From assembly GCA_964057225.1 (NCBI GenBank), contig OZ059896.1, positions 15,996,001-16,060,000 on the forward strand: DNA of 64,000 nucleotides, in the 5' to 3' direction. Positions 1-64,000 of this stretch are shown in pieces. A program made the translations under genes and the position numbers. Origin of the DNA: Auanema rhodensis. Lineage: Eukaryota; Animalia; Nematoda. The first letter of the stretch is position 1; every line of letters begins with the position of its first letter. The notes under the pieces are model-generated. The model had not been told where the DNA came from, did not search any database, and saw only the letters and a list, made by a program, of their open reading frames with translations.

Positions 1-61
1 TAATATGATTTGACTATAATAATGAAATATAAAGTAAATCATGAAATGGGATTAACTTATA

Positions 62-171
62 CCAGATCTCCTTCTATGGTTTGAACTACATTCTCATGAA
101 CATTCTTAGCTTTATCCACAAGTTTGGTTACATCTGTTTTAATTTCTTGTAATGTTGCTTCCGAAACATTC
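62..171 (-). CDS. Internal exon of an unidentified gene running off the window start
   Basis: Open frame NVSEATLQEIKTDVTKLVDKAKNVHENVVQTIEGDL bounded by a TTCAG acceptor and a GTATAAG donor on the minus strand. Confidence 0.5.
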
Positions 172-599
172 TGAAGAAATTTCAATATTAACAGCATTTT
201 CTACATTTTTAGCAACCTGACAATCAGCAATACTGGCTAAACAAACGAGTAAAATGAAACCTAGTCTATACATGACTCAATTCTAAATATATGTAAGTAA
301 GAAATATAAAATATATTATATGATAGAAACTTGAGGAACAACACTAAAACTTGCCTCTGCTATGAAGAGTTTATTCGCAAACTGAAATCTGTAGAGTCAG
401 ATTGAAGGAATACCTCTATGACGTTCACAACTGGTAACTAAAATTACTTTCATAATCCTTCACACTCTCGTGTAGTCCAATTATGAAGTTAGATCAGGTT
501 GATAATAGGCGCTAGTACGAGAGCTTTCTTTTCACTATCCATTAGGCAATCTTCATCTCAATAGCTATTCTATCTATTCATCTCTTGATCGTGTACCTC

Positions 600-604
<5 letters not shown>

Positions 605-655
<51 letters not shown>
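605..655. repeat. (CT)n microsatellite
   Basis: About 25 perfect CT units. Confidence 0.95.
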
Positions 656-657
<2 letters not shown>

Positions 658-2765
658 AATAGTGTACTTCTATACTCATCTATATTCAATCTCTTCACCT
701 TTTTTCTTTGAAAAACGGACTGGATCCATAGACAGTTAGCCAGGCATCAACTTCCCCAAAACCGGTGATTCAACATCAAACGAAAGTAAATTGGCCAATG
801 TAACCAGAAAATACCTGTACTATTGTCAGAAAGAAACATGTATTATACTAGTTTTTCCATAGTATCTGAATGAGAAAAGTAAAGTTCAGCTTTTCATGTT
901 ATAATTCAATTAATTTTTTTATAAATATTTATAAATAATAAATAACAAAACAATATATAAATATATTTATGTTATAATGTTGTTTTTATTTCTTTTTTTA
1001 AGATATCTTTATAATATTATAAATAGAAATGAATCATTATATTAACTAACTTTAAGAAATATAAGTTAGATTATCCTTATATAAATATATATTTATAATC
1101 TTGATGAACTATTTTATTTTTATTAGAACTCGATTATAAACATAAAAAATATTTCGATATACAATGAAGAATTAGATTTATATAAAGATATGCTTTGTTA
1201 ACTATTATATATAGTTAGTTAGTTTGTTAGTTATTCTCTAAATTAAAAAATTTATTTCATTCAAAGTATTTCCATAATTAGATAAACTGAGGCAACAAAC
1301 TTTATTTTTAAACATTAAGAGGATTCTAACATCCACATTATTTCGGATCACTAGTTAAGTAGATGTTAATTAACCTTTTCAAATTAATTTCTTCTTCTTT
1401 GTCTTTTAGTTTGAAAAAAAAACTCGCTATTCTCTTTGATACTTTAATTATGAAAAGATGGCTAAGAAGAAAAAAAACGGCTGAATTAAACCATAGTTCT
1501 CACATGTGACAAGAAATACTCATTACAGTATTACCATTTATAGAGAGAGAGAGAGAACATACGATTTAAGAGAGTATAAGGAAGTATTCTGATTAATAGA
1601 AAAAACTGAAAAGTTTGAAATTGGAAGGTATCTGATCTTTAATTGACCGTTTATAGTTTGACGTCGTCAAAAAACACACAGACATACACCAATGAATTTA
1701 TGCAAATTGAGATAAATATATAATAAAATAAATAAAAAAAAACATATTATTAGATATAACTATATGGTGTAATTGAATTAACTATATATCATATAAATTG
1801 ATATTATCCTCTAAAACTAACGGCACTAACACATAGTATTATGACAAAGCAATAGCATAGTACGATTCGTTGTAGTTCCAGTTCATTTTAACATTACAGG
1901 AAATGAAATACTTTATATTTATTACTTGAAGATATCAAACAACTAAAAAATTAAAAAAACTACAAAATAGAACATAATATTTGAACAAACGGTATTAAGA
2001 AGAAGAAGTAATAAGTATATCTGAATTTGATATAATTTTTATTTTTAAATGTTTTATATAACTTTTCTCTTTACGAAAACAACAATTGAACATAATTTCT
2101 TTCTTCTTATCAAGGAATAATCATTAAACTAATAAATTGTTTATGTGAATACATATGAAATAAAAGAGAAATGACTCATTTCCGGCAGTTTTTTAAATAA
2201 CCAACATACCCCTCTAACCAACATACCAACCTTTTTTCTTTAACAACTCTCTATCTTGTATGTCATATGTCTGTTTTGAAGCACACGATTACAAGAACCC
2301 TTATTACTTGAAGCTTAGAAAAAATCTAATAAATGAGAAATAATTATGACCTTTAGAATGTTTTTCAAGTTTGAAATAAGTTTAATAAAATTCCGACAAA
2401 AAAGGTGAAATAACGGTGGTCCTTTATTACTGGACAGGCGCCCTTTCGTTAACCTTATTACAACTTTTAAAAAGTTATTATATGATTTCAATAACATTTA
2501 AGTTCATATTTCAAACATTACTGTGTAGATTGGCAAAAAAAACATAAACTTTACTAGTACGGTTTATTAAATGTACATACACATAATGAATAAAAAGTAT
2601 TAATTAATTATTTTTTTAATTTTTTTTTCATAAATATTTCTTTTTTTTAATTTCTGAAACGTTTATGTTATTGCTATTGATGCTTTGTTTTTTGGATGAA
2701 CTTGTAGATCAAAAAATCAAAAAATATATAATAATGGCAAATCCTAAGTTGGGTTTGCTTAACTT

Positions 2766-3660
2766 TCAAACATCTTCAACTGAAGGTTGCCTGATAAGTT
2801 GTTGTTGCTGTTGAATTATAGTTGATGATTGTGGAGATTTCTTTGATTCATTTACAGCTCTATGTCGTTTTCCACTTATTTCAATAATAGCAAATAACGC
2901 TGTAATTCCAATTATTCCACAAAGTATGTAAAACATGGAAGCTTGTTCCTGCATCATTTCTGCTGACTGAATTTCTTTCTTACATTCAATTGATAAACGT
3001 TTTGATTTGGATAGTACATTCCTATTTTCCAAGATTCGTTTCTGTGCTCGTATGATGTAGATTTCGAACTCAAGCGAAGGTGGGCCGTGTGAACTGAAAG
3101 GACAGCATGACGTCATGTACATAGGTGACACAATGTTTTTTTTTTTGTGAAATTATTCTTTTTAATGTTGAATAAACTGACTTGAAGCAGAATGGTCCTT
3201 CATCTTCATTACAGTTACATACCTGAATAGTGAAATGAGAAAAACGAGGATGAAGATATAAGGTATAATCTCTGAACACACTTACCTCAATCTCTCTATT
3301 CTCATCCGACTGGCAGCGAGCTTGTATAGTAGTTGAGAAATTCGATTTTGCTAATACATCCCGACAACAAAAAACATAAAAGGTACATTGAATGCAAAAA
3401 TGTGAGGAAAAACCTTAGTTTGAGTTTGTTGGCCCTATAGCATGATGTGATCCGTTCGCAGTACTGTCCTTCAAAACCTTCGAAGCATAAACATCTGAAA
3501 GACCTTTGAGAGACGAAACATCAACGTAACTAACTGTACTGAGTTTGGACATTGAGTATATCTATGATGAGTGCCTTGTAAATCACAAATATTCGGAGCT
3601 TCTCCTAATATGGATGCTTAGAAGATTTTAAACGATTAACGGTAACACTTACTTGATATA
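2766..3660 (-). CDS. Multi-exon EGF-like-domain single-pass membrane protein (5' end uncertain)
   Basis: Exons encode NICDLQGTHHRYTQCPNS, CLCFEGFEGQYCERITSC (EGF CxCxxGFxGxxC) and VCNCNEDEGPFC. The last exon has a TM-like MFYILCGIIGITALFAII and a short tail ending SVEDV*. Confidence 0.7.
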
Positions 3661-5295
3661 GATATTCTAGGTAATAACATAAAAAATAAAAGAATTGAAC
3701 AGAATAGGTTTTTAGCTACAGCTTTTCTATGTGCCTCCAACATTGTTCTTAGATTGAACAACTATTAGTTCAAAAGGAGAAGAGAATATTAGATGGCTTG
3801 AAGCCTAAAACCTAAATGAAAAGAAGACTTCTTTCTAAATTCCAAAACATTTTTTTCTTTTATATATAACCAACACTATGAGGTAAATATTAGCTTATTT
3901 TCTAGTTGCAAAATATGTATTTCATTCTCACTTTTATCTTTATATGATAACAAAATAAAATTTGTAACGTGATATAGTTGAACCTTGTATATTCGTTTTG
4001 TTACATTTGTTGTTGGATAAGTACTTTCAATACTCATTCAGCAGTACTATGTCCTGAAATTTCATTATAACATATTTATTCGTTTGAGTCGTACAACTCA
4101 ATTAAGATTATTTTAGGAATTAAGATCATATCGTCTTATCGTTTTTAAAAAAAACTATAATCTACTCTATTAACCATGTGAAACCCGAAACTATTTATAT
4201 TTAGTAAGGTCATTGGTCATGAATCCATCATGTAACTGGTTCTGCTTTATGATCTACGACAAGCAGCATTTTATCACAGATCAACAATTCAATTAGTGAC
4301 TGACAAAGCGGGTATATCATTTGATCTACGGAATATAATTTTTTGGAAATTGTCCTCTAATCACATCTAGAAAATCAGATGAAAGCTTGAAAGAGTTTTG
4401 AAAATACATGCTTGAAGTCATTCTCTCACTTACTTCTGATTTACGATTTTTGAACCAAAAATAGTGAACAAACATTGTCGTTTTCGATTGTTTAAGTGCT
4501 TGTGACTTGTCAACATATCAATACATACACGTTAAACTGTGTATGAAAGTGTCAGAACGATGATCCAAATCTACATATCATGGTATGACCTAAAGTCATA
4601 GCAATGAAAGGATTGTAAGATATGAGGTTGATCTCTGATGTCTTATATACATGGAAAAAACTTTCCAATATGATGTTTATAAGGAAATTAGCTATTAACT
4701 ATCTTATGTAAGTCAGTTCGATATTCTTTTGAAATCGAATACAAACTCTCTTACAAGATGATACAACAAAGATGATAGGAGAATGCTTTTGTTCGGATAT
4801 GTATGTCCTATCGGAAGTTGGCACATGAATTAAATCGAATCAAACAATAGCTTCGTTTTGTGGAATTGTTGAGAAATACAAGAAAAATCTCATCTATTGG
4901 TTGATGCATATGGAATTTTTGTTGAAAATCACAAAAGAAATCAAAGTGATCAGTGTTGCGACACATTTTTCGAAGTTGTAACTCGATTCACTTCATCAAC
5001 ATCATGGCTACGGTTCGTAGTAACGGTTTGAGAACGAAAGGAATGTTTCACCCATGACCTTATATGAAATATCCCATATCACATAGTTAACGAAAGAACA
5101 AACGCTTTCATCACCTAATTTGTTGATTGATAGAATCCTTTACGTCAATCAAAGAAATTTTTTTCTGAACTATTACAATAAAGCCGAATAAAATTGCAAT
5201 AGCTTGCATATACTATTTCTTTATATAGTCACAGAAATAAATAACTGACAACTGGACATTTTCTTAGAAATACACATAGTTAACGATTTTGTTTC

Positions 5296-5690
5296 TATCT
5301 CTCTCTCACTCCACCTCTCTTTTTATTTCTTTTCTCTCTATTCTTTTCTCTTTCTTTCTTTTTCTTTGTTACCCTTCCTCTCTTGCGCTTATCTCTTCCC
5401 ACTTTCTCCGTCTCTCCCTCTCTATTTCCTATCGTCTATATTTCTCTCTCTTTTTTGCAAAATATTAACTTTACTTCAGTTTTTTGTCAATTTTTAAATT
5501 TAAACTTTCACAAAAAAACATTTTCCTTTCTATTTTTTCGTAAATCATTGCTAAAAATTCTTTGCTCTTTCCCCTACTTATGCTCTAGTCATGGTTGAGT
5601 CTTCTTTCTCTCTTTCTATGACTCTTCATTTCTCTCTCTATCTCTCATATAAATTCTCTTACTATTTTTCTATTTCCGATTATTTCTTTA
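5296..5690. repeat. CT-rich low-complexity tract
   Basis: Degenerate TC/TTC repeats; these explain the spurious ORF 5383..5598. Confidence 0.7.
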
Positions 5691-5890
5691 GTCACATTGC
5701 CACTCTATTGCCTACATATGTGAAGAACATCTACGATACCGTATGCCTCCTGGAAGAAATGTAGGCGGAGCTTATCGTAAAACTGTATACATGGCAAAAG
5801 TATATATATACACATAGTTAGGCCAGACGAAAGTCGAAATATATCCTTTTCTCGATTTGTTTTAAAAAAAACAAAGTATATATTGCGAGC

Positions 5891-7756
5891 ATGCACCTAT
5901 CTGAAACTCGAAAAGTGCTCATTACGGGAGCAACTTCTGGTATTGGTAAGTCATCTTGTACTTTTATCATAATTTTCAAGAGAAAGACAATCAAAAAAAC
6001 CTTTTGTGGCTCTTCTTGAGTTCTGTGAGAAATAAAATGTACTTTTTCATATGCAACCACTCTCTCGTTCAGCGTGTTTTGAAATGAAGACGTAATATTT
6101 TGAAGTGAAGGCACATGTACTACAACGTGTACTTCATTCATAAATATGAAAATATGAATTAAATTCTTTTCTCATCAAACATATCCATCATTATACTATT
6201 TCTATCGAATTGTTTTTGAGGTTTGGAAACTGCTTTACAACTCTGTTCGCTCGGTCATCATGTGACCATCACAGGTCGATCTTCTAGCAAGTGTGAAGAA
6301 GCAATTCAATATATTAAAAAGCATGTGGTAAGTTCCATCATTGTTTTTAATTTTTGTATTCAAATATACAGAATTATGTTTTGACTTCAACTTCAATGCA
6401 TTTTTCTTTCAGCCCGAAGCCGTAATATCAGTCCATAATCTAGAACTGAGTTCATTTGAAAGCATAAAGCAATGTTTAACATACTTGAAGCAACAAACGT
6501 AAGCTACATTTTTGTTCTCATAAATTGAATTTTTTAAATATTTTTCTCTCACTCTCTCCCTCCCTATAATCAAGATCTTTGTTGGTCTATTGGCACATTG
6601 ATCAGATCAATCTAAACATGAACTTTACTTGCCATTTCAAAAAAACAAATTACAATCATGTCCTACATCAATTTTTTTTGTTCTTCTTGCCTGTCAACAA
6701 ATTAGGAAAAACCGCTTCTGATACATATTATTATATTTATTATAACTTATAAATTAATGTTCACATATATTTTATAATATGTATTGATGTTTAAAACAAT
6801 TTATAGTCAATCTTGTCCATATATCAAGTTTTTTCAGACCATTTGATATAATTATTCTCAATGCTGGTCAGATGTTTCCTGAAAAAACCATAACAGAACA
6901 TGGACTTGAAGCAACTTATCAGGTTATTTTTTTTTTCGAACGAAAAACAAAGAGAAAATAGAATATAGAAGAGAAAAGTTCGTTCAACTGACCAAAAGTT
7001 CAAAATGTTCATCTTTTTCATGTTAATGTTTTTCTTTTTTCAAAGACATGTATATTTAGATCAACTATCTAGCACATTACCAACTAGCTAAAGGTATTGT
7101 AGCACAAACGCCTAAAGAACATCGTCTTCATTTCGTTGCCTTATCCAGTATTCTTATCAGGTTAGAAACATCTACATATGAAAAAAATGAAAAACTCTCT
7201 GCAGAGCAATCACATGGCCATTGTGGGCTGTTCCAACTGAGTCTAACTGGGACAAGATTATCTCTGAAGATCGATTGGAATCAGGGTTCCGTGAGTACGC
7301 ATATAGCAAGTATGCTCTGACCGCTTTAACTTCTGATCTGGAAGCCGAAAATGTAACTAATTTTCTAGTCGTATTGGTTAAAAGTCTATGTTTTCAGGTC
7401 ACAGCCGTAGCCGTTCATCCAGGAAATACCGTAACTCCAATTGCCAGAAAAATAACAGGACAGAAAAGGAAAATTCTTTCCGTTTTCAAAAAAACTCTAA
7501 TTCCATTGGTAAGCTTGTTAAGAGAAGATTTATAAACTCAATTTACCATATTTAGGATGAAGCTGCTTCAAATGTAGTGCGAGCTGCTCTGGAGCCATTA
7601 CCCCATGGTTACTTCTACAATAAGGAAAGTGTGGCCAAGCTACCAAAAAGTGTAATAACCCCAGATGCTTATAAAGTGATAATGGATATGAGTGAAAAAC
7701 AGTTAAAGTTAATTGAAAAACGAGCATCAGCAGTAGGCTCTCCAGGATCATCATAA
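5891..7756 (+). CDS. Short-chain dehydrogenase/reductase (retinol-dehydrogenase-like, dhs family), intact
   Basis: MHLSETRKVLITGATSGIG (TGxxxGxG), DIIILNAG, catalytic YAYSK, VHPG; GT-AG introns; ends GSPGSS*. Confidence 0.9.
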
Positions 7757-8856
7757 TGATCTTCAACTTGTGTGCAATACTTATTGATTCTTAAATGTAC
7801 ATAATTTATTTAGAAAATCTTAATAAATAATAAATAATTGAAATACAATCAAACCCAAAACGACCAGAAAAAAACAAATAAGTTGATGAAAACTAGAATT
7901 AAGATAGAATCATTTCTTTAAGCAATTGAATGTCTTGGTTCAGCAACTCAATGGCTACTTCATCATCCTTGTTTTTAATGCAGTTCACAACACCTTTCTG
8001 ACAAGAAGATAGTAACTCATGTGCTTTCTGGAAAAAAAGAAAAGAAAAATTAATCAAATGAGCATAAGGGTTGAACCTGAGGAACGCTTTCATTCAGTTC
8101 AGATATCAACCTGGCAACGAATTTTCCACTAGCAGTAGTTGGTCGACCAGCTTTAGCCAAGAGGAGGAGAACCGCGGTTAACAAGATAGCGGCAGGTTCA
8201 GATTGGTTTTTCAAAGACTCCTCGAGTTCTTTTATATAACCCTCTGTCCAAATAGAACTAAAGACGACAAATTAATCAGAAGAGTAAAACTGAATTGCTA
8301 ACATAGCCTTGTTGTCAGCTGGCCTTAACATCAAGGAGCATCCAGTTCTGGAGGAAACGGATTCCATGGCATCATGTAAGGTGTTGTAGTCTTGCTTTAA
8401 AGAATCATACAAGGATGTGATGGCTTCACGAGATCCGGAAGGTAATGACGAGATTGTTTCTTCTCTTTGCTAAAGTAATCGAATAAGAAAGTTTAGAAGA
8501 TACTCCTCACCTTCTCGGTCAGGTTACCCGCATTTTCGGTACCAGATGCATAAGTAAGTACAGCAGCAGCCAATTCACCACCAACACTTCGCATGATATG
8601 AGCAGTAAGGTCAGAACCAAGAGGATCTAATGTGACATTATATGTAAGTCGTGTGAAGTTTGTTGTACCTGGATAAGTACGGGATGATGCCTCAAATGCA
8701 CAAATGGAATCATAAAGGGAGCGAGCTTTAGATTGAACAGCCTGAATATTACGCTTCTGAGATTGAGCATCAGCAGATTGTTGAGTCAGAAGGAGTTCCT
8801 TTACACGATTTCTAAGCTTATCTTCAACCTAAAGAGTACATGCTGTAATAAGATAG
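6720..8856. repeat. Left copy of ~2.1-kb segmental duplication flanking the Maverick
   Basis: 6720-6911 matches 14174-14363; 7706-8856 matches 14361-15511 at a constant offset of 6655. Confidence 0.95.
7899..8856 (-). pseudogene. ufl-1: 5'-truncated duplicate of the UFL1 3' exons
   Basis: Near-identical to 14554-15511; breaks at the Maverick left end and has no upstream exons. Confidence 0.9.
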
Positions 8857-8868
8857 ACGCCATTTTTA

Positions 8869-9106
8869 TAACGTTTATTTTCATCAAAAAAGTGTCTAAG
8901 CTCATAGAAAATCAGTCATTTTTGAAAAACGTCATTATTTGGGCTGGACGTAGAAGTGCCACTTTCAACTTTTCATTTGTTTTTATTGTTTCTAAATGAG
9001 CTTTTCCCAAAATCTTAAACCTCTGACAAATTCTGATCTCATTGAATTAGTAGAAATATTAAAGATTAAGAACTTCCGTGGTATATTCATGAGAGACAAT
9101 TTGCCG
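8869..9106 (+). repeat. Maverick left TIR (outer ~72 bp missing)
   Basis: Reverse complement of 13868-14101 with 2 substitutions and one 4-bp indel seen. Confidence 0.92.
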
Positions 9107-9415
9107 AATGAAGAAATTAAAGAAAGAGAAGTAGGTATAGTCAATCTGGATTCTTCTAATAATAAAGGAACTCATTGGGTCTGATACTCAAAGAATGGTA
9201 AGCAATGTTATTTCTTTGACTCCTTTGGATTGGATCCATCTTCAGAACTTCAAAAATATTTGAAAGGTAATGGTAAAGATGAAAATAAAACAGAACTTTC
9301 AACATTCCAAATTCAAAAATTTGGAACCCATCATTGTGGTTATTACTGTCTTCTTGTTTTGAAATTATTGGAAATAAATGACTTTAGAACCACAATTCTA
9401 TCTCTCATTTATTGA
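8996..9415 (+). pseudogene. Adenain-like (Maverick PRO) cysteine protease with one in-frame stop
   Basis: ORFs 8996..9184 and 9230..9415 are in the same frame: FRGIFMRD...IVNLD...GTHWV*YS...YFFDSFG...FQIQ...HHCGYYC. The His/Asp/Gln/Cys catalytic set is present; TGA at 9182-9184. Confidence 0.9.
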
Positions 9416-12369
9416 ATAACGTTGAAGATAAAAGAATTGGCGTAATATTGACAATGATGTAACGTTTATGTTCATTACAGTCATTATTCAAAGCAACTTT
9501 ATTCTGTGTGAAAATAGTGTCCTAAGAGTATATTGAGTCTTTCTTACAACAGTCTTATGGCTGTGCTTCTTATAATCATTGATAGTCAACTCATTCTTGA
9601 CAACATTCCTTTACTTTTCTTAGTTTCATCACCATCTAGAGTCTTAAAAGCATACTGTTTAGGCTTTAGAGTAACTATTTCAGTTATTTCCATTCAATTC
9701 ATTTTTAAATTTTCCGACAACTTTCTTATTCTCTTTGCTATGAAGTACATGATCTTCCGGATAATCACTGAAATCGAAATGTCTTCGAAAATAGATATCT
9801 TTTTCCACATCTTTGTAGAAATCTTCAGTCTTGATGTCACATATGAGACTGTCAGTATCTTGGTAACATAATTCTACATTTCAATATTTCTTCTGAATAA
9901 CATTGTAATGAAAGTCATACATCAACTACTTACTCAGATCTAGAATAGCAAAACCTACATAAATAGTTTTTTTTATGTTTTCTTTGTTATACATAATGGT
10001 TTTTTGTAGTTAGGTTTTGAAGATAATTTAATTATTTTATCTTCATTTCTAATTAAACGGACATCAACTCTTTCTCTAAAATTTTCCATTGTTTTATCGA
10101 ATATAGCATTATTCATAAGTTTAAAAAAATCTTTTTCAAAATCATTTTTAGCTGTTTTTCCATGATTAGTATTCATTTCAATGTAAGATTCAAGCCATTT
10201 ACTTTCTTTAAAAGTAAGAATTCGATGTATCTTTTTAGTTTTTACTCCTAATTACAGACATTGCAACAAGTTTTCATAATGAATAACATATTTCTCTTTA
10301 TCAAATAATGTATTACACAACTTTTTTTACGGTTTGTTTATCAATTTTCACATTTTCTGGACACAGAGGAAAATCATTGTGCTTTGAGTGTAATTCCTTA
10401 GGATATTCCAAATCTACTTCGAAAATACAACTTTTACCTAAATTTTTCAAATAATCAATATAGTCCTCTATTTTCAAATATGTATCTTCTCTATCATCAT
10501 TGAGAACATCAATTAAAAACTGAATAACAAACTGAAAATCTCCTGTAGGTAATTTTTGTTTCATGGACCCAACCTTAAAGATTATTATCATCTAAGTACA
10601 TCAGATAATTTGAAGGAATTGAAGGATCAAAAGTATGAGTGTATTTATTATTATGTATTCATATGAATATATAACCTTTTCTTTGAATTAATTCGAATTT
10701 TTCTCATTTCCACATTACCTAATTGCATAATTTCTTGAGATGTTTTAATGAATTTGTTGAACTCTAGAGCAGCATTATGTCCAATATAAGATTTGATATT
10801 ATACATTTTTTTGGCGAAAGAATCAACTACAACAACACAAAATCCAGCTGCCACATGTTTTCCAACATCTGTAGTCCATGATTGTTTTCGATTATTAAAT
10901 TGTGTCTGATATTTTTTGATAATACTCTCAAAATCTGCATATATGTCATAACGATGCTTCTGAATGTTGCTAATGTTTTCGAATTTTGTGATTTCTTTTT
11001 TAGATAAATTATGTCCAATAGGTTTGTTTTTACCACAATCTTCTAAATGTCTATGATAATTTGATCTAGTTTTATCTTTTATATTCACATAATAAAACCC
11101 AATGACATCTAACACAGAACGTTTTTTGATGCTTTCCTTGTTTATTTAAAAGTTTATCAATATTTTTAATTAGAGAATAATATGATTTTCCTTCATCATT
11201 TACATTCTAACACATTTACCACAAGATCATTCAACTCCTCAAACTTATTAAATCTTTAATTTTCATTGGAAAAGTTAGATCTCCAAATTTCAAATCATTC
11301 TCAAAAGGAGTGTAATTATAAACTTCTGAAACATGATCTTTTGCAGGATGTAAACGAGCCAAAATACTCCACATAAAACACTTTTTATCATTATTTTGAA
11401 TGTTGATAACAGTTTCCTTGTTTTTGATAATAGAAGATAATCATATGTAAGCAGAACCACTTGGTGAATTATACATAGTTTGATTCATCTCAAGGTAATT
11501 TATTCCCGATATTGTCCAACCAGAACCTCTTGATTGCAAATTCTTCATGTTCATTATTAATTCCTGACAAGCATGTTGATACCATTCTTCTCGATCTTCA
11601 CCAATACACAATTCTTTAGTTTCAGATCTTACAGCAAAATTTTCTACCACAGAGGCTTTCTTTTGTTTGAATTCTAGTTTCAAATATATTTTAACTGAAG
11701 TATCACTTCTAATATCATTGATCACAAAATTTTTGTTCTTTTTAAAGAAAGAATTTATAATTTTTGTGATGATTTTCGTATAATATTCGATTCCTCTTTT
11801 CTCAAAAAGGTCAAAGTATTTTTCAAAATTGATTTCTTTAATATCAATTGGAACACATCTCTAAGTTCCGCTGTGTTAATTTGTAAATTATCCCTAATGA
11901 AAGTTAAAAGTTCTGAGGTACTTATAGATCTTAATTGTTGTGATTTAAGGATTCTTTTACTTTTTACCCCTCCGGACATTATTTCAAAAAGTTTAATGAC
12001 TTCTTTACGAAGATCATCTCTTCACATTTTTTCGAAATGATCCATTTTTCTCTGAAGTAATTAATTTTTTAAAAATCTTAGAAGGATCCAACACTTCCTT
12101 TTACATAGAAAATTTTTTTAAAGAAAAATTCAAATTTCAGATTCAGCGAAAGTAATGTCTTTAAACTTCATAATGAAATCAATCATTTCTTTCTTTTTCA
12201 TAGTTTGGATTTCCCTAGATTTGAGGATGTATTTTCTCAATTCACTTCCAATCATTGCAACTTTTCTACGAACTTCATCTCTTTTCATTTTCTTTAGATC
12301 TTCTTCACCTAAAGAAAGATTTTGGAACTCTACTACTTCAGCTTTCGAAGCTTCAGTAATTTATTCCAT
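9412..12369 (-). pseudogene. Protein-primed family-B DNA polymerase (pPolB), heavily frameshifted and internally deleted
   Basis: Motifs in order: GSGW...GSAYI, INIQNNDKKCFMWSILARLHP, YADFES (ExoI), YLDDNNL..MKQKLPTGDF, EVDLEYPKELH, KDFFKLMNNAIF, YQDTDS, VGKFKNE, KPKQY. Confidence 0.92.
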
Positions 12370-12376
12370 TTATAAA

Positions 12377-13230
12377 TACAATAATTTAGAAAACGTAGAA
12401 GATCACCGTGTAGAAGTATTCAAACCCATATTAGAGTCAAATAAGAAATTTCAGGAAGAAATTATTGATGAAAAGAATAAGATAGTTCAAACTCTTAATA
12501 GTTTAAAAGGAGAAATTAAAGGACAACCACAAATTTTACAAAGTACTCCATTGAAGCAAATCCAATCTGCAAGTAGTCCAAGTAAAGTAAATTCTACTTC
12601 AATCAAAATTTCCAACTTAATTGCAACTTATCTTCAAGATCCTAGAGATAAAAGTAATGCTGGATATTCAATAAGGTATTCCTCCGAAGGAGGTTTGAAC
12701 GTTATAGGTTATACTATTGGAAATAAAGAATTAGTTTTTGATGATAATACGATGGAAATCAATAATTCTGTTTACATCGCAACTCCTGGTCTTATGGAAT
12801 TATTAACGAAGAAATCTCCAGATATTAGTAAAATTCAGAAAGAAGATACTCAAAATTATCGTGATATCTTATTATACTCAAATGCTTTGTATCAAGGATT
12901 TGATAGAAGTAGTAAAAGATATAATGCTGATGCTAATGATAAATGGAAATTCATAAGAAAGAATTATTTTGTAACCAAAGAAAAATCTTCTCAAGGAAGC
13001 TCTAAGCTTACGCAAAGTCTGAATGTATCTAAAAGTCAATCCCAAGGTAGTAGTATATCTCAAGTCTTTGATTTCCTACCAGAAGATATTAATGCTCTTA
13101 TGGATTCATTAAGATTATCAATAGGTTCTTATCAAGTTGGTGATAATGGAGCATACACTTCATATTAGATGAATTAATTCATAGAAAGAAGATAAAAAAG
13201 AAAGATTTACCAAGTATTTACAGTTCTGTG
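12377..13230 (+). pseudogene. Conserved Maverick-associated protein of unknown function (5'-truncated, 3' frameshift)
   Basis: YTIGNK...ATPGLMELLTKKSP...YRDILLYSNALY...DKWKFI and C-terminal LRLSIGSYQVGDN/ILDELI, a motif pattern I recognise from Polinton ORFs. The first ~74 codons of ORF 12155..13168 are the antisense shadow of the PolB 5' end. Confidence 0.7.
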
Positions 13231-13256
13231 CAAAAAGATCTTAAACTTCTTTTCAG

Positions 13257-13782
13257 TCGACGGTTGTTGCAGTTTCGGAAAGTCATGATATAATAGTATT
13301 CAAGTTGATCAAAGGAACATTCGAGAAGTTTCCCCGCGGTACGGAAACACTTTACCGCGGAAGGGAGTATCTTCAGCTGGGAGTAAACTCCCGCCGAGAG
13401 CCGATATGGAATCAGGGAATTATTTCGGAGAGGAAAAGTATGTCTAATTTCTTCACTTTACAAATGTTAATTTTTTGATTCAGTGGGCTTTTACATTGGA
13501 ACTTCGCATGGACAGGCAGGAGATTCGGGATCTGGGATTTTCGACTCTTAGGGATTCTTCCTTGAAATCTCTGTGGCTAAGAAGTGTTTCTCGTTCTCCG
13601 ATCGGGAAAACATGCCGGTTGGAAAAATCGCGGACCAACACACAGACACCCGGATCATCAGTTCTGAAGTTATCTTTGCTTTCTCGGGAATTGTAGATGA
13701 AGAAGTAAGTTGTTTTATTTTTAGTTAGAGAATTGGTTTAATTGTTATGTTTCAGCTGGAGCCGGCAGAGAAACGCTGCTAA
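13257..13782 (+). pseudogene. Intron-containing trypsin-like serine protease cargo (wosp-like), 5'-truncated
   Basis: Exons 13257-13437, 13484-13704 and 13756-13782 are joined by GTATGT..TTCAG and GTAAGT..TTTCAG introns. Product: STVVAVSESHDIIVFKL...MGFYIGTSHGQAGDSGSGIFDS*GFFL...LEPAEKRC*. GDSGSG starts at 13519; in-frame TAG at 13549. Confidence 0.85.
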
Positions 13783-13867
13783 TCCGATAAGCAGTTTCCC
13801 TCCTAAATTCTTCAGTTTGCGACCGGAAGATATCGTTGATTACGATTCAAATATCTTTTATTATATC

Positions 13868-14173
13868 CGGCAAATTCTCATGAATATACCACGGAAGTTC
13901 TTAATCTTTAATATTTCTACTAATTCAATGAGATCAGAATTTGTCAGAGGTTTAAGATTTTGGGAAAAGCTCATTTAGAAACAATAAAAACAAATGAAAA
14001 ATTGAAAGTGGCACTTCTACGTCCAGCCCAAATAGTGACGTTTTTCAAAAATGACTGATTTTCTATGAGCTTAGACACTTTTTTGATGAAAATAAACGTT
14101 AAAACAGTCAAAATGTGTAAAAAACGTTATTTGGGTAAAATGACCGTCCAGCGTCAACCATTTGTATACTACT
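13868..14173 (-). repeat. Maverick right TIR with intact ACTACT terminus
   Basis: Inverted copy of 8869-9106 plus a 72-bp outer extension ending TACTACT (5'-AGTAGT on the minus strand). Confidence 0.92.
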
Positions 14174-15511
14174 GATACATATTATTATATTTATTATAAC
14201 TTATAAATTAATGTTCACATATATTTTATAATATGTATTGATGTTTAAAACAATTTATAGTCAATCTTGTCCATATATCAAGTTTTTTCAGACCATTTGA
14301 TATAATTATTCTCAATGCTGGTCAGATGTTTCCTGAAAAAACCATAACAACATGGACTTGAAGTTAATTGAAAAACGAGCATCAGCAGTAGGCTCTCCAG
14401 GATCATCATAATGATCTTCAACTTGTGTGCAATACTTATTGATTCTTAAATGTACATAATTTATTTAGAAAATCTTAATAAATAATAAATAATTGAAATA
14501 CAATCAAACCCAAAACGACCAGAAAAAAACAAATAAGTTGATGAAAACTAGAATTAAGATAGAATCATTTCTTTAAGCAATTGAATGTCTTGGTTCAGTA
14601 ACTCAATGGCTACTTCATCATCCTTGTTTTTAATGCAGTTCACAACACCTTTCTGACAAGAAGATAGTAACTCATGTGCTTTCTGGAAAAAAAGAAAAGA
14701 AAAATTAATCAAATGAGCATAAGGGTTGAACCTGAGGAACGCTTTCATTCAGTTCAGATATCAACCTGGCAACGAATTTTCCACTAGCAGTAGTTGGTCG
14801 ACCAGCTTTAGCCAAGAGGAGGAGAACCGCGGTTAACAAGATAGCGGCAGGTTCAGATTGGTTTTTCAAAGATTCCTCGAGTTCTTTTATATAACCCTCT
14901 GTCCAAATAGAACTAAAGACGACAAATTAATCAGAAGAGTAAAACTGAATTGCTAACATAGCCTTGTTGTCAGCTGGTCTTAACATCAAGGAGCATCCAG
15001 TTCTGGAGGAAACGGATTCCATGGCATCATGTAAGGTGTTGTAGTCTTGCTTTAAAGAATCATACAAGGATGTGATGGCTTCACGAGATCCGGAAGGTAA
15101 TGACGAGATTGTTTCTTCTCTTTGCTAAAGTAATCGAATAAGAAAGTTTAGAAGATACTCCTCACCTTCTCGGTCAGGTTACCCGCATTTTCGGTACCAG
15201 ATGCATAAGTAAGTACAGCAGCAGCCAATTCACCACCAACACTTCGCATGATATGAGCAGTAAGGTCAGAACCAAGAGGATCTAATGTGACATTATATGT
15301 AAGTCGTGTGAAGTTTGTTGTACCTGGATAAGTACGGGATGATGCCTCAAATGCACAAATGGAATCATAAAGGGAGCGAGCTTTAGATTGAACAGCCTGA
15401 ATATTACGCTTCTGAGATTGAGCATCAGCAGATTGTTGAGTCAGAAGGAGTTCCTTTACACGATTTCTAAGCTTATCTTCAACCTAAAGAGTACATGCTG
15501 TAATAAGATAG
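14174..15511. repeat. Right copy of the flanking duplication (797-bp internal deletion in the SDR part)
   Basis: Matches 6720-6911, then jumps to 7709 across a shared AAG; also has a 2-bp deletion (AACAGAACAT to AACAACAT). Confidence 0.95.
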
Positions 15512-17787
15512 GCGCTACTGCACGATAAACCTGCTCAATAAGTCCTTCAGATACACTCTCGATCAGAGATTCAGGAAGATCAGACAATTCTTTAATCCAC
15601 TCTTCGATAGTCTACAAGAACATGAACATCATGGACACCCATTCGATCAAACCTGATTGCTAACAGAAACAACTCCAAAATTAGAACGGTCATCTGCATC
15701 TGGAGACTTGGCTTTTCCACCCTTACCCCCAGCTTTACCTCCCTTCTTCTTACCCTTGCCTTTGTTGTCACCCCAATCATCATCCTGAAAATTAGATCAC
15801 AATCAATAAAATTTCAAAAAAATGTCAACTTACATCATCAACTTTCTTAGCAGAAGATGTCTGTTTACTATGCTGTTTCTTTTCCTTTTCCAGTCTTTCT
15901 AACTAAATTATATAGGAAGTTAGTGAACAATACAACATATTAAGATAAAACCTCAGCATGGGCAGTTTTTTCAATTGTTTGTTCAAGATTTTTTAATGTC
16001 TCGCGCAATAGATTAATAGAATATAAATATCCTTGAGCCGACAATAGGTTCTAAAATATAATAAATTCTCAAAACCATAAGTTCTGTTATTGAACCTTAT
16101 CATTCTTAACAAGTTTTTCGGCGAGTTCGTCCACATCTTCAATTTCAAATGGAATTCCTAGATTCTGAATGACATTCTGTACATCACAAAACTTGTGAAT
16201 ATCAACTGATTCTGAAGCAATAACATATGAAAAACAACACTCTAAGTTGAACAACCTTTGATTGCAAGAACGCATTGTTCATACAATGAAGGCGATACAA
16301 AAAGAGTTGGAAGATTTTGTACTTTTTTTTCAGAAGTAAAAAGAGATGTAGAAGCCTCGGTATCAGGAACACCAACCTTTCTCAGAACAGATTTTGCTGC
16401 AAGCTCTCATAACATAAGAAAACCCATATAAAACAACTTACGTATAAATTCATTCTGTTTATAACTATTTTGTAAATATGACTCAACCAGCTTGTCATGC
16501 AAACGAGGAATGTATAAACAGTTGGGAGAAGTACGGGAACCTGTCACTCGTCCAGTAATCTAAATTATAAGTAAATATAATTTTAATTATTATATTTTAT
16601 TTTTTATTTTTAAATTCAAGGAATCTTTCTACGTTTCGGGTAAAATGAGCTGAATGAGACGCGCACGTGAAACAAAGATAGATTACGTGAACAGTTTAAT
16701 TATTATTACAACATTTTAAGAACCGGTCCGTTTCGCTGTATAAAAACAAAACGAAAAAAATCTATTTCCTATTATATAGTCTCAAACACCTAATTTTCGA
16801 TAAATTCAATCAAATGAATTTTTTTAAAATTACCTCCCCCATTTCCAAAAGCTGATTATAAGAACACCAAAATCTTTTTTTTGAGGGATGAACACGACTT
16901 TGAATTGTTGAGATAGGCGTTGGTCTGAATATAAGGCAATGAAAATTAAATGTATTTAAATGAAATACTTGGTAACAGCAAGAAGAACAGATCGAAGAAG
17001 GTTTCTGTGCTGATCCAAATACGCCTGAGTGTATATGTATAGTATATCACCATCGACAATTCCATCGAAATCAGCTGGCAAGTTTTTTAACACTAATGAA
17101 TTAAGTAATTCCTATAATTTAATTAGTTCACAATAATTGTGCGTATACGTTGAACTAACAAGAGAAATATCCCAATGCCTGCAAAGTTCAGGTAATGATT
17201 CAGCTCCGTTTTCATTTAAGATCACACGAAGATCAGCAATTAGATTATCAACATATTCTCTAAATAAGCTAACGTTTCCACAGAAATATCACAAATAATC
17301 TAACCTGGCGAAGAGCTCTCCATTGCTTAAAACATATTCAGATTCTTCCTGAAGAACAGTTTGTGCAGCTCTGTCGACATGATCAAAGTCAATGTTAAGA
17401 GCTGCAGCAATATCAGTCAGAGAAGCACGACCGCGATTGGCTAGGCATTCATTTTTCACCTAAATAATAAAAAGAAAGTTAGGGATAAGAAGAAAAAATA
17501 TGCCTCGGTGCATAAATGCTTCTTAGTAACATAGGCACTACCATCTCTTGTGAAAACAACATCAATCAGTTGTTTGTTTATAAGCTTGGTAACAACTTCA
17601 ATGCAATTTGCATCGGACAACCTAGAAACAACTTTTGTGTGAAGTACTATATCAAAAAAGAAACTTAGAGTCTGCTTTTGAATAAGAAATTAATATTAAG
17701 TGCTAATACTTACTTTTTTGCTGATTGTGATAACTGAACACGTTGCAAATCAGCAGCTAAACGCTGAATATCCGCCCATGATGTCAT
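14554..17787 (-). CDS. ufl-1: E3 UFM1-protein ligase 1 (UFL1), intact
   Basis: N-terminus MTSWADIQRLAADLQRVQ...RLSDANCIEVVTKL...VFTRDGSAYVT; central GDNKGKGRR basic segment; ends LKEMILS*. Confidence 0.93.
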
Positions 17788-18079
17788 CTATTAAGAAAAT
17801 AAATTATCAATCTAATTTTAAAATGTGATATGTAAAGGAGAAGACAACTCCAGACAATGTGATGTCAAATAAATAGAAAAGCTTTTATTCGGTTAAAAAT
17901 AATAAATATCAAAATAAATTATAAATATCACAGTAGCTTATTAGTTAGTGCTCAGAAAACCCTATGATTTTTATAAACAAAAAGACACTTATCCTCCGTA
18001 TTTACATATATATATATATATACTTATTTTATCTTATAACACATAAAAACCCGAAGAAGAATGATTACAGGTTAACTTT

Positions 18080-20854
18080 TTAAATTTCTTCTTCATCTTC
18101 ATCGACAGTACTCTCTGGTACTGTCTGTACAGCAGTAGGTTCAGGAGTCTGACTTCTTTCTGAAATATAATAAAAATTATAAATAATATTTAAATTCAAT
18201 ATACCTGATATTTCAAGGTGAGATCTATTCAATAAAACTTGTAATTCCTCACAAACAACAGCGAGGGTCTCAGCAATTTGCTTACAATATTCAACATCAC
18301 AGTGAATCTGGAAAATTTAAATAAAATATTTAAACTGAAATTGAAATAGGTACCTGTGCTTTAATCTTATCGTCATCAGAAACTCCTTCCTGAGCATTAC
18401 CTTTTCTCTTGAATCTTGATAGGCTTGATCCAGTGGCATCTACGCCATCCAGAACCTAAATTAGTATTAACAGCTAAGGACAATCAATGTTTAGTACCTC
18501 TTTGGCTTTCACACAGAAGTACTCAAGAGCTCCTGAATACAGATTTTCAGCTATTTTATCACTATCATCATATTCGGCTTCCTACAAATAATATTTTGAG
18601 ATTAATTGTAAAACCACTCAATACCTCGAGAGAACCAACTATCACACGTATTAAATCAAAAGCCTCAATTACATAATTTGAATGAATTGTTGGTAATGGT
18701 TTACGAGTCCAACGATATTGCTTGGGAATGTCACAAACACCATCCAAGATCTAAATAAAGAAATAAAAATATCCTACTAGGTTTTCAGCCAACCTTATTT
18801 ATTTTTTCTTGTACTAATTCAACGATTTTCTTGTCATATTTCGCACATTCAATATCAAGTAATCCGCCCAGCCTTGTTAAGCACTGACCGAATAGAGATG
18901 TATCAACATCAAGATCTCTAAAAATATATTTTTTGAAAGAATTTGAATAAAGCTATGCCTTAGTTTAGTCCAAATTTTTTCTAAAGCAAGATCGAAAATC
19001 TTATTGTATACAAGTTTGGCATCTGATCTGAGATAAAGTAGGCATTGCCAGTTTTCTGTACCTTCTATCGAACCAACATTATCAACAGTGATACTTCTAC
19101 AGTAATAATTAAGTAAAATAGGTTCTCTTAAGATCAACATACTGATACATGGCTTTGAACCATCCATAATGCTTTCCTGCCATTCTCAACGTAAATTCCC
19201 ACAATTTATCGATCAAAGGTGGTAGATACACATCGTCATCCCAAACTGTTTCAACAGCGGTAGTAACCGTGTTTGAAGTTGTAAATCTGGGACTTCCTTC
19301 CTGCAGTAATTCAAAAGTTAATTAATACTGGTGAATCGTGACTTACTTCCCAATCAGTAGCCAGAGTTATGGCTTCAGGGTTAAGTTCCGAATCTAATTT
19401 CCTTGTGAACTTGTGAGTTTCTAACTTGAAATAGACTACAAGATTGAATTTATCTCTGATTCCTTTGAGTAATGTCCTAAAGTATTAATAATAGGAAATA
19501 GAACATTTTTGAAAAATAGTACCGGCATTGAGTTCCTGATGGCCATTCAGAAATGAAAACTTGAGTTGCCAAATAGCATTTATGGAACAAACGTGTATCA
19601 CTTGGAACAGCAACTCTACCTAACTTCTGAAAATACAGAACTTTTATTCTTCTTAATATCTCTAGAAAAATGCCTTATCTATGAAAATTTGTACAAAATT
19701 GAGCAATGTATGATCTAAGAACAAAGATATGCTACCCGCAAATCTTGAGCCAAGTGCAGAAGCCCAGTTTTGTCTCGTCTGAATAAATTTCGTATATTAC
19801 AGATCCTAAAAAAATATCTTACCTTTTTTACGTCATTGTATACAGCCATCATAGATGCATATAGATCCGTATTTTCTTTAACAAGCTTTGGATAAAGAAA
19901 ATCAACAACCAACGCAGAAGTAAAACTATCAGTTGACTTAATAACTGTCAAAACGGACAAAATCTGAACATATTTTTCAACAAAAACAATTACTGAAAAA
20001 AATACCAATGGAAAAGTATTGCAATCAGAATCCAGACTTTTCACACCTTCGACGCAAAGCTTCTTTTCGAGTTTTTCAAATACCTGGATTATGTAGAAAT
20101 ATGTATGAAACATGATAATTAATGACTACCTTATCTTTACTTTTCTTTTCTTTTTCTGTCATTCTTTCTTCGTCATGTGTAGTTATATCCACGATGCAAG
20201 AAGATATTTTTTCAAGCCAAAGTAGAGTTGGTAATCCAGAAGCATTATTTACAAGATTGTTTAATCGATGAAGAGAAGATAGGAAAGCAATTCTGTTTCT
20301 TAAAGCACTCTGAATTTGAAATACGCTTTGAGCAGTAGATTATGACATTTGATACCTGTATTCCACGATTTGCCGTCAATTGTTCGCAACTTATTTCAAC
20401 CTTTTCTGCAATTTCTACAGCTTCTTTTGTACTAGTTTCAAAATCAACCCAAACACTCTATAATTTGAAAAATCATAAACTAAATTGTTTTAGTTTTCCA
20501 TACAGATAAGTCTTTGTCAATTTTTTCGATGGTTGAATGAAGGCACACCAAATTTGAGGATAAATGTACGAAATCAGCGTAGTCATCGTTAATTAGTTCA
20601 ATCATAGAATGTTGAAGACTTTTTAAATATAACCGTAGATCTTTTTGAATCTGATCCAGACCAGCCCGTCTTAAGGTTATGATATTATGGGTATTATACT
20701 TCATTATCACTTACCTTCTGGTAAGATTCATAAACCGTTGGACATCAAAATCAGGCCTACTAAAGTGAGCTTTGGAAAAGCACAGTTGAGAATCATCAAT
20801 AGTGAATGTGGACGGTGCGAAAATTCGCGGAGATACAACCTCACTAGCTTCCAT
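18080..20854 (-). CDS. cogc-2: Conserved oligomeric Golgi complex subunit 2 (COG2)
   Basis: LCFSKAHFSRPDFDVQRFM...DLRLYLKSLQHSMIELINDDYADFVHLSSNLV; IPKQYRWTRKPLPT; VSDDDKIKAQ. Confidence 0.92.
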
Positions 20855-21133
20855 TTTCGATTTACGTATGAATATTAGCTATGACTACCAGTAGCATTCA
20901 ATATTTTTCAGGATGGAATAAATTTTCAGAGAAGTATGGTAAACTAGGGAGATATAAGACTTGGCCAAAATGTTCCCTAGTTGGTTTGTGTGCTTTATGA
21001 GTGTAACCATTTTTGTTCTAACGTCTATTATTTCAAATCTATCTTTAAAATTTTTAAAATTGGTATACGATACCTAGGTGCATATGGTTTTGTTTTCTTA
21101 GACTCTCTTACTGCTTACTAAATATTCTAAAAT

Positions 21134-21690
21134 ATGAGTCTTGATTCATCCCAACTGGTCTCTAATACTGTTAGAACAGCTATTAAACGAGAAGGAAAAT
21201 TTGATGCTATTAGAAATAAAGAATTAGCTGTACTTACTGCAGATCCTCTCGTAGTCGATTTAAAGGTATATTTGAATTCAAAGTAATTTATTGTATTATA
21301 TACTATACATTATAGACTAATGTAGAAAAAGTTGTCGAAGATATTGTTAGAAATATGCCATCCAACTGGACGAGAGAACAATTAAGAAATAAAGTTAAAG
21401 AACGTTTAATGACAGACCAGTATATAAATATATCATTACTTAAAAACTAGGAATCCAAAAACATTTTTCAGATTTCAAACGCCTATTAATGAAAAGGTTC
21501 AAAACCATATTGATTCTGATTTAATTAAAAATGAGCTAGAAAAGGATATTAGAAGAAAGGTTCATCCCCTATTCATATATAATATATTTTTTATTTATAG
21601 GTGCGTGCCAATTATGATTTACCTCCAGAGTCAGGTGAGGAATCTGATTCTAAACAACAAGAAGAAGAAGTCGATATAATGACTGTCTAG
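21134..21690 (+). CDS. Small BOD1/Shg1-domain protein
   Basis: TAIKREGKFDAIRNKEL...VEKVVEDIV...WTREQLRNKVKERL matches the BOD1/Shg1 pattern (K-x-G-x-FD-x-x-R); four exons; ends EEEVDIMTV*. Confidence 0.7.
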
Positions 21691-22204
21691 TCTCTTTTTA
21701 AATTTTGATCTCATGTAATTAACCAGGATTTTAAATAAAAGTTTAAACTGATCAAGACTTATGCTGCTGTTCGAACTTTTAAACTCCAAGTCAGTTGTTA
21801 GGAAGTCACAATGTAAATTATAACAGCTGATCTTTTCTGGAACTCTTATCATACGTACAGATTTTGCAGGAACATTTCACATTTTTTGCTATATGATCAG
21901 ATAGATTTGAAAAGAGTTGTGATGTACTATAGCAACAGAAGCGTTGAACATAATTAAATTCATTTTTTTCAAGTTAAAAACATGAATAAATATATATTTA
22001 TATATGTACACATTGGGCAAACTTGAAAATAAGATATTTGTTTTACATGACAAAAGTCATTTGAATCTTTCGAAAGATTCTACCGGTGCAACTTGTCCAA
22101 AGTATACTCTTATGTACAAAAATCAAAAATGACTAAATAAATGAACAACTCCACAGTAAAAAAGGAGTAAGTGATATTTACAAAGATATTTACAATATAT
22201 ACAT

Positions 22205-24506
22205 CTACTTAGGAGTGTAATGGCCACGCTTGTCCTTCCATCCTTCATAATTTCTTTTAACTGTCTGATACACAGTAGGTCTCTGTATAGAAAAAGGTAC
22301 CGTATATTAGAACTAGTATGAAGTTACCTCTAAAAGTCGATAAGTGGCTTCTTCAATTTTGGAAGAATTCCTGCGAACATAAAGAACAGCGTCTTGTTGC
22401 ATCTGCTCAAGTCTATAACCAACGAGTTTACTATAGTCATATAGAACTCTTCATACCTATCAGGATCTATTTCATCTAATCCGTATGGATATGTCATATA
22501 AGGATTAAGTCTAGAAAAAATGAATATAAAATACAGAAACAAGGGCATGAGAGATACCTGTAGTATACACTAGCATCAATAAGGTCATGCATACTCATGT
22601 GAACCGCTTCAGTATCGGTAGCGCTATCAATTAGTCTAGCTAATTTATTCTGTACTCCTGTAGATTTAACAGTGGGTGCAGGTTCAAGTTCAACAACCTG
22701 ATTGTGTAGAAAACTTATAATGAAATCGAAATTACAAACTTACAGATCGACCATTTCCTAAAGAAATAACGCAATGAAGATTTTCGTCAGGCCATAACAA
22801 CTTCGTTTCGTGAATTCCAATAGCAGTTGGATTGTTAGCAATAACCTAAACAAATGGCTAGTATTAATTTTCTTGTATTTCTAATTCTTACCCCTCCATC
22901 TTGTAGAAGAATTTCCCCAAATTGTACTTCCTCGAAGTAGAAGGGTGCCGCGGCTGATGCCTGAATGGCTTGCCAAAGAGGATGACTTGTACCTCCACGA
23001 TAATGAGAATCTCGCCCAGCAGGATGCTCGTAATTACGGAATACGTAAGGCTTAATACGATATTATCGAAGTGCTAGATTTTAATTATTACTTACCTCCA
23101 ATTTCGGCAAATTAACAATTGAAGCTATAATACTTAGCCTTGGAATGCCAGCAAGCTTAGTGGACTCAATCAAAGTATCATGCTCACCAATAAGCTGTAA
23201 GAAACTGATATTATCAGAACATAATTCAAGCAAAATACTTGTTTCAAAATAGCAATCCATTTAGTAGTGTCATAATATGAATGTTGGCGAATCAGACCAG
23301 TGACTCCTTGAATTTTAGTTTGGTTGAATAGCCTGAAGTAAACAATAATCAGTGAAAAAACTTAAGTTTATCTTACTTCCTAGAAATTTCCATATATATA
23401 TCTCGGCATTCTCTTACTGTATATTTCTGAACACCCAAAAGTGTAGCAATAATAGCTCCTGTACTAACACCAACGACGTGGTCAAACAATTCATAAATCT
23501 AAAGTGTCAATGAAACAAAATTCAGAATAAAGTAGAACTTACTTTACGTCCAGAGATACGCTCCATTTCTTCTAAAATGGCAAGTCCCATCATACCCCTA
23601 GTCCCGCCACCGTCAATGGTTAACAGGTTGATGCCTAAAATTTGAAATAATACATGTACAAACAATATTAAGTACCCCTGCTTTTAACGTTCGGTTGATG
23701 ACCGCAAAGATTTAAGCATTGCCTTGCTTCACCCTGTAAGTTGTCATCGGCAGCATTCTGTTCTAGTTCAATCAAATGAGAAATCAGGTTTGATTCCTAA
23801 ATTCTTAGCATTATAACCTATACGAGCTATAAACGACAACCTGGGCTGCAATACATCTAGTGGGGGGAAAAGCCATGATATGACTGCTTAAGTCTTGAAT
23901 TCTCAACAAACGGGAAGCATCAGATTCAGCTAATAACAGTCGCTTTACAAGCGCACGTGTCTAAATAGCGTACTTTAAAGAGATCCCGTTGATAAGAAAA
24001 CAATTACTTTATTGGTGACTTCAGTGCGCGAAATTTTTCTTTCAATGACTCTATCCGCTTTACTAAAAGATTTTGATTACTGAGTAAACTTGAGCAAAGT
24101 ATCTTACACAGCTTTCACTGGAGCGCCAGCAGTATTAGTTTTTAAAACAGTAGTTTTTTGTTCAGCTATAGAGATTTTTGGGAGCCCAATATTAAAATTA
24201 AAAGAACCCTGAAAAGCCAATAAATTTAAAAAGATAACAGAATTAAAAATATACTTTAGGTAATAATGAGGTGATTGCCCCTGAAAGATATCCGAGATAG
24301 CCTGGAGGTGGCGGCACAGGATGAACAGCAGTTGAGGCGACATCAGTACTACTTTGATCAACACTGAAAGAAAATGTAATAAACTGAAAATGTAATCACT
24401 ACTGATAGGCGTACCTAGTTGGTTCTTTAGTGATTGGTCGCTCCGGGGAGAAAAAGAAACATCTCACGCTTTGCTTAGGAATACGGCATGGAGAAGGTAT
24501 TACCAT
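22205..24506 (-). CDS. Calcium-independent phospholipase A2-gamma (PNPLA8-like patatin)
   Basis: GINLLTIDGGGTRG, GVSTG nucleophile elbow, QDGG-VIANNP, SLGNG. Confidence 0.92.
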
Positions 24507-25789
24507 CTCCACTAAAAAAAATAAAAACTAGTAAATAATTATTTTAACTAAAAACGGAATAAAGCATAAAACAAAAAGAACTAGACAAATCGGCGGCTAA
24601 AATGAATATTGAGATAAGGTAGGCGTGTCGTTTAAAGAAAAGAGAAAAAGTGATGGAGAGAAAGCACGTGGTGCTAGACGAATGCCCTCTTCCCAATCAG
24701 ACCACCTTTTCTTCGTCAGAAAGTTCAATTTTAAAAGAAATAGTCAACATTTCAAATTCAAAAAATATCAATAAAAGCATGAATGTTCAGGGAAAAGAAG
24801 AAAAATTGAACACGTCGATAAAATAAAATGAAATAAAAAAGATCAGAAACGTACGCATCAAAAAAGGTCAATAATCTCAATTTAAAAACTGATAAAAAGA
24901 TTGCATGTTCATTGTTCTTCTATAGTATCATATTGAGTTTGATTGTAACAGATTTTTTTGCGAAAAATATATGAAAATAAAATGCTTGAAAAAAGTGTAT
25001 GATGAAACGGCTTTTTGAAAATCAATGAAAATGAAGTAAAGCGCTATGATCAGTTGCACGGCAACATTACGAAAACTATGTAACAGCGACTTTTGGAATT
25101 ACGACTTACAGATTTTATCACCTTTGGGAAATAAATAATATTAAAGATAAATTTTGGTATAAATGGCGACACAACATAACAGCTGAGCAGCGTCCACTCG
25201 CGCTGCTCCCTCTCCACGCGACATACTATTTCGCAATAGCTTTTTTTTCAAACAAATCGCGTGAGTGTAGTCCAGTCAGTGGGGGAAGTTTCTTAGATCA
25301 ATTAAAGCAAGTTTGTAAAACATTCAAATTATTGTAAATAAAAGTTTTTAGAGATAAAACTATTATTAAATAGTGCATACTATTTTTAAAGTCATCACAT
25401 GTAAAATGCTATCATTTTTCAACTATCATTTGTTTAGTAGCCAGAAGTTTAAGTAGTATATTAAAGTAAAATCATTTTCTTATTTTTTTTTGATTTGTGG
25501 AGTGTTGGTCATGCAAAAATGCATATAATTATGCATATAGCAGGTGTGTATGTCGTGCAATAGATGGGAGATTCATCGTTTTGGGCGGGGCTACGCAATG
25601 GTCTGTGCCGCGTCTCTTTCTCCAAAGGCTACGAAGAAGAGACTCGTTTTCCTCTTCCATCCTACCCTTGTTTTTTTGTTTTTAGGTTTTGAATTAACTT
25701 TGTCACTTTGAGTATCAGAAAGTTTGTTCTTTTTATACTAATAAAGTTTTATTATCTAGATTGTTAAATTTACCATTCACGGATAGCTC

Positions 25790-28700
25790 ATGGAGCTGCA
25801 TCCCAGGAATGGTACCCTCACAAAGAAAAAACAAGAGCAATGGGCCCAAGAACGAGGTAAGAAGGATTTTTCTCAGTGCTTAACTCGCTAATAATTTAAG
25901 CCGATAAGATACAATCAGGTGAATGGTACCCATTTGGCTCACCTGGAGGAGGATCTCCAAATAGAAAACATGCTACAATTTCCTATGATTCAAAATTAAA
26001 GGAGGTTAGTTGACGCTTCTTCATTTTTTTCTTTCACTTATTCGTTTTGTGTTTGTTTTATGAAGCGATTTGCATCCTGATAAGCTTGTCTTCTTTTTCA
26101 TTCCATATTTCCCACACCGATTGTCTTTTTGATAGTCCTTTTATCACAGCTCCCAAAAAGAATCGCTTCTGCTGTAAATGTAAACTATAATCTCTTGGTT
26201 ATGGCATCGAATATAGTTTTCTATCTCGATTTTCTGTAGAAGTGGAAAGATGTGGATCAGTTCCTCGCCATCCTCTTCTTTTTCTATTCATCATTCTGTT
26301 CCTCGTCTGAATAGATAACTTTGCTCTATAGAATCAAAACCGGATGATGTGTTTCGTTAGTGGTAGGGAAGACTGTCGTTTCCTAGAGGGATTCTTTTCA
26401 TTCTTCGTTTTCTATCAATAAATTGCTCTATTAGTATTCCCGGATAGTATGATGGTACTAGATAAGATGTTTGGCCCAAGGTGAACTATCTGGCAATGTA
26501 TATCCTGTGTACAGATTCATATCTACCGCAATAACTGAATTACTTGATTGAATTTGCTTTATTTTTCAATTTATTCATAATTAGAAATAATGAGAAGGAA
26601 CGGTATCTATGAAACCCTCAATCATGCAATTGATGGCTTTAGAGCTTTCTTTATCAAGCCTCCCATTGTGTTCTGGTTTATTTTCTTTCGAACACTTTTC
26701 TGATATTCAATTGACCAAGTTTCAGAAGCTATTATTAGCAAACATGCTGGAAGTGTATCGTTGAATACAATAATAATGTTGACATAAGAGAAGCTTCTCG
26801 CTTTCAGCATAAACTAATTCTATGCGCATGGTCTCCGAAACTTCTTTATTGGGCTCGCTGCTCATTTATCATCTTTTAAATGATCTGGGAATCTTTGACT
26901 TTATTATGAATAAGCTTGAAACATTTAGGGGTTTATTTAAAAGAGAACGAATATAAACTTTAGTAGGGATGTGAATTTTGATATTCACTTGTTCACATAT
27001 TGCAATTCTTCTTTTTCCTTTTTTTATCGATAGTGAGGTATAATAAACAAGATTGACTCATACTTCCTCATATATTTATTATTTGTTTAACTTATTTCAC
27101 GACTTAAAACTTAGAAAATTAAAATCTTCTTATGGTTGTTTGATATCAACAAAAATATGTGGCATGAAACTGTGTATTGAGAATGACGGAATTATTTCAG
27201 GAGAATGCAGGAAAAAATATTTCATCCAAATCTGGTACTGAAACTTCTGTTGAAGTGAGATTTGCTGATTTATTGATTCAACAACTAGCAATACATCTTA
27301 TTCTTTTTTTGTAGATTGTCGATCAATCCATAGATCCTCCAATGTCGCAGATGATATCTTTTCCGCCAGACATCTTACCTGTACCTAATAGGTACATTAC
27401 AAATATTATCTTGTTCTCATGATATCATCATCTATTTTAGATCTCCGCAAGAAAATGATATTAATTTAATTAATAATTCTTCTATATTACATAATGTAAG
27501 ATAATTTTAAATTTGTATTTGCATGTTGTGTATTGCAGTCTTATCCTGCTGCAATATCTGCTTGGCCTCCTGGAACTCTACCATATGCCTATAACCTGCT
27601 ACCGCCGGGTGTTATTCCGATTCCAATTAATGTAGCGCTTTCATTAAAGCAACTTTCTAAACGCGATTTTTTTATGTTCAGATGCCTTCACAACCAGGTT
27701 CATCTGATGGAAATAAAGATGCGGCATACTGTCCTCCATTTCTTCCAGGTTACGCTGGCAATTTCTTTTTCCCGCCAGCTGCTTATTTTGGCAATAAGCA
27801 AAATGGTTTATTTTAAATATGAATAAGCTAACTACTTCATTTATATTTAGAAGTAAATAAGAATATTCTCAATGATCAGGATAATAATAATGTACATGAT
27901 AATAATCAACAAACACCTTCCCAACTGTCTTCTATCAGTAAGAATATTACAATTTTCTTTCGTTTTTTTTACAGCAACTCTCCGTTTTTTCTTATTTTTT
28001 ATGTTATTTCTCCAGACCAATCGTTATCTTCTACTAATGACTCACAATCAAAAGATCCTAGCCCGCGTGAACGGGAAGAACATATTCACAAGTATACCTT
28101 AGCAAAATTTACATCCATAACATAACATGTTTAGTCATCCTAAAGAAAATGACGAAAACCATATAGACTCAGAGGAACATTTCATATTAGAAAGGAAAAT
28201 GCGTGAAGACAATGAGAAAACGGGACAGCAAGAAAACAATTCAAAAAAGGTAAAAAAAGATTCATCCCAGAAAGGAAAGTTTTGTATTATTTTAGAGACG
28301 TGAGTCACAGCTGGCAGAAGCTTGGGAGAAGGCTAAACATGAATCTGAAGTTCTGAAAAAAGCTAAGCTTTTTAAACATGTCTTGGAAGGTAATGACAGA
28401 AGCCCTGAATTAGAGAAGAAAATATTAGGGGTCGACAGCACCACAGGAAATCGCATTCTAAATGAGGTAATACATCTACACGGGTATTATGGACACATTA
28501 GGACCGTTTACTATTCTAGATCAATCAGTGGGAACGGCATAAGAAACGAGAGCATCAAGCTATTGAGAAGGCTCGTGAAAGCCGAAAGAGCCAAGACAGC
28601 GCACGATCCACTAGCGCCAGATCTCAGGTGCGTTCTTATAATTTCTTATTTACTTACATTGTGTCTTGTTAATATTGATTAACTATGATTGTGTCAGCTT

Positions 28701-31700
28701 TCAAATTTTTTTTATTTATCAGTTTGTCTAGCAAAATTACTGCAAGCTATTTCAGCTAGCATGTTCCATTAATTTACACATCAGCTGTCAAAATTCTTGA
28801 TTAATCTACCTCAATTTTTTTAAATCTTTTCAGTTTAGCTTTAGAGCTGATTATGCATACCATTTGATTCAATTTTTTGTTGCAATTTCTCCTTTTTATT
28901 AACTTAAATTGGTCTTGCAGAGTTCTCCAGCTAAGCATCGCTCTAAATCAGTGGATATTGATAGTAGGATCAACCCAAACCGTATGGATTCGACAACCGA
29001 GGCTAACAAGCAATCCGTAAATGGTTTGAACATTATTCTATTGGATCTGCCCATTAGTGTTTGCTTATTACTAGAACCGGCCCGAGGAAATCAAAATTCC
29101 CACATTCCTTTGTCAAGAAACGCTTACAATAGGTTGTCTCTTCGTTCCTCTAAATCTGTCACTACCTCTAAGTGAGTTCTTATTCTTACTTCTTTTTACC
29201 TTTTCCACAATTTAAATGCACTGTTTATAGGGAAGGATTTCGTCATATTCCGCCTATGAATAATTGTCAGGTTGGAATTAATAAACATAGTACGCATACA
29301 CCGCACCCTAGAGATAATACTGAATCTAGAATTCCTGTTCCACAAGCTAGAAGGTACCTTTTTTATTTATAGCAATGGTTTAAAATAGATTTAAAGAGCA
29401 CCAACTCAAGTGATAACGAATGATCGTGAAGACGTATCAGTGAATTCATGTAATCAAGAAAATCAGGTAATGACGTCTAAAAAAATTAATGTCCAACGTA
29501 CTTGTGTCTTTCGTTGTTTTGAATAACAATCTGTAGGTTTAGCATGTTAAACAAACATTTACAGTCTGCACAGTCGAGTATTAGAAGAACGCCTAAAAGA
29601 TCTGGAGATAAAAACCATCTGGAAGATCAGAAGGTACGTGTTTTATCGATTGATTGCATGTCGAGGAATTTGAAATATTTCAAGTTCGTGTGCTCTATTC
29701 CGAACTTCCCATTTTGGTCTATGATGTGCAAATTGTTAATTGCATTTTATATCTTACTGTTCATAATTTCATAATCAATCTGTTTTGTCTTACATTTTAT
29801 TACGCCGCCCGTTCTGAATCATCCCATTGGCCAATTTCACCTACAGATTTGACAGAGGAAGCATATCCAAGGATCTGTTGTTGCCTTGTATTTTCATTTC
29901 TGTTTTTTTTACAAATGCAAAATGTTTTAATATTTCACATGACATTGCATCAAGCCTTATCTTGAGTTCTTTATGACCAATGTAGAGCTCTGTTGCGATT
30001 TCTAGGCTGTTAAGTCTTAGTTCTTCCCTTTTTTCCGTTTCAAGAATGATAAGTATGCGGTCAATTGCTAAGATAGCGTTTACAGTTTAAACGCCTCCGT
30101 TTTATACTTGCTATTTTTCATCTCGCTTCATACAACGGCTTCCTCTTTACTGTTCGCATTATTATGATATGGTGAATGTTCTTTTACCCTACTAACACTC
30201 CTCTGTCCAAGAAAGGTAATAAGACGGAACTCTTTTTGTCATATTAACTGGGCGTGTGATTCTAATCGGATTAGACCTATTGTTTCGCTACGTTTATCGC
30301 TGCAAATATTCTTTTATTTTCTTGAGTTATTTCTACATCGCGTGCCAACTAGAATCTATGAAATGTGATCCTCTGTTTATTTACGCAATGGTCATCCTTC
30401 TATTGCAGCATCGTTCACATTATCTATCGATACTTTCTATTATTATGCTCTGATTTCATAGCTTGTACCAGCAGTTGAGATTTGGAGAAGGTTTAGTGAT
30501 TTCACCATCTCCTTCTTCACACATTATAAAGACAGCTGCTGTTGGTCACCACAGGAGGACCACATGTGTACATTTTTTATCCGCTGTAATCATCTCTTTC
30601 GTATTTCATTGTGGGCAAATACTTCCTTCTCGTATGTAGTCTGCAAGTAGTTACAGTGCGGACGTCGTAGTTTTACTTGTTCCTAACAAGGCCACAATAT
30701 GTCAATTAGCCCCACTTTCTACATTACTGTTATACATATATATCTTTCTTATTCTTCTATGTGCTATGTTTCTTGCTGAGGTGACGCTGTTTGTCCAGTG
30801 CCTATCTTCGATTTTACTTTTCTGGTAATGTCGTATTTCATTATTTTCCCTATGTGAGACTTGTACTCTCGCACCGAAGGTTGCCGACCTTCGAAGTTTT
30901 ATTGCGTTCACGCACCTTTTCTTCTCTTTATAGCGATTTGTGAAAATTGGATTTTTTTACAATTTGTAATCTCATTTTCAACTTCGAATTTCCAGAATCC
31001 TCTGTTGAATCCTATTGCCACTCGAAAAATGCGTCCAAATGCTAAAAATTTGTCAAATCTAAGTGGAACAGTCGGCAGTCTTGATAGTAATGAAGAAACT
31101 AGCAGCGGATCTGAATGCCACGTATCTCCCAAGTATGTTTTACAGCACTCCACATTTTACTCCGCGTTGATTATATAATTTTTTTTTGCAAATTTATGAT
31201 TTTAGCAGCTCTCCAGTTCCTTCTATTGTAATTGATACTAATGATGCAAAAAAATCGATTGTACCAGAGATTCAAACAACTCCAAAAGCTCCGTCGAACG
31301 CACTCGTAAGACTCGTATCATTGTAATTTTGATTACAATCGATTTTTCAGCGTTCACGTAGTGCTTTTAATTCTCCGAATTTTGGAACTCCTCTTAATGG
31401 TGGATTAAGAGCTGCTATATACAAACAAAAAATTGGTCAAAAGGGTTGTTCTAATCATGAAGAGGTCAGTAAAGTGTTAATTAATTGTTATATATGTGTT
31501 TCTCTTGTAGGATACTTTATCACCAGATGTTAGAAGAAAGGCAGAAGCTTCCTTGTCAAGAACATCGTCCATGTCTTCTCTCAGAGGATCAATTTCTAAT
31601 CTAAGAGGATCGATGTCCAATCTTAATATCAATGTCGCCGATTCTCCTGCTTTCGGAAGGTTCAAAAGCATGGTATGTGTTTATATTTCTTGGAATTTAT

Positions 31701-31870
31701 TATTTTTTTTCTATATTTAGAACCCGGCATATCGATCATTTAATAATAAAAAAAGCAGTGATAGGCAAAAAGCCACATTAGAACGATTAGCACTGTTAAG
31801 GGAGCAGCTCCGAGCCAAAGAAAATTTTTTGGACAGTAATTCTGTGTGTAGCACTCCTGGTAAGCCATAA
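25790..31870 (+). CDS. Large multi-exon low-complexity/coiled-coil protein, CCDC66/CSPP1-like (boundaries approximate)
   Basis: LTKKKQEQWAQER and WYPFGSPGGGSP motifs; later exons RESQLAEAWEKAK and RQKATLERLALLREQL. Confidence 0.6.
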
Positions 31871-32341
31871 GCTTTAAGAAAATGTTGAATTGTTTGTTTC
31901 TGCATATCTCTATCACTTATATCAGATTATAATTTCACTTTATGAGTCATATTAATAACGACTAAGTCGAATAATATAATATACTCGGTTTCGGCATATT
32001 CGTGTACTGTATCATAGCCCTTTTACTTCGCAGCGTTTTCTTCTTGCCTGCTGTGTGTGTGTCTCTTCTCTCTCACAAATATCATAAAAGCTTCCATACA
32101 TGACGTCATTTTTTTTAATTTCTGAAAATGGTTACCTAATGAAGTTTTTTTCTAATTATTGATATCGATCTTTTGTCACCTGATTTTTTACGGATATATG
32201 TACAATAGAAGTTGTAAAAAAGAATAAAATTTTCTCTTTCAAATATGCTTTTGAAACATTTGTTAATAATCAAGATATCGCGGTGTAATATGTTGCTTAT
32301 GTGGTAAAATTCAGGTATCAACGGTAACGTTTTGTTTCAGA

Positions 32342-33840
32342 ATGGGGGTTTTATCATTTTTTTCGGATCCTTGGATTGAATTCTTCATTTGTATTTATAT
32401 CTATTTTCTCGCAGCTTATTATAGCTTAAAGGAATTATTATTTGAAGCAACTCATCAAGGGATTGAGCGGAAGTACGCCTTTTTTTAAGTCTAAAAATAT
32501 GCTACATAAATTAATTTAATTTCCTTATTCAAAAAGATTTTCGATAATTTTTTTTAGATTGTTGGATGAAATTGATAAATCTCCTTTAATCAAACATAGA
32601 CAGAGCAAAACTGCCATTGTCACTGGTGCTGATGGAACCATTGGCACGGAAGTTGGTTAACTATTTCATCCGCAACTGATTTGACTTTCCACATATTTTT
32701 GTTTTAAGATTGTTAAACGATTACTTTCCTATGGATTCACAGTGCATGCTCTTGTTGGTGATAAAGATAGGGTAAGGGGAAAGCTAAATGAAATTTATAT
32801 TTGTAAGTTATGTTAGGCATCCATTTCTTTTAACAGCGAAAAGGCTGCCATAGGACGTCGCACTTTAAAAATATATCCTATTGGATTTCAAGATCCTTTT
32901 GAGGTTAATAACTATCGTAGGATTATGATTTTTATGAAATGTTTCAGCTGTTGGACTTTGCAGAGCAATTCGCAAAGGGGCCATCTTCCTTGGATTTAGT
33001 AGTTCTTTCAGCTGGAACAATGCTTGCTAAAGAAAAGGTTTGAACTTTTATATTTTTTGATACTCTCATAATTATTTTTAGCGAATTGATGGTGTCGAAT
33101 CTCATATGTGTATTAATGTTACATCGCATGCTCTCCTATTAGATACTATCAAAGGGAAATTAACTTCTAATGCCAGGTACTTATCAAAATTGTATGTATT
33201 TATTAATCTTTTTTTAGAATTGTGGCTTTAAGCTCTGCTTGTTCACATGCTGCCCATTTGCCACAAATTTATAACAAAGGTTTGTCTTTAAATTGTGGGA
33301 TTTATTTTGAATTATTCTTTTAGAACATGTACTGTCATCTTACTTAGGTCCCTATCAGTCATATGCATTTTCTAAATTAGTTTTGTCATCATATGTACAT
33401 GAATTAGCTTCTATAGAGTTGGACCATATTTTGGATTATCGTATTATATGATATGATTTATTATAGAAAATTACCAATTGTCAGTGTTCATCCTGGTGTG
33501 GTTCCTGGAACGTTATATCGACACACCAAAATCTATTTGAGGATATTCATATATTTTGTTTTACCCTTTCTTATGAGGCATTCTCTGTTAAATAATTTGT
33601 CTTTAATATTTTTTTTCAGAAAACCAAGATTTGCGTCTTTGCTTGTTCTTCATACAGCTCTTCGTCGAGATTTCACTCCCGGATCTTATTATGAAGATTG
33701 CATCGCTAAGAATGTCTTTAAAAACATTGCTGAAAAGGTATTTAACAGCTGTAAGCTACGTGTCAAACTCTTTTTAGGATCGTCAAACTGTTTACGAGGT
33801 AATTAAAGCTCAACTTTCTGAATGGAAATCTACTGATTGA
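32342..33840 (+). CDS. Short-chain dehydrogenase/reductase (DHRSX/RDH-like)
   Basis: TAIVTGADGTIG, LVVLSAG, catalytic YAFSK, SVHPGVV; ends WKSTD*. Confidence 0.88.
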
Positions 33841-33977
33841 TTAATTATTAATTTCAACACGGGTTTCAAATGTTTTTCAAATAAAATATTTATTAATATA
33901 ACAATGATATAATCTATGTAAAAACATAACAACAAATTTCAAAAACATCTATTCACTAACAATTATGAGACCGCTTT

Positions 33978-35779
33978 CTAATGAATGGATTGAACTGCTT
34001 TCTCAGCAGCTTCAGATAGGTTTGATGCAGAAATAATTGAAAGACCAGAGTTCTCCATAATTTTCTTGGCTTCTCCGACATTGGTTCCTTGAATTGATGA
34101 GTTATATTGTTTCATATACCGCTAAATCATTACCTTCCAAACGGACAACCAATGGAATTTTAAGTTGGATCTTCCTACACGCAGCAACTACGCCATTAGC
34201 GATAGTTGCACAATTTACAATTCCTCCGAAAATGTTGACTAAAACACACTTTACCTAAACAAGTAAACAATATTTCCTAGTGTTCAGCAAATAATCTTAC
34301 TTTGGAATCACCAGTAATTATTTTTACAGCCTGATAAACTTGATCTTCGGTAACAGCTCCTCCTACATCAAGGAAATTTGCAGGCTCCCCTCCTTTCAAC
34401 TTTATTTCATCCATAGTAGCCATAGCTAGCCCAGCTCCATTAACTAAATTTTTAGAACTACAATAGTTCGAAACATTTTCACATACCCAAGCAAGCAATG
34501 TTTCCATCCATTCCTATATAGTTAAGTTTATGTTTATGAGCTTCAACCTCACGGGCATCTTGCTCGGAGGTATCTTCCATATCAAAAATTTCTCTTTGTC
34601 TGTAGGATGCAGAATCATCGAAATTCATTTTAGCATCAACACAGAAAACGTTTCCATCGAAAGTTTCCACAAAGGGATTAATCTCAACCTGGGTAGCATC
34701 AACAGCAATAAAGAGATTATAGAGTCTAATAATTTCTTCAGCAGCCTAAAACCACCAAACTAAATTAAAGTGCAGAATTCATTCTACTTTTCCGACAAGA
34801 TCTCCTTCAAAGCCAAGATTCTTAGCTATCTTGTTAGCCTGTTCATTGGTCATTCCAATAGAAATATCTACGGGTTCCTATAAGACACCAATAACTTTGA
34901 AAGAAAAAGAAATAGGATGTACTTTGAAAATGAGATGAGGAGTAGCCTCAGCAACATGTTCGATATCCATTCCTCCAGCAGGACTAGCAACAACAACTGG
35001 TCCGTTGGATTCTCTGTCCATTAAAACTGCTAAATAGGTTTCCCTTTTAATTGTAACTCCCTCCGCAACCATAACCTCAAAGAAATAACATTAATATATG
35101 AACAACATGGGTTTCTTACTTTCTCAACTAAAACACCACCAGGTGGAGTTTGTTTAGTAACGAGATGTTTGCCAATCATTTCAGGGATAGCTTCTAAGGC
35201 TTCGTTGCGGCTGAACATACGAATACGAGTAATAAAGATAATATGAATAAAGCATACTCGTATGTAATAAAAACTCCACTGAGCCCTGGTTTTCCATCGA
35301 TAAACTTTCCTTTTCCACGACCTCCAGCAAGAATTTGAGCTTTAACCACAAATTCAATATCTCCTAAAATTATATCATAACAATATCTTAATGAAACATT
35401 TTTTTCCATTGTTTTTAGTTTTCGCACATGATTGTTCGACTCTAAACTTTGCGCTCAACTTTTAACGATTATCACTTTGGATGTAGTGAAATTGATAACT
35501 AAAGTTAAAATATCTAACCGAAGTTAGCTAACTTATTAGCAGCATCAATTTTGTTTGAAGAAACGATGAATTTTTGAACACTACATCCGTGCCTGAAAGA
35601 TTCGGTATAAGAATTTGCAACATAATTTCCACAAACTTTTCCAAAATCTGTTTACTTTGATATTCTTGTAAGTTCAAAAATCTGAACTGCTGAGCCTACA
35701 AGACCACATTTTAGCGTGAATTCACGAAAAATAAACTCACGTTCAATACACTCCTGACTCTTCCAAAACTGCGCAGCAT
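33978..35779 (-). CDS. sucg-1: Succinyl-CoA ligase [GDP-forming] beta subunit (SUCLG2)
   Basis: [65 protein letters not shown]. Confidence 0.93.
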
Positions 35780-36712
35780 CCTAGACAAGGAGACTTATTA
35801 ATATATCAGAATTATACCAAAACTAATATTTAAAATTGATTGAAAACAAAAACAAAAAAACAAAGACGTCTTTGGAAATATTTTAATACAAACTCTGTAT
35901 ACAAAACATATATATATATATAGTAATGGAGATGATAAAAACCTATTCCATAAATAACACATAAAATTCGTCACAGTAAAAAGATTAGTATGGCAATACT
36001 ATTTCATGATTCGCTAATTTGAAATACGACGGTAGGCACAAATGCATAACTTATGTTAAACACTGTAATGTAACAAAGAATTAAAGGCATCCTTTTTATG
36101 GATAAAACAAGCTGAAAATCATCAGAAGTTATGACAACTAGATGAAAATCTTGGAAAATACGTAGAAAGGCTTTTTGACAAGAATAAATTGATTGAATCC
36201 AATAAATGCACATGGTTTAGCATGTCTAAAACTATATAACTCAAAATCTTTTCCATTATAAACCTAATAAATAGGGTCGTTGAATAAGCATGATATTCGC
36301 ATTTTATATTTTAGATCAAAAATGGTTTTCTTTACACAAAAGTTCATTTTAACGAATCTCAGACTTATTCTAATATCGAAAATAAGTCGATTAACTCATT
36401 AACCTAGCGAATATAGCACGAGTTTAATGTCTCAATATCGCAGCTGGTGAATTAATTCGAAATGTAATAGTTGAATTATAATAGAACAGATCTTCTACTT
36501 TGGGTGAACATATCTAATAAATTGAACAACCCAAGATCCTGTTTATAATTATTTTGAATAGGATTACTATGCTCTGAAATCATCTTTTCTTTTGTAAAAT
36601 GCGTGTTCACGAAATGAAGAGCTATAACTTTCACTAGCTATGAGAAAAAGAAGAATTAATCTCTCTTTCTATCAAGAGAATCTTCGAAGTTCAACCCTAA
36701 AATGCTCATTTT

Positions 36713-38683
36713 TCAGAGTTTCAGTTTTTCGGTAACAGCTGCTATTAAGGCTGCACCTCTAGCACTTCCTTCGTCTGCTGGCACGAGCTCCCACTAAAAC
36801 AAAAAATTAACACATAAAATATATCAAATGTTGGCAAACCTTGACATTTTTGGGAGCAAGATCATTCATTTTCTTTCTCAATAACTCATGATAAGTTGGA
36901 TGAAACTGAATAAGAGCTCCACCAACTCCGATCTTTACTTGATCAACTTCCAAGTGTTTTAACAAAGCACTGATGGCTGCAAAAAGAAAAAAATTAAGAT
37001 AAGAAAAAAAAATTAAGATAGAAAAGAAACATACCAGCAGCAACAATACTTGCACTCCTGAGCGATACAACATAACAAACTTCCCGAATGATCAAATAAT
37101 CAGATGATCCGTGCATCGGAACTTCTAATTCATCACATATTCGCCGGCATGTCTTATAACTGTCTTCCTCCTCACTAAAAACAAAATGTTAACAACTTTT
37201 AAATGCGAAAGAATTAACCTCAAAATCTCACTGATATACTTTGTTGGGAAAGTATCAGCTTCATCTAACTTTTCACAAGGTTGACCTTCGAACAAAACTC
37301 TGAACACACATAATTAATTAATATAACATATATTAAAATTACCTATCAAGAATGAGCTGAGATAGAACACGACGAACAAGTTCGCCCAGGTATAAAGCTC
37401 CTGTTAACTTATCAACACTGTAATATTCGAAATTAAATACAAATCAGTAATATATATCTTACATCTGCTTTCCCTTATGAACTGAAGCTTCATCTATTTC
37501 TTTATCAAACTGTGTTAAAATGTCATTCAGATCTCCCTAAAGTATGGTCACTGTTTTCAAAAAAAATTCCGAAGATTATATGATACCTTTGAACCAAATT
37601 CTTCCCATTCGGTAACAACAACCATGTTAGGATGGTCATACTTGGCTTCCTTGGCATTGAACTTAGTAATACGTTCTGTTTTCTCAAGATAAGACGCATT
37701 GCATCTGTAGAGAGAAAATATAAATGAGTATATGAAAAAAACCCAAAATTACCCGTATCCAATAACAACTCCAATAGTGCATCCACTTCCATATTTATAA
37801 CTAGCAGCAGCTAATTGACCAACGGTATCGTTCATAACAGCTTTAATTTGTGCTTTGGTAGACTAAAAACAGAACTTTTTCAAGGAAACATCTAATAACA
37901 GACTAACCATGTTCATTTCTAAAGCTTCTTCTAAAAGTTGGACAACATCTTTTTGTAAACAATCTTTAATATCAAATCCTTTGGTCCACCAAAGAAGACG
38001 AGCAGATCTAATAGATAAAAGTTCGCATGGATAAGAGAATACAAATCCTGTAAAGACATATTTTATTTTTTTTAATAGTTTAATGCGTACCAATAGGTAA
38101 ATTAGCTTCAACCAAATCAAACTCTTGAAGAAATCGTTGAAGGCAGTTAACAATAAAAGTGAATAACTAAAATAATTTAGCAATAACTGAGAAATAAAAA
38201 ATAATACTTACTTGATCTCCAGTTCCTTTCATGACATGATTAGGCACGATATAATTAGTGTTAACAGCCACAGGCTCTTTTTCAACACCAAGAAGAGTGA
38301 GAAGCATAATGCGTAAATTTTTTCCTGATAAATCTATAGCAACATATTGTCCTTTTTCTGTAATATTTGAAAAATTAATATATGAAAAACAATAACAATT
38401 TTAAACCTGTTCCATCTGGTAGAGCAGGGACATAAGAAGGTAACATAGCTATGGAAGATCCTTCTTTTTTTGCAAGTCCCGACTATAAAAAACATATTCA
38501 AAACAACATATTAATATGAAAATTAACCTTTAACTCAGCGAATATTTTGTCACTAATTTGAAGTAATTTTTCATCTGATATGATAAAGGATTTTAAAATC
38601 TATAATATAATAAAAAAATACTAATATAAAAATAGAAATAAAAAAACCTCCTGAACATCCGGATCAACTGAACGGATTGTCAT
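36713..38683 (-). CDS. Hexokinase (divergent, hxk-3-like)
   Basis: AMLPSYVPALPDGTE, IDLSGKNLR, GFVFSYP, WTKGF, MNDTVG, YLGELVR, EGSARGAALIAAV. Confidence 0.9.
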
Positions 38684-39541
38684 CCTATAAATTATTTAAT
38701 TTCTATTTTTTATAAAGAACACGAGAAATTGAAAGTTTTCAATTTTTATAAGAAGCAAATAAATGAACGCTTTTATTAAGCCACAATTATACGCAATTCT
38801 TCCTGCATGTTATACACTACGTCTGTTGCACTACCGTATAATTCATAAATAACAATAAAAAAAATTGGTTTATCTTTATTGTTATATAGAAAGAGTGATA
38901 TATAAATCGCTTCAAAATATTTTTTTCGTTATAATTATATTGTGAAGTAGGTAGTATTAATCATTTGAATACTTTATGATTAATATTGCAATATGATGCA
39001 ATAAGTTTGTTTGTAAAATTGTTAGTTAATTTTAATTTATAAATGTTGCACATTAATATACATTCTTTTATGAGTAATTTTAAGCAAAAAGTGAAATGAA
39101 AACGGTGTGTATGAATAGAATTAGAGAATGAAATAATTGAAAAAGAAAAAGTTGATAATTGGATCATGAGAGATCAATGTTCCTATCATTAAATAAACTG
39201 AACCGTGTATCTCAGTTAAATTTTTAACACTACAAATGCAATACAAATATTTAATCTATTTTTTCTGATAATCTTCATAACAAAGAATTAAAAAAGCACA
39301 TACAACAAATAAAATAATTTTCTAATTATTAATCATTTAACAATATAAATGTACATGAAAGACTTGAGCATCGTAAATTACAGTTATTGATCCGTATGTT
39401 TGATTTTGTTAAATCTTTAGAATACAACTAGATCTATGTATTTTCTTCAAAAATGTGATCGAAATCAATATATCTCAAGAAATATCCCATTTTATAACGA
39501 ATGTGACGAAACATAACATTTTGTAAAATTATTAAAACGGA

Positions 39542-41085
39542 CTAGCATTGGTTGAGCTCAGCACACCATAAAGCTTCAACAACTTGTTGATCCACAAATT
39601 TTGCCAAATCGGATATTTTCTTGTCAGCTAACTGATAACATTTGTCAGCTACATCTCCTTTCGGTAATTTTGAACATGATGTATTTGCAAACACAGCAAT
39701 GTCAGCCTGAAGTAATACAAATTCTAAATGTTGAATGAATAATCGCTAATGCGTTATATTTCATGAAATTAATATGTTGTTCTAAAGAGTTTTTCTTTGA
39801 AATCAGAAGATTTTCCAGTTATCGAAACTATTCTCAGCTAATGCATTGCTGTTATCAGCGTGTGCTATGTGAGCGTCATACGTGAACATTTCATTTCTTT
39901 GAAAAAATATTGGGAATCGGTTGTCTTCCGCTAAGAACAAATGGCTTCAGAAATATGGTGTATTATTAGTTTTCTTTTTAGGTTTTTGATAAAAATAGAA
40001 AGGAAGAAAATCAGAATGAAGTTACCTTTGTCACTACAGCGTAGTTTTTTGCATTTTCAAGCATTTTCTCGCAGAAATTACAAGTAAGTAGCTTATCTTC
40101 TATATTGGAGTCTTGTTCGTCTTTCTAAATTAATTGAGAGACGTGATATTTGAAAAAATTCATCTTACTGGATGCACTTTCAAATTTTTGTTCCCTATTC
40201 TATCCATAGGGGCATTCTTCACGATAGTCGGTGGTCTCATATAGGTTGTAGTCGTCCAGCGTGGCTTTTGTGTTGTAGTTATATCATCTATGGCTGTTCG
40301 TTCTTCCTCAATATCTGGTTCAGTGGGAGCAGGGCCTCCGACCTATATAATACACACAAGTGTTATCCGTCCAATTTTTGTAGAATGAAGTTAAAGCACT
40401 TACAGCAAATGGATTTTTTTCGTCACATAGGTTTAAGCGTACACATATATCCTTTGTTGAGAAGTCATAGTTTAGTGAGAAATAGATTTCTGGTAATGAT
40501 GTTTCAACAAAAGAGAAACATTGATCCTGATAAGAAAATACGTATTAAATCATTTTAAATACTTTTTAAGTTAGAAAAGTTATTTTGTAATATATTAAAT
40601 AATGATGTTAAAAAATTGAAAGTCTTTATGACCAGAATAACAAAAGTTAACTACCTTGAACACTGCAGGTAGCATTCTACATTTCTCATAAAGCGAATTT
40701 CTCAGTTGGTTCTGACTGAGCCCTACACGGTGTTTTGTGACACTTAACAGCTGGGTACAAAGGAAACATCCTAAGTTTGATGGCTGATTTGTCTCCGTTT
40801 GTCGGCTAAATTACAAGTTATATAGTTGTTTATGAGAATTGCCGCTGCTCTTAATATCATATTAAATATTTTATCAAAAAACTGAAGTGAAACTATTGAT
40901 ATTATCCATGAAGTTTCATTATACAATCCAACTTTTACTTCCAACTTTGCGAAAAAAAGTGTTTGTTGCACTCAGAATAGAAAGTTCTTACTTAATTCCA
41001 TAAGTAGGTTTTGCTTCATCCTTCGATAATTGAATCCAATTTGTATATGCAGCTCGAGTTATTGGAAGTAAAAAAATAAATACTG
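39542..41085 (-). CDS. Secreted protein with two saposin-B domains (spp family); first exon uncertain
   Basis: CFLCTQLL...CRMLP...EQCFSFV...MCVRLNLC, a P/T-rich linker, then CNFCEKML...CSKLP...KCYQL...WCAELNQC*. Confidence 0.85.
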
Positions 41086-44000
41086 AAACAAGATCAGTTA
41101 AAGTATTTTAATGACCATATTACATAATGTATTCATGAAAAAAGTATCAAATTTTCGATTTAAAGAAATAAGGTTTATTTCTATTTCGTGATGTCATATA
41201 TGTATTTATTTAACCTCAATGTTCATGTTTGTCTAACAAGTTAATTAACTGAGTTGCATGCCCCTATCCACACATCCAGATTATATAGAATTCTGTGTAT
41301 ATTCTCTAACAGTGGAACCAAATTCGTCATGTACAGGTCAGGTAGTGGTCTTGATCTACAGGACACTTCCATTTACAAATTTACCGATTCACTGAGCAGA
41401 ATAACCGAATCAAATAAGACTTGGAAGACAGAATTTTAGAAAGGTTCTTTTGAAAAAATTGTTTTTCTTCTTTTCTACGTTTATTGAAATTTCAGATTAA
41501 TCACATAAAAAAGTGAAAAAGGTGGAAGCAATGACCTTTTTTCCGATGAATAATCAGCCAAAAAACGAAAAATATCATAAAGAGGAATACTATAGATCAG
41601 AAACGTTTTAACAGGAATATGAAAAAACGAACCATATAATCTCATTTTAATAGTTTTTTTTGTATGGAGAAAGGCCTTCTTTACGTGTCTCTCTCTGAAT
41701 GTAATCTATGATTATTCTGAAAAAAGTGTTTTATTGAATACAGAAGTAGAAAGCAAATGTGTAGAGTTGAGCGAGATAACAAAAATATGAGGCGTAAAAA
41801 AACCGTTGAATACACAAATATTATATTTGAAAATCTAAACGAAGGATAGAACATGAAAAGAGAGATCTGCTGATTTAGAGTTGATCTGGTAGTTAATAAG
41901 TCCTAAGTACAATGTCATATGCATATTCATTGTTCTGTTGGATTGAATATAAGAAAATCCAGGCAATTGAGAGTAGCCTTGCTAGGTTAATTTCACGGAT
42001 TAAGTTTATGGAGAGGGAATTACAAAGTAAAACGGTTCATAAATATACTTGAAAACACTCAAATGATTTTGGTAATGTGAAGGCTCGTCTGAAGGCAAAG
42101 CAACCAAGACTACCGGCTACACCGATATGGGTGGGGCCTGAGAGTTGAACTGACCACGGAAAACTCGATGAGGTACTAGAGAAAGATTGATAGTTTTGGC
42201 TATCGAATATAAGAAGAAAATAAAGAAATAGTTTGATATTGAGCTAGCTAATGAAGTACTCGATAATCAGAAGAAGATGAATGAGCAGGTAGAAGCCAGA
42301 GAGGGATGTACTATTCTTCGCACGTGAACTGTTTGATTATGTTTTGGCAAACACTTCACACCTCCTCTTCTATTGCACGAGAATTACCGTAAAGGGTATC
42401 GATAGATATAATAAAAGGATTTTCGTTCTCCATACCATCTATACCACTTCAGTAAAATGTGAATCTCAGTGATAATAGGTTCTTCATCTAAAACTCAAAA
42501 CAGAAGGAAAGTAGGGGGGGGGGGCATAGGAAACACATATGAAGAGGTAATACTACATACATACATGATGCAAACTACAGCATATTCATATGTATATAAG
42601 AAAAGAAACAGCAAATGGTATATACGTATGTAACTGAAGTGTCATATATGGTCATCATGCTACTAACGTTTCCTCTTCTTCTTGATTTCGTCTTATCCGG
42701 TTCGACCATATACGTATATCCGAATGAATTAAACATATACACAATACCTTATTCAAAGGCTGAAGAGGTCCATGTGATTTCTATTGCGTTTTTAAAACTT
42801 TCCTCATTTATATTTACGTTCAATTTCAAAAAGATATGCGCTTGCTTCAAGAGTGACACTAGCAATGTGATTCAAAAACATAGAAAAACTACTAAATCAT
42901 TCTTTTTTCTTCAGAAAAAAGGATAAAAAATAAAAATGACTGAACATGATTGCAAATTTGACAATGAATGAGAAAGTAAAGTGTTTCTGTTAAAATAGTG
43001 TTTTAGACCTCATTTCAACATCTTGTTGGATTGTAATCGAATGAACGAAAATAGGAAGAGAACATGGCGATGACAGGCTACTTTTAAATTCTAGAGCAAA
43101 GGTTAAGAGATAGAAGAAACAAAGTAAATCATTAAACATTTTTTTTTAATTTTACGTCAATTTAGTCTTTGCTTAAGTGAAGAAAAGCAGATTTAGAATC
43201 CTAATTATGAATAAAGATATGAAGATATGAAATAATGTTTGAAGTCTCACTGACAAGTGAGATGAAACACTCGATAACAGTTATTAGCATGCGCAGCTTA
43301 AACGACTTTAAAAAACTTTTTTAAACAAAGGTTCTTCGTCATCTTTGAACAAAACCCCAAGAAGTAAGATAACTTGAAAGTTAGGAAAAGGGCCATGTTA
43401 GAATATTTCCCGTCCATCCGCTCTCACAGAAGACGGATATTAAGAAGGATTAGCCAGCCAGTCGACTGGGAAGCTAAGTATAACTATTAGGTCGTTTACT
43501 GATTACTAAATTGTAAAAAATATTTCTTGATCCTGGAATTTTTTTGATCGTCAAATATAGACTCAACTCTTATCCATATATATATACATATGTATTTAAT
43601 GTATTAAAGTAAATTATAGTTCATTTTGTTAAGTTAATAACATGTTAATATGGTATTTCACTGTAGTATAGTAGAGTTTGTAGTTCAATACAAAAATAGT
43701 AATACGGTCATTATGAATTTCATTGAAAAGAAACAACTATCTCTTAATGTCAATATATTTTGGGATAGAAATGATACGTAGATAATGTTAATGGCTGCAA
43801 GCACATTTTTGTGAAATACAACCGCTTATCTCTGAGTAAAGTTCAAAAATGAAAAGAACGACTTTCGTATATGCAAATGAGTAGGTCACGTCTTGAGCTT
43901 GATTGATCCACTTAGTACGAAACGATCCGTATATATCAGATTGAAAGCGATCATAGAAGATAATTTGACATCATATTAGAACAGGGATTCAACTGGTTAA

Positions 44001-44149
44001 GAAGTTTAGCGTAATGAAGAAAGGAAGATGAACAGGGTTTCAAATTTTGTTTGTTTGTTGTCTATTCACAGTTCAAATTAACACGAACATTGATCAAAAG
44101 TGCCTATCATCCTCATTTTTCAAGATAACTTTTTTTAGATAATGCTTAA

Positions 44150-45188
44150 TTGAACACCGTATTTTTCAATTTATTAAAAAACAAATTTAACAAACTTTTA
44201 ATAATATAAATTCAACACATTTTTGGGAACGTTTGATCAATTTGTCAATTACTTCTTCATAAAATTTTTGGTTACTTGATCTGATGAATTGATCGAACTC
44301 GTGAAGTCGAGTTTCGTAGCCCAGTTCGTTAAGCTTAAGAAGTGTTTGATATGCAACGTAAATACGAACATTATTGTGTTGAAAAAGAGAAGAATAGGTA
44401 ACTCGTGTTGACTAAAGAAAGACAATGTCTTTAAAGTTTTTCATCCATCTGCTAAAGTTGTATTTCTCTGAAGAGGTTGCTTCTACTGGATTTAAGAACC
44501 TGTGATAAACATTAGCTTTTTCATTCCTTTGTGGCTTTTGAAAATGTCGCGGAGCTTCATCACAATGTAGACATTGAGCTATACGTCGTCGATTGCTATA
44601 CACTCAGTTGCCGTATAAAGTGATGATATGATTCCGAAAATATTCGTTTCTATTGGCAATAAAGAAGCGAAGAATATATCTTTTTTGACTTTCCATTTCT
44701 CTTCAAAATTTATGGTATAGTTGATATGCTTACATGAAGTTCAATGCTCTCGCAAGTTCTCTAACAGTTGAACATAGGTTAGACTCAACAAGACCCTTCA
44801 GAACGTCGTCATCAATGAGTTAATAACGACGACGACGACCTTCAACATCTTTCAAACACCAATATTCGTTAGGAAACGTCTGGAACGAATGATCCACTGT
44901 TGATTGGTAAACACTGGTTGTCCTAAAACTTCTTTCATACTTTTAGTAACTTGCGCAGCAGCCAGCCCAAGTTTGAATTTGGAGAAAATTTTGACTGTTT
45001 ACTGTTTTTTTGAAACATTCATTTTGAACTACTATAACTATTTAATTTTTAAATCAGTCTAAATTTCTCTGTAATGAAACAGCAAGAAAATACAAATTAG
45101 TATATTACAAAAATAAAAGGATTGAACAGAAAAGGATGAAAAAAAATAATATTGATTGAAAAACTGCATTAATTTCCGAAAAACCTGT
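44150..45188 (-). mobile_element. Degenerate mariner element (left boundary approximate)
   Basis: Minus-strand remnants FKLGLAAAQVTKSMKEVLG, DDDVLKGLVESN..STVRELARAL, YSNRRRIAQC..DEAPRHFQKP, FQHNNVRIYVAYQTLLKLNELGYE. A mariner-like TIR (AACAGGTTTTTCGGAAATTAATGCAGTTTT) lies at about 45159-45188. Confidence 0.8.
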
Positions 45189-45419
45189 TTTGTTTACATT
45201 GTCTTTTTGTTGTTATTGTCTATCCAAAAATGAAATTTTTGCAATCTTAATAAGTACAGGTAGTTTAATGTTCTTATTTGACTTTTGTTTCATTGAGTTC
45301 TCTAGAAAAATATTTGTTTTTATCTTAATGATTTTTGTATTCTGTGCGTTTTTGTATTTGATTCTTTACTTATTTTTCTAATAAAATGATAATGGTTAAA
45401 CAATAGTATGGCCATCACG

Positions 45420-45426
45420 TATAAAA
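45420..45426 (+). promoter_or_regulatory. Candidate TATA box of the first CYP gene
   Basis: TATAAAA about 40 bp upstream of the ATG at 45462. Confidence 0.4.
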
Positions 45427-45461
45427 GGGAATCCCGAAGATGGTCTTCATAATACCTGACA

Positions 45462-47485
45462 ATGATATTTCAGCTAGTCTTATTTGGATTGGCCGTATTC
45501 TTTCTTTGGCAATATTCAAAGAAAGCTTCATTGCCTCCAGGTATATAACTAGAATCTCAAACGTTTATAAGAGCTTTATCCTAATAGGTCCTGCACCATG
45601 GCATATTTTGGGAAATATTCCTCATATTGTTTATAATGTTATGCTTACCTCTAATTTAGTGAAAGCTATGGAAATGTTTAAAAAGGTTTTAACACTTATC
45701 TTATTTTATCTTTTCACAAATTATTTACTTAGAAACATGGAGATATATTCACTCTATGGCTTGGACCTATTCCTACTGTACACATAGCTAGTATGGAACT
45801 TGCTCATGAAGTTATGGTAAAACAAGGGAATAATCTTGCTGACCGTTGGGTACCTTATATCTTTCGTTACCTTAGAGGTTTGCAAAGTCGTATATATATA
45901 GATTGTGAAATGTCTAATCTTCAGAAGAACATGGAATTATTGGTTCTAACGGTGATTATTGGGTTGAGCAAAGAAGATTCACCCTCCAAACACTCAGAAA
46001 TTTTGGAGTTGGAAGAAATTTAGTTGAGGAAAGAGTTATGCTTGAATTTGATGCTAAGTCAGTGATAGTTCTTATTCTACTGGCTCATGTACTATCTTTT
46101 CAGACTCTCAGAATTGGGAGAACATTTGAAAAAAGATAACAACTATAATGTTGGTGCCAAACAATTTGTTGACTTAATGGTTGGAAACATAATCAACAGA
46201 ATGTTACTTTCAGTTCGTTTCACTGAGGTAATTGAATTTACTTCTCATATAAGTAACAAAATGTTTATCTTTGAAGAAAAATCAAGAAGAATTCTTCCGT
46301 ATTAAAAATGCCGTAGATTTTACTACTGAGAGCTTCTCTCTCTTAGATATTATAGCTGGAGAATGGATTCACAAAATTCCATTCATTAATATTCGATACA
46401 AAAAATTATTTACTCCTATGGATGACCTCGTAGAAATTCTCCAAAAGCAAGTAGAAGATCGGTATAACCTATACAATTCGCTTATTCGATTTTTGATTTT
46501 ATGATTTCAGTAAAGAAGCGATTCGTACTGGACAACACGTTATTGTTGATGAAGGAACTGATTATGTAGATGCTTATTTGAAGAAGATTGAAGATGAAAA
46601 GGAAAATCCTCAAAGCACTTTCAAGTAAAAACTATTTTGAATTACAATAGTATGAAGGTTATAATTTAGTGAGGATTCTTTAATAGTTAACTTATTTGAT
46701 CTGTGGATTGCTGGACAAGAAACAATAACTACAACCATATTATGGGCTTTTGTCCATTTCTTGCAGAATCCTGAGGTTGAGTTTAAAGTGTTATATTTTA
46801 TTTTTATGAACAATATTAGGTTGTCGAGAAAATTAGAAAAGAAGTCCACGAAGTAACACAACAGTCCCGAACCCTTTCATTGAAAGACAAGAGTGATACA
46901 CCGTACTTGAATGCAACTATCAATGTATGTTTTTATATTAAATTTAAAAATGATTTTGTTATTACATTATTTTAGGAAGTACATCGACATGCTACTATTC
47001 TTAGCATCAATTTATTTAGACAAGTTAAAGAAACTACAAATATAGCTGGTTATACGATTAAACGTGGTATTCCCATTACTGCTGAAATATCACTGATCAT
47101 GAACGACGAAAAATATTTTGATAATATTAACAAGGTATTTTTTAATATTTCAAACAAAATATCTAATTTACTACTTCTGATTTACAGTTTGATCCAGAGC
47201 GATTCCTGAAAACAGAAAAATTAGAACAAAACATTGTTCCTTTTGGTATGGGAAAGCGTGCTTGCTTGGGAGAATCACTAGCTAGATCCGAATTATATTT
47301 GGTAAACTTAGCGGGCGATTTATATTTTTTATCAATAACTATCTTAGATTCTCGGAAACTTGATAGCTAAATACGATCTGCAAGCAGTGGGCAAAGTTCC
47401 GTCAGTCGTACCAACAAACTCCAGCGGGTTATTCAAAAGACCAGAAAGTTTCAAAATTAGAGTTATTCCTTTGAATAACGATTAA
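45462..47485 (+). CDS. Cytochrome P450, CYP33-like (copy A)
   Basis: N-terminal TM, LPPGP, WVEQRRF, DLWIAGQETITT, EVHR (ExxR), FDPERF, PFGMGKRACLGE heme motif. Confidence 0.93.
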
Positions 47486-48053
47486 CTTGTATAATTAATT
47501 ATATATTATTATTTAATTATATAGTTTAACTGATTATTTAAATTATTTGTATATTATCGATAAACTATGTTTCATCTTATTGCTAGAGTTAACTGAATGT
47601 ATACAACCGCTCAATCCTATTACATAAAGAGAAATGCATTAAGAAGGCAAAATCAGTCGTATTCAAATTTCTTCGATCAATATACCACGAAGCATCATTG
47701 TTATTCACAAGCAAGGAAAAGTTTAGAATTCACTAATACAAGCAAATAATGTCAAATTTCATCTGAATATTTACAATAATGGAGGACATTTTCCAAAACC
47801 CGAATGTTACACTCATATAAAACATTTTATTCCAACTAAGTCTACAGCTGTGCGGCCCTAAGGCTCGGCCAAAGCACAGCCTTTATGCCCTCAATACCCC
47901 TCGCGCTCTAGTGACAACGCTCACGCCGTCAATAAACTTGCTTTGTTTATATAAAAATATATGTATATGTATCGATGCATAGGAAAATAATCAGCATTTG
48001 TTCATGACTCATTTGCTTAAAGTAAAATAAAATATAAGTCTTATTGTTCACAA

Positions 48054-51000
48054 ATGCCTAGAAAAAATGTTGTTACCAGGACTAGGAACGCAACGCAAAC
48101 CCAGTGAGTTTTAATTTCTATTTATTATTATTGTTATAATTTATCCTTATGTAATTCAAATATATGTCACTTTGTATTCATTAAAATTATTAATGAAATA
48201 ATTTTGTTTTTAGGAAACAAGCTAGGGAATCGGATGAATATGTACCACCTCCTCACGTTTCAGATTGTTGGGTTAGGCCTTTTTTTAGTTAAAGAATAAT
48301 TATAATTAATACATTTCAGGATGATTTAGTTGAAATTGATGATTATAATTATGCCTTGGAATCAAATGCCGCTAATTTAGTTTGGAAAGAATTTCGAGGA
48401 ATTAGGGAACATTATTCGAAGTCTATTCTTCCTGTAGCACAGGTACAAGCTTGATTATATGCTTGAAGACTCTCGCATGTATTTTTTTTACTCAAAGGTT
48501 CATTAATTTATTTTATTACTTCAGAAGAGATTTTCGCAAGATATTAGAACTATATATCCAAGAACTAATCACTATAGAACCTACAATGGTTGTACTCCCA
48601 TTAGTCTTGTATTTGGTATACCCAAGAAAAGACAAGGTGTTGCAAAGGTTTAGTATATATTTTAATTAGACTACAATAATTCCATTTCTGCTTTAGCAAA
48701 GCAAATATGAGAGGTATGAACGAAGTTTCCTAAAAATTAGTTTTTCTTCTTGTCGTATGTTACCACGAATGCGATATTGGGCTCATACTGAACGAAATAT
48801 AGAGGTTTTTCTTGCTTCTTACTCGAGAAATTAATTTTTCTTTGTTCAGACAAATGATAATTTACGTTTATCTCATATTCCTCATATCGATGATCATTTA
48901 GATGATCGAGGATTTGTATCGGAGTTGAGGGAAATTTACACAGAGGTGTAGCATTATATTTCTCCTGATTTTACAGTTAAATTTCAGGGTATTCATGGTG
49001 CTGATTTAGGATGTGGGGAATATATTAACGATTATATGATGTACAAATTATTAACTTCAGTAATGTCTAAATGGAAAAAAGGTTTCATATTAATCAAAAC
49101 TTATTTTATATTGATATCTGTTTTAGACAAATCTTATATTCATGCAGCAATTTTTAAAGCTTTTCCTAATAAATACTCACTAAGGCAGCTTGAAGATCAT
49201 ATGTATATTTTATCTGGATTCAAATTATTATAACATATATTTGTAGGTATATAACATTAAAGGAAAGATTCAGCGCTAAGAAAGCTGCTGTAACTCATTC
49301 GCCCACTGCAGATGAGACCTTAAATTCTACAGCCACAATGTTGTGTGCTAGATGCCCTGAATATGATTGTACTCTACATGCTTCCACAATATTCGACACC
49401 GAGTCTAAAGCCTTGGAACAAATTGGAACTCAAATAAAGAAAAGAGTGTCATGTGGAAAAAAATGCTTTTTAGTAAAACAAGTAGGATTACAAGTACTAT
49501 AATAGGTCATATTTCTATTTCAGAATAGAATTCTAAAAATAGTTATTGATAGCGAGCTTATGCTTCAAAATATACGCTCAGTTTTATCTGCTGATAGCTT
49601 TGATGTTTGTCAATTAACTAAAATATTTAATTTAATGATGAGCGAATTAAATTTGAAGCAATTCACGTGTGCTGAGGTTGGGTCACAATTATTATTTCCA
49701 AAACAAGCAGATTATTTTTAGTGGAATAAGCATATAGAACAGATTCGTCGTGATTTGAAGGGGAAAATTGACTCTGTAGATCGGAAAACCGTTAAGAAAC
49801 CGTAAGATTAAGTTTTTTAGACATGGTTATACCAATAACATTTCAGAAATTTTCGTGAGCGATGCAAACTTTTTAGAAGATTTCGTTCATCGGTTTGTAG
49901 TCAGATTAAGCTTAACAACATCCAATATTAATAAATTCAGATTGCGAACAATAGTAGAATGCATCCATGCAGTCATTCTGGTCCTTGCCATAAGACTCCT
50001 GAATGCCCCTGTTTCGAAAATAACGTTGCCTGTACCAAATACTGCCGGTAATTTATTAAAGCTGAATATTAATAATAATAAATAAACTTGTTAGGTGCTC
50101 AGTAAACTGTGTTATTAAGTTTCCTGGTTGCTCTTGTACTCCAGGATATTGTTCAACGCTTCAATGTCCTTGCTTTCTCGGAAGATGGGAATGTGATCCT
50201 GACACATGTTCCTCATGTAATTGTGATGTGATTAATATTAAAAAGGGAACAGGTTTTGGTTAATGACTTTCATTCCTAAAATTACTTTTTATTTTTAGAT
50301 GGTAAAAATATGGCATTGTGTCGAAATGTGTTTATTCAAATAGGAATGAAAAAGAATATACATGTAAACCTTTTTACCTAAATGGTTTAATATTTGATTT
50401 CTTCTAGATAGGAGTTTCTAATATCGCGGGATGGGGTTGTTTTCTAATAGGAACAGCCGAAAAGGTTTGAATTAATGTATGTTGTATCAATTAAATAATA
50501 TTGAACATCAATACAGGGCGACTTGATCTCTGAATATACAGGAGAGATTATAAGTAACGATGAAGCTGAGCGAAGGGGACGAGTTTGTGATAAGTATGCA
50601 TGCAGTTATGTTTTTGGTAAGATTAATATGTTCTTCAATAAATTTACAAACGTGGATCAATAGGCCTTAATGATCAGCAATCTATTGATGCCGGACGGAT
50701 GGGAAATTTAATTCGTTTTGCTAATCATTCTGACAAGAATCCTAATTGTGAAGCAAAGGTAATTGTTTTCATATACATGATCATTTTTTAAAAATTAAAA
50801 AACCCGAATTAATAGAAAATAATAAATGATACTACTATCTAGTATTTTAATATAACTGTACAATTAATTAAATACCGGAAAGGAAATACATCCTTTTTTA
50901 AAAAACATGTGTAGTTGCTTTCTCTGAAAAATTAATTATAGATTATTATTGTAAACGGTGATCAGCGCATAGGTATATATGCAAAAAGACATATTAAGAA

Positions 51001-51148
51001 CGAGGAAGAGCTGTTTTTTGATTATGGATATAAGGGAGAAAACAAGCAATATGTCTCAGTTCAACTGACTAGGTAAAATATGCTCTTGTTTTCTTTATTG
51101 AACTTTTGGTTTTATTTTAGAAACGGCACGAAAAACAAACAAAGGTAA
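48054..51148 (+). CDS. mes-2: Enhancer-of-zeste H3K27 methyltransferase, mes-2/EZH2 paralogue A
   Basis: [20 protein letters not shown] cysteine clusters, SET domain [39 protein letters not shown]. Confidence 0.92.
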
Positions 51149-51585
51149 ATTATATTTGTCTCATAAAGTATTTTGTATTTTATAAATGATTTTAAATTAA
51201 TTTTTAAATAAAAATATTGTTTGTAATTGAAAGTTTCCTTGTAGCACAACACGATATTTTCAAAGGGTATAATCTGTCGCTATCGCACAGACTAGTCTTT
51301 TCAACTATTTTTTGCCTTATGATAACACAAAGTTTATTTAAGAGTAACGATCAAATATGCTTGATAACAGGGCAATGCTCACTGTTTGTACACCTAATTC
51401 GTGAATCAAAAGATCATAATGCCTGCAGTTGGTGGTATTATTACAAAAATATGTGCTTTATGTGATTGTGTGGTGTGTAGTCTTGATAAATGTACCGGAC
51501 ACCAGTTCTACTTGATAAAGATAAATTTCCATGCAATATATAGGGAGGATAATTTCATAATTTCTCAGTCACATACCATTCGAAA

Positions 51586-53580
51586 ATGTTTCTCTACATC
51601 GCAGTATTAGCTTTTACTCTTTATTACTTATATCAATGGAAACGAAGATCTGTTCTTCCTCCTGGTAGGAATTTTCTCAAAGTAGCCTAATTGTTTTATA
51701 TTCTCTAGGACCTGTACCTTTACATGTTCTCGGCAACTTACCACAATTTGCCTTATATGTTATGCGCACCGGAGATACTACTAAAGCTCTTCAACTTTTC
51801 AAAAAGGTTTTTACAACTTATTCAGTTTCTCATATTAATTTCGTATTCTTAGGAATATGGAGATATCTTCACTATCTGGTTCGGACCTCTACCAACCGTT
51901 CACATTGGAACTCTTGAGTTAGCACATGAAACTATGATCAAACAGGGAAACAACTACGCTAATAGATGGATGCCATTGCTTTTCCATTTTATCAGAGGTA
52001 AGCATATTTTTTACACTTATTTTCACTAACAAGTTCTCAGATGGACATGGAGTAATTGTATCGAATGATGATTACTGGGTTGAGCAAAGAAGATTTACAC
52101 TTCAAACTCTCAGAAACTTCGGAGTTGGAAGGAATCTGGTTGAAGAACGAATTATGATGGAATTCGATATGAGGTGTGAACTAAGCTTCTTCTCCTTTCA
52201 TTTCCAATTTTCAGAGTTGCTGACCTTGATGAAGCTTTAAGAAAAGACAAGAACCATGTAACTGATGCCAAACAGTTTTTGGATTTAATGGTTGGCAGCA
52301 TCATCAACAGAATGCTTTTCTCAGTCAGATTTACTGAGGTATTCGCTTGTTAATGATTTTAGTTAATTTTATGTTTAGGAAAACCAAGAAGAATTTTTCG
52401 TTTTGAAATCAGCTATGGATCGTACAACATCTAAAATTTCATTCCTCGATTTGTATGTTCCAACATGGGCAGTCCATCTTCCTCTCTTAAAACAACGTTA
52501 TGGTGTTATAATGAAGCCATTCATAGAATTATTAACATTCCTTGAGAATCAAATACAAGAAAGGTAAGTTGTGTAATATTGGAATAATAACCAAAGTTTG
52601 TTTTCAGAAAAGATGCTATTGCTAAAGGTGATCACATTATCACAGGTGAAGGAACTGACTTTGTTGACGCTTTCTTGAAGAAAATGGAAGATGAGAAAGA
52701 CAATCCAAATACTACTTTCACGTAAGTCATAGTTAAAATAAGAATTAATAAATCATTTTTATAATTTTAGGCACAAGTCCTTAGTAATGAATGTACTCGA
52801 TTTATGGGCAGCTGGACAAGAAACGACAACAACAACTCTGTTATGGGGATTTAACTACTTGTTAAATAAGCCAGAGGTTAAATAATACTTAGAAAGAGAT
52901 TATTTTATTTCTTATCAAACTTCAGGTTGCAAAGAAAGCTAGAGAAGAAATCCTAAAGATAACTAAAGACTCACGTCCTTTATCCCTCAAAGATCGAAGT
53001 GATGCTCCATATCTGAATGCCACTATCACCGTAAGCTCTTTTTTGATTCTGATATATCATTTCATAATTTATATTCAGGAAATTCAACGTCATGCTAACA
53101 TTCTCAACATTAACTTGTTCAGAAGAGTAAAAGAAACAACTAAGATTAGAGATTATGTTATTGATCCATCTACTCCTATTACTGCTGAGCTGTCACTGAT
53201 TATGAACGAAGAGAAATTGTTTGAGAATACTGATGAGGTTTTCATTTCTTTCAAAAACAAAACTTTAGCATTATATTTAAGTTTGATCCCGAGCGCTTCC
53301 TCAAGACTGAAAAGTTGGAACAAAATGTTATTCCTTTCGGAATTGGAAAACGTGCTTGTCCTGGAGAATCTTTAGCTAGAGCAGAACTATTCTTGGTAAA
53401 TACAAAGACTTTCAACTTTTTTATTTTTTTTCATTTCAGATTCTCGGTAATCTTCTCTCAAAATATGAAATTTTACCAGTAGGAAAAATTCCACCTATGA
53501 CACCAAGCGAATCTGACGGATTATTCAAACGTCCCGATAATTTCAACATTAGATTAGTTCCAGTTCACGGAATAAACTAA
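51586..53580 (+). CDS. Cytochrome P450, CYP33-like (copy B)
   Basis: Exon layout matches copy A; [34 protein letters not shown]. Confidence 0.93.
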
Positions 53581-54114
53581 TTAGTTGAAGATATTCTTCA
53601 AATTTACGTGTAAAGTTGTGATACTGAACTCACAATTATATTTTCTGTATTTATTGCATAGTGTATACATTCAATGTAATATAATAATAAGAACTGACCA
53701 GTAAATATTTCATGTACTTCACTCGTTCAAATACAAAATGTATATAATATTAAGAAAAGGACAGCCACGTGGTTTTTGTTAGAAATGAAAACATGTATGT
53801 TAATTCCACGTGGTAAGCTTAGAGCAAAATGTTCTTTTTATGATCTATTTTGAGCAAATAAAACACATTGATTCAGCGAATGATTATATTAATCAGATAT
53901 TTTATTTTTTATCAGCAAATTTCAGTTATCTTTGTTTAAACAGTTTAAAAATTAACATCTCGGATTTGATAATGACGCTATTACAAAGAAAATAGATAAC
54001 GAAATCTTGAAAACGTCGTGGGTTTCGTTCGAAATAAAACAAAAACATTAAAAATAACAAAAAATTTGGAATAAAACATTATACAAAACTTCGAAAAAAA
54101 GGTCAAATTTGATT

Positions 54115-56803
54115 TCATTTTAACTTAGGATTAACATTTTCAATGGGAACTAATTGTTTACTATCACCTTGATATCTGTAGTCGAAAACTATTTCTTCAC
54201 CTACATGCAAATGACGTGACGCATAAATTCCAATTCTTTGATGGCCGTCAACTACCATCACCTTAATGAATTATACTTATTGTAATTAATTTTAATAAAA
54301 TTTGTACCTTTGCTTCACAATTTGGATTAGTTGCAGAATGATTAGCAAAACGGATGAGATTTCCGTATCTTCCAGCATCTATCGATTCATCTGCGTTCAA
54401 ATCTAAAAATCAGAATCGAGAAATCAAATTTGCATAGCAGTAAGAATATACCAAACACATAGCTGATAGAAACTCGATCATATATTCGACCTCTTCTTTC
54501 AGCTTCACTTTGAGTGATAATTTCGCCCGTATATTCAGAGATTAGATCTCCCTATATTTTTAAATTTTCAATTTCATAGAATATATTTTACCTTCATAGC
54601 AGTTCCTTTCATAAAACATCCCCAACCGGAGACCATTGAAATTCCAATCTAAAAAAAAATGTTTGTTTTCCAACTTAAACTATGAGCAGATATACTTCAA
54701 TATTTTTTTTCAATCCCAACTGAATCCCAATATTTCTACATAAAGGATAGTTATTATCTGATGAATAAGATAATGAAAAATTTGAAAAAAATATACAACA
54801 TACCTGACTCATCTTTCTGAATATTATTTACGTCACAATTACAAAACACGCAGACATCAGGATCACATTCCCAGTTGGCTATATAACAGTTGCAAGTCGA
54901 AACGTTGCATCGTCCTGGGCTACAAGCGCATCCAGGAAATCGTATTAGACAGCCCATATCACATCTAAAAAAACCTTTTTATATACTTCCCATAAACTAA
55001 ACAAACAAGCAAAATTTAGAACATGCTACTCCATTCTTATAACATTCACAATCATCAGAAGTTTCACATGAGCCTGTATGTTTGCAAGTTGTTATTTTAC
55101 AAGTATATTCCACCTCAAAATGTCTTAAAAAGTAAAAAAAAAAAAAAAAAAAATTACATTTGATACAAGTTTACTGAAGGTTCGATAACGGTCTCTCAAG
55201 TATTGTTGACTAAAATAGCAATATTTAAAAGAATATGTATAACCTATATAATAACTGTTTTATCTTAAAAACCGCCTTCTTTACTTCCTACAAAGTTGTA
55301 TCGTAAATTTCAAAGTTTTACTACGAGACTAACCTGCTCTTTTTTTCGAAAAGGCTGAGAAATTGAATACCACTGCAAAAAAAAATATTGGTACGTTTAA
55401 ACATGTATAGATAAAGGATACCTCAGCACAAGTTCTTACTGGCTGATCCAATTCAGATAACATTATATTCATTATTTTTGCTACATTACAAAACTTATGA
55501 CGATCAGAACTAAGTAATATTTTGAAAGTATTTAGTAACGATTGTGGTTCAACATTAAATGAAGCTTCCTAAACAGGTAGTACCATGCTAAAATCATTTT
55601 AACAACTAACCACAACCGAAATTTGATAACATGATTCGCAGCAAATGTGTTTACTCAGAATACCGGGTGTTACTGTAGTTTCGATATCATGCATGGTGGG
55701 AAGTTCATCTTTTATATGCAGAACACAATCATATTGTAGGCACTTCACACAGAAAATAGTTTGTGCAACATCCAAACTTGCAGGATCTACGTCAAGTTTA
55801 TATTTTTCAAATCTTTCTCTCAAAGTTAAAAACCTGTAATAAATGTTTTAATTTCTTAAAAGTTCGTTTTCAAAATAGCACTTACAAGCCTTCCTTGAAA
55901 TTAGTCAAAGTATATTTATTAGGAAATTGCTTAAAAATTGCTACGTACACATAGAGTTTATCTAAAAATATTTTCCAGTTTTACGCATTACTAAATACAA
56001 CTGAACCATCACTCCAGAGTACATCCATACGCTTCAGAAGCAGATACATCATGTAATCGTTGATATATTTTCCGCAACCATGGTCTGCTCCATGAATGCC
56101 CTGATAAATTCAATTTTCTAATCTTACTGGAATTACCCGGAATCTAACTTCGCTGTACAATTCACGTAAGTCTGTCACAAACTCTCTGTCATCAAGATCG
56201 TCTGTGATGTGGGGAATATGAGAAAGTCGAAGGTTGTCAGGAACCTCAAGGTTTCTCTCAGTATGAACCCAATACCTCATGCGAGGAAGGCTTCTGGATG
56301 ATCTAATAATAATTTTTGGACAAGACATTATCTCCACGTCACCATTCCTGGAGATTTTCTCAGCCTATAAATAAAACTGAAATAGAAACTAACTTTATAC
56401 TTACAGATACAAACATATTGTCTTTATTAAATCTTCTAATGAACGGAAGCTTTGTCTCTCGAAGATGAGAGCCACCATAAAGTTTATATGTCTTACAAGA
56501 TACACCATATTCTCTTAAACACGATTCAAATTGCTTCTGAAATGTGTACAATACGGAATTTTCAATGAATGAGGTAATACACCAGCAATTCGACGAATGG
56601 TATTTTCGTATTTCATTTCAATTTTCTCGAATTCCTCCTCAACAATTTCATCTGCTCTTGCCTCCATTTCACGATCATAATCGGAAGTGTCCAAAAGATC
56701 TGACTAGATCAGAAGATGAGAATATCGGAAGTTATTTAAAAATTACCCAGACATCTGAAATTGGAGGTGGTGTCCAAGAGTCATCCCTTCTATATTGACT
56801 CAT
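54115..56803 (-). CDS. mes-2: Enhancer-of-zeste H3K27 methyltransferase, mes-2/EZH2 paralogue B
   Basis: RMRYWVHTERN, LSHIPH, CXC (FPGCACSPGRC...WECDPDVC), [42 protein letters not shown]. Confidence 0.92.
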
Positions 56804-57352
56804 TCTAGCTAAAAAACAAATATAATACAAAACATTTTTATAAAATTAAATTATATGAATTGGAAAGAAATTTGAAATTATCGATTAGGTATAAGCGGAA
56901 TAAATTTAAATTATACGTGAAAGCGGCACATCGTCATTTGAATTTCTCAATCGTCTCTATTATATGGTCAGTTACAGTATTATCTGCATATAGCCATAAA
57001 CATTGTTTATATCTCTTTTGTAAGAAAAGTAATATGAAAAAACGATTCGAAAAAACATTTATTTGCAGAATCATCCTGAGGGAAAGAAAACAAAGACAAT
57101 CATAGGGTGCTTGAAATATTATTTAAAAAAAAACAATAATTATATAATTAATAATAATATGCTTCACAGATATCTGTTTTAGTGCGTATTCAACAACATG
57201 CAAAATTTAAATTGTGGTACCTATGAACTTTGAAATTAAAACACAAAAAAAAACTATAGAAGTATTTGGAATAATTCACCACTGTTACCGGAGGGACCCT
57301 TTTGTTTTTAAAAATCTGTTTTGGTTTATCCAGTTCAGTCAAAAAGTCAAAT

Positions 57353-60300
57353 TTAATGCTTCTGCACGTAGTTTCCAGGGAAAGTTCCAAATTTTCCATT
57401 TCGTAGTAATGTTCCTGTAATCAAAAATTAGTATATATACATCGTTTTGTTATTATCATCTTACCAATGTACCAGCCATCGTCACATTTTTCGACAACGA
57501 AGATAATATCATCGACTTCAAGTTCAAGCTCGTCATCTTTTTGTGGCTTATAGGCAAAAAGAGCACGATAGCTAAATTACAAAAATTAAGAAAACCATGT
57601 TCTTCGGGACATACGTTTCACTTCCTCGTGGAATCAAATTGGCTAACCCTGTGAAGTTAAGCTGGGGCTTTTGGTGGAAAGTATTTGCTTGTTGCTGAAC
57701 TTGTTCAGGCTCATGTTTCCATTCATTATGAGATTTATAATGTGGCCTACAACAAAATTAATTATAATATATTGAACATTTCAAATTTGTGTACTTCTCT
57801 TCGAAGCTATGAGGGTCTCCTTCTAATAGAGACTTGGCTAACTTTTCAAAATGAACATTGTTAGCGGCTGGAGAAGTTTTGAAATCTCTCGGAATGTCTT
57901 TAACTTCCTTCGCGACGTCAATTGGAACTTCTCGTTGAATTTCTCGCTGAGCATCTCGATGTATTTCTCGTTGAACCTCTCGTTCAACTTGTTGATATGC
58001 ATCAAGATTAGCTTCTCGTGGAATTTGTCGTGGAATTTCTCGTGGAACTTCTCTTGGAACTTCTCGTTCAGCCTGTCGATAAGTATCATGTTGGGGTTCT
58101 CGTGGAACTTCTCGTTCATCATGTCGGAGGGCATCGCGATTAACTTCTCTTGGAGGACTAAAAAATATGATTCATTATAAAACCAAGCATGAAACACATA
58201 CCTTTCATATTCTATTTCAAATGTGGGTATGGCACCAATTTTAGGTGTTTTTGGTCGATCAGGAATAACAGCTGGTGGTTCCTAGAACATGATGTTTTTA
58301 AATTTTAATAGGTTTGTTGGGCATACTTGAACATCATCAATTGGTCGTACATAAGATTTGGGGAAAATTCCAATTTCTCCAATATGGTTCGAGCCTTCGG
58401 CCCAATTCGAATCAATATCTCTACGATAAATTATGATTTCTCCCTGGAAAATGAATGATTATTTTATATAATTAAATAAATATAAATGAATTATCTTCAT
58501 AAAATATAAAACATACTATTTTCAAACTCATTTCATTGCTATTTCTAGCTGTAAAAGGATATACTGCTCTCATTTTGTTTTTCGATTTATTCTGAACATC
58601 TTGCTCAATCTACAACAAAAAATGTAAAAAAAACTCTTATTATACTAACTAAAACCTGAACGTAACTGGTGGGGAAGATTCCAACTTTGCCATTACGTTC
58701 ACCTTCCATCCAGTTGGCATCAACCTCTCTATTTATTCTAACGATATCACCTTTATTCAAAGACAACTCTCTGAATATTTGAAAAATTTTGGTATGATAA
58801 TAGATTAAGAGATTAAGATTACCTAGGTGATTTTGCAACAAATTTATACAAAGCTGTAGCAGTTTGGATACAAACACCAGGCGGTCTATTAGGATCAAGT
58901 ATAGTATCTCCGTTACTGTAATTGTTAATAAGACCTTCAAAACGATCGAAATTCTTCTGAAGAGCAGGTGAAGCAGATGGTCTGAAATAACAAGTAACAA
59001 TCAGATATCATTCGTAAAACAAAAGTTTACATAAAGCCATGACGTCGTTGTCGTTCCTGTTCCAATTCCTCCGTTAACCGTTCTGCTTTCTGACGATACA
59101 TCATCTCTTCTTTTGATATTCTTTTAAGCTCAGCTATCTCGTTAGCTAAAGAGGTTGAAGATGGCTTTTCTTTGTCTAAAGAAAAATTTAATTATTATAT
59201 GATCAGAAGAATTTCATTTAAGAAAAAGTTTGTTTCTCTTAATATTATGATATAATCTAGACACATAGTTACATACATAAACACACAACAAGCTGTTAGA
59301 TAATATTAAAACATACGTTTATAGTTAATCATTGGAGAACTATTTGATCTTTTCCAAGAAATATCAAGTTGTTCTATAAACTCTTCAAGTTCTTTAGCAG
59401 TCGTATCAAGTCGATCAGTTATACACCTTGTTGCTAAATACAAACAGTTGCAGTTAGATAAAACTATCATGCTTATTATTGAAATTATAGTTAATTAAAT
59501 TTAAAAAAATACGTAAATAAAGGGAAAACAACCGTATTATTGCATTTAAAAAATAAATCAGTCAAGTCAAAATACGTGTCACACGTCAAAAGTTTATGTT
59601 AATTATGTTAATTTAATTTTTAATTATTGTCAATCAATTATGCATGTTGTTAAGCAGATTAATATAGAAAACAAACCAATATTGGATAAGATTCGTTTAT
59701 TCTTCCGTTCACGACACATTTCCTTCTCGCCTAATGTTTTGTAAAGATAGTCTATCTCGTTCCAGCTGAGCTCTTTACGTGGCTGACCACATCGTAAGCA
59801 TTTTGCTCCACCACAAACGCATGCACGTGAATCCTCATGTCGAAATTTGTAAGTTGGAAGATGAAAATGAGGTGTTTTTGCTCGTTCTAAGGCTGAGCGG
59901 TTAGCCGCCAAAGTTGACGTTGAAGCTGAATGCGTTGTTAGTATGAGGTTAAGAGCATACATGACATTTTAGTTTTATTAGATAGGATTATTTGATTATA
60001 ATATATAAAATCAGTTAATAATAGATAATTTTGAATAAAAATACAATTTTTGAATTATTATTTAAATTTTTGTCTTTACTTCAATAGATGAGACAAGCAA
60101 ATTTCGTCATTGAGTATGGCCATTAAGAATGTTTTACATTTTCTGCATGAATAAGATGTTGTAGATGTCTTCTAATAGCTAATTTGAAATGTTTTAGTCG
60201 ATTTCTGATGATGACTACTAAACTCTTGATAGCAAGAGAGGAAAAATAGCAAAAGGAAAAACTTCCTTTTTATATATTTTGAAGTTTTGAGATGTAAAGC

Positions 60301-63300
60301 GACATTTGAGACTGAATAACTCAAAAAATAAGCAAAAATATGCAGAAAAGACGGAGAGTTACTTAAATCGGGAAACTTTAATGCCTAAAGAGCTTTATTC
60401 CTCTTCAATCTATCATCTTTTTTTAAACGTAAAGACTTTCGATGAGGAAAAACGATTGAAAATGTGGAATAAGGTTAGACTAATAGTGCTTTAAGGCTAT
60501 TGGTCAATAGAGAAACGATGAAACAGCTACTTCGCGTTTTCACTTGTTCGAACAAAATAATTGGTAATTAATAGAATATTTAATTCATTAGTTTCATTAA
60601 TATAATATAAAGAATAAATATATAAAATATTTTAAAAATAGGATCAAAATCTTACCGGAAGGCTCAACTACACGACCAACAGATTTAGCTCGTCGTGGGG
60701 TTATTTCACACTCAAAACGAGAAGGTGGACGTGAAACAAAAGACGTTGGAGTAATTGGACCTGTAAAAATGTCCATATTTTTTCAAATTGTCTTGTTTGT
60801 GAATGTATTTAGAGAACATAAATGAATTTGAAATAAACAGTTTGTAAAAAAAAAGTAAACTTACGGCTTATATTGCTTGATGTGGGAGCCTGCTCACGCA
60901 GCTGGTACCTCAAGACAGATTCTGAAAAAATTGGTTTGAATGAGAGGGTCTCTGTGTATGTCTATGTGTGTGTGTGTGTGAGTGTGTGCGTATGTTTGAA
61001 GACTAAAATTGTGATGATGGGTAAAAAAGGGAAGAAAGGAGAGAAATATCCACTCATTATAGCGGCAATATAAGAGGGCTGACTAGCCATGAATATGCTT
61101 TCTGCACAATTATAAAATATAATATAATAAAAGATTGGGAGAAATATAAGATAAATCAATGCAAGTTTAGGTTAAACTTATGCAATCATGATAAAGAATA
61201 ATCAGATGGGCCGATGATATAGAAAGATTTTTAATCGTACGAATACAAAGTCAATGATGAAAAGCTGTCTAGAAGCGTAGTTAAGGGGAAGGGGAGGCAG
61301 ATCGGAAGCATTGGAGAGTCGACATACCATGTTGACATTTGGAAAAAGAAACAACAGAACGAGAGGCGAGAAAACTACATGCACACTGACAAAATCTGCG
61401 AAAAATAACAAAAAAAAACGGAAAAATTATTCATATTCATACGAAAGAAAAAGGACTATTTTTGAAATTTTGCTTAAAATATTCTGAAGATATGGAAAGA
61501 AAAATACTTTTCAAATCAATAATAGCTCGTTAGTACAAGAAACATATGAGAAAAGATTTTATGGAAAGAAATGGAAAATAAAGGCAAAAGCTGAGTGTGA
61601 GCAAGAGAAATAGCAAGTCAAATGTAACCAGAGACTAATGGGATAAACGAAATTATAAAAAAAAAGAAATACGATTTCGACCACATGCTGATGAGAGCAG
61701 GGTGATCATGTGAGGATAACCATCCTCGGTCACGGTATGGGGGAGGAGGAAATTCACTACAAAACTTGAATAAGTTGGAAAGCAAATGATTTTTAACATG
61801 ATTATTATGCGAAGAAATCAGTGATTTTTGCTTAAAATCTCGTATTCATAGATGAGATGGCTTCAAAATCAACAATGAAATGAAGGGAAATGAGAAAAGA
61901 GAAAAGAAGAGAAATTGAGAAGAGGAACAAGATGGCGAATGACGAGGAAGACTATCTAAAGGAAGAGGGAATAAAGGAGAGAGCGCTGGACAAGAACAAG
62001 GAGAGCAGATGAGAGAATATCGAAATAGAGAGTAAAACGGAGAGTGGAGAGAACTAGACGATCGAGAAGGGACAGCAAGTTGGTAAAGAGGACCTGAGCG
62101 TTTCGTTTGTTGTCTTTAGCAAGCTGGACTCTCTAAGCCTCACAGGAGACTTTCTATTCTGGACTGTTTCATGAGACTTTCATAATATTTCTATTGAATA
62201 TAGAGAATATGCTGTGTTAATACAGGACTCAATGATGAATATAGTTTTCGGAAATCCTTAAAAGGGATCAAGAATACAGTGCGACTACATATTACGAAGA
62301 GAACGATGAAGAAAACAAGTGAATGGACAAAAGGAGGTAAAAGGCCACGGGAAACTAATACTTCATACGTACCATTTTGATCGTCTAAACGATGCATCTT
62401 CTTAAACATATTACGATACCAGGACGACATCTCAGCCATCTGTTCTGTATCGTCTTCCGCAATTCGTTGTTGTCTTAGAAGTATTTCATCTTCGGTTGGA
62501 GGCTTGTGTTCCGTTGAATGTTCACCAGATACGAGTTGTTCGTCGGGAGATAATGCAGATGCTGATCCTGCTGCTTGTGCTACCGGTGCTGCTGCTGCTG
62601 GATGTGAATGTGGATGAGATGAAGGCGTAACTGTTGCTGGATTCACAGCCGAACTATACGGGGCGGTGCCGTGATGTTCAGTTGAGTACGACATCAAGCT
62701 ATCCGGCCTGCAAATAGCAAATTCATGCGCGAGCTATGAGAGATAAATCGGTATTGAAATTAGAGAAACGGATCGATGTATATGAGAAGAAGCTTTTTAT
62801 TTTGATTAATTTAGTAGATAGGACTTCTTTTAAAGATTATATATAGTTTGAATGAAAGTGACTTGAAGCCGAATGAGAAGAAGAAGAGCTGAAGAAAGTC
62901 TGTCGAGGGATGTCAATTGCGTTGTATAGACAAATACAACGCGCACCTCTCTCAGGCTTTTCCTTCTCGTGGCTATGTTGTTATCGAAGCAAATGAATAA
63001 TTCATTCTACCAAATAGAGTCACATTTACCTGCGAGAATCTGATGACATGACGCTGAATGTACCATCCTCACGTTGTGTGGAATGCATAGAGCTGGAATC
63101 GAATGATGTATCCTGCAAAGAAAATGCATTAACTTATGAACATATGATTGAAGAAAATTGAATAACCTTAAATGAGGGTGTTTCCGCAAAACCACTGTCG
63201 TTCGTAAAAGTGTATGATTTTTGAGCTGGAGGAGACGCAACATCAGAAGATGGTGTTGAGAGCAATGGCGTAACAGGAGAGTATTGTGAGCGTCTACAAC

Positions 63301-64000
63301 CTATTTATTAGATTAAAGTGGATTTCAGTTATGTCTGACCGTAATGTGGCATAGTGATCACCACTGTTTGAAGAGTAAGATCCGAAAGGAGCTGGGGATC
63401 TAGACTTTAGAAGCTCAGACATTTCTAAATCCATACTTTGCCGACGAGGCTTATTCTGAGCATTTTGTCTTGGCGAACATTTAGGATCTTCAGGTGGACT
63501 ATCAGGAGATATATGCTCATCTTTCTGAATATAAAACATGTTTCCAAGTAAATGGCTGTGCAGAACCAACATGAATATACGAAACTTGGGATGTAGTAAC
63601 ATCATCATCATCAAAGAACGTCATACAAGAAGTGGACATAGGTGCCTGTGAATGATGATCTCCTGAAGGAGGCTTATGCTCAATTCTCGGATCATTAATT
63701 GAAGATGAGCATTCAATATCAGGAAATGATTTCGTATAATTGTGATTATCAGTATAAGTATTAGAATAAGTATCTGAAAACAGAGTTCAAGTATCGATAT
63801 ATAGAGGTTAAGCTCCTTACTTTGAGGTGGAATCTCATTGACTTGAAGTTCAGACGATGGTTCATATAAGCTATGATAATAATCTGAAGCTGTTTGATTA
63901 CCTTTCTGAGTATTTTGCTCATTAGCTTTAGCTTGAGGAGCTAAAACAATCTAGCATTTGAGATAATAACAGTTAGTAATACCTGGATCATCATCAATGG
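57353..64000 (-). CDS. sorb-1: SORBS/CAP/vinexin family adaptor (SoHo plus three SH3 domains), 5' part outside the window
   Basis: SoHo-like WYRNMFKKMHRL; SH3 domains RELSLNKGD..WMEG..GIFPTSYV, WAEG..GIFPKSYV and YKPQKDDELEL..GTFPGNYVQKH*. Confidence 0.9.
57900..58156 (-). repeat. Coding 12-bp minisatellite, R-E-(V/I)-(P/Q) units, in a sorb-1 exon
   Basis: CGAGAAGTTCCA-like units translate as REVPREVPREIPRQIPRE...REVQREIH..REIQREVP. Confidence 0.8.
60965..60989. repeat. Imperfect (TG)n microsatellite in a sorb-1 intron
   Basis: GTGTGTGTGTGTGTGAGTGTGTGC. Confidence 0.8.

Follow-up and report, generated by a model that had tools for sequence, protein, structure and literature searches.

A broken wosp-like serine-protease gene beside the inverted end of a Maverick-derived remnant in Auanema rhodensis

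Three short GC-rich exons at 13257-13782 of a 64,000-nucleotide stretch of Auanema rhodensis DNA (contig OZ059896.1, positions 15,996,001 to 16,060,000; this whole stretch is called the window) raise the question of whether a nematode Maverick once carried a protease gene here, and in what state that gene and its carrier are now. The initial annotation had read the exons as a dead, wosp-like serine-protease gene, carried as cargo inside a Maverick and possibly acquired horizontally. The features of the fragment are as follows.

13257..13782, plus strand: putative wosp-family (HtrA-like) serine-protease cargo gene, broken, 3' two thirds only (sequence reading, phmmer, tblastn, family profile)
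13257-13437, plus strand: exon 1, with a ttttcag acceptor directly before it (sequence reading)
13438-13483, plus strand: intron 1, 46 nt, GTATGT...TTCAG
13484-13704, plus strand: exon 2 (sequence reading)
13705-13755, plus strand: intron 2, 51 nt, GTAAGT...TTTCAG
13756-13782, plus strand: exon 3, with TAA at its end

The three-exon model with canonical nematode introns, proposed in the initial annotation, holds, as the two introns of 46 and 51 nt have GT...AG ends that can be read in the sequence. The exons are also GC-richer than their surroundings, as had been stated, having a GC content of 0.459, 0.462 and 0.593, compared with 0.24 in the introns, 0.281 in the element core and 0.324 in the whole window. 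The spliced frame contains both the Asp-region (HDIIVFKL) and the Ser motif (GDSGSG, with the Gly-Asp-Ser-Gly signature) where the initial annotation had read them. Its statement that the open reading frame track shows only wrong-frame pieces was mistaken, since the list has in-frame pieces at 13305-13478 and 13573-13728 beside the wrong-frame ones.

The fragment is broken by a 5' truncation and by one in-frame stop, which is located in the Ser-bearing exon, and it has no frameshifts (tblastn). Missing from it are positions 1-62 of the family profile (208 positions, built from alignment A1 of 18 relatives) and anything upstream, and a search of all frames of the 64 kb for these His-bearing positions gave no match (best E 0.72, which is noise). 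The catalytic triad is incomplete, the Asp and Ser motifs being kept and the His part being absent from the window; this loss is due to truncation and not to divergence. Because there is no start and no catalytic His, and the Ser-bearing exon contains a stop, the fragment makes no protease and is dead, as the initial annotation had concluded from the lost His-containing 5' part and the single stop. A working protease gene is ruled out by the absent His part, the absent start and the in-frame stop.

The homology of the fragment was established with queries consisting of single exons or open pieces, the codon split by intron 1 lying outside every query. Exon 1 alone (60 aa), compared with 1.84 billion representative proteins, has 32 relatives with E<=0.001, five of them with E<=1e-10 and the best with E 1.5e-25 (phmmer). 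The closest relative is P0001, an uncharacterised 210-aa protein of Caenorhabditis japonica, which is identical to the fragment at 52 of 62 residues over exon 1 and at 63 of 73 over exon 2, gap-free (tblastn; about 84-88%). In the block of exon 1, P0001 shares 52 of 60 residues with the window and only 39-43 of 60 with other Caenorhabditis copies, and the window fragment and P0001 are mutual nearest relatives here. The named Caenorhabditis relatives are from C. japonica, C. nigoni, C. bovis, C. sp. 36, C. auriculariae, C. angaria and C. tropicalis, and those beyond this genus are from Auanema sp. JU1783, Mesorhabditis belari, M. spiculigera and Panagrellus redivivus; all named members of the family are from nematodes, except one labelled as a fly (Bradysia odoriphaga). 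The family profile matches three open pieces of the fragment, at profile positions 63-126 (E 1.7e-27), 126-147 (E 1.2e-7) and 149-200 (E 1e-12). A chance open reading frame is ruled out by the E-values of exon 1 and of these profile matches. The comparison of each exon piece with Pfam and PHROGs, and of exon 1 with the PDB sequences, gave no match, the exon pieces being too short, and the homology was therefore drawn from the large protein library.

The exon structure is also found in the relatives. The annotated ones continue across both splice junctions of the window. Eleven short relatives are exon-level open reading frame calls of unannotated assemblies, nine of which span from profile positions 66-72 to 122-133 and two from 126 to 198-199, and these blocks are the same as window exons 1 and 2. 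Several of the short relative frames extend into a donor-like Gly/Ser-Met read-through, and P0029 is an unspliced open reading frame through both introns, having insertions exactly at both intron positions. The exon-block matches, the donor-like read-through and the P0029 insertions indicate that the window introns are common to the relatives. Four of the family members (P0013, P0028, P0002 and P0004) are odd in other ways: the Bradysia odoriphaga sequence with the fly label may reflect contamination or a transfer; in C. tropicalis, one gene model fuses the protease part with four CCHC zinc knuckles; and of two C. nigoni models, one has a second partial copy in tandem and the other matches the window outside the family frame, so that the latter model itself is out of frame.

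The Trypsin_2 profile (PF13365) was found above its curated cut-off in P0007, P0031 and P0072 and slightly under it in P0001. The family profile gave weak matches near the active-site Ser in PDB sequences, which include alphavirus capsid proteases, exfoliative toxins and HtrA2 (best E 2.5e-4). An AlphaFold model of P0001, made with alignment A1, has a pLDDT of 87.1 and a pTM of 0.82, and its best PDB folds are Rv3671c, MamO, DegS, HtrA1 and HtrA2 (Foldseek; E 1e-9 to 1e-8, TM about 0.65). P0001, as the nearest full-length relative and not the fragment itself, is predicted to have an HtrA/DegS-like fold without a PDZ domain. Its triad consists of His40, Asp76 and Ser140, with a spacing of 36 from His to Asp and 64 from Asp to Ser. 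In an alignment of 21 sequences, the His column is occupied in 16 rows, 14 of which have His; Asp is present in 19 of 21 occupied rows of its column, and Ser in 15 of 20. Together with the Trypsin_2 matches in the relatives, the model agrees with the earlier reading of a trypsin-fold protease, of which the two thirds from Asp to the C-terminus are retained.

The WASP family (later wosp; worm HtrA-like serine protease) has been described as having an HtrA-like domain (about 220 aa) and no PDZ domain, and its member MSFT-1 has the catalytic residues His148, Asp184 and Ser256, spaced 36 from His to Asp and 72 from Asp to Ser (bioRxiv 10.1101/2022.07.12.499685). According to Data S1 of the same preprint, WASP genes are present in most of the species that gave relatives of the fragment, and the WASP species include C. 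japonica, C. nigoni, C. bovis, C. angaria, C. auriculariae, C. tropicalis, M. belari and P. redivivus (bioRxiv 10.1101/2022.07.12.499685). The link to wosp is indirect, since neither the wosp/WASP names nor MSFT-1, CBG29787 or CBG26403 occur among the protein matches of the fragment, whose accession system differs from that of Data S1. The gene models of the nearest relatives (about 210 aa) start directly with the protease domain and have no ubiquitin-like N-terminal domain. Membership of the fragment in the wosp/WASP family is strongly indicated, though by circumstantial evidence, namely the species overlap, the fold and the catalytic spacing. Thus, of the wosp-like identity given in the initial annotation, the species overlap, the HtrA-like fold of the relative and the His-Asp spacing of 36 speak in favor, and the lack of a match to any named wosp protein speaks against. 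The fragment has the traits of such cargo, namely introns, a GC content above that of the Maverick backbone, Maverick genes less than 6 kb away and a 3' end towards the terminal repeat. The initial annotation's description of msft-1 as a wosp fusion differs from that of the preprint, in which msft-1 is a Maverick-borne protease captured by a MULE (bioRxiv 10.1101/2022.07.12.499685).

The sequence around the fragment contains the following features.

8861..14168, no strand: whole Maverick-derived remnant, 5.3 kb (repeat search, blastn, homology, sequence reading)
8866..9109, no strand: left arm of the inverted repeat, at the end that abuts host intron sequence at 8860/8861
8996..9415, plus strand: probable Maverick maturation protease (adenain-like Cys protease; His...Cys motif pattern, reading of two open reading frame pieces)
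9586..11979 (outer bounds approximate), minus strand: putative protein-primed family-B DNA polymerase debris (one tblastn match and motif reading)
12359..13230, plus strand: DUF8207 (PF26634) gene (protein homology search, tblastn bounds and frames)
13865..14104, no strand: right arm of the inverted repeat (repeat search, 229 nt at 99%; blastn, 244 columns at 96.7%)
14105..14168, no strand: 64-nt segment separating the right arm from the host duplicate, with no match elsewhere in the window

The order of the remnant is an inverted end, the protease-like gene, the polymerase debris, the DUF8207 gene, the cargo fragment and the other inverted end. The serine-protease fragment stops 82 nt short of the right arm, with its 3' end facing that arm, and so lies just inside the right terminal repeat, where the initial annotation had placed it. 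The right arm holds the reverse complement of the first 32 codons of the left-end protease-like gene (open reading frame 13861-13974, minus strand). The left arm has no counterpart of the 64 nt outside the right arm, and 14105-14168 is filler or else the outer edge of the right terminal repeat, a part that the left end has lost.

The gene at 8996-9415 starts inside the left arm and is in a single frame with one in-frame stop. Its pieces had no match in Pfam, PHROGs or the PDB sequences, and its motif pattern makes an adenovirus-type maturation protease the probable identity. The polymerase debris consists of at least eight open pieces in three frames, and therefore of at least seven breaks (stops and frameshifts), and is shorter than a whole gene. 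It has a single short tblastn match (49% over 39 aa, E 1.7e-6) to the PF03175-bearing part of P0062, a C. nigoni gene model that joins PF26634 to PF03175; the polymerase-like pieces gave no match in Pfam, PHROGs or the PDB, nor did a protein homology search with a 154-aa piece. The DUF8207 gene has one frameshift, and the first approximately 30 residues of its relatives are unmatched, the listed open reading frame (12155-13168) beginning upstream of the homology. Its 31 relatives all have PF26634, the best being from Heterorhabditis bacteriophora (89% and 70%), with those from Caenorhabditis at about 50%. This gene is probably the 'Polinton-uncharacterized ORF' of nematode Mavericks, and less than 30 nt separate it from the cargo exon.

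Whole Maverick/Polinton elements are 13-25 kb long, with terminal inverted repeats of 100-1500 bp, a range that includes the arm length of the remnant (244 nt), and with a target-site duplication of 5-8 bp. Published Maverick cargo is GC-rich and intron-bearing, lies beside a terminal repeat and has its 3' end on the side of that repeat, the 3' end of the polymerase facing the other repeat. In the remnant, no integrase family was matched in Pfam by the open reading frame pieces (nine of those of at least 50 aa and three shorter ones), and no room is left for one; neither a capsid nor a packaging ATPase was found in the same Pfam scan of 8861-14168, and the fusogen gene is also absent. Target-site duplications were found neither at 8860-8866 / 14104-14110 nor at 14168/14169, and every gene retained in the remnant is broken. 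A whole Maverick is ruled out by the 5.3-kb size and the gene content. With 5.3 kb instead of 13-25 kb, and lacking integrase, ATPase, capsid and fusogen genes, the remnant is an internally deleted and decayed element. The earlier placement of the fragment inside a Maverick therefore stands as far as it lies between inverted ends together with a DUF8207 gene, but what surrounds it is a 5.3-kb remnant with non-canonical ends and without integrase, capsid, ATPase or fusogen.

On each side of the remnant is one copy of a host segment.

6715..8860, no strand: left host duplicate (blastn self-comparison of the window)
14169..15515, no strand: right host duplicate (blastn self-comparison of the window)
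14555-15700 and 7900-8829, minus strand: UFL1-like exons (E3 UFM1 ligase, PF23659; Pfam E 1.6e-6 on 15151-15483)

These direct duplicates (1.35-2.1 kb) are 98.5% and 99.6% identical. The left copy has approximately 790 nt (6912-7702) that are absent from the right copy, and the junction shows microhomology of a few bases. The left arm of the remnant directly abuts the left duplicate, and the right arm is followed by the 64 unmatched nt. The 3' exons of the UFL1-like gene (minus strand) are present in both duplicates, and the exons upstream of them are found only beyond 15516, on the right; as the duplication breakpoint lies within an intron, the left copy is a headless 3' duplicate. A flanking duplication on the kilobase scale is not a product of canonical integration, and it may be either a real tandem duplication, resulting from insertion or rearrangement, or an assembly artefact. 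Short-chain-dehydrogenase-like motifs (Asn-Ala-Gly; Tyr-x-x-Ser-Lys) can be read on the plus strand at 6837-7720, a segment with no Pfam match that is partly deleted in the right duplicate.

Further along the window, a direct repeat at 45585-47469 and 51706-53561 (67-68% identity), in which 52893-53372 matches Pfam p450 (E 1e-11), probably corresponds to tandem cytochrome P450 paralogues. Around one P450-like copy there is an inverted repeat (50398-50761 / 54305-54658; about 360 nt, 67% identity, 3.5 kb apart), which may be another transposon remnant. A repeat with a 12-nt period lies within an open frame on the minus strand at 57915-58154 and encodes units rich in Glu, Lys, Phe and His, and an SH3-domain exon is present at 58608-59000, minus strand (Pfam SH3_2, E 5.6e-11). 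The Rfam and tRNA scans of the window gave no match.

The flanks bear on the origin of the 5.3-kb unit, which could have arisen through local rearrangement of a Maverick insertion that was older and larger (with an inverted duplication of the start of the protease gene and a tandem duplication of host sequence), or could be an assembly artefact in which two haplotypes were joined. This history is unlikely, though it deserves to be kept in view, as it would accommodate a 'terminal' repeat that contains the first 32 codons of a gene, a left arm without its outer 64 nt, host duplicates of 98.5-99.6% identity that bracket the unit, and the lack of a target-site duplication; however, the 244-nt arms at 97-99% identity and the cargo 3' end facing an arm match the descriptions of nematode Mavericks. 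Such a rearrangement would alter the history and not the identity of the fragment, because the fragment is Maverick-linked either way.

It is improbable that the fragment is a decayed, vertically inherited member of a host family that came to lie beside Maverick debris and was never cargo. About 80% of the published WASP genes are not within 6 kb of Maverick genes (bioRxiv 10.1101/2022.07.12.499685), and the element is rearranged and has non-canonical ends, both of which leave some room for this reading. However, the fragment lies between the inverted-repeat arms, 82 nt from the right one and in the orientation of cargo, and directly adjoins the end of the DUF8207 gene; host sequence returns only beyond the arms, as the duplicate of the left flank; and the nearest relative of the fragment is from Caenorhabditis, with the backbone nearest to Heterorhabditis. 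A continued use of the fragment, either in a chimeric transcript that starts in the DUF8207 gene and has the fragment as its 3' part or in the production of small RNAs directed at active Mavericks, has hardly any claim to belief: the acceptor and both introns are intact and the retained exons are free of frameshifts and 84-86% identical to an annotated gene, but there is no start and no His region, the Ser-bearing exon has an in-frame stop, and the neighboring element genes are all broken.

Here it is proposed, as very probable, that 13257-13782 is a pseudogene, in which two thirds (the 3' part) remain of a protease gene of the wosp family (worm HtrA-like) that was formerly the cargo of a Maverick/Polinton. 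The homology, the exon structure, the missing His part, the one stop, and the position and orientation at the right inverted end are directly supported. Counting against the proposal are the lack of a named wosp protein among the matches, the gene models of the nearest relatives, in which no ubiquitin-like N-terminal domain occurs, the short single polymerase match, the maturation protease recognized by motif only, the lack of integrase, capsid, ATPase and target-site duplication, the left end that is cut short and the bracketing duplication. As to the history, a wosp-carrying Maverick would have integrated near the UFL1-like gene, and an internal deletion would then have taken the morphogenesis and integration genes together with the 5' exons of the cargo, so that the DUF8207 gene came to end against the final few bases of the cargo intron that had preceded exon 1. 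Point mutations and the rearrangement of the flanks would have followed, the outcome being a 5.3-kb non-autonomous stump beside the UFL1-like host gene. The fragment is without present function and is a relic of past cargo.

The cargo and the backbone have different nearest relatives, the former being closest to a C. japonica gene and the DUF8207 gene of the latter to H. bacteriophora (89%). The GC content of the window (32.4%) is also close to the value of 32.2% reported for the H. bacteriophora genome. As the cargo is nearest to Caenorhabditis and the backbone to Heterorhabditis, the sequences suggest horizontal transfer or cargo swapping, in which a C. japonica-type wosp cargo (84-86% protein identity) may once have been carried on a Heterorhabditis-type Maverick backbone. 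In the published list, H. bacteriophora has krma kinases and no WASP protease (bioRxiv 10.1101/2022.07.12.499685). The horizontal acquisition raised in the initial annotation is compatible with this mismatch and is retained as a suggestion. If true, it would amount to a transfer or swap of cargo between nematode families, and a mismatch between the nearest relatives of backbone and cargo is what the swapping of cargo between elements predicts. The host duplication at the cut-short end would, if real, record a non-canonical insertion or repair event. The locus is a fossil of a known phenomenon, with no new mechanism and no working gene, and adds a further fossil data point to the published picture in which Mavericks shuttle wosp proteases between nematodes.

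Among known systems, the HtrA/Deg proteases (DegS, HtrA1/2, Rv3671c, MamO; MEROPS S1C) share with this family the fold, as modeled for P0001, the Trypsin_2 profile and the Gly-Asp-Ser-Gly motif; the family differs from them in having only 12-16% identity and no PDZ, in being found only in nematodes and in its link to mobile elements. The maternal toxin MSFT-1 of the C. briggsae msft-1/tlpr-1 element would belong to the same protease family and, like the window copy, would derive from Maverick cargo; however, MSFT-1 is intact (325 aa), active, located in a MULE and paired with an antidote, whereas the window copy is dead, located in a Maverick stump and without an antidote-like neighbor. Unlike the wosp proteases, the window copy is a fragment without the His part, and its nearest gene models are without the ubiquitin-like N-terminal domain; shared features are the restriction to nematodes, a domain of about 210-220 aa, the HtrA-like fold without PDZ, the His-Asp spacing in P0001, a GC-rich, intron-bearing gene beside a Maverick end, and a patchy distribution across genera. 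Finally, compared with the nematode Mavericks (Polinton-1_CB and the largely complete elements of C. plicata, C. bovis and H. bacteriophora), the remnant is 5.3 kb instead of 13-25 kb long, has no integrase, ATPase, capsid or fusogen, has only broken genes, a left end that is cut short and no target-site duplication, and is bracketed by a host duplication. Similarly to these elements, it has inverted ends, a backbone with a GC content below that of the host, and cargo opposite the protease-like end, the 3' end of the cargo pointing to the repeat; its probable end protease gene, followed by the putative polymerase debris on the opposite strand and then by the DUF8207 gene (probably the uncharacterised ORF), would correspond to their gene order.
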